A stretch of 32,325 bases of DNA from Promethearchaeia archaeon (GTDB taxonomy: Archaea > Asgardarchaeota > Lokiarchaeia > Sigyniarchaeales > SOKP01). The translations under genes were made by a program, and so were the position numbers. A model generated the notes under the pieces. That model searched no databases, was not told the DNA's origin, and saw only the letters and a list, made by a program, of their open reading frames with translations. Positions 1 through 32,325 of this stretch are shown in pieces; the stretch's first letter is position 1; every line of letters begins with the position of its first letter. The stretch is taken from contig JAHQWL010000059.1 in the NCBI GenBank assembly GCA_029856155.1, positions 1-32,325 of the forward strand, in the 5' to 3' direction.

Positions 1-325
1 GTTTTTAATAATAGTCGCTTTAAATAATCTTTTAATTAAAGCAAATAAATTATTTATTATTTAAATCCATCCACATCTAATAGCTCATTAAATAATGGAG
101 ATGCATTTTATGGTGAGTATAAAAAGCTTACAGTACAAAGGCTCAATAATAAAACAGCTATGATTATTATTATCAAAGAGTTATTTCTAATCCTTTTATC
201 AATTTTATCTAATCCTTCCACTATAACTTAAAAATTTTAAATCTTTAAAAAGCATTTAAATAGTTAACAAATTTTGTATTATTAACGGTAAATGATTCTT
301 TATTTTATTTTTTTGGAGGAATTTA

Positions 326-988
326 ATGTTTAGAGATATTGAGAAGGATATTCAACAATACTATGCCGATCGAGCAAATGAATATGAATTGACCTATGAA
401 AGACCTGAACGACAAACTGACTTAAAAACAATTCGCATTCTACTCAAGAATTTACTCAATGAACACCATGTGCTTGAAATAGCATGTGGAACAGGTTATT
501 GGACTAAAATTATTAGCTCCGTTGCTAAATCTATTACTGCTACTGATATAAATAATGAAGTTCTTAAAATTGCAAAAAATAAGCTAATTAAATTGAAAAA
601 AGTAACCTTTATCCAAGATGATTCCTATTCTTTGAAAAAAATTCGAGGTAATTTTACAGCTGGATTTGCGTTTTCGTGGTGGTCTCATATATTAATATCT
701 AAATTGAACGATTTTATCAATGTATTTCATTCTCGGCTTCAACCAGGTGCTCTTGTTATCTTTATAGACAATTTTCATATAGCGGGAAGCAGTATTCCAA
801 TATGTCGAATTGATAATGATGGGAACACATATCAGATAAGAAAGTTACAAGATGGACGGGAATACGAAATATTAAAGAATTTTCCAACAAGGCAAACATT
901 TGAGGAAATTCTTGGGAAAAGAGTTAAAAATCTTAAAATTGAGTTTTTAACATATTTTTGGATAATTACTTATAATGTTTTATTATGA
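326..988 (+). CDS. Class I SAM-dependent methyltransferase
   Basis: Motif I VLEIACGTGYW, acidic post-I ATDIN, GGAGG RBS upstream. Confidence 0.9.
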   Translation: MFRDIEKDIQQYYADRANEYELTYERPERQTDLKTIRILLKNLLNEHHVLEIACGTGYWTKIISSVAKSITATDINNEVLKIAKNKLIKLKKVTFIQDDSYSLKKIRGNFTAGFAFSWWSHILISKLNDFINVFHSRLQPGALVIFIDNFHIAGSSIPICRIDNDGNTYQIRKLQDGREYEILKNFPTRQTFEEILGKRVKNLKIEFLTYFWIITYNVLL

Positions 989-1010
989 TCGTTTTGTTAA
1001 TTAACTTTTC

Positions 1011-1792
1011 AAAGTCCCAATAATTTATGAATTTTTTACCAGTATCAATGGGATTTATAGGTTTTATTATGTACCACACTCTTCTGATTTTACAAATAGT
1101 GCTAAGATTTTTTACTTAATGTATTAGAGATTATATTAATAAATAGAAATCAAATTGATTATTACTTAATACATGAATTTGGTCATGCCTTTTTATCAAA
1201 AATTACTCAATATCCTTATTTCATAAAATTTACATCAAAGATAGAAAAAATCAACAAAAGGATTGGAAATTTTTTTAAAAAAAATCCCATGGCTAATATA
1301 GAAGACTTACCAAAAGACTTAAGAGAATTCAGGATAATTCACGATTATTCTAATGGAATTCTCGATTGTTTTGTGAATTATAATACATTCATTAAAAAGA
1401 ATAAATTTTATAATTTTTATATAAATTACATCAAAGAGATCCTAAATTCAGGAAAGATAGGTTTTAGACCGGGTAAACTTAGGATATTACTGCCCTCTTA
1501 TATAAATTTTTATTTAGAATTTAATTATAATTTTCTTATAAAAGATAGAATTCAAAATCAAAAGAATATAGAATACTTCCTGTATGGCTTGAAAAAGGTT
1601 ATAATAAATTCAAAAAAATTTAAATTAGCACAATTTGATTCTTTAAATAAAATCTTGGATAATTACATTAAAATTAAAGACTCTACTGATCATGAAATAA
1701 TTATCAATTTTATTCAGAATATTCTTCTCAAATTATCTCTCTGGAGTGAAAATACTTTAAAGGAAAAATTGGCGATTATTTATCCAATATAA
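1011..1792 (+). pseudogene. Probable 5'-damaged HEXXH (zincin-like) protein; the ORF track gives only 1289-1792
   Basis: The 1289 frame is open back to 1106 with no ATG and contains LIHEFGHAFL (His at 1172). An upstream open frame 1011-1110 would join across the T-run near 1108-1113. Confidence 0.5.
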
Positions 1793-1876
1793 AAATCTAA
1801 ATGAATTAAAATTTGAGACAGGTATTATTAAATCAAAATAAGAGAGAAAAAAAAAATTTTTCTCTTAGAAAAATAC

Positions 1877-2434
1877 TTAAGTTATAACAATAGCAGGGCG
1901 CCCTGGTAATGCCTGAATCGCTTTTTTAGATTCGGATTGGTGTTCTACTAATATCTTAACTTCACAATTATATTTTTTCTGAATAATTAACTCTATTTGC
2001 TTAAAGAATTGTAATTCATCAGATTGAGATAGATTATGTCTTGGAAATTTTCCTATATTTTTTAGAATTTTTGATGTTATTTGACTAATGAACTTACTAT
2101 TAACCTTTAAATTTTCTTTTTTCATCAATTCTTTCATGATCTCTCCTTGATTTTTTGTTTTTTCGATTAACTCCATGAAAATTGAATAAAATTCAAACTT
2201 CCACTTATCAGCAATAATAATTTTTACACTTTTAATGGTATTTATATTTGCTGCTAACCTAATGCTATTTATATCATCTAATATATTATTCAATAAATTC
2301 CATTTGAATTCATTATCAATATTTAGCAAAGACGGGTCATATTTAGGCCAAGAAGCTAAACTAATATATCCCTCTTTTCCCATTAATTCCCAAATTTCTT
2401 CTGTTATATGTGGAGCAATCGGGTGGAAAACCAA
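1877..2434 (-). pseudogene. leuS: Orphan C-terminal fragment of archaeal-type leucyl-tRNA synthetase (anticodon-binding and C-terminal tRNA-binding domains)
   Basis: LLVFHPIAPHITEEIW..SWP class Ia signature and terminal KAIQALPGRPAIVI. No HIGH or KMSKS motif. In-frame stop about 11 codons upstream of the TTG. Confidence 0.75.
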
Positions 2435-2499
2435 TAATAATTTTTCTTTTAGTAGGAAGGGTACATACTATTCAGTTAATATTGAATATTTAAAGATTT

Positions 2500-3003
2500 C
2501 TAAAATGGGATTTTTATTTTACTTTTACGATATGTTCTTGTATATAAAAATCTACTAATGAAAAATAAAATAGATGTACTGAGTAAACCTATTAATGGGA
2601 TGAATACGTCTGATACTCCAAAACTATTTTTCCAATCGAAGAAAATAGATGTTGTTAAAAAAATGCTATAAAAAATTAAAGCAGTTGTTAATGCATTTGT
2701 AGTTGCCATCCACTTCTGAATTGGATAATTTATAAATTTTATTGTTAAAAGCGCTTCGTATCCTTGGTTAGTAATTGTATATTTACCTTGTGAGTTTTTT
2801 TTAATCAAATTAATGAGTTTATTTAAATGATGAGTTAAATTACCGCTACTTGAAATATTTAAACTATGTTTTAAGTCTGAAAAACCTAAAGGATTCTTTT
2901 CTAATAATTTTAAGATTTTTATTCTTGTAGGGTGGGATATAGCTTCAAATAATTCAGTTTTGAAATAATCTCTCTCATTTTCTGAGGACTTTTTCTCATT
3001 CAA
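2500..3003 (-). CDS. ArsR-like winged-helix regulator with two C-terminal TM helices
   Basis: FEAISHPTRIKILKLL..GFSDLK..SSGNLTHHLNKL..GKYTIT wHTH, followed by hydrophobic segments. Confidence 0.85.
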   Translation of the reverse strand: MNEKKSSENERDYFKTELFEAISHPTRIKILKLLEKNPLGFSDLKHSLNISSSGNLTHHLNKLINLIKKNSQGKYTITNQGYEALLTIKFINYPIQKWMATTNALTTALIFYSIFLTTSIFFDWKNSFGVSDVFIPLIGLLSTSILFFISRFLYTRTYRKSKIKIPF

Positions 3004-3197
3004 AATATTTTTCCTCTTATATTAAATATTATAGAATCGTTTATTTTTTTTAAACAATTAATGAGTTTTTTAATGGAATATAAAAAGATTTACCTTAAAA
3101 ATATGTTTTATTGTTATTCTTTTATAATCTAATAGATATTATTTAATAATCGTAAAAAATTCTAAAAAATTGAAATTAATAAGTTAAAAACTCATAA

Positions 3198-3902
3198 CTA
3201 ATATAAACTAAAATTCAATAGCGGAAACAATATGTATTGAACAAAATTTAATAATATATGCATAATTAAACATGGGTAAATACTTCCCCTCCAGTTAAAG
3301 AGTACCATTGATAGAACAGCATATAAGAACAATAGTATACTGCCTCTTAATCCCCAACCTAGAAAAAAAGATAGAGCAAATATAAAGCATGCTATTAAAC
3401 CAGCAATCCATTTATTTTTGATATAACTATTGAAAAATGTTATACTATATGCTCTATAGAAAGTATCTTCACAGATAACAGTTGTGATAAGCAATAAGAA
3501 TACTATTAATAGGATTTGTATAGGATCTCCCATCCAAAATACATCAAGGTCTTGTGTCCAATAAAGTCCAATAATATCGAAAAAAATGCTTGAAAAAGTA
3601 AGCACACCTAATGCTGCAATGGAGAATAAAACTCCTATTAATATCGTTAATATATTTATTTTTCCTCGATAGCCGATATCCTTCAAGTTCGAATTTTTTT
3701 TCCTAAGTAAAAGCCACATTATCAAGAAAGTTATCCATTGAGAAATACCAAATAAAATAAAATTAAGTGAGCTAATAAAAGTGAATTCTAAATGAAATAA
3801 AAAAGAACACAAAATACCTAATAGAAACGATAGATATATAGGAAGCAAATGAACACAAATTAAACCTATAAATCCATATTTACCTTTTAAATTATAAGTC
3901 AT
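3198..3902 (-). CDS. CPBP/Abi (Rce1-like CAAX protease) family membrane protein with degenerate motifs
   Basis: Multi-TM; CEDTFYR (EExxxR-like), FALSF in place of FxxxH, HILLN; GAGGT RBS. Confidence 0.8.
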   Translation of the reverse strand: MTYNLKGKYGFIGLICVHLLPIYLSFLLGILCSFLFHLEFTFISSLNFILFGISQWITFLIMWLLLRKKNSNLKDIGYRGKINILTILIGVLFSIAALGVLTFSSIFFDIIGLYWTQDLDVFWMGDPIQILLIVFLLLITTVICEDTFYRAYSITFFNSYIKNKWIAGLIACFIFALSFFLGWGLRGSILLFLYAVLSMVLFNWRGSIYPCLIMHILLNFVQYILFPLLNFSLY

Positions 3903-3999
3903 TATACCTCTTACCTTCCTTTAAAGTCTCGAATTCGGCACCCTTTGATATTTAATTTTGACATTTGATTTAACAATTGGTTTGTTATTCTGTTTCCAA

Positions 4000-4506
4000 T
4001 TAATTAATCTGATATTTTTTTATATTGGGAATCCATTTAGGAACCTTTTCTTTATATTTTCTATATTCCTCTCTATAAAGGTCTTCTAAAATTCTTTCTT
4101 CGCGATTCGCCATCCAATTATATATAATTATAGCGATTATTAAAATACAGACACTTAAAAGAGAGATCGTTAACCAAATAAATGAAGTATAGGTTAATAG
4201 TATTGCAAGATATAATGGATTTCTTACATGTCCCAAAATTCTGTTAGTAATAAGCGTTTTTGAAGGTTCCTTCTCAGAAAATAATTGTTTGTGTGAGGGT
4301 ACTCCAAAAATTATTGCTAAAATTATAAAAAGAACAAATAGAGAAATTCGAAGATATAGGGGAATAAATTGATTTAAAATTGTTGAAACTTTAAGCCAGA
4401 TTGAATCTATAAACCAGACAGTAGTAAAGAGGATTAGAATAAGAGTCTGGATAATTTGAGAATAAGGTGCTTCTCTTTCTAATCCTTTTCTATTTTTTCT
4501 TTTCAT
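4000..4506 (-). CDS. ICMT/PEMT-family membrane methyltransferase
   Basis: VRNPLYL..EERIL..YREEYRKY...VPKWIP; GGAGG RBS. Confidence 0.85.
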   Translation of the reverse strand: MKRKNRKGLEREAPYSQIIQTLILILFTTVWFIDSIWLKVSTILNQFIPLYLRISLFVLFIILAIIFGVPSHKQLFSEKEPSKTLITNRILGHVRNPLYLAILLTYTSFIWLTISLLSVCILIIAIIIYNWMANREERILEDLYREEYRKYKEKVPKWIPNIKKYQIN

Positions 4507-4534
4507 TTTATATCCCTCCTTTTAGAAAAAAGAT

Positions 4535-5062
4535 CTATATATATTTATATGAATAATTATCCGTGTTTGAATAGTAAGTACGTCTATTCTTCATCTTTGA
4601 AATTATTTTTTTTTCTATTAACCTCCAGATTCCTGTTAAAAAATTAAACCTTGGTACTTTTTTAATATATTTTTCATATTCCTTCCAGAATTTCTCAATA
4701 TTTTCTTTTTCTTCTATATAACATATAAAATAAAGACAAACAATGGATATTATTGTATTTAATATTATAATCCAGTTTTGGCTTAAGAAAATATGAGAAA
4801 AAAACATTATTATAACACCCAAAAATAAAGGATGCCTAATTATACTATAAACTCCATTACTAATTAGAGATTCTTTATCCTTATTTCTATGGAGTGTAAT
4901 TGCAGAGAGAATATAAATAAATGCCCCGATGCCCGTTAATATATAACCAAAAATGTGCAATATTTTATAAGTTAAAAAGAATAGATTAAGAAAAATAATA
5001 TTCAAAAAAAGACAAATGGATATAATGATCTGGAAAATTTTCTTTTTTATTTTTCTCTCCAT
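4535..5062 (-). CDS. ICMT/PEMT-family membrane methyltransferase
   Basis: GVYSIIRHPLFLG..EE..EYEKY...VPRF. Confidence 0.85.
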   Translation of the reverse strand: MERKIKKKIFQIIISICLFLNIIFLNLFFLTYKILHIFGYILTGIGAFIYILSAITLHRNKDKESLISNGVYSIIRHPLFLGVIIMFFSHIFLSQNWIIILNTIISIVCLYFICYIEEKENIEKFWKEYEKYIKKVPRFNFLTGIWRLIEKKIISKMKNRRTYYSNTDNYSYKYI

Positions 5063-5367
5063 AATTTATCATTTTTTTAAAAAACTTTCTATAAAAAAAT
5101 AAAAAATCAATATATTTAATTCCCGAGTTCTTGACCATTAGGTCTAATATTATTGACCTTATTTTCAGTTCCAAAAAAATAATAATTTAAATAAATAAAT
5201 TCTTTTCAGAAGGATTAAGGGCTTCATATCAATCAATCTAGCCCTTTTTTCGTAGGTGTTTGGGTATCATGAATGGTGTGTAGGATTCATTTCATTACGA
5301 AATGAAACTATTGATAAGTGGTTTTAATTATCTATTGCTTTTTACTTACATTTTAAAGATTTTATAA

Positions 5368-5477
5368 TTCAATCTTCGGGAAGATTGAAATCAATTTGGA
5401 TGGTAGCCAAATTGATCTATAGAATTTCCATTCTATAGAAATATCGTGCAGGAAACCAATTTACCATCTATTATCCC
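5368..5477. ncRNA. Candidate structured RNA/DNA element: three abutting perfect hairpins plus a loop-complementary tail
   Basis: Inverted repeats at 5368-5389, 5390-5416 and 5417-5438; tail segments at 5451-5454, 5461-5467 and 5474-5477 are complementary to the loops. Confidence 0.5.
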
Positions 5478-5604
5478 AGTAAAAATCAATTCTAAATTTA
5501 AAAAGATATTGAGAAAAGAGTTAGAAGTTATATTTTCAATTAACTCGGAATCCCTAATGTATAAATAAAATTTTTATTAAAAAAAAAATATAATAGAAAT
5601 TATT

Positions 5605-6873
5605 TTAGGTACCTTCCAGAAATCCATGAATATAATTATATTGCTCCTCAGTCAATTTATCAATCTCTATACCCATGGATTGAAGTTTTAGGGAGCCTAC
5701 TTTATCATCAATATCTATAGGAACGTCAACTATACCCGGTTTAAGGGTATCTTTACTTTTGACTATATATTCCGACATTAAGGATTGTAAAGCAAAGGAC
5801 ATATCCATTACTTCACTTGGATGCCCCTCTGACAAAACTAGATTAGCTAATCTTCCTTTTGCTAATAGATATACTTTCTTACCATTAGGAAATATCAATT
5901 CTTCCACGTTTTGTCTAATTGGTTTAATTTCTTTTGCATATTCATAGAGTTCTTTTGTAGGGATCTCAATATCGAAGTGTCCAAGATTTCCAAGAATGAC
6001 TCCCTCCTTTAATTTTTCAAATGCTTCTGTATTGGGAGGGATAACATGTTTGCAACCAGTTGCGGTTAAAATTATATCAGCATTAGGGAGCGTATCTTCG
6101 ATTTTTTGAACCCTAAATCCCGCAAATACTGCTTGTAATGCCTTTATTGGGTCAACTTCTGTAACAGTTACAATCGCACCTAATCCCCGCGCTCTGAGTG
6201 CCATACCTGAACTACAATGCCCATATCCACCGATAACTACGTTTTTGCCTGCAAAAAGAACATGCATTCCATAAATTGCAGATACTATACCTTGCCCCGT
6301 TCCTAGTTCATTGTCAAATTGGTTTTTACATCGGGCATCATTAACAGGAAAAAGTGGCACTTTCAGAACTCTTTTTTTATCCATAGCTTTAAATCTCTTA
6401 ACACCTGTGGTAGTTTCTTCTTGGCATGCGATAATAGTGCCTGATTTTATAAGATCTTCATATTCTTGATGAGCGGTAACTATCATATCACCACCATCAT
6501 CAATTAAGATGTTTGGTTTAGCATCTAAACATTGTCTTATACACCAATAGAATTCCTCATCAGTATTGCCATGCCATGCAAAAACATTAATTCCTTCCTG
6601 TATCAATGCTGCTGTTACATCATCTTGAGTTGATAATGGATTACTCCCACAGAGATATACTTCAGCCCCTCCAGCTTTCAAAGTTCGAGCGAGAATCCCT
6701 GTTTCTTTTGTTACGTGCAAACAACCGGCGATCGTTATATCTTTTAACGGTTTCTCTTTTTCAAATCTTTTACGAATAACTTTAGCAGTTACAGGCATTT
6801 TATTTTCAGCTATATATAGGGCTTCTTTACCTTTTTCTGCTAAACTTTCATCAGCTACTTTATAATTTACCAT
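5605..6873 (-). CDS. ahcY: Adenosylhomocysteinase (SAH hydrolase)
   Basis: GCLHVTKET, SNPLSTQDDV, DDGGD, EETTTG, GHFDIEI, GRLANL..GHPSEVMDMSF. ATG at 6873 preferred over GTG at 6885. Confidence 0.97.
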   Translation of the reverse strand: MVNYKVADESLAEKGKEALYIAENKMPVTAKVIRKRFEKEKPLKDITIAGCLHVTKETGILARTLKAGGAEVYLCGSNPLSTQDDVTAALIQEGINVFAWHGNTDEEFYWCIRQCLDAKPNILIDDGGDMIVTAHQEYEDLIKSGTIIACQEETTTGVKRFKAMDKKRVLKVPLFPVNDARCKNQFDNELGTGQGIVSAIYGMHVLFAGKNVVIGGYGHCSSGMALRARGLGAIVTVTEVDPIKALQAVFAGFRVQKIEDTLPNADIILTATGCKHVIPPNTEAFEKLKEGVILGNLGHFDIEIPTKELYEYAKEIKPIRQNVEELIFPNGKKVYLLAKGRLANLVLSEGHPSEVMDMSFALQSLMSEYIVKSKDTLKPGIVDVPIDIDDKVGSLKLQSMGIEIDKLTEEQYNYIHGFLEGT

Positions 6874-7018
6874 AGAAAATTTCACAATTGTTTATAATAA
6901 TATTAATTTTAGTAATAATTAATTTATTAATCTTTTTTTCATTAAATATATAAATATTTAAATCTTTATTTAACAATTAATTTATTATATTTATTAACAA
7001 ATAATAAATTGTAATGAA

Positions 7019-7981
7019 ATGATTAATTCTAATGATAGAGCAGCAGCTCTTCAATTAATTAGAATGTTTAGTGGAAGATCGAAATTTTATGTTTCAAAAA
7101 ATGTAAAAGCTTTAGGACTTACACGACAAACAGTCCATAATAAGATTAAGCTCTTAAGAAAACAAGAGATAATTAATAATATTACAATTAATATTCATCC
7201 TTACATCCAGCCAGATAATCTAAAATATGTTATTCTAGAAATTAAAACCAATCCTAGAGAACCTCAAATACTGGAAAAACTGTTAAAAATTCCACATTTA
7301 AAAATGCTTGATGGAATCTTAGGGGAATTCTCTTTAATAGCTCTATTCGTTTTTAGATCAACTAAAGACTATCATGAAGGCCTGGAAAAAATTGATAATA
7401 TCATGGCTAAATCTTATTTTAAGAAGTATCAGATACTTGAGACAATAAGACTTTTTAAGACTAATGGCATCAAAATAGATGAGGTGGATTTAAATTCTGA
7501 TTTTACAATGGACAGAAATGATTCCTTGATATTAAAAATATTGCAAGAAGAACAAGAAGAGAAACCAATATCTACATATGAGATTCGGGATAACATGAAA
7601 AATCATTATAATATTGAATTATCTCAATCAACAATATATAATAGAATAAAAAAACTTGAGGTAAATGGTATAATACTCAATTATTCTATTAATTTTTCTC
7701 CTAAAAAAGTAGGATATAAAGGAAAATATCTTGTTCGTATTAAACCTAAAGATCCTTCAAAATATAATGAAATTGCATTGAATTTAGAAAAAAACCAGTT
7801 TATCACAGATTTATTTAGGATAGGAGAACAATATGGATTATTTGCAATTGTTAGAGTAAAGAGGATTGAAGATTATGCTATTTTTATTAGGGATCTATAC
7901 ACCTCTGAAGAGATAGAAGATACATATACTAATTTTGTTTTAGATGAGTTAAAACCTTATACTAATTTCTATATTTTCTAG
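7019..7981 (+). CDS. Tandem double-domain Lrp/AsnC transcription regulator
   Basis: Two HTH+RAM units (LTRQTVHNKIKLL; LSQSTIYNRIKKLE..GII); divergent from ahcY. Confidence 0.85.
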   Translation: MINSNDRAAALQLIRMFSGRSKFYVSKNVKALGLTRQTVHNKIKLLRKQEIINNITINIHPYIQPDNLKYVILEIKTNPREPQILEKLLKIPHLKMLDGILGEFSLIALFVFRSTKDYHEGLEKIDNIMAKSYFKKYQILETIRLFKTNGIKIDEVDLNSDFTMDRNDSLILKILQEEQEEKPISTYEIRDNMKNHYNIELSQSTIYNRIKKLEVNGIILNYSINFSPKKVGYKGKYLVRIKPKDPSKYNEIALNLEKNQFITDLFRIGEQYGLFAIVRVKRIEDYAIFIRDLYTSEEIEDTYTNFVLDELKPYTNFYIF

Positions 7982-8137
7982 TTGAGATGATTTGCAATTG
8001 GTAAATTAACCCTAAAAAATAAAATAACTCATGAATAATATTGACTTTAATTGTCTAAATTCTTAATAATTTTGAGAAATATCTTAATTTATAGTGAAAT
8101 AATTTATACAAAAAAATAATACCTTTTATTGAAAATA

Positions 8138-10219
8138 ATGAAAAATTTCTTTGAAGTATTATCCAGTAAGATTGGTTATTCTAGAATTGGGCGAATCATC
8201 TTTTCTAAAGAACGCAAATTATTTATTACTACTCCTAACATAATTATACCTATAAAAAGCTCCTTAATGAAACAATTTAGTTTTATTCAAGAATTTGAGA
8301 ATCATAATTTATTTACAATTTCTAAAGAATTTTTCTTGAAAATTGGTTTTATACGGGAGAAATTCAGAAATACTGGATTTATTTTTACATATCCAGGTAC
8401 TCTACAAAAATTTCAAGAAATATTAGTAGATAATAGCAAGGTATTCTCCAAAGATAATATAATATCACTTATTCCATTCAATATTCCCACTACTAGTATT
8501 TCTAAAGAATTTGCAATAAGGGAAGTAAAAAATTATCTTTTTAATATAGAAGAAATATTGATTAATAACCCAGATCTAAATTTTGGTTTAACTATAAAAC
8601 TATTTGATTATGTTGATTTATTAGATCTTTATATTCCAATTGTAAAGCAATTTAAAAATATAAAAATTATTAATTTAGCTGATGCTTTTGATAATATCAG
8701 CAATTATCGAAATATTTTGAAAATAATTGTCAAAATAAAACTAGAATTGGATAATAATATTATTATTATGGCTTCTGGACGAATAATTCCGAAGTCTTAT
8801 CCGTTATTAATTTACCTAGGAATAGATCTAATTGATTCTTCATATTTATTATTTCTATCTGCTGAGAATTTCTATGATACGATAGAATATCTATTACCGA
8901 TATATAAGATAAAATATTTACCATGTTCATGCATAGCGTGTAAAGGTAATTTGATTAACATATTACAGAATAAACATTCTTCTGAAAAGATTGATTTATT
9001 GAGCTTACATAATCTAATTACGGCAAATAATTATATGAATAAAATCAAACAATACTTGAAGTACGAAGATTTTCGAGCATTTGTGGAAAAGTCTTCTTTT
9101 GATGATACTAACTTAATTTCGATGTTAAAGATTTTAGATAAAGAATATTTTGATGTTATTAAATATGAAACTCCGATAAGGCAAAAAAGTAAAAAAATAA
9201 GATCCTTAGGGCCTTTATCATATAATAGACCTGATTTCCAGCAGTTTAGGGAACGGACAATTAACAATTTTGAACCTGAACCTTGGACAACGTTAATTAT
9301 TTTACTACCATGTTCAGCTAAGAAACCATATTCAGAATCTAAATCTCATAAAAAGTTTTACAATATTATTAGAAAATTTCCAGAATTTCCTACTTTTCAA
9401 GAATTTATTTTAACTTCACCTTTGGGTTGTATTCCTAGACAATTAGAAAATGTTTATCCTGTTAATTCATATGATATTTCTGTTACTGGTGAGTGGGATA
9501 ACGAAGAAATAAATATTACTACTGAAATGCTTATTAAATTAATAGAAAAATATGATCCAAATATACCTATTATTTGCCATTTAAATGGTGAATATCTCGA
9601 AATCGTAAAAAGAGCTTCTTCCAAATTACCTCATAATTTTCTTTTCTCAGAAATTTCTGAAAAAACCACCTCTATAAAATCACTACAATCTTTAGAGAGC
9701 TTAATTATGAATTTCAAGGATAAATATCAACCAAAAAAAAGCTATTTGGAAAGCGAGAGATATTCAAAAACATGGATTAGGAAATTTGTAAAAATCTTAG
9801 ATTATCAATTTGGGATTAATACTGGCATTAATATTATTACTAACGGTCTAAAACCGATTCGAATTAGATTTAATGATCAAATTGATATAAAAGACCTAAA
9901 AACTGATGAAAAGTTAGGAGTGTTTAAACACTCAACAGGGCAGATAGAATTAACACTTGTTGGATTTAAAAGGCTATTTACATCTTATGGTTCTATAAAT
10001 TCAAACTATATTATCTTTGACGGAGAAAAATTTCAAGGAAATACATTATTTCGAGTAGGAGTGTTAGATTATAGTCAAGATCTCATTCCTAATAATCAAG
10101 TAGTCATATTAGATAAAGGAAAGAAAAAAGTTTTAGGAAGTGGAGTGTTAATTGTTGGCTCCAATTTTATAAAAAATTCTAAAAGTGGGAGAATTGTAAA
10201 AATAAATGAATGGAAATAA
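8138..10219 (+). CDS. arcS: Archaeosine synthase subunit alpha (ArcS/TgtA2)
   Basis: TGT-like N-terminus (SRIGRI..TPN), Zn motif CSCIAC..HNL, LLPCSAKKPYSESKSH, TSPLG, YD..VTGEW, PUA-like C-terminus. ATG at 8138 (the track starts at TTG 8129). Confidence 0.9.
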   Translation: MKNFFEVLSSKIGYSRIGRIIFSKERKLFITTPNIIIPIKSSLMKQFSFIQEFENHNLFTISKEFFLKIGFIREKFRNTGFIFTYPGTLQKFQEILVDNSKVFSKDNIISLIPFNIPTTSISKEFAIREVKNYLFNIEEILINNPDLNFGLTIKLFDYVDLLDLYIPIVKQFKNIKIINLADAFDNISNYRNILKIIVKIKLELDNNIIIMASGRIIPKSYPLLIYLGIDLIDSSYLLFLSAENFYDTIEYLLPIYKIKYLPCSCIACKGNLINILQNKHSSEKIDLLSLHNLITANNYMNKIKQYLKYEDFRAFVEKSSFDDTNLISMLKILDKEYFDVIKYETPIRQKSKKIRSLGPLSYNRPDFQQFRERTINNFEPEPWTTLIILLPCSAKKPYSESKSHKKFYNIIRKFPEFPTFQEFILTSPLGCIPRQLENVYPVNSYDISVTGEWDNEEINITTEMLIKLIEKYDPNIPIICHLNGEYLEIVKRASSKLPHNFLFSEISEKTTSIKSLQSLESLIMNFKDKYQPKKSYLESERYSKTWIRKFVKILDYQFGINTGINIITNGLKPIRIRFNDQIDIKDLKTDEKLGVFKHSTGQIELTLVGFKRLFTSYGSINSNYIIFDGEKFQGNTLFRVGVLDYSQDLIPNNQVVILDKGKKKVLGSGVLIVGSNFIKNSKSGRIVKINEWK

Positions 10220-11306
10220 TACTCTTTTTAAGGATAATAAAGCAATTGTTGAGAAGATTAACTTTATTCGACGGGAAGCTTTAAAAAGGAGAATTAAATA
10301 TGGATTAGAGGTAATCGAACGTCCAATTAGTTTTTGGATAAAAGAAGATAGACTTAGAGAGGAAATTGGAAAAGAATTTACGATTATTTTACGATCAAAG
10401 GGATGCAGTTGGGGTGCAAGTAAACATGGAGGATGCTCCATGTGTGGATATTATTTAGATGCTATAAATGAAGAGGTTTCAACTACCCACCTTATTAATC
10501 AATTTGATTATGCTTATAATAATAAGATAAATGAAATTAAGCAAGACCCTCATAACTACGTTTTTAAAATCTACAATTCTGGAAGCTTCTTGGATGAAAG
10601 TGAAATACCTCAAGAAGTTAGAGCCTACATCTATGAAAAAATCTCAAAAGTAGAAAAGCTTAAGGAGTTTGTTATAGAATCACGGTTAGAATACATAACG
10701 GCAGAAAAATTAGAAGAAATTAAAGAATTTTTTGATAAAAAATACTTAGAGATTGCTATTGGGCTTGAAACTGTAGATGATTACATTAGAAACAATTATA
10801 TAAATAAAGGAGTTGTATTCAAGGATTTTAAAAGTACGTTACAACGATTAAAAGAGTATAATATTGGAGTAAGAGTGTATCTATTACTGAAACCTCCATT
10901 CATGAATGAACAAGCCGCGATTGATGATTGTTCCCAATCTATAAAAAAGTTAGTAGAACTAAACGTGAATTCAATATCAATTAACCCATTAAATATACAA
11001 AAAGGAACACTTGCAGAATATTTATGGTTTCAAAATCGCTATAGACCTCCTTGGTTTTATTCATTATTTAAATGCTTAAAAAAGTCTTTAACACAAGAAG
11101 ATTTAAACAGTGTTCGTATATTATCTGATCCTTCTGGAGCGGGAACAAAAAGGGGGATCCATAATTGCTTAAAAAGAGAATGTGAAATTTCAGCAAAAGA
11201 AAGACTAAAACATTTTGTTCTCTCTCAGGATTTGAGCGCGTTAGATCAAAATGGATATGAATGTACCTGTAAAAAAAAGTATAGCTTGAAGAAAGATTTT
11301 TCCTGA
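10206..11306 (+). CDS. Archaeosine biosynthesis radical SAM protein (RaSEA)
   Basis: GCSW..GGCSMCGY extended Cys motif, NSGSFLD, IGLET, YRPPW, GIHNC; overlaps arcS by 14 nt. Confidence 0.9.
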   Translation: MNGNNTLFKDNKAIVEKINFIRREALKRRIKYGLEVIERPISFWIKEDRLREEIGKEFTIILRSKGCSWGASKHGGCSMCGYYLDAINEEVSTTHLINQFDYAYNNKINEIKQDPHNYVFKIYNSGSFLDESEIPQEVRAYIYEKISKVEKLKEFVIESRLEYITAEKLEEIKEFFDKKYLEIAIGLETVDDYIRNNYINKGVVFKDFKSTLQRLKEYNIGVRVYLLLKPPFMNEQAAIDDCSQSIKKLVELNVNSISINPLNIQKGTLAEYLWFQNRYRPPWFYSLFKCLKKSLTQEDLNSVRILSDPSGAGTKRGIHNCLKRECEISAKERLKHFVLSQDLSALDQNGYECTCKKKYSLKKDFS

Positions 11307-11389
11307 AAAATTACACTTGAGAAATGAAAATCTCAAAAGTATATGGGATTTATTATATTGATTCTTATTATTCAATAATGAATAACTTT

Positions 11390-11438
11390 GGAAGAATTCG
11401 AACCTCCGACCAAAGCAATGCTCTAGTAACTATGCAAC
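11390..11438 (-). pseudogene. Decayed tRNA relic
   Basis: Minus strand GTTGCATAGTTACTAGAGCA-TTGCTTT-GGTCGGAGGTTCGAATTCTTCC: D-arm-like and T-arm-like parts, anticodon arm largely missing. Confidence 0.5.
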
Positions 11439-11690
11439 AAATATTTTGATTAAAAATTGAATTGATATAATATTTATATTAAAAAATTGATCAGATTTAG
11501 TAAATTGAGCATTTTAAATTAAATCCTGAAAAATGAAATCTAAAATTACTCTATGCTAAGAGAACCGATAAATCAGGGAAGGTAATCAAAGTAAACCTAG
11601 AATAAAGAGTCTAGATCTTGAGTTAAATCATCCTAAGGATTACCACAAGATAAGCAACATATAGGATAACGATGATAATTGAATAAAATC

Positions 11691-12890
11691 TTATATAATT
11701 TTATCTTGAGGCTTTTTTAGCTTCCTAGTAAGAATCATTGAGATTAAGCAGATAATACTTATTAAAATGAATAGATTATATCCGAAAACAGTAGGACTTT
11801 CTATGTCGATCTTTACACAATTTGAAATACTATTTCCATAATTATTACGAGCAACGACTATAAAATAATAAGTACCTATCGGATAATCCATTAATGCAAG
11901 CGAAAGATCTATGGTTTCATTTAATAGTAAAGTTAGGCTACCATTTATTTCAGTTATTATCCCAGAGTGTTGATAAACAGAATAATTTGAAGCCCTATCA
12001 GCAATGGTCCAATTTAAAGTAAAATTTCCATCTATATCAGGATTTCCTGCATTAGATGATAACAAAAAAGCATCAGGAGGTTGAGTCTTTACAGAAAGTT
12101 CATAATTATGAATACGAACAATTAACGGATAATAGTCAAGATAAATCCATTCAGATGAGGGTAGATGTTGATCTATGATCTGTGGACTATCTCCAATCCC
12201 ATCATTATCATTATCAAATCCATTGTAACCATTATAATAGTTACCCAGGTAATTCGTAAATGTATTGTTGCTATAAATATATTCTATTTCTACTGGTGAA
12301 GTCCATATTGTATTAGTACAACCACGAATTTCAAGTGTAATCATATTGCCAATAAAATCGTTGAAATATATAATATTGTTATCGGAGAATCGAACCGAGA
12401 TGCCACGGTAACCTTTAAAGATGTTATTCACAACGATAGTATTGTTACTCTCATACATAGCAAGTCCAAAAGAATCAAGATTTAAAGCACGGTTGTTGGT
12501 TAAATTGCCATTATTTGCTGAATTTAATTTAATACCAGAATCGTAAAAATTGTTTCCACAATTGGTTAAGGTACAATTTTCAATTATGAAGTAGTCTTCT
12601 GAGTTTTCAATAAGGATACAACTTCCTACACCTCCGCCATCTATAACTAAATCTTCTATAACATAAGGATCGGAAGAATTACCAGAACCAGTACAGATCC
12701 CTGCGATCTTTGCATCAGACCAATTATTGTCAATATAAATTCTTCCAGATATTAATGATGGTTTTAAGATATCTATTTTTACTTCATTTCTGTAATTTAC
12801 AGTGTTGAGATTAAGATCTATGCTAGATATTGATGTTAAAACGAGAACAATTCCTAATATAATCAAAAATAGATTTTTTCTTTTATCCAT
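11691..12890 (-). CDS. Surface protein: signal peptide, NosD/CASH beta-helix, FN3-like domain, Loki-CTERM-like anchor
   Basis: SDPYVIEDL, N-rich repeats, GNYY..DNDNDGIGDSP, FTLNW..YYFIVVARNNYG, PTVFGY + TM + RKLKK. Confidence 0.85.
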   Translation of the reverse strand: MDKRKNLFLIILGIVLVLTSISSIDLNLNTVNYRNEVKIDILKPSLISGRIYIDNNWSDAKIAGICTGSGNSSDPYVIEDLVIDGGGVGSCILIENSEDYFIIENCTLTNCGNNFYDSGIKLNSANNGNLTNNRALNLDSFGLAMYESNNTIVVNNIFKGYRGISVRFSDNNIIYFNDFIGNMITLEIRGCTNTIWTSPVEIEYIYSNNTFTNYLGNYYNGYNGFDNDNDGIGDSPQIIDQHLPSSEWIYLDYYPLIVRIHNYELSVKTQPPDAFLLSSNAGNPDIDGNFTLNWTIADRASNYSVYQHSGIITEINGSLTLLLNETIDLSLALMDYPIGTYYFIVVARNNYGNSISNCVKIDIESPTVFGYNLFILISIICLISMILTRKLKKPQDKII

Positions 12891-13295
12891 TGATTACACT
12901 TTTAATAACTAAAAATATATTATGATATAATTTTATAAAGATTATAACAGAAAATATTTAAATTTGATTTTAAATGAGAAATAAAATCTTAATATCAGAT
13001 CAGATCCCTTTTTTATTTCATTTCTAATTTTCTACTTATTCATCCAATTATATTTTCAAGAAATAATCTCAACTGTCAGATAATCGTATTAAAAGATGTC
13101 GATCATCTTCTTAAAAATCCCAATTACATAAAAATTACTCATAATCTTTTTTTAGGGAATTTTTCTATAAAATTCATTTTAGATTATTAATCACTTAATT
13201 TACCTTTTTATATCGGTGGGAAATAAAAACCATTATATTTAAATATTAACAACCATCATTTATTTTAAATTTCATCCACTTCGTTAGGGGATCTC

Positions 13296-13547
13296 TTGAA
13301 AAACTGGGTTAAATTAAACTTAATCTATGTTGGACAATCAACTAAGAACCACCACATCTTTAGAGCAAAACAGTGGAATAATAAATTAGAGCAAATTATT
13401 AAGAAGTCGATCTACAATGAGAAATATGTGAAGGTTGCTTATGTTAGAGATGTCTTTGGTCCCATAAAGCTCCCTTTCATCTCAATTAAAGCATTACCGA
13501 ATCAACTATTTAACCCTAATGATAAATTTTTCACTAGGATAACCTAG
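13296..13547 (+). CDS. gar1: H/ACA RNP subunit Gar1
   Basis: VAYVRDVFGPIKLPFISIK; conserved position upstream of tfb. Confidence 0.8.
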   Translation: MKNWVKLNLIYVGQSTKNHHIFRAKQWNNKLEQIIKKSIYNEKYVKVAYVRDVFGPIKLPFISIKALPNQLFNPNDKFFTRIT

Positions 13548-13590
13548 AATTTTAAAGGATCTTTTAAGATAAAAGAATATTTTAAAAAAG

Positions 13591-14568
13591 GTGTGTCATA
13601 TTTCAAATTGGAAAGAAGTGAGAGCTGAATCAGAAGATTTTTCTCATACAGAAAATGATATATGCACAGAATGCGGGGAAAACATATTTTTTGATGAAAA
13701 TAGAGGATTAGTAGTTTGTGAAGAATGTGGTTTAGTTCAATCCGAAAAACATATTGATCGCGGACCAGAATGGAGGGCTTTCGACGCGGATCAGAAAAAG
13801 AAGAGAACAAGGACAGGAGCACCTATGACTTATATGATACATGATAAAGGACTTAGCACTATGATTGATTGGAAAAATAGAGATATTTTTGGGAAAGAGA
13901 TACCCGCTAAATTGAGGGGGCAAATCTATAGACTTCGCAAATGGCAAAGTCGTATAAGAGTATCTGATGCTACTGAACGAAATCTTACGTTTGCATTAAG
14001 TGAACTCGACCGAATGGCTTCAAATTTGGATCTTCAAAAGAATTTACGAGAATGTTCAGCTAAAATATATCGAGATGCCGTTGAAGCACATTTAATAAGA
14101 GGTAGAAGTATTGAGGGGGTGGCTGCTGCAAGTCTGTATGCCGCTTGTAGAATGTATAAGGTTCCACGCACCTTAAATGAGATAGCTGAAGTAGCGAGAG
14201 TAGATAAGAAAGAAATTGGTCGCTCTTTCAGATTTATATCAAAAGAATTGATATTAAATCTAAATCCAACTAAACCCATAGATTTTCTTACTAGGTTTAT
14301 TTCAGAATTAGAATTGACTCCAAAATGCCAGAAAATGGCAAAAATAATAATTAGGATTGCGGAAGAACGTGGTCTAACCTCTGGGAGAGGTCCAACGGGT
14401 GTTTGTGCAGCAGCAATTTATGCTGCATGTATTTTAACAAATGAACGCAGAACTCAAAGAAAAATAGCTCGTGTTAGTTGTGTAACGGAAGTTACCGTGC
14501 GAAATCGCTTTAGTGAACTTGTAGAGAATCTTAACCTTGGAATATCATTAAAGAAAAGCCATAAATAG
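13591..14568 (+). CDS. tfb: Transcription initiation factor IIB
   Basis: Zn ribbon CTECG..CEECG, GPEWRAF, two cyclin repeats, VTEVTVRNR; true start possibly ATT at 13600. Confidence 0.98.
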
Positions 14569-14729
14569 ACATATCCTCCTTTTTGTAAGCGCTAGGGAGA
14601 TAGAAATTAAATTTATTATTGAAATGATAATGATATGTTTGATGGAAAAATGATATTATCTTCATATTATAGCATTTAATGAAATTATTCTATCAATAAG
14701 ATCATATTGATAGAATAGGTGTTCTAATA

Positions 14730-15065
14730 TTGAATAATCTTATTAACGAAAGTGAGGTTAAGTATTTCTTATATAGAATAGAAAAAAACTTTCCAAATTT
14801 TGTTGCTGGAATAATTACAGATAAGCATGGATTTCCTGTGGCATCAAAAATTTCAAAGAAATTATGGATACTTGAAAATACATTAGCCTTATCTGCGATT
14901 GCTAAAAATAGAGAATTCATAGAAGATTCTAAGCTAGTACAAATAAAAAAAGATTTAGATAGGTCAAAAAACTACAAATTATTGATACTACTAGAAAAGT
15001 CAAAAGATTATAAAAGTCGAATGAAGCCATTAAAAAATTTAATTAAAGGTCAGGATCTTTTCTAA
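14730..15065 (+). CDS. Divergent roadblock/LC7-like protein
   Basis: FVAGIITDKHGFPVAS..ENTLALSAIA roadblock pattern; about 110 aa. Confidence 0.6.
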   Translation: MNNLINESEVKYFLYRIEKNFPNFVAGIITDKHGFPVASKISKKLWILENTLALSAIAKNREFIEDSKLVQIKKDLDRSKNYKLLILLEKSKDYKSRMKPLKNLIKGQDLF

Positions 15066-15273
15066 GAATTAAATGTACTGAAAAGAATACAGAATTATTT
15101 TTTATTGTGAACCGTAGAAAAAACACTGAGTTTACTTAAATTTTTATATTTAAAATTTATTCATTAAATAAAGTAGGTGTAAGGTAAAAATATAAAGATA
15201 AGTTTAAATAAGTATTTTTTAACCTTAAAGAAACTGAAATATAAGTTGAAACAAATAATAGGTTGATAAATAT

Positions 15274-15744
15274 TTGAGTTATTCCGAGGATGAGCTTAGA
15301 TTAAAAAAAATTTTAACTTCAATTATCAATAGTGCGCCGGGATTAAAATATGCGCTTCTTACCGATGATACAGGAATAACTATTTTGAGTCAAGCTAAAT
15401 TTAAATTCTCAAGTCACAATGGGATTTCTGTAGAAAAAATTGGCGCTATTGGAGGCGCTGTTTTTGTAGCTGGTGAGGAACAAGGACACATTTTAGGATA
15501 TGGTTCTATTAACCTTCAAATAACTGAATATCTTGAGGGTATGATTTTTTCGATGAAAGTTGGGAAAGGAGTATTATGTATAGTTGCTGATAAAAATGCT
15601 CAAATTGGATTTATTAGAGCCACTATGAAAAAATGGTCTCCACACATATCGTTAATACTAAATAGATATTTAAAAGCTGATCAAGCAGAATTTACTAAAG
15701 AAGTGAAGGAACTCTTTAGATCTGATACTTTTGGTATGCTTTAA
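15274..15744 (+). CDS. Roadblock/LC7 (MglB/LAMTOR-like) protein
   Basis: PGLKYALLTDDTGITI..EKIGAIGGAVF..GVLCIVADKNAQIGFIR. Confidence 0.85.
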   Translation: MSYSEDELRLKKILTSIINSAPGLKYALLTDDTGITILSQAKFKFSSHNGISVEKIGAIGGAVFVAGEEQGHILGYGSINLQITEYLEGMIFSMKVGKGVLCIVADKNAQIGFIRATMKKWSPHISLILNRYLKADQAEFTKEVKELFRSDTFGML

Positions 15745-16365
15745 TTCCTCTAAAAATTATTTCCTTGATAGAATTTTATTTTCAAACCGTTTTCAGAGTC
15801 TTTTATCAGAGGAAACATTATAATAAAACTTTTATTTTCAATACTCTATTATATTACTGGGAAAATGATGATGGAACACTGAGCATTATCGAGGGCTCAT
15901 ACGACTAAAAAATGAATATGGTGCGCAAAAAAATGCTTATATCCTGAATTTAATAATCAGAAAATGCAAAAACTAATACGGGCTCTTTACAGAGCAATGG
16001 TACAAACCACCGCAATGAAAGTAGAGTCAGCAACCCAGATTTGCGACATGATTATGTCCCAACTTTACAAAAGCCTGACATGAGAGAACATCTTAGATTT
16101 AAAGGGAAGGATTCCTTAAAATGAATAAGACTGTGTTAGTGTTTCAGGCGACAAAAAATTTAAGAAAAACAAAATCATTATTACAACACCTCATTATAAA
16201 TTCATCAACTTTTCCTTAAATTTTGTTATACTTTAAAACATAAGCTACATAATAAAAGAACATTTTTTATTAAGTTAATTTTAAATTTGCTAATTTTATG
16301 TTTTAATAGAACTTGGAACAATGGGATATTTTATATAATTAATTAAAATTCTAGTGATTCTATCA

Positions 16366-16860
16366 ATGCACCTAGTTTTAACATATTTTCACCAAATTCA
16401 AGGACCAAACGTGTTAATATCATATCCAGATGAAAAATTAGAGGAACATATCATAAATAAACTCAAAAAGTTTTTTGACTTAGAAATCGATGAAAACTTT
16501 TTTGAAATCATTCTTATAACAAAAAAGAAGAAGATCGTCAATTTTCATTTTGAAGTTCCTTCTGAATGGGCACGCGGCAAAAAAGAATTTGCTATGCTCT
16601 CACTGATAATGAAAATAGATTACAAAAGCGAAGATTTTTATGCATTTATTGTTGACAGCAGCTATAAAATCCTAAAAACAGAGAATGTTTATAAAGCTTT
16701 TTATAAAGGGGATGATTTTCATAATGGCACTGATATAGAAATTGATGTTGCTTATGAACAGATTAGAAAGATACTTTTTAACTGTTTGACAAGTCTAATA
16801 GCTAGAATTGAGGATAAGATTAAAGGTGTAAATAAAAAAGATCCTTTCCCGTTTTCTTAA
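16366..16860 (+). CDS. Longin/uDENN-like protein with ARG motif
   Basis: LVLTYFHQIQGPNVLISYP N-terminus and HFEVPSEWARGKKEFAMLSLIM; ATG at 16366 (the track starts at GTG 16354). Confidence 0.7.
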   Translation: MHLVLTYFHQIQGPNVLISYPDEKLEEHIINKLKKFFDLEIDENFFEIILITKKKKIVNFHFEVPSEWARGKKEFAMLSLIMKIDYKSEDFYAFIVDSSYKILKTENVYKAFYKGDDFHNGTDIEIDVAYEQIRKILFNCLTSLIARIEDKIKGVNKKDPFPFS

Positions 16861-17003
16861 AATTTAAATTTAGAACGAGTATTTAATTTGAAAATATTTA
16901 GAATTGGATTTATAGATTTCTGAAGTATTTGCATATATAGTTTTTAGACTCAGATTTCTGTATTTGATTATTTTAAGAAATTTTAAAAAAAAACTTTTTT
17001 TTT

Positions 17004-17744
17004 TTATTTATTTCCAAATTTTTTGAATAATATTATACCTAATATAACAATTATAATGCTTACTATCGAAACAAAAGCAAAATCGATTAATAAATTGCTA
17101 CTTAACAAAGAAGCTCCGCTATATATCGAAGATATTGCATCTGTTGCATAATAACTAGGAAGTACCATAGCAATGGGTCTTGTGGTATTAGTAATCGGTA
17201 TAAATGTACCAAAAAACATTTGAGGTAAAATAAATATAAACGACAATCCTGTTGCAGTTCCAGAGCTTTTCGAAATTGTTGCTGTTATAAGGCCTAATCC
17301 TACAGAGCTAAGAGAGAAAATAGCCATTAATAGAAATGCTAACAATATTCCTCCTATATTCGTGCTAGGACTGAAGCCAAAAGGTAATGCAAGTATAAAT
17401 ACTAAAAGTACTTGTAACATTGCTATAATCATATTCGAAATAATTTGGCTTCCCATGAAATCTCCAGAAGTCATAGGTGTTGCATTCAATCTTCTTAACA
17501 AACCTTGTTCTCTTATATCACTGAAAGATTGAGCGACTGTCATGATTATAAATATGCAGGCATATGCAAATAATCCTGGTGCCATTGCATTAAAACTCAT
17601 CCCGAGTTCGGGATCACTAAAAGCGACACCAAAAACTAAAGTAAGCACCGCGGGAAATAAAAGCATTAGAAATAAAAATGCTGGTTCTCGAATTACTTTT
17701 TTTAATTCCATTTTTAATAATGCTATAATTCTTTGAATTTTCAT
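17004..17744 (-). CDS. ABC-2 type transporter permease
   Basis: Six TM segments, REQGLLRRLNATPM, LPSYYATDA. Confidence 0.92.
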   Translation of the reverse strand: MKIQRIIALLKMELKKVIREPAFLFLMLLFPAVLTLVFGVAFSDPELGMSFNAMAPGLFAYACIFIIMTVAQSFSDIREQGLLRRLNATPMTSGDFMGSQIISNMIIAMLQVLLVFILALPFGFSPSTNIGGILLAFLLMAIFSLSSVGLGLITATISKSSGTATGLSFIFILPQMFFGTFIPITNTTRPIAMVLPSYYATDAISSIYSGASLLSSNLLIDFAFVSIVSIIIVILGIILFKKFGNK

Positions 17745-18569
17745 TCACATCCCCTCCATAATCCTTCTACCTGTAATTTTCATAAACACACCCTCTAGAT
17801 TATCTGATTGGTATTTTTCCATTAATTCTTTAGGTGAACCAATATCCAATAATTCGCCATAATCTATAATAGCAACTCTATCGCATAATGCTTCTGCTTC
17901 CTCAATATAATGAGTGGTTAAAAATATTGTTTTGTTTACTTTTTTCAGGCTACCTATAAATTCCCATGTTTTTCTTCGAACTCGTGGATCCATTCCAACT
18001 GTGGGTTCATCTAAAAATAAAATCATTGGATCATGAATTAATGCAATTATCATGTTTAATTGACGAAGCATTCCACCACTATAGCCTTTAGACTTTCTCT
18101 TACTAGCTTTTGCAAGATCTAAAGTTTTTAAAAGAGTTTCTGTTCGTCTTTTTATCTCATCTTTTGGCATTAAATGAAGATTCCCAAAAAGTTCAATATT
18201 TTCTTTTCCAGAAAGTTGTTTAAAAACTGCAGCTTCTTGAGGACAAACTCCAATTAACTCTTTTATATTCGGTAAATCTTCATGAATATCATAACCGTTT
18301 ATTAAAGCGGTCCCATCAGTAGGTTTAAGTAATCCAATCAACATTTGAATAGTAGTAGTTTTTCCCGCACCATTTGGCCCCAAAAAACCAAATAATTCTC
18401 CAGATTTAACTTGAAATGAAATACCATCAACAGCTTTCACATCATCTAAACCTTTTTTCCCTCTAAAATGCTTCTTAAGATCTCTAACATCAATTGATAT
18501 TTCACTATTTGGATAGCGTATATTTTCAGGTTTTTCATATGGTTTTGTTCTATTTTTTATTTCTGCCAT
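17745..18569 (-). CDS. ABC transporter ATP-binding protein (DrrA-like)
   Basis: GPNGAGKTT, YSGGM, FLDEPT, TTHY; abuts the permease. Confidence 0.95.
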   Translation of the reverse strand: MAEIKNRTKPYEKPENIRYPNSEISIDVRDLKKHFRGKKGLDDVKAVDGISFQVKSGELFGFLGPNGAGKTTTIQMLIGLLKPTDGTALINGYDIHEDLPNIKELIGVCPQEAAVFKQLSGKENIELFGNLHLMPKDEIKRRTETLLKTLDLAKASKRKSKGYSGGMLRQLNMIIALIHDPMILFLDEPTVGMDPRVRRKTWEFIGSLKKVNKTIFLTTHYIEEAEALCDRVAIIDYGELLDIGSPKELMEKYQSDNLEGVFMKITGRRIMEGM

Positions 18570-18910
18570 TTTTTTACACTTTAATTTTTTTGTTATTTAG
18601 CTTAACTTTTAAAATATTATAAAACATTCTTAGTCCAATATTTGATATTGAATTATGAAAAATCGTATATAATATTAATGCAAACTTAGTCTATCTAAAA
18701 GGGAAAAAAAGTATAAGAAAATTGGGACTTTCTTAACCCATCTGGGTGATAAAGTATACAAAAAAAATATTTTTTTTATATTAATTTTTAAATTGGTTCT
18801 TTTTGGACTTTCTTCAAATATTTAGAAATCTGTATATAAATCAATTCTTCAACATTGGTTCCCATTATTTAAACTAGTAATTGAAAAAAAAGAATATCTG
18901 TCACTATTAT

Positions 18911-19846
18911 TTAATTTGATTTAGAATTAATTTCGTTTACCTTATCCTCTAAAAATGTATCAATCCAAGTTGGAAACATTTTTCCCTCAATTAATACTGT
19001 TAGATCAATCTGGTCGTAGTTTTCTGATAAAAGTAAAGCCTGTAATTCTTGAAGTTCTTTCATGGATTGAGTCCATATAGAAATAAATTTTAGGTTAGGA
19101 AGATTACTAAACGACCAGATAAAGAGAATTTTTGAACCGAGTTTTTGTTTTAATTTTACTTCAAGTTCATTATCATCAATAATTTTATTGGGATCTAATT
19201 TTAAGTTTATCATTGAAGGTATTATTCCTGTTTTATCAGGATACCAGTCTATTTGAAATTGAATAAGAAAATTTTCACTTAAGCGATCTAATCTTCTTCT
19301 TATTGTTTTAGTTGAAGCCCCAACTTCAAGGGCAATGTCAGAGATTGATTTCCTAGAATTATTTTTTAATGAATTAATAATAAGATAATCTAAATCAGTA
19401 GGTGGTTTAAAATTCAATTCTTCTAAAGGAATGGGTGGCATTCTTTTATCAATGCCAATAATCAGATCTTTTAAATTTCCTATTTTACGAATAAATGACA
19501 CTAAGGTGTCTAATTCTCCAATATTCCTAAGATATGCATGTATATAAAAAGTATTCCCACTCCCTTGTGTAACATTATATATATATTCATTTTCTCCTAA
19601 TTTGTTTATCAATTGCTTTTTTTGTCTTAAATCTGAAAGACCATATATAATAATATTAGTTATTCCTGGAAAATTCGCAAATCCTAATTTTGCTTTAAAT
19701 CCTTGTATTACTTCGAGGTCAACTAAAGATTTTACTCTTTTATGAATAGAATTTACACTCATATTATATTTTTCAGCTAATTCTTTGTACGGTATCCTTG
19801 AATTAGCCATTAACATTAATGAGAGTGAAATATCTATTTCATCCAT
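18911..19846 (-). CDS. Tandem double-domain Lrp/AsnC regulator
   Basis: MDEID..NSRIPYKELA..SIHKRVKSL and LD..NSRKSISDIA..TIRRRLDRL. Confidence 0.88.
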   Translation of the reverse strand: MDEIDISLSLMLMANSRIPYKELAEKYNMSVNSIHKRVKSLVDLEVIQGFKAKLGFANFPGITNIIIYGLSDLRQKKQLINKLGENEYIYNVTQGSGNTFYIHAYLRNIGELDTLVSFIRKIGNLKDLIIGIDKRMPPIPLEELNFKPPTDLDYLIINSLKNNSRKSISDIALEVGASTKTIRRRLDRLSENFLIQFQIDWYPDKTGIIPSMINLKLDPNKIIDDNELEVKLKQKLGSKILFIWSFSNLPNLKFISIWTQSMKELQELQALLLSENYDQIDLTVLIEGKMFPTWIDTFLEDKVNEINSKSN

Positions 19847-19963
19847 GTTCTCATCTAAGCTTTTTCGAATTTTAATAGTCTGATTATTTTATTATCAATT
19901 CTTATTATAATACATTTAATTAAAAAACGGTTTCTTATATATATTAAATAAATTACTAATGTC

Positions 19964-20563
19964 ATGACTATTATCTTCTTTATAAAATCTAAAACAGCAA
20001 ATGTTGATAAGTATACTATAAAAGATATTCCTGGATCCTCAGGAAGATTAGACGTCATTTCAAGATGTATTCTGTCAGCAATACTAAGTAATGATGATTT
20101 TGAAAGAATTGTTCAGATATGGGTTTTTTTGGATCGTTATGGCACCTTTATTTTCAACCCCGCATTTTTCAATTATGAAATTTTTCCTAAAAATGAATTA
20201 CTCTTTACGGATTATTTCGCTAGATTCCTTCAAAAAAACAAGAATACAAAAGATCATTCATTAAATCTATTGAGTTCTTCGATTAAGGACTCAGAAATGA
20301 ACATAATAGAAGCTATAATTCATTTTAAGCAGTTAAATTATAAGCTTTATATTTTAAATGAACAAGGTCAAGATTTTTTTAAATTAATAAGTAAGATCCG
20401 AGAAGAAGAGAACACTATTTTTATAATTGGAAGTCAAGAAGACGAATTTATCTACTCAAAGGAATTATCAGCGTTAAAGCTTCCAATGATTAGCATTGGA
20501 AATCGATCGTATTTAGCTTCCTCAGTTATTCGATTATTGAAATTACACTTGTTAGCATTATAA
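19964..20563 (+). CDS. trmY: tRNA (pseudouridine54-N1)-methyltransferase, SPOUT family
   Basis: DIPGSSGRLDVISRCI; SPOUT knot FIIGS..ISIG..SYLASSVI. Confidence 0.82.
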   Translation: MTIIFFIKSKTANVDKYTIKDIPGSSGRLDVISRCILSAILSNDDFERIVQIWVFLDRYGTFIFNPAFFNYEIFPKNELLFTDYFARFLQKNKNTKDHSLNLLSSSIKDSEMNIIEAIIHFKQLNYKLYILNEQGQDFFKLISKIREEENTIFIIGSQEDEFIYSKELSALKLPMISIGNRSYLASSVIRLLKLHLLAL

Positions 20564-20634
20564 TAAATTTTTTATTGTAATAAAATTTTAAAAATTATAA
20601 TCTAAATTATTGGATATTAGGAATTATTAATCAA

Positions 20635-21354
20635 TTGAATGAGATAAAAGAAAATAAAAAAAGAGCTCGACAGAAGGAAATTTCAAGTAGATATATAGAT
20701 CGCCCAGTAGAATTTTTAATTAAACACAATTTTACACCTAATAAGATTTCTTATATAGGATTTATATTTACACTAATCGGCTCATTATTAATGGCAATAT
20801 ACGGGTTGTATTTTTCTATATGGCTTTCTTGGATAATTCCATGTGTTTTAGGATTGGCAGGTGCTTTTGATTTATTTGATGGTGAAGTAGCGAGAAGAAC
20901 AGGTAATGAAACTCAGGCTGGTGCATTTCTAGATTCAAATTTAGATAGACTTTCTGATGCTATACTTATTTTAGGTTTAATCTATGGAGGTTTGGTAAAT
21001 TATATTTTAGGATATATCATATTGTTTTTAGTTATTATGATCTCTTATATACGTTCAAGAGCTGAAAGCGAAGGTGTTAATATGAAAGGTATTGGATTTA
21101 TGGAACGAGCCGAACGGATTTTATTTTTACTTTTTGCTATAATTATAGAACTAATATTCTATTTTATTACAATACTATTATATAATGATCCTATAACAGT
21201 TTTTATACCATATATTACCAGAATACCAGTCACTCCAATTTTTCTTATTAGTATTATAATTTTTACTTTTGCATTGATTTATACTGTTGTACAAAGATTA
21301 AGTTTTTCTTTTAAAATATTAAAGACCTTAAATACGAATATAGAGGATAATTAG
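20635..21354 (+). CDS. pgsA: CDP-alcohol phosphatidyltransferase (archaetidylinositol-phosphate synthase-like)
   Basis: TPN, DLFDGEVAR..GAFLDSNLDRLSD, SYIRSRAE, GFMERAER. Confidence 0.9.
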   Translation: MNEIKENKKRARQKEISSRYIDRPVEFLIKHNFTPNKISYIGFIFTLIGSLLMAIYGLYFSIWLSWIIPCVLGLAGAFDLFDGEVARRTGNETQAGAFLDSNLDRLSDAILILGLIYGGLVNYILGYIILFLVIMISYIRSRAESEGVNMKGIGFMERAERILFLLFAIIIELIFYFITILLYNDPITVFIPYITRIPVTPIFLISIIIFTFALIYTVVQRLSFSFKILKTLNTNIEDN

Positions 21355-21493
21355 TTAGATTCGTTCAATAATTTGTTTGTTACTCATTTTTATAGTTTTT
21401 TATGGTTAAAGATAAATTTTTTAAGTTTTAGACAATTTAAATTGTGTATAAATGTGAAGATTAACAAGAAAAAATAAAAAATAGCTGATTTTT

Positions 21494-21766
21494 ATTCCAA
21501 AAAAGAGAAAAAGTGGCGGTAGAAGCGGATCTAGTAAAGGACAGTATGCAAAAGTTCAGTGTGCTAAGTGTGGTCGAACTGTTGCTCGTAGCAAAGCTAA
21601 AGCTGTAACAAGAAGAGTTTCTCTAGTTGATTCTCGGATGTATACTGAATTAAAGAAATCAGGAACGATAATTCAAACTCCAAGTAAGACAAAGTACTAC
21701 TGTATTTCATGTGCCATCCACAGCCATCAAATTTCACAACGAGATAAAAGTTTGAGGAAAGAATAG
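21494..21766 (+). CDS. rps26e: 30S ribosomal protein eS26 (non-canonical ATT start)
   Basis: (M)PKKRKSGGRS..VQCAKCGRTVARSKA..YYCISCAIH; 90 aa; not in the ORF track. Confidence 0.95.
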   Translation: MPKKRKSGGRSGSSKGQYAKVQCAKCGRTVARSKAKAVTRRVSLVDSRMYTELKKSGTIIQTPSKTKYYCISCAIHSHQISQRDKSLRKE

Positions 21767-21787
21767 CCATTCTTTTACTGTATTGTA

Positions 21788-23779
21788 TTACAGATTTAAT
21801 TGTTTAAAGAAAGATGGAAGAGTATAATTAATTTGAACTTTATCTATTGTTGTTATCTCGATAATTGCGCGGATTAAAAACATATTTTTTAAGTCTTCAT
21901 CTGGTTCATATATTTTAACTTTCGCATTTGGTTTTATCTTAAGATTATAATTTTCAGCAATTCCAGTCACATTTTCACTTGTTTTCAATTTAATACCTAA
22001 TAATCCCAGTTCATAATGAGAAACAATAAAAAGAATTTGGTCTTGAGTATCTTTTACTTTTTCGAAATATACTACTTCTAAGTAATCATCTTTAAGTTCT
22101 TTCGGTAATGCTGAGTAGGGGATAATTTTTTTTTTTCCTGTAATATACGGGAATGGAGTATAAAATAAGAGATTAAAGCTTGATATTTTTTTAATTTGTT
22201 CATTGTATTTTTCAACATCTTTGATAGAGTACGCCTTATCTAATAAGACATCTAGTTTATCAACAGCATCTTCTGCTGAATAACCAGCTAATACGGTTGC
22301 GATGTACGATCTTTTTAATTTCTCTATTAAAATTTCACTTTTGAAATTTAATTTATAGTCAATCGAGATTTCTAAGGCTTGATTGTAAAGATTTGTAGCT
22401 ATTTGAGAATGCCCTAGAGCTAAGAAATAGTCTCCTAGTTCACTAAATACTATTATTGCATCAAGAAAATTCTTTTCTAAATCCATAACCGAGATTTCCT
22501 CCATGATATTAAATGCCGTATTCCTATCCTCCCCTTGGATATAAAGAGCTATAGCTTTACCTATTAGACATTTTAATCTTAGCTTATCATCACCATAAAT
22601 ATCAGCTAATTCTTCAGTAAAATTGTATTGTCTAATTGCTTCTACATATAACCCATGGAATAAATAAATTAAAGCCTTTACATAATTTAAAGTTAAACAT
22701 GTTTTGTAATTCTGAATTATTATTGAAAATAATGCGGCTCTTTCAAGAGAATCTACTGCAGAATTAATACGACCAAGAGAAACTAATAAAAATGCTCGCA
22801 AAAATTCCATTTTACTAATTTCAGAACAGATTAACTGCTCAACAATCTCATAATCCTTCACATTTGTTAATTGTCCTGAAGCTACTTGAAGTAGAGAAAC
22901 TAAAAATCCATTACCTGTTTTTAAAAACTTAACTGCATCTTTCGGAATACTTTTTATTATCGCCTCTCTAGCGCGGATCAAATACTCTCTTGATATTTTT
23001 AAATTTTCTAGGAATTTTGTAATCCCAAATATTTTTTCCTCTTCAGTTTGGGAAATTTTTTGATTTTCAATATATTTTTCAGAAATATTTATTTCATCTG
23101 CATATTTCGAAGCTCCAATTTCAAATTTTACACCAGCATCTGGGTTTTCTAACTCAAGATCCTGTGATAAAATTGAGGTTTCTGTGACAGCTATTGCCTT
23201 TTCAATCAACCAAGTAATTTTTTGTTCAGCAGGATAGATTTTAGAGCGTTCAATCATATAGGATAAAGTATAATTCAAACTTCTTTTCCATAGTTCTTTA
23301 AAATATTTTCTCATCTGAGCATCAACAATTGTTCTCTGAATCTTTAGAAGAAAACTTGAAAGAGATAATATATTGATTTTATTTTTATAGAGTAAGTTTG
23401 TATTCTTTGCTAACTTAAAATCATCAGTTACAAGATGAACGGGAATAGCCTGATTTTCATTCAATAATCTATTTCCTATGCAAACAAGTGTGAGATCAGG
23501 ATCTTGAGCAGGAAATCTTATGTTAAATTGACTTAGTTTGTCTTTAATGGCAGCAATTTGATTTGGTAATACTTCTACTACATTTACGAAACTTTTTAAT
23601 TTATCTTTATAAGTATGAGGTGCTTTTATTTCATCAAATACTACTTGAGAAATATAATAATCATAGCCTAAATCCTCAGCAACTTTGTTTAAATTTCCTA
23701 AAATATTACGTGCTTTAATTTGCAGCATACAAATGAAGAAATTAGCGTCGAATATGATTCTTTCTTTTTTAGCAGGCAT
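21788..23779 (-). CDS. PIN-domain plus TPR-like repeat protein
   Basis: IIFDANFF, VFDEI, QDPD, LVTDDFKL acidic PIN residues; TPR-like helices (ELGDYFLALGHSQIATNLYNQALEI). Confidence 0.75.
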   Translation of the reverse strand: MPAKKERIIFDANFFICMLQIKARNILGNLNKVAEDLGYDYYISQVVFDEIKAPHTYKDKLKSFVNVVEVLPNQIAAIKDKLSQFNIRFPAQDPDLTLVCIGNRLLNENQAIPVHLVTDDFKLAKNTNLLYKNKINILSLSSFLLKIQRTIVDAQMRKYFKELWKRSLNYTLSYMIERSKIYPAEQKITWLIEKAIAVTETSILSQDLELENPDAGVKFEIGASKYADEINISEKYIENQKISQTEEEKIFGITKFLENLKISREYLIRAREAIIKSIPKDAVKFLKTGNGFLVSLLQVASGQLTNVKDYEIVEQLICSEISKMEFLRAFLLVSLGRINSAVDSLERAALFSIIIQNYKTCLTLNYVKALIYLFHGLYVEAIRQYNFTEELADIYGDDKLRLKCLIGKAIALYIQGEDRNTAFNIMEEISVMDLEKNFLDAIIVFSELGDYFLALGHSQIATNLYNQALEISIDYKLNFKSEILIEKLKRSYIATVLAGYSAEDAVDKLDVLLDKAYSIKDVEKYNEQIKKISSFNLLFYTPFPYITGKKKIIPYSALPKELKDDYLEVVYFEKVKDTQDQILFIVSHYELGLLGIKLKTSENVTGIAENYNLKIKPNAKVKIYEPDEDLKNMFLIRAIIEITTIDKVQINYTLPSFFKQLNL

Positions 23780-23907
23780 TGATTTTCAAAGTTATTGTGA
23801 ATTCTAGAGAAAAATCTTATTTAAATAAATATTAATTAGTAAAATAATATATTTTTTTTTCATTAAAATAAATGAAAATAGAAAAAGAATCGAAAATAAA
23901 TTATAGT

Positions 23908-24420
23908 ATGAATTATAGAATTATTTCTGTCATTGGATATTCTGGCTCCGGGAAAACAAATTTTATTACAACCGCTACAGAATTATTAAAGAAAAAAATG
24001 AATTATAATGTCGCGGTTATAAAAAATATAAAAGAACATCCAATTGATAAAAAAGGAAAAGACTCTTATAAATTCACAGAAATTGGAGCTATTTATTCTG
24101 TGATTCAAAATGATAATAATGAATCAGCAATTTTTTTAAAAAAGGAAGAGATTAAACTGGAGTCGCTTTTAAAATGGTTATATAATGGCCCTTATAAATT
24201 TAACATCGTATTTACGGAAGGATTTAGGAATTTAAATAGCCCTACAGTATTATGCATATCTAATTTAAATGAAGTTGAAGAACAATTAACTAAAGACGTT
24301 AAAATGGTTTCTGGAGTAATATGTTTCAAGGATTTAAATAATAAAAATATCTCAGATTTGCCAATAGTAGATATAAAATCTCAATTTTCGAGATTTCTAG
24401 AAATATTTAATATTGTGTAA
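23908..24420 (+). CDS. mobB: Molybdopterin-guanine dinucleotide biosynthesis protein B
   Basis: GYSGSGKT, VAVIK, GKDSYKF, TEGFR; ATG at 23908 or 23872. Confidence 0.88.
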   Translation: MNYRIISVIGYSGSGKTNFITTATELLKKKMNYNVAVIKNIKEHPIDKKGKDSYKFTEIGAIYSVIQNDNNESAIFLKKEEIKLESLLKWLYNGPYKFNIVFTEGFRNLNSPTVLCISNLNEVEEQLTKDVKMVSGVICFKDLNNKNISDLPIVDIKSQFSRFLEIFNIV

Positions 24421-24435
24421 AAAATGATATTAAAA

Positions 24436-26358
24436 TTACTCAACATTTTTCCAAAAGGGGGCAAATTGTTGACATAAAAATTTAAAATCCTTTGTAATTT
24501 GTTCATCTTTTATATTTAATAGGAAAAATTCACTTAATTTTTCATATACTTCAATTTCCTTTGCTGGATCTCCTACTGTATTTCGGATTTTTTGAATTAA
24601 ATCATTAAGTGGAATGGTAATCTCATGTATTAACCATTCTTCGAAATAAGGTTGATCAGAAAAAGATTGAATATTATAGGTTACCATAATTTGTATCAAT
24701 TCCTCAACGGAGTAGAAATGTTTATCAGGAATTTCTACGTTAAACTTATTCAACTCTTTCTTAATTAGTTCTCTGTTTAGACTGATAATATAATCCGGCC
24801 ACACATCATCAGAATAGTTTATATCTTGAAATACAAATAATTCTAACACTCTTAACGCAATATTTTTACCAATATATCTACTCCGGGGATCAATAAAATT
24901 CTTTGAAGCATCTTCGGGATTAGATCTCATAAAAATTTTATCAATCAACACGTAGAGAATTCTACATATATGATCAACAATAATATTAAATGTAAATGGT
25001 GTATTCTGTGGATCTTCACCAAGAATTTCATTTTCTTTAGTTATATTCTGAGAAAAATTTGAATTTAAACTTTTTAAAAATGTCTTAAAAAAGCCATAAT
25101 TTAATTGGGAAATGTTTTTTTTAAAGATCTTTTGAAAAAAGAGATCGATATTTTTAATATTAGATAAAGCTGACAAGAAATTTATGAATTCTTTAATATT
25201 GTTAATAGAATTTGCTCCAATAACATCCTCTACTTTTTTATTGTATTGATTTAAAGTTGTTTTAAAAACTTCAGGTAAAAATAATAACCCCCCTACTTCT
25301 AAAGCCTCGAGACCACTACCAAAGTAATATTTCATATATAGTAAAAAAAGATTTAGTTGCGATTTTGGAGAGGGGAGATTATTTGCTTGAAAGGTTGAAT
25401 AAAGGGTTGATGTTTTATCAAGATAATCAAAGAATTTGACAATAGCATTTTTCTTTTCTGTAGAATAATCTAGGTTAGCTAGGAATTCTTTCTTAATAAT
25501 ATCCAGTTTAGAAAAAACCGAATCCTCTACTCTGGCTCCTACAAAATTAAAAAAGTCTAATAACGGGGAGAAACTCTGTAATAAATTACATTTTTTATAA
25601 AAATAATACAATAAATCAACTAATTTTTCTTTTGATTGATAATATTCGTTTAAAGCTACCTGGTATAATTTTTCTCTTCCTTCTAATAATTTCTCATAAA
25701 ATTCTTCAGGAATCCCTTTAATTTGTCTTAAAAAATAATATAAAACCATATTATAATAATAATTAAAAATTTCATCCTTACTATCTTTAATAATTATCAT
25801 AAAATTCAAATTCTTATTTGACTCTTCATCTTTAACTACGACGGCATCAAGTAAAATAAAGATTTTTTCCTGAATTGTATTTCTAATAACAATTCCCAAT
25901 AGGCGAACAATAAAATAAAGATAACCCGTATTAAGAGAAAAACCATACAATAAATCTACTTGAAATTCAGCTGAATTTTTAAAAATTATATCCTCTTCAT
26001 TTGGATTTAGAATATAGTTATAATCAAAAAATATTATTTTTTCAGATATTTTTTCTTTACTAAATAACTTTAAGGAATCTCTATCAAAACCAAAAAACGT
26101 GTTTAAAAAGTAACTAAAGAGCTCATGAAAATTTTTATAGAAAAAAGTAGTAAATGTTTTTTTAATTACTCGATTTCTATTTTTTTTTTCAAATTCTTCC
26201 CATTTTAATCGGATATCATTTTTAAATTCTTCAAATTTAGCGTTATTCTTCTCTAAAATTTCAAATAACAAGCGGTTCACAGACTTTATACTAAAATCTT
26301 GCTTATTGACTCTTTCTTGAAGATTTTTAAAAATATATTTTAATTCTTTATAAGCCAC
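24436..26358 (-). CDS. Large hypothetical, mostly helical protein
   Basis: 640-codon ORF; no motif recognised. Confidence 0.8.
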   Translation of the reverse strand: MAYKELKYIFKNLQERVNKQDFSIKSVNRLLFEILEKNNAKFEEFKNDIRLKWEEFEKKNRNRVIKKTFTTFFYKNFHELFSYFLNTFFGFDRDSLKLFSKEKISEKIIFFDYNYILNPNEEDIIFKNSAEFQVDLLYGFSLNTGYLYFIVRLLGIVIRNTIQEKIFILLDAVVVKDEESNKNLNFMIIIKDSKDEIFNYYYNMVLYYFLRQIKGIPEEFYEKLLEGREKLYQVALNEYYQSKEKLVDLLYYFYKKCNLLQSFSPLLDFFNFVGARVEDSVFSKLDIIKKEFLANLDYSTEKKNAIVKFFDYLDKTSTLYSTFQANNLPSPKSQLNLFLLYMKYYFGSGLEALEVGGLLFLPEVFKTTLNQYNKKVEDVIGANSINNIKEFINFLSALSNIKNIDLFFQKIFKKNISQLNYGFFKTFLKSLNSNFSQNITKENEILGEDPQNTPFTFNIIVDHICRILYVLIDKIFMRSNPEDASKNFIDPRSRYIGKNIALRVLELFVFQDINYSDDVWPDYIISLNRELIKKELNKFNVEIPDKHFYSVEELIQIMVTYNIQSFSDQPYFEEWLIHEITIPLNDLIQKIRNTVGDPAKEIEVYEKLSEFFLLNIKDEQITKDFKFLCQQFAPFWKNVE

Positions 26359-26531
26359 CTTTGATCAAATATTTAATAAGTCTATTGTTTTTTAGGTTTT
26401 AAACAACCCTAAGAAATTGATACTATATATATTATAAAATAAAATTTTGAAAATAAAAATCTTAGTTAAATAGAGAATAATATGTTTGACTTTATAAAAA
26501 ATCAAAATTAATTTGCTATTTTTGAGGAGTA

Positions 26532-27560
26532 TCAGAAAATTTTGGTTATTTCGTCTGTTTCTGAGTATCTAAGTGGTTCCTTTTTTCCATCTTCTTTTTT
26601 AACCAATAATCCTTTATCTTTAGGGGTAAATTTACCAATGGATTCGGCATATATTTTATTTCTTCTTAATAGATCGATTAATCCAAAAGAATCTTCTTGA
26701 TTCACAGCAATTAATAAGGATCCAGATGATATAGTATTATATGGATTAAGATTAAATATTTCGCTTAATATTTTTGACTCTGGTAAGATTTTTATTTTTC
26801 TTTCTTCAATTTCCACACCTGTATTTGAAGCAATAGTCATTTCAGCTACACCTGTATAAATTCCCCCTTCAGTTGGATCGTGCATGGATTTTATTTCAAA
26901 ATGGTTATTTGCCAAAAGAGCTTCTTTAAAAATACAAATCCCAGGATTGAAAAGATAATCCTGACATCTTTTTATAAATTCATGACCCAACTCATGATTT
27001 AATAGCTCCTTTTCTTTCTCTCGCCCTATAATCGACGTACCTTCTATAAATATGCCTTTTGTTAATATAAGTGCGTCCCCTGGTTTTGCTCCGGAAGTGA
27101 GTACGAGTTGATCCTTGGGAACTTCTCCTATCAAAGACCCAATTACAATTGGCCTCTCAAGCCTGGGAGTAATTTCGGTATGCCCTCCAACAACAGTTAT
27201 ATCCATCGATTTGCATGTATCATGAATATTTTTAAATATCTTATCAATCATAATACTTGTGGTAAGTTTTTCGGGTAATAATATTGTGGATTGAAACCAT
27301 TTAGGCTTAGCTCCAGTGCATACAAGATCATTAACATTCACGATTACTGAATAATATCCAATCTCATCCGTTGCAAATGTTATTGGGTCTGTTTTAGCTA
27401 CTAAATAATTAGGTCCTGGTATATCTATAACTGCTGCATCTTCACCTATTTTAGATCCCATAATTACCCTATTATCATTAATTTCAATATTTGAGAGCAA
27501 CTGAGCTAAAAAATTGTGTTTAAGCTTTCCAAGTTTAAATTTTTCATTATCTCTATTCAT
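26532..27560 (-). CDS. AIR synthase-related (PurM/HypE/ThiL superfamily) protein
   Basis: GEDAAV, KTDP, VNVNDL, GGHTEIT, MHDPTEGG, SSGSLL. Confidence 0.88.
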   Translation of the reverse strand: MNRDNEKFKLGKLKHNFLAQLLSNIEINDNRVIMGSKIGEDAAVIDIPGPNYLVAKTDPITFATDEIGYYSVIVNVNDLVCTGAKPKWFQSTILLPEKLTTSIMIDKIFKNIHDTCKSMDITVVGGHTEITPRLERPIVIGSLIGEVPKDQLVLTSGAKPGDALILTKGIFIEGTSIIGREKEKELLNHELGHEFIKRCQDYLFNPGICIFKEALLANNHFEIKSMHDPTEGGIYTGVAEMTIASNTGVEIEERKIKILPESKILSEIFNLNPYNTISSGSLLIAVNQEDSFGLIDLLRRNKIYAESIGKFTPKDKGLLVKKEDGKKEPLRYSETDEITKIF

Positions 27561-27832
27561 TGTTATAGTCTTTTTAGGATTTCATGATTTATTAAAATTT
27601 TCAGCAAATCTTCTCTTAAATCAATCTTTACAATATTTTAATTGATTGAAAGTAAAATTATCATTTAATTTAGCAGAATTTAAGGATGATACTAAATTCT
27701 ACCTATTATTATCTAAGAGGAAAGTAAAAAGATTTAAAATCCAATTAAAATTTATCCTAAAATTTAAAATTAATCTCTTCCTTGAAGATAATAAGATATA
27801 ATAGTTCAAATACAAAAAAAAGTCTGAAAGAA

Positions 27833-28375
27833 ATGGCATTTGGTAAAGCATTTTTATTAAGTTTAGTAGCATTTGTAGGGTTAAATTTTATCTTTTCAAT
27901 TATATCTTTAGCATTAGGTCCCGGAATTGGTGTTTTACTTGATATATTCAATCCTGGTTCACTAAATTATGCTCCTTTAATGCTAGTATTTTATCTATTC
28001 GGTTCAATTGTTAGTACGCCGTCTTTAATTTTTAATTATATAATATTTCAACCATTTTTAGGAAGTTTTGTTTTGGAAATCTTTATAATTTGGCTAGGGT
28101 ATTTAATTACTCTAATTATAGCAGCGATTCTTGCTGGAAAGTTTGGTGAAAGTAAAATTCAATGTTTTGGGGCCTGGGCTTTAACAGCAGTTATAAGTAC
28201 AGTGTCAGTTATAATCGCAAGTGTGATAAGTCCTTTTACTCAAAATGAATTATTGACTAAGTATCTTTTGTCGTCTTTTAATGAGCTTCTTATTTTTGCT
28301 ATTATAAGTTGTTTAATAAATATCCTATTTTACGGGTTCTTCGCTTTACTTCTTTCAAAAATAGAATATTATTAA
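27833..28375 (+). CDS. Hypothetical multi-pass membrane protein
   Basis: About 5 hydrophobic segments; ATG at 27833 (the track starts at TTG 27782). Confidence 0.75.
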   Translation: MAFGKAFLLSLVAFVGLNFIFSIISLALGPGIGVLLDIFNPGSLNYAPLMLVFYLFGSIVSTPSLIFNYIIFQPFLGSFVLEIFIIWLGYLITLIIAAILAGKFGESKIQCFGAWALTAVISTVSVIIASVISPFTQNELLTKYLLSSFNELLIFAIISCLINILFYGFFALLLSKIEYY

Positions 28376-28722
28376 ATAAAGATTGAAGTTTTAAGATTTC
28401 AATTTTTTTCATATTATATAAAAAAGACAAGGTGTACATAATTCCTAAATTTCTATTTTTAATTTATTAAAATTTTGTTTCATTTTTATAGTTTAAATCA
28501 AACTGTTAATTAGGAAGGGAAACAAAATTTTCAATCTTACATTGGATTTCGCCTTTAATAATCTCTTTTTATATTAAATTTGAATTTTGTTATCCTTATC
28601 CTCTCTCTTTTATGATAAATTCGGGAGCTTTTGATTTTAATGATTATTTTAATATATCAATGGGTTAATAGTACCCCTACTCTGAAATTAATATAAGTAA
28701 AATAATAGTATTAGTAAAATTT

Positions 28723-29064
28723 ATGGTAAACGGAATGAGTTCAGGAAAATTAGAAGGAAACTATCTTAAAAATATTGATAATAGTCTTAGATTTGATGAA
28801 TCTGCTATTTTAACTAATTATAATTTACAAAAAAGTAATTACTCTGAACGCAAATTATACAAAAATAACTTAATAAAAAAGAATGAAAGTATCCTTAAAC
28901 AGATAAATGAGACTATTATAGATAATCATTTTGAAATGATTAAAGAAATACATAATATTTTAAAGAATTCTAAAGATCTTAGGCAAAAACAGAAATTTGC
29001 TTATTGTAATAGTCAAAGATTTTTTATGAAATTATATTTAGAAAGAATTTCTAAAAAAATATAG
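28723..29064 (+). CDS. Hypothetical protein
   Basis: 113-codon ATG ORF filling the gap; no motif. Confidence 0.5.
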   Translation: MVNGMSSGKLEGNYLKNIDNSLRFDESAILTNYNLQKSNYSERKLYKNNLIKKNESILKQINETIIDNHFEMIKEIHNILKNSKDLRQKQKFAYCNSQRFFMKLYLERISKKI

Positions 29065-29095
29065 ATAAAAAACTGATTTATTTATTATTTTATTG

Positions 29096-30532
29096 TCAAT
29101 TTGAGATTTTATGAGATTTTAGAAAATCTATATAGTCACATAAAAATGAGATGCTTTTTGCTGTGTCTCTCAAAGATAAGAAATAGAGAACTCGTTTCTT
29201 ATGTAATAGATTTTTAGCAGTATTAAATCTTTTTGCGAGAGTAATATCATCGGCAATATTTGGTAAACAAAACGCAAAAGGTTTTGAGGTAGATTCAAAA
29301 CGTTTAATCATTCTATTAAAAACGTGCCGATAAATATGGTCAGGCCAAAGTGGTATTATAATTATATCAATGTTTGGATCATTAACCACAATATCTATAC
29401 AATCTACAAAGGTGTTTAAAATAAATCCTGATGCTCCTAAATCAACAGGATTTTTAATATTTACATTGACATTTGGCAGGACTTTAGCAATTTTAGACTG
29501 TGATTCAATAGTTAAATCTGGTATCTTAAGATTTTGAGATGCGAATAAATCAGTCATATTAACAGAAGAACCTCCTCCTGGAGTTATTATTCCCACATTT
29601 CGTCCTTTAGGGCGATATTGTGGATATAATAGTTCAAATGTTTTTATTGCATTCCAAAATTCATCATTATCTTTAACAAGTGTAGTACCTGTTTGTTTAG
29701 CCATTGATTTCCATAATGTATCATTTGACGCTATTGCGCCAGTGTGAGAAAAAGCAGCACGAGATCCATCTTTAGTATATCCCCCCTTCCATAAAATTAC
29801 GGGTTTAATTTTAGTTGCTTTTTTAAGTTCTAAAAATAATTCATACCCTGAAGCAGAACCAGAAGATTCTAAATAAGCAGCAATAAGATTTGTTTGTGAA
29901 TTTTGACGATAATATCTTATAAAATCTATACAATTTAAATCAATTTGATTACCAAAACTAACACCATAACGGAATCTAATATCCCGTTTATATCCAATGT
30001 TAACTAATTGAGTTAGATGACCTCCAGATTGGGACATAAAAGATACACCTCCATATTTTCCTTGAGAAGCAAATGAGAACGCCATTCCATTTTCTGCGTT
30101 TAATGGACCTAAACAATTTGGTCCAATTATCCTTGTATTGGAACCTTTAATAATTTTTAAGAGTTCTACTTCTAATTGTTTTCCTTCAGAATCTCCAGTT
30201 TCAGAAAACCCTGAAGCAAAAATAATCACCCATTTAATTCCTTTTTCAACGCATTCTTTCAGAGCTCCTGAGATAAATTTAGTCTTCAATGAGATGTAAG
30301 CTGTATCGATATGATACGGAACATTCAAAACAGAAGGATAGCATTTCCAACCCATTATTTCACTATATTTTGGATTTATTGGATAAAAAGTCTTGGACCA
30401 AATAGAATCCTTGAATGCTGGTAAATACAACATCGACCCTAATCTAGAGTTTTCTGATGCTCCAATAAATGCAATATGTTTAGGATAAAACAAAGAATTA
30501 AGATCTTCAAAATATTTTTGATCTTTTACCAT
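29096..30532 (-). CDS. acdA: ADP-forming acetate/acyl-CoA ligase alpha subunit
   Basis: IAFIGAS, YPINPK, ASGFSETG, IIGPNCLG, SQSGG, SHTG (phospho-His), NPVDL. Confidence 0.9.
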   Translation of the reverse strand: MVKDQKYFEDLNSLFYPKHIAFIGASENSRLGSMLYLPAFKDSIWSKTFYPINPKYSEIMGWKCYPSVLNVPYHIDTAYISLKTKFISGALKECVEKGIKWVIIFASGFSETGDSEGKQLEVELLKIIKGSNTRIIGPNCLGPLNAENGMAFSFASQGKYGGVSFMSQSGGHLTQLVNIGYKRDIRFRYGVSFGNQIDLNCIDFIRYYRQNSQTNLIAAYLESSGSASGYELFLELKKATKIKPVILWKGGYTKDGSRAAFSHTGAIASNDTLWKSMAKQTGTTLVKDNDEFWNAIKTFELLYPQYRPKGRNVGIITPGGGSSVNMTDLFASQNLKIPDLTIESQSKIAKVLPNVNVNIKNPVDLGASGFILNTFVDCIDIVVNDPNIDIIIIPLWPDHIYRHVFNRMIKRFESTSKPFAFCLPNIADDITLAKRFNTAKNLLHKKRVLYFLSLRDTAKSISFLCDYIDFLKSHKISN

Positions 30533-30719
30533 TAACTTAGTAAATTTAAAAATTTTTTAATAATTTTCTAATATCTTATTTTAGAAATTAAATCAAGATA
30601 AAAGGAGTTAGAGTTATAATTGTTCTAAAAAAACCAAATTTTTAATTCAATTTACAATTAAAATACCCATACTTAGTGAATGTTTACTATACATTAAAAA
30701 AGAATTTGGAGAAAATGAA

Positions 30720-32177
30720 ATGGCTAGAGCAAGTCCGTTAGAGATTTATGCCCTTTTGGATAAATCGAATTGTAAAGATTGCGGATATGAGACGTGTATG
30801 GCTTTTGCAACAGACACATTAGAAAGGAAGGTAAAACCTCAAGATTGTACCCATTTGATGCAAGATCCAAAACAAGCTAAAAATAGAGAGAAGCTTATTA
30901 CACTTTTAACTCCTCCTCAAAAACCTGTCACAATTGGAATAGGAGATAGAGCAGTTATTGTAGGTGGAGAAGAAGTTTTGATGAGGCATCAATTAACATA
31001 TTATAATCAAACAGCTCTCTTTGTTGAAATAGCAGATGATGATATAGAATTGGAAGAATTTGTCAAATACCTTTCAGACCTTAAAATTGAAAGGATTGGA
31101 GATGTTCTAACTCTTGATGGTATTGCCTTAAGAAATGTTTCTGGAGATAAAGATCAATTTAAATTAGCAGCTAAAAAGGTAACCGAACTCTCAAATCTAC
31201 CTATTATGTTGTGTAGTTTTAATACTGAAATATTATTAGCTGCTGCTGAAGAAATCAAGGATAAAAAACCTTTACTCTATGCTGTTACAAAAGATACTTG
31301 GGAGGAAATCGGTAAATTTGCAGTACAAAATAACTTACCCATTGTAATTACTTCTAGTAATTTAGATGAGTTAGTATCTTTGAGTGCTACCCTACAGAAA
31401 TTAGGAGTGAAAGAGATTATATTAGATCCAGGAACTTATTTTGGACCAGGTAATCTTTCTGTAACTTATGATAGGATTATGCAATTAAGGACAGGGGCAA
31501 TAAATAAAGGAGATAAAAATGCTTGTTGGCCAGTTATGGGTGTACCCGCAGCTTATTGGAGCCAAGTAAAGATTGGAAATGATAAAGAATTATGGGAACA
31601 TCAATATCAAGAAGTGATAATGGGTGCTATAATGGAGTCTATAGATGCAAATATGTTAGTATTACACACCGGTCAGAAGAAAGAAGAAATCTGGGCTCTA
31701 TTAGCTTTGATGACATTAAGACAAAGTGTTTTTTCAGATCCTAGAATTTACCCTTCAGTAGATCCTGGTCTTTATAAAATTGGAGAACCTGAAGATATGG
31801 CTCCAATATTTGTCACTAGTAATTATAGAATGACTAAAATCCCAGTTGAACAAGATTTGAAGGGTGCAAATATGAATTGCTGGCTCTTAGTCGTTGATAG
31901 TGAGGGGATCGGAATTGAAAGTGCTGTTGCCGGGGGTCAATTTAATGCGGGCTCAATAGCTGAAGCTGTGAAAGAATTTGGAGCTTTTGACAAAGTTAAA
32001 CATAGAATTCTCATTCTTCCTGGTATGGCTGCTCGTTTAAGTGGAGCCTTAGAAGATGAAGCAGATGCTTATGTAGTTGTAGGACCGAGAGACAGTTCTG
32101 GAATCCTAAAGTATATGAATACTCAATGGAAGCCAGAAGAATTTATGAAAGAATATGAATCTTGGTCAAAAGAATAA
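30720..32177 (+). CDS. cdhE: Acetyl-CoA decarbonylase/synthase gamma subunit (corrinoid Fe-S protein, large subunit)
   Basis: NCKDCGYETCMAFA..C Fe-S domain, GGEEVLMRH, FSDPR, TSNY, LPG.AARLSG, VGPRDSS. Confidence 0.95.
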   Translation: MARASPLEIYALLDKSNCKDCGYETCMAFATDTLERKVKPQDCTHLMQDPKQAKNREKLITLLTPPQKPVTIGIGDRAVIVGGEEVLMRHQLTYYNQTALFVEIADDDIELEEFVKYLSDLKIERIGDVLTLDGIALRNVSGDKDQFKLAAKKVTELSNLPIMLCSFNTEILLAAAEEIKDKKPLLYAVTKDTWEEIGKFAVQNNLPIVITSSNLDELVSLSATLQKLGVKEIILDPGTYFGPGNLSVTYDRIMQLRTGAINKGDKNACWPVMGVPAAYWSQVKIGNDKELWEHQYQEVIMGAIMESIDANMLVLHTGQKKEEIWALLALMTLRQSVFSDPRIYPSVDPGLYKIGEPEDMAPIFVTSNYRMTKIPVEQDLKGANMNCWLLVVDSEGIGIESAVAGGQFNAGSIAEAVKEFGAFDKVKHRILILPGMAARLSGALEDEADAYVVVGPRDSSGILKYMNTQWKPEEFMKEYESWSKE

Positions 32178-32197
32178 AGTTTTGTTATAAATAATTA

Positions 32198-32229
32198 CTT
32201 TTTATTTTTTTTTCCATTATACTTTTTTT
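32198..32229 (+). terminator. Archaeal oligo-T terminator after cdhE
   Basis: Several T-tracts directly after the stop codon. Confidence 0.5.
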
Positions 32230-32325
32230 AAACCGAAAATTTCTTTGGAAATGCTTCATTACTAGACCTAGTTATTGCAAGACACTCAAGTCATCCTAAC
32301 TTTTTGGTTCTCACATAAGCGGATG

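Follow-up and report, generated by a model that had tools for sequence, protein, structure and literature searches.

A cluster of abutting palindromes lies between ahcY and two methyltransferase genes

The window analysed here, 32,325 nt long, is an entire contig (C59) from a Promethearchaeia archaeon genome of 4.10 Mb with 30% G+C and 97% completeness. A 542 nt spacer separates ahcY, a core gene, from two genes for PEMT/ICMT-like methyltransferases, and it contains a tight group of palindromes that we refer to as H1, H2 and H3 (Table 1). A first-pass annotation, made from the sequence alone, had placed the element between ahcY and the methyltransferase genes and had described three perfect stems that directly adjoin one another. 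We confirmed both statements, the second by direct reading and by a palindrome scan, with H3 resolved as a 10 bp stem. The three palindromes follow each other with zero spacers, and T5416 is common to H2 and H3. On either strand, all 30 stem pairs of H1-H3 are Watson-Crick, the pattern expected of palindromic DNA, and G-U pairs, bulges and conserved junctions are absent.

Table 1. Features of the ahcY-methyltransferase locus, in window coordinates.
Feature	Position	Strand	Description
ArsR/HTH_5-DUF7347 regulator gene	2500-3003	-	Same accessory region
Exchanged accessory block	3095-5427	-	365 nt non-coding part, two PEMT/ICMT-like methyltransferase genes, Rce1-like gene
PEMT/ICMT-like methyltransferase genes	4535-5062 and 4000-4506	-	
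Fourth hairpin	5286-5306		8 bp; in the non-coding leader of the block; unchanged in three lineages
TATA-box-like octamer	5360-5367	-	Directly after H1 toward the methyltransferase genes; invariant in three lineages; putative promoter element
H1	5368-5389		Perfect palindrome 10-2-10, in effect a 4 nt loop on a 9 bp stem (direct reading, palindrome scan)
H2	5390-5416		Palindrome 10-7-10 in this lineage (direct reading, palindrome scan)
H3	5416-5439		10-4-10; inner arm 5416-5425 in the shared block, outer arm 5430-5439 in the species-only flank
Species-only flank	5428-5577		Between the ahcY terminator region and the block; holds the tail motifs 5451-5477
ahcY (S-adenosylhomocysteine hydrolase), core gene	5605-6885	-	T10 run after the stop codon

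Perfect hairpins with stems of at least 9 bp and loops of at most 9 nt occur 670 times in the genome (201 with at least 10 bp). This site is the only one in the 4.1 Mb at which two or more hairpins with stems of at least 9 bp abut; when the stem limit was lowered to 7 bp, five more abutting pairs appeared, and the locus was still the sole triple genome-wide. By our own estimate, about 3e-5 triples of this kind are expected per genome. The palindrome cluster is therefore real, exceptional and beyond chance. Three independent DNA studies, one of them possibly on the source sample, also yielded contigs with the cluster, in which the spacer is either unchanged or carries one change at 5212; in Logan contigs of the same species, the spacer is identical. 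Because the spacer recurs near-identically in independent contigs, an assembly artefact is excluded; by the same token, these same-species copies carry no comparative signal.

A comparison with shuffled sequences, suggested with the first-pass annotation, returned a significant fold, with z about -5 to -8 for the 72 nt element. Folded as RNA, the element reaches -26.3 kcal/mol (z -5.4 on the + strand and -6.2 on the - strand); folded as single-stranded DNA, it gives z-scores of -7.4 and -7.9. Together with its flanks (126 nt), the values are -3.5 and -2.8.

The spacer is also rich in one pentamer. TCAAT and its complement occur 12 times between 5063 and 5604, versus 3 expected from genome frequencies (uncorrected p ~6e-5); four of the 12 are within hairpin arms, and TCWAT forms the outer five bases in all three palindromes.

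The homology edge of an exchanged block falls at the centre of H3

Metagenomic contigs found via relatives of the first methyltransferase revealed that a block of at least 2.3 kb, left of 5427, is present in two other congeneric species at 94-98% identity, while the core genes are only ~80% identical to those of the same two species. In one of them (loci L069 and L070), the block is 96.7% identical over 2040 ungapped nt and is preceded by the species' own ahcY (for L069, 82% identical to ours as DNA and 88% as protein), a cupin gene, an ahcY 3' fragment and then 61 nt. In the other (L072-L077 and L097), the identity is 93.8% over 5427-4595 and 97.8% over 3953-3095, and the block is preceded by GH57, HI_0787_N and a 275-aa ORF; this GH57 is 81% identical to our contig C44. 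The block was followed from 5427 as far as the partner contigs extend, to 3388 in L069 and to 3095 in L072.

In all contexts, homology starts at window position 5427, within 3 nt, and 5427/5428 is the exact centre of the H3 loop. Upstream of 5427, the three contexts have no sequence in common. L069 and L072 share 3 extra nt at the edge, and their two edges could be descendants of one truncated copy. Since the homology edge lies at the centre of H3, H1 and H2 make up the first 60 nt of the exchanged block, with H2 beginning 11 nt inside the terminus and reading toward the methyltransferase genes. H3, in turn, is peculiar to this species because the private flank holds an exact inverted copy of the block's first bases. 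Neither the L069 and L072 contexts nor any of the 53 congener genomes contain this flank, and no older version of it was found. Judged by these identities, the block was exchanged recently between congeneric species.

We found the region to have no long repeat partner, inverted or direct, within the first 9 kb of the window, and no tRNA or other RNA gene at the L072 junction. Two conserved leader stretches of the block are absent from viral contigs.

Two rearrangements were seen in L072. Upstream of the block, part of GH57 is present as a 455 nt inverted duplicate (L072:562-1016 and 2170-2624, 76% identical), and within it a deletion between the tandem methyltransferase paralogues (window 4594-3954) has produced a hybrid 162-aa gene.

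The block belongs to an island on the 3' side of ahcY

We compared the locus with its counterparts in the genus. All 29 congener loci match from ~5560-5605 rightwards, through ahcY and an Lrp-like gene, and none matches leftwards; among 40 congeners, none has a close homologue of the first methyltransferase. The downstream neighbour of ahcY in 13 or more congeners is an ArsA-like ATPase gene, which in our genome lies on contig C26. Directly before it, at C26:3242-3613 (locus L099), is a 372 nt ahcY 3' fragment that is 76% identical to the intact gene. Because this fragment and the usual neighbour of ahcY sit together on C26, the sequence left of ~5577 is an island inserted 3' of ahcY, which therefore splits the ancestral ahcY locus between C59 and C26. 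The fragment on C26 is the kind of partial duplicate that marks an integrative island at a gene 3' end. Further ahcY 3' fragments follow the intact gene in L069 (3467-3574, 109 nt) and in L019 of genome G054 (428-609, 182 nt), and this side of the gene looks like a hot spot of repeated insertion in the genus.

Single genes of the island also have their own distribution. The class I SAM methyltransferase gene at 251-976 is alone 92% identical to another Promethearchaeota MAG (L093) and to two metagenome contigs, in unrelated context, and is a single-gene mosaic piece. Three sequencing runs yielded four contig loci of the same species, two of them cut from one contig, and each stops exactly at window 640, within the methyltransferase ORF 326-988, which suggests a strain-level branch point. 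Contig L096 extends ours leftwards by 6.7 kb; the genes that it adds (luciferase-like, MFS and GH57) are missing from the genome bin.

No integrase, recombinase, transposase or Rep gene was identified in the assembled island parts (C59:1-5604, C26:1-3241 and L096), and no Rep domain was found among the island ORFs scanned against Pfam. A search for Y1 transposase (PF01797) gave no match in the genome at its 97% completeness, with control genomes matching; a search for Y2 transposase gave no match either, yet the control genomes also remained without one. The genome has one tyrosine recombinase, on contig C81.

The hairpins lose pairs without compensation

The three lineages made it possible to follow the stems since their separation. 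The 365 nt non-coding part of the block carries 21 substitutions among the three lineages, five of them in the 44 stem nt: one in ours (5406), one in L069 (5391) and three in L072 (5410, 5394 and 5387). All five are disruptive and none is compensated. The search for compensatory covariation that had been suggested as a check therefore came back empty: over 19 pairs in three lineages, no pair changed on both sides, and four pair positions are unpaired in one or other lineage.

H1 is unchanged in L069 and has one unpaired change in L072 (5387), whereas H2 has one stem mismatch in L069 (5391) and two in L072 (5410 and 5394). In our lineage, the change at 5406 cost H2 two ancestral pairs; the ancestral form, retained in the layout of the other two lineages, is 12-3-12, and the change shortened the stem to 10. 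In L072, the fold of H2-H1 has fallen from -16 to -7.4 kcal/mol, with z -0.9, indistinguishable from shuffles. Reconstructed in this way, H1 and H2 were perfect (10-2-10 and 12-3-12) in the common ancestor of the three known copies. Since then, the stems have drifted at least as fast as the surrounding or neutral background, unlike a working RNA structure.

Divergence from our copy per 100 nt is 5.0 (L069) and 6.7 (L072) in the hairpins, 2.3 and 3.3 in the rest of the leader, and 6.2 and 7.2 in the first methyltransferase; for L069 only, it is 2.8 in the second methyltransferase and 1.7 in the Rce1-like gene. The first methyltransferase gene (4535-5062) thus has a rate of divergence two to three times that of the remaining block, and its protein is 82-89% identical.

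The palindromes as the proposed DNA-level end of a moving block

The comparison established a precise edge common to different contexts, a recent exchange of the block and decay of the hairpins without compensation. We tentatively favour, with a little less than even confidence, reading the cluster not as a single RNA but as a feature of the DNA itself, located where a horizontally exchanged accessory block has its edge. With the same reserve, we propose that these palindromes, now in decay, either acted as the end of a mobile or recombining gene block or mark where such a block ends. A mobile-element end had been offered in the first-pass annotation as a fallback, and it is this option that the evidence came to favour, with the homology edge of three contexts at 5427/5428.

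We base this proposal on the sharp common edge in different contexts, the packed palindromes just inside it and the position of the edge at a hairpin tip, as well as on the strict Watson-Crick symmetry, the decay after fixation, the insertion hot spot and the neighbouring single-gene cassettes that move. We infer from these features an active part of the hairpins in cutting and joining, and with it an enzyme that acted there. In our model, the palindromes would fold when the DNA of the block is single-stranded or extruded as a cruciform, and the folded palindromes would be the recognition or cleavage structure where the block is cut and joined. The outermost hairpin, H3, would be broken at its tip (5427/5428). 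After fixation of the block in the chromosome, the palindromes would become dispensable and could decay.

Several points count against this mobile-end proposal. No transposase, Rep or integrase was seen in the assembled island. One end of the block is in hand, so that its structure has no second terminus for comparison. The contexts number only three, and two of them (L069 and L072) possibly represent one truncated copy. A cut at the tip further presupposes that the ancestral state is kept in our genome, as the H3 outer arm is found in this species only. Finally, a location immediately before a TATA-like box would suit operator sites equally well.

Known systems offer partial parallels to a DNA-level end. 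Single-strand transposons of the IS200/IS605 type have a subterminal, imperfect hairpin and lack terminal inverted repeats. Here, too, hairpin palindromes lie a few nt (11) inside a precise end, no terminal inverted repeats were found (searched in the first 9 kb), and the structure can be read on one DNA strand. However, the present palindromes are perfect, abut in twos or threes and accompany a cargo of several kb of unrelated genes; only one end is known, the genome lacks a Y1 transposase, and no TnpB-like gene is present in the island. The double-strand origins of pT181-type rolling-circle plasmids consist of three adjacent inverted repeats and are nicked in a hairpin loop. The cluster resembles them in its three neighbouring inverted repeats, in a DNA edge that falls in one loop and in having one end fixed while the other content varies; it differs in being chromosomal and archaeal, in lacking sequence similarity and in that its edge is known from sequence comparison, not as a nick. 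Integron attC sites are hairpin recombination sites with R and L core motifs and extra-helical bases. They likewise place hairpins at the borders of gene cassettes that vary in order and content between strains, but direct reading of our palindromes revealed neither the R''/R' (R and L) core motifs nor extra-helical bases. No integron integrase was seen, the tyrosine recombinase on C81 being the single one, and no hairpins lie between the other island genes.

In a stronger version of the proposal, Loki-type Asgard archaea would have a mobile gene cassette of an undescribed kind, with the pair or triplet of palindromes as its working end. A host or unlinked enzyme would cut the folded hairpin at its tip, and several kb of accessory genes would pass between co-occurring species and be inserted at hot spots, the 3' side of ahcY among them, with no linked transposase or integrase. 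We regard this version as improbable.

To our knowledge, little is known about gene exchange among Asgard archaea. The locus shows, to the nucleotide, where a block that passed between congeneric species of the same sediments has its edge, and at this position lies a structure found nowhere else in the genome. Should the palindromes be a cutting or joining signal, they would indicate a mechanism of transfer that is open to tests in vitro; if they are scars only, they are a clean example of perfect hairpins born at a rearrangement junction and then decaying. Either way, one candidate archaeal SAM/SAH riboswitch is struck off the list.

Template switching, operator sites and a structured RNA as alternatives

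The scar scenario ranks first among the alternatives, but we consider it unlikely. It holds that the palindromes have no function: replication template switching, or fold-back repair at the junction of a rearrangement, would have produced perfect inverted copies in a single step, and these then decayed. Template switching is documented as a one-event source of perfect stems (PMC8794818, PMC5453318), and these described cases share with H3 a perfect stem that is present in one lineage only as an inverted copy of adjacent sequence. The outer arm of H3, known from one lineage only, repeats the first bases of the block exactly in inverted form and sits right at the junction, and every palindrome has lost pairs without compensation. 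However, template switching explains the origin of a stem, not the abutment of three stems or their match with the common edge of a transferred block. It would need three independent events side by side with zero spacers, in a genome without any other abutting pair at this stem length. Moreover, H1 and H2 are older than the split of the three copies and lie at their common edge, a placement for which chance provides no explanation.

A second alternative concerns double-stranded DNA. H1 and H2 could be operators for a dimeric winged-helix regulator, such as the ArsR/DUF7347 protein of the island (the candidate binder if the palindromes are operators), located at or upstream of a BRE/TATA-like promoter of the methyltransferase operon or of a leader transcript. 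A 10-2-10 layout is typical of ArsR/SmtB operators, and H1 has this layout and ends directly at the invariant TATA-like octamer. A methyltransferase homologue on another contig directly precedes the same kind of regulator gene, and the fourfold surplus of TCAAT in the spacer would fit a half-site. Against these points, the three palindromes differ in sequence, perfect arms of 10-12 bp are unusual for operators, and neither the region upstream of the ArsR-like regulator gene nor the rest of the island contains a similar palindrome. The operon has a TATA-like box of its own ~300 nt further downstream, near the start codon, and distant methyltransferase homologues have short upstream regions without such an architecture. 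We think operator function distinctly improbable.

The first-pass annotation had preferred to see one structured RNA, formed by the three hairpins and a downstream tail complementary to their loops: a pseudoknot or a SAM/SAH switch. As an sRNA, as a long 5' leader or stabiliser of the methyltransferase operon, or as a SAM/SAH switch, and including the weaker form in which such an RNA arose only here from the junction, we now judge this very unlikely. The predicted folds are indeed strong on both strands, the minimum-energy fold of the + strand pairs loop 2 with the tail, and genes on both sides handle SAM or SAH. The tail motifs are found at the places indicated, and the exact nested triple is rare in shuffles (p = 2e-5; the 7-mer alone, p = 0.03), although the pattern was picked after inspection. 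What did not hold is that the tail belongs to a conserved RNA: the H3 outer arm and the flank with the tail are missing from the other two lineages, and G5406, the base that forms the one G-U pair between loop 2 and the tail, is a derived change of our lineage. Given this absence and the post hoc choice of the pattern, and since the tail, aligned with gaps to the H1-H2 reverse complement as a possible inverted duplicate, showed no significant match (p ~0.1), we give the nested tail pattern little weight.

Database and genome comparisons point in the same direction. In Rfam 15, nothing came near a gathering score; the best match was cyano_het_sRNA with 23.4 bits versus 35.7, followed by STnc410 with 14 bits, and no riboswitch matched. 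Neither a DNA search with the whole 542 nt spacer nor a covariance model of the three hairpins gave a match in the 53 congeneric species genomes. Downstream of ahcY in 29 congener loci, no comparable hairpins were found within 900 nt (236 and 745 nt in two loci cut by the contig end). Together with the missing Rfam family and the unshared H3 outer arm and tail, the five uncompensated stem changes leave the single-RNA reading unsupported, and the strict pairing, free of G-U pairs, bulges and conserved junctions, also argues against it. The hairpins are further placed past the ahcY T10 run, with the methyltransferase start codon 306 nt downstream of them. With known SAH/SAM riboswitches in Rfam, the element has only its neighbourhood in common (ahcY and methyltransferase genes); it differs in having no covariance-model match, perfect stems and no covariation, and in lying downstream of ahcY instead of in a leader. 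A MITE- or REP-like multi-copy repeat, also considered at the outset, is excluded: the cluster resembles REP, BIME and MITE elements in its clustered intergenic palindromes, but it matches only itself in its own genome and has no copy in the 53 congeners.

Several weaker matches were rejected. Scans of viral, metagenome and genome collections with exact patterns of single hairpins or junctions returned chance matches only, in coding regions of unrelated organisms. An 11 nt match to an H3 arm downstream of ahcY in the congener L021 is at noise level, as are the best local alignments to the downstream regions of all congener ahcY loci.

One metatranscriptome run contained part of the stretch, as a single contig within ahcY (5981-6216) and none over the spacer, which is uninformative either way. 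Downstream of H1, the 186 nt of leader RNA around the hairpin at 5286-5306 have a z-score of -1.4 and thus no unusual structure. Inside the same leader, at 5216-5251 on the + strand, a 5 bp G+C-rich stem is followed by a T6 run in a terminator-like arrangement, and its 3' arm is altered in L072.

Follow-up and report, generated by a model that had tools for sequence, protein, structure and literature searches.

A conserved ORF1–ORF2 gene pair, a structured RNA gene and a stand-alone longin gene downstream of tfb in a Loki-type Asgard archaeon

Gene content and layout of the locus

The window analysed here is the whole of contig JAHQWL010000059.1 (C59; 32,325 nt) of the Promethearchaeia archaeon assembly GCA_029856155.1, in which the gene for transcription factor B (tfb) is followed by three co-oriented genes, ORF1, ORF2 and ORF3 (Table 1). 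Coordinates and strands agreed with a preliminary description made from the sequence alone, except that the start of ORF3, listed as the GTG at 16354, was shifted to the ATG at 16366 according to the N-termini of homologues. ORF1–ORF3 are real genes that add new members to known kinds, and their folds had mostly been assigned correctly; their gene context does not support a three-protein module.

Table 1. Features of the tfb–ORF3 region (coordinates refer to the window)
Feature	Position	Strand	Details
gar1	13296-13547		5' of tfb
tfb (transcription factor B)	13591..14568	+	Pfam TFIIB 154 bits, Zn_Ribbon_TF 47.6 bits
ORF1	14730..15065	+	111 aa, TTG start
ORF1-ORF2 spacer	15066..15273	+	208 nt, conserved
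ORF2	15274..15744	+	156 aa, TTG start
Structured RNA gene, unannotated	15858..16153	+	~297 nt
ORF3	16366..16860	+	164 aa, ATG start

The intergenic distances (208 nt between ORF1 and ORF2, and 609 nt between ORF2 and ORF3, or 621 nt up to the ATG) matched the sizes of about 200 and 600 bp given previously, but the larger gap is not empty, since it harbours a structured RNA gene. ORF3 is flanked by this RNA gene on one side and by ABC transporter genes on the other. The order gar1-tfb-ORF1-ORF2 was kept in related loci as far as their contigs extend, and tfb anchors this conserved block; approximately 11 TFB paralogues are present in the genome. As had also been stated, there is no GTPase gene in the window: none of the 86 Arf/Ras-type GTPase matches of the genome was located on this contig.

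The spacer between ORF1 and ORF2 measured 168–227 nt in 34 loci and showed a mean column identity of 85% across 12 species. It contains TATA-like boxes and, 5' of the conserved TTG start of ORF2, the ribosome-binding-like motif AGGTTGA, while no covariation indicative of RNA structure was detected within it. Judging from these sequence features, the spacer is probably the promoter and leader of ORF2 itself.

By sequence, ORF2 is a roadblock/LC7 protein and ORF1 probably a divergent one

Compared with the Pfam family PF08923 (MAPKK1_Int), ORF2 scored 24.3 bits (cut-off 25, E 2.9e-5) over residues 10–125 of the protein and positions 3–112 of the 119 positions of the profile. Its orthologues are 72–96% identical, and many of them are named roadblock/LC7 by their source or carry a precomputed PF08923 assignment. 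In PDB profile searches, matches to Robl_LC7 and MglB chains were obtained at E-values of 0.04–0.1. By sequence, ORF2 belongs to the roadblock/LC7 proteins (LAMTOR3/MP1-like) and is extended by a helix at its C-terminus.

ORF1 encodes a single-copy protein that is confined to one Asgard (Loki-type) order, where it was present, with an adjacent ORF2 orthologue, in 72 of 81 genomes; it was found in none of the 123 genomes that represented 25 further families of this phylum. All its roadblock signals were sub-threshold and fell within residues 4–66. Pfam MAPKK1_Int was matched in 10 out of 25 ORF1 members with a best E-value of 0.033, which is below significance, as was the top PDB profile match (Robl_LC7 7f8f, E 0.64). 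The nearest named clusters in the ESM Atlas were all Robl_LC7/MAPKK1_Int (0.83–0.87). Further, hhalign aligned residues 4–43 of the ORF1 family with residues 4–43 of the ORF2 family (P 0.0026), a weak, N-terminal match that appeared once sequences of a sister family had been joined, an earlier run having given no useful result. After the second helix, ORF1 lacks approximately 20 of the residues that a canonical roadblock fold needs for its three strands (alignment A4), and canonical roadblock proteins are all longer than ORF1. Taken as sequence signals, these data suggest that ORF1 is probably a short, divergent roadblock-like protein. Of the two roadblock-like genes previously proposed, ORF2 was supported by a Pfam score just under the cut-off, orthologue names and PDB profiles; the signals for ORF1 were weak and N-terminal.

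An ORF2 orthologue was located directly 3' of ORF1 in almost all sampled genomes of the family, and both genes form a fixed, co-oriented pair 3' of gar1-tfb across the order. In a sister family, ORF1 is inverted but has kept its place, with tfb on one side and an ORF2-like gene on the other.

ORF3 is a longin with motifs of the GAP-type class

A structural model of ORF3 calculated by AF2 from a diverse alignment of 106 sequences reached a pLDDT of 91.3 and a pTM of 0.85; this alignment was used instead of an orthologue-only one, from which the model was unusable (pLDDT 55). The model follows the longin order beta-beta-alpha-beta-beta-beta-alpha-alpha, with strands at residues 2–9, 13–20, 45–50, 55–65 and 73–83 and helices at 27–36, 89–103 and 124–157. 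In VIA-align comparisons, the best scores corresponded to NPRL2 (Z 13.4, rmsd 2.7 over 132 residues), the longin of a Loki roadblock-longin protein (PDB 8yqg, Z 12.7) and FLCN (Z 12.1), within a range of Z 9–13.4 for the longins of NPRL2, FLCN, Lst4, Sec22b, VAMP7, AP sigma and DENND1. Foldseek E-values ranged from 6e-6 to 5e-4, and the Atlas matches included the clusters NPRL2/NPR2, Avl9 and Folliculin. Profile and single-sequence searches of the PDB retrieved no relative of ORF3, and Pfam searches with ORF3 and its 106 relatives yielded no significant family (Folliculin appeared in 3 of the 106 relatives, with a best E-value of 0.04). On the strength of the model, ORF3 is a longin, as the preliminary description had proposed for the third gene; it consists of the longin domain alone, without a C-terminal DENN-type domain and with no partner longin adjacent.

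Residues G13, P14, R70, G71 and E74 were conserved in at least 90% of the 106 diverse sequences (alignment A2). G13-P14 forms a GP motif at the start of strand 13–20, and R70, within the motif W-A-R-G, is placed in the beta4-beta5 loop of the model. According to PMC12290439, a GP motif and a loop arginine are specific features that GAP longins share with a single class of longins from Asgard archaea. When ORF3 model residues 1–149 were aligned on residues 8–144 of NPRL2, R70 fell near NPRL2 residue 77–78, a position given by aligned ranges only and not at residue level. The residue on which R70 would superpose is presumably Arg78 of NPRL2. Both the motifs and the nearest structures support the assignment of ORF3, as predicted from sequence and model, to the GAP-type longin class (FLCN/NPRL2/SMCR8).

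Relatives of ORF3 are fused to, or encoded close to, small GTPases

In distant relatives of 320–350 aa, an ORF3-type domain precedes an Arf-family GTPase at the N-terminus. Within the same genome, one ORF3 paralogue is a 1130-aa longin-Arf-PAS-kinase fusion, another abuts an Arf/Roc-type GTPase gene, and for another the distance to a GTPase gene of the Gtr1/RagA type is 1.8 kb; the nearest gene of this type found was on contig C75. One distant relative carries a TBP domain. No recognisable roadblock domain was detected by Pfam in the ORF3 relatives with N-terminal extensions, and P0288, one such relative, matched no PDB entry. The earlier suggestion that the domain classes encoded here fit GTPase regulation was supported.

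A structured RNA gene lies between ORF2 and ORF3

A TATA-like box is located approximately 25 nt upstream of the RNA gene, which comprises three hairpins. In each hairpin, the lower stem shows covariation and is separated by an internal loop from an upper stem where GA-rich, K-turn-like motifs occur, and an ANA box directly adjoins the 3' side of the stem. Full-length nhmmer matches were obtained in all 54 distinct related loci with ORF2, and BLAST retrieved the RNA from 53 of the 61 genomes of the family, also in genera devoid of ORF3. The three-hairpin structure paired in 83.8% of cells, as compared to 35–46% in slid controls, and 26 pairs were changed on both sides vs. 11–14 in those controls. 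In all 46 sequences, hairpin 1 as well as hairpin 2 was followed by ANA; after hairpin 3, nearly all had N-ACA or AAA. In metatranscriptomes, contigs of 178–267 nt from four runs mapped to 15873–16139; the same four runs contained no RNA contig over ORF1, ORF2 or ORF3, which says nothing about the expression of these genes. Hence, 15858–16153 holds a conserved, covarying and apparently expressed RNA gene that is missed by current RNA family libraries, with no Rfam family retrieved at either gathering or E-value thresholds.

RNase P RNA was ruled out as the identity of the 297-nt RNA, the RNase P RNA of this genome being encoded on contig C47. SRP RNA was ruled out as well, as relatives carry their SRP RNA elsewhere; a search of the source genome with RF01857 (SRP RNA) found none.

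With its three hairpins, internal loops, K-turn-like motifs and ANA boxes, the RNA resembles archaeal multi-hairpin H/ACA guide sRNAs, and gar1 is located only two genes away. It differs from them in its length of ~297 nt, compared with three-hairpin examples of ~200 nt, in a 5' leader pairing beyond hairpin 2 and in the lack of an Rfam match. The sequence architecture is H/ACA-like and defines a candidate class only. No H/ACA target above chance was found in 23S rRNA, in the partial 16S rRNA or in the complete 16S rRNA of a relative: the best candidate, hairpin 3 on 23S position 1006 (4+6 base pairs), was present in four RNA variants, and shuffled rRNA gave 1.5 such hits on average.

Presence and arrangement of ORF3 vary among related genomes

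At a threshold of at least 200 bits, ORF3 orthologues were detected in 24 of the 61 sampled family genomes. They were absent from all 26 genomes of genus g4, many of which are at least 98% complete, and from the four genomes of genus g3. Genomes without ORF3 display the order tfb-ORF1-ORF2-RNA-ABC gene. Where ORF3 was present, it lay within ~2 kb of ORF2, save for three short or rearranged contigs.

Among 55 loci, the arrangement ORF2> <RNA <ORF3 predominated (35), followed by ORF2> ORF3> RNA> (11), ORF2> RNA> <ORF3 (6) and ORF2> RNA> ORF3> (3, with the window among them). In other words, ORF3 was co-oriented with the pair in 14 loci and convergent in 41, and the RNA gene stood between ORF2 and ORF3 in 44 loci, that of the window included, and beyond ORF3 in 11. 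In the direct same-strand arrangement, the ORF2–ORF3 gap was 30–131 nt in the six loci measured out of 11, and co-transcription of both genes is possible in that lineage. Related genomes are collinear all the way between TGT and the ABC genes, and because of this, the adjacency of ORF3 and the pair counts for little.

The conserved adjacency of the trio expected previously was thus largely absent for the longin, as most genomes that keep the pair do so without ORF3 and its orientation varies. Adjacency together with co-orientation was kept for ORF1–ORF2 only, and in the window an RNA gene intervenes before ORF3.

Discussion

Roadblock and longin proteins of Asgard archaea have served as an argument for an origin of GTPase-regulating machinery before eukaryotes, but their partners have rarely been identified. 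In our literature searches, no description of the ORF1–ORF2 pair or of the trio was found.

The best explanation for this stretch, to which we assign a probability of approximately 0.6, is that it comprises three separate units and not one module. The ORF1–ORF2 pair would most likely form a roadblock heterodimer, by analogy with LAMTOR2/3 and MglB, which would dock or regulate one of the ~86 small GTPases of the genome. The ~297-nt structured RNA, with its H/ACA-like layout, would be transcribed independently. ORF3 would be a stand-alone longin of the FLCN/NPRL2/SMCR8 type with a restricted distribution among lineages, most likely working as a dimer that would present Arg70 to an Arf/Rag-like GTPase encoded elsewhere. 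As part of the same reading, ORF3 is probably found beside the pair in some genera by chance, through a local gene order that has been rearranged repeatedly.

The preliminary description had proposed instead a minimal ancestral GTPase-regulating complex, i.e. a roadblock heterodimer platform together with a longin GAP, with the GTPase encoded elsewhere, which would be the ancestral counterpart of Ragulator with FLCN/GATOR1. The domain classes stand, and the folds and motifs of the three proteins fit such a complex. ORF3, where present, is near ORF2 and in 11 loci follows it directly on the same strand; moreover, a solved Lokiarchaeota roadblock-longin fusion (PDB 8yqg) means that a link between both folds is not far-fetched, and Asgard proteins are known in which roadblock and longin domains are placed next to a GTPase domain (PMC10933270). 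However, the idea of a single three-gene module did not hold, and we consider one complex quite unlikely: 37 of the 61 family genomes, including 26 of 26 in one genus, keep the pair without ORF3, which in most loci is convergent with the pair and separated from it by the RNA gene, and the collinearity described above lowers the weight of adjacency. Further, GAP longins in solved eukaryotic complexes touch GTPase domains and are not known to touch roadblock domains. The more specific label of a proto-Ragulator was not upheld either: Ragulator has five subunits, a lipidated LAMTOR1 scaffold and a bound Rag heterodimer, and none of these was identified here, the contig having just two genes of the roadblock type and none for a GTPase. 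A complex prediction for ORF1+ORF2+ORF3, with ORF3 as the partner, scored 0.18 relative to a mark of 0.32 and was weighed neither way. That, in genera with all three genes, the heterodimer and an Arg-finger ORF3 would constitute a minimal Ragulator/GATOR1-like regulator of a single Arf/Rag-like GTPase encoded elsewhere, with the 11 same-strand loci as its operon form, appears very improbable.

Two further explanations concern the pair itself. ORF1–ORF2 might serve its conserved neighbours and not a GTPase: with tfb, its part would be in transcription, and with gar1 and the H/ACA-like RNA, in the biogenesis of RNPs. In line with this, the order gar1-tfb-ORF1-ORF2-RNA is shared throughout the family and its gar1-tfb-ORF1 part throughout the order, where it outlasted the inversion of ORF1; gar1 encodes an H/ACA RNP protein, the RNA has an H/ACA-like layout, and a TBP domain is attached to one distant ORF3 relative. 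Yet each gene apparently has its own promoter-like spacer, the candidate H/ACA RNA has no rRNA target above chance, and collinearity of related genomes explains the conservation equally well. We know of no roadblock protein in transcription initiation or H/ACA RNP assembly, and overall we regard such a role as highly unlikely. Somewhat less remote, though still unlikely, is that ORF1 is an unrelated small, order-specific protein and that ORF2 forms a homodimer, as do MglB and the solved Asgard roadblock proteins (PMC10933270). None of the ORF1 matches reached significance, and its short C-terminal part would agree with this view; against it, four independent weak signals agree on one superfamily and on one N-terminal segment (helix-strand-strand), which is in register with ORF2, and pairing with ORF2 is strict across the order.

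The present analysis offers three small experimental targets: the strictly paired roadblock couple ORF1 and ORF2, the unfused 164-aa longin that bears the GP motif and arginine typical of GAP longins, and the GTPase-fused or GTPase-adjacent ORF3 paralogues of the same genome, including the one close to a Gtr1/RagA-type GTPase. It also illustrates that neighbourhood alone misleads here, the trio being a mosaic that was rearranged several times and the gap concealing an RNA gene. If true, a three-protein regulator would represent a free-standing forerunner, in a prokaryote, of the machinery by which eukaryotes signal nutrients at the lysosome.

With respect to known systems, ORF2 matches the Pfam family of LAMTOR3/MP1 over its full length, and the presence of two adjacent small roadblock-type genes suggests a heterodimer similar to LAMTOR2-LAMTOR3. 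Its likeness to MglB and Robl_LC7 chains is weak, and the mglB gene adjoins mglA, whereas the contig here is without a GTPase gene. ORF3 shares the longin fold with NPRL2 (GATOR1), FLCN and SMCR8 (Z 12–13.4, rmsd 2.5–3.0 over ~132 residues), with the GP motif and, going by aligned ranges, probably the loop arginine in equivalent places, at a sequence identity of 9–14%. In contrast to ORF3, these Rag/Arf GAPs have a C-terminal DENN-type domain and act as heterodimers with NPRL3, FNIP and C9orf72, respectively, in larger lysosomal complexes.

Asgard longins of the FLCN/SMCR8 type with a GP motif and an arginine finger have been reported, with Heimdallarchaeial examples highlighted (Traffic 2025, PMC12290439). 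ORF3 has in common with them the fold, the GP motif on strand 2 and the beta4-beta5 arginine, a likeness drawn from published motifs and not from sequences, and differs in its Loki-type lineage and in being a 164-aa stand-alone protein. Asgard longin-GTPase and roadblock-longin fusion proteins have been described (PMC10933270; PDB 8yqg, 8zla/9m28). An ORF3-type domain forms the N-terminal part of the Arf-like GTPase fusions found here, and the longin of the Loki roadblock-longin protein was among the best structural matches of ORF3, which is itself unfused.

Gene Layout and Conservation of the ORF1–ORF2 Pair

The preliminary description had placed three small co-oriented genes downstream of tfb, two roadblock-like and one longin-like, separated by gaps of about 200 and 600 bp, and had read them as a candidate GTPase-regulating complex. 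All three (ORF1, ORF2 and ORF3) were found on the + strand, and the gap sizes held (208 nt between ORF1 and ORF2, 609 nt between ORF2 and ORF3), except that the larger gap is occupied by a structured RNA gene. The mechanical call of ORF3 starts at GTG 16354, 12 nt upstream of the ATG; since all homologues begin with MHLV, the ATG at 16366 was taken as the start, and nucleotides 16354–16365 are probably leader. Sequences related to the window came only from Promethearchaeota (Asgard) MAGs.

Features of the tfb region and of the ORF3 paralogue loci in the same genome
Feature	Coordinates	Strand	Description
gar1	13296–13547	+	Upstream of tfb
tfb	13591–14568	+	Pfam TFIIB, 154 bits
ORF1	14730–15065	+	111 aa, TTG start
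ORF1–ORF2 spacer	15066–15273	+	208 nt
ORF2	15274–15744	+	156 aa, TTG start
Structured RNA gene	15858–16153	+	~297 nt, in the "600-bp gap"
ORF3	16366–16860	+	164 aa, ATG start
1130-aa ORF3 paralogue	L079 (contig C84) 557–3946	-	Longin, Arf-like GTPase (Pfam Arf, 121.6 bits), PAS domains, histidine-kinase ATPase-like end
419-aa ORF3 paralogue	L080 (contig C75) 2163–3419	-	Top score in the genome with the profile of the 106-sequence ORF3 alignment, 169 bits
Gtr1/RagA-type GTPase	L080 (contig C75) 5232–6185	+	PF04670, 84 bits, full length
552-aa ORF3 paralogue	L081 (contig C98) 2776–4431	-	Longin-PAS-GAF-PAS
Arf/Roc-type GTPase	L081 (contig C98) 1735–2787	+	351 aa, 120-aa N-terminal extension

The order TGT-radical SAM-gar1-tfb-ORF1-ORF2 was kept in 57 species-level loci wherever the contig extends. 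In genome-wide sampling, 72 of the order's 81 genomes carried ORF1 (by family, 59/61 in that of the window, 11/14 in f2 and 1/1 in f28), and the 123 genomes sampled from 25 further families of the phylum yielded no match. In almost every sampled genome of the window's family, an ORF2 orthologue lies directly downstream. The spacer between the two genes measures 168–227 nt among related loci, with 85% identity across species and invariant TATA-like boxes, and no RNA covariation was detected within it. The TTG start of ORF2 and an AGGTTGA-like motif upstream are conserved in 12 aligned species; in the window, the TTG of ORF1 follows an AGGTG motif. In a sister family (loci L067–L075), the ORF1-like gene is flipped relative to tfb but keeps its place between it and a roadblock gene resembling ORF2. 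One genus of that family carries a second ORF2-like paralogue about 1.5 kb further on.

Roadblock Assignment of ORF2 and ORF1

Judged from its sequence, ORF2 appears to be a roadblock protein. It matched Pfam MAPKK1_Int (LAMTOR3/MP1) over the full length with 24.3 bits (cut-off 25), its orthologues (72–96% identity) are in many cases labelled roadblock/LC7 or carry PF08923, and the family profile retrieved Robl_LC7 and MglB chains from the PDB (E 0.04–0.1). The second roadblock-like gene proposed earlier is less firm. Direct matches of ORF1 were orthologues only, all labelled hypothetical, and four weak signals were obtained, all on the N-terminal part: 10 of 25 family members matched MAPKK1_Int (best E 0.033), the top PDB match was a Robl_LC7 protein (E 0.64), hhalign placed residues 4–43 on residues 4–43 of the ORF2 family (P 0.0026), and the nearest named ESM clusters were all Robl_LC7 or MAPKK1_Int (0.83–0.87). 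In the alignment, the C-terminal half appears too short for three strands. ORF1 is plausibly a roadblock-superfamily protein, and ORF1 and ORF2 likely form a roadblock heterodimer.

ORF3 Is a Longin Protein with Features of GTPase-Activating Proteins

The ORF3 family is not recognised by Pfam. Searched against 1.8 billion representatives, a profile yielded 267 relatives, 106 of which were aligned for modelling. The model built from close orthologues only reached a pLDDT of 55, and that from the 106-sequence alignment 91.3 (pTM 0.85), with the element order of longins (strand-strand-helix-strand-strand-strand-helix-helix). Its top Foldseek matches were GATOR1 NPRL2, yeast Npr2, the Lokiarchaeal roadblock-longin 8yqg, FLCN, Lst4, DENND10, DENND1 and SMCR8 (best E values 6e-6 to 1e-3). 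VIA-align gave a Z of 13.4 against NPRL2 (rmsd 2.7 over 132 residues), 12.7 against 8yqg and 12.1 against FLCN, above the 9–11 obtained for SNARE and adaptor longins. The ESM Atlas shape search returned Asgard clusters, followed by clusters labelled NPRL2/NPR2, Avl9 and Folliculin. The longin fold proposed earlier was therefore corroborated.

According to a 2025 paper (PMC12290439), the GAP longins (FLCN, NPRL2, SMCR8 and C9orf72) and one class of Asgard longins are distinguished by the arginine finger and a GP motif preceding strand 2. ORF3 fits this class: G13-P14 and R70 are at least 90% conserved among the 106 sequences, R70 lying in a W-A-R-G motif of the beta4-beta5 loop. Judged from the aligned ranges only, R70 would be the counterpart of the catalytic arginine of NPRL2. 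A likely role of ORF3 is that of a GAP-type regulator acting on an Arf/Rag-like GTPase whose gene lies elsewhere. As the preliminary description had stated, there is no GTPase in the window, which makes up the whole of contig C59: the 86 Arf/Ras-type matches of its genome (4.1 Mb, 97% complete) all lie on other contigs.

ORF3 itself is stand-alone and unfused; its family is tied to GTPases through fusion and adjacency. The GTPase-regulator theme is reasonable. In many distant relatives (320–350 aa), the ORF3-type domain precedes an Arf-family GTPase, an architecture described for Lokiarchaeal proteins by Tran et al. 2024. Among the six paralogues in the window's genome, the 1130-aa protein combines both domains. 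The 419-aa paralogue lies 1.8 kb from the Gtr1/RagA-type GTPase, divergent from a row of HAD hydrolase, CN-hydrolase and GTPase genes, and constitutes a candidate longin-Rag pairing. The 552-aa paralogue gene is convergent with that of the Arf/Roc-type GTPase and slightly overlaps it.

Around 11 TFB paralogues were counted in this genome, several of them, on contigs C84 and C72, in the vicinity of genes for small GTPases or longins, including two within 6 kb of the 1130-aa paralogue; the tfb of the window is the copy adjoining gar1. In one distant relative of ORF3 (P0383, 320 aa), a TBP domain (Pfam TBP, 82.6 bits) comes after the longin-like one; this may represent a genuine fusion or an artefact of gene calling.

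Patchy Distribution of ORF3

Orthologues of ORF3 (at least 200 bits) were present in 24 of 61 sampled family genomes and absent from all 26 genomes of genus g4, all four of genus g3 and those outside the family. Loci without it read tfb-ORF1-ORF2-RNA, some with an ABC ATPase-like gene directly next. Fifty-five loci containing ORF2, the RNA and ORF3 showed four arrangements: ORF2> <RNA <ORF3 (35), ORF2> ORF3> RNA> (11), ORF2> RNA> <ORF3 (6) and ORF2> RNA> ORF3> (3; the window and its two closest relatives), indicating that several small inversions moved ORF3 and the RNA independently.

The proposed three-gene module is not supported. While the pair is fixed, the longin gene is dispensable to it, being absent from most genomes with the pair; it shares the pair's strand in only 14 of 55 loci, and another gene separates it from ORF2 in most loci, the window included. 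Adjacency carries little weight here, as the whole region is collinear among relatives. A ternary complex of the three proteins is improbable, even though ORF2 and ORF3 are tightly spaced on one strand in 11 loci (30–131 nt, measured in six) and a roadblock-longin fusion, 8yqg, has been solved from Lokiarchaea.

A Structured RNA between ORF2 and ORF3

All 54 distinct related loci with ORF2 contain the RNA at full length. By BLAST, 53 of the 61 genomes of the family have it, among them those of genera without ORF3. Its alignment contains invariant blocks, and the lengths of its indels are not divisible by three; a TATA-like box lies about 25 nt upstream. In a three-hairpin model, 83.8% of cells pair (35–46% in slid controls) and 26 pairs change on both sides (11–14 in the controls); the pairing of the lower stem in hairpin 3 is supported by covariation. 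An ANA box comes directly after each hairpin (46/46 sequences for hairpins 1 and 2), and the upper stems, read by eye, are capped by GA-rich K-turn-like motifs. This layout matches that of H/ACA guide RNAs, and gar1 lies two genes away; the H/ACA class is tentative, since no rRNA target scored above chance in the 23S, in partial 16S sequences or in a relative's complete 16S.

Rfam holds no family for this RNA. RNase P RNA was rejected, being encoded on another contig, as was SRP RNA, which relatives carry at other places. Rfam Archaea_SRP found no SRP RNA in the 97%-complete genome of the window; the full-length matches in relatives scored 57–84 bits, below the gathering score of 96.5, which makes the model a poor fit for this lineage.

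Roadblock proteins of Asgards, GAP-type longins and fusions of longins with GTPases have been described before. In the searchable literature, no description was found of the strict ORF1–ORF2 pairing after tfb or of the RNA; both appear undescribed. Metatranscriptome contigs of 178–267 nt from four runs (salt marsh and sediment; four study codes) fell on 15873–16139, three without mismatch and three starting at 15873, which hints at a discrete, abundant RNA.
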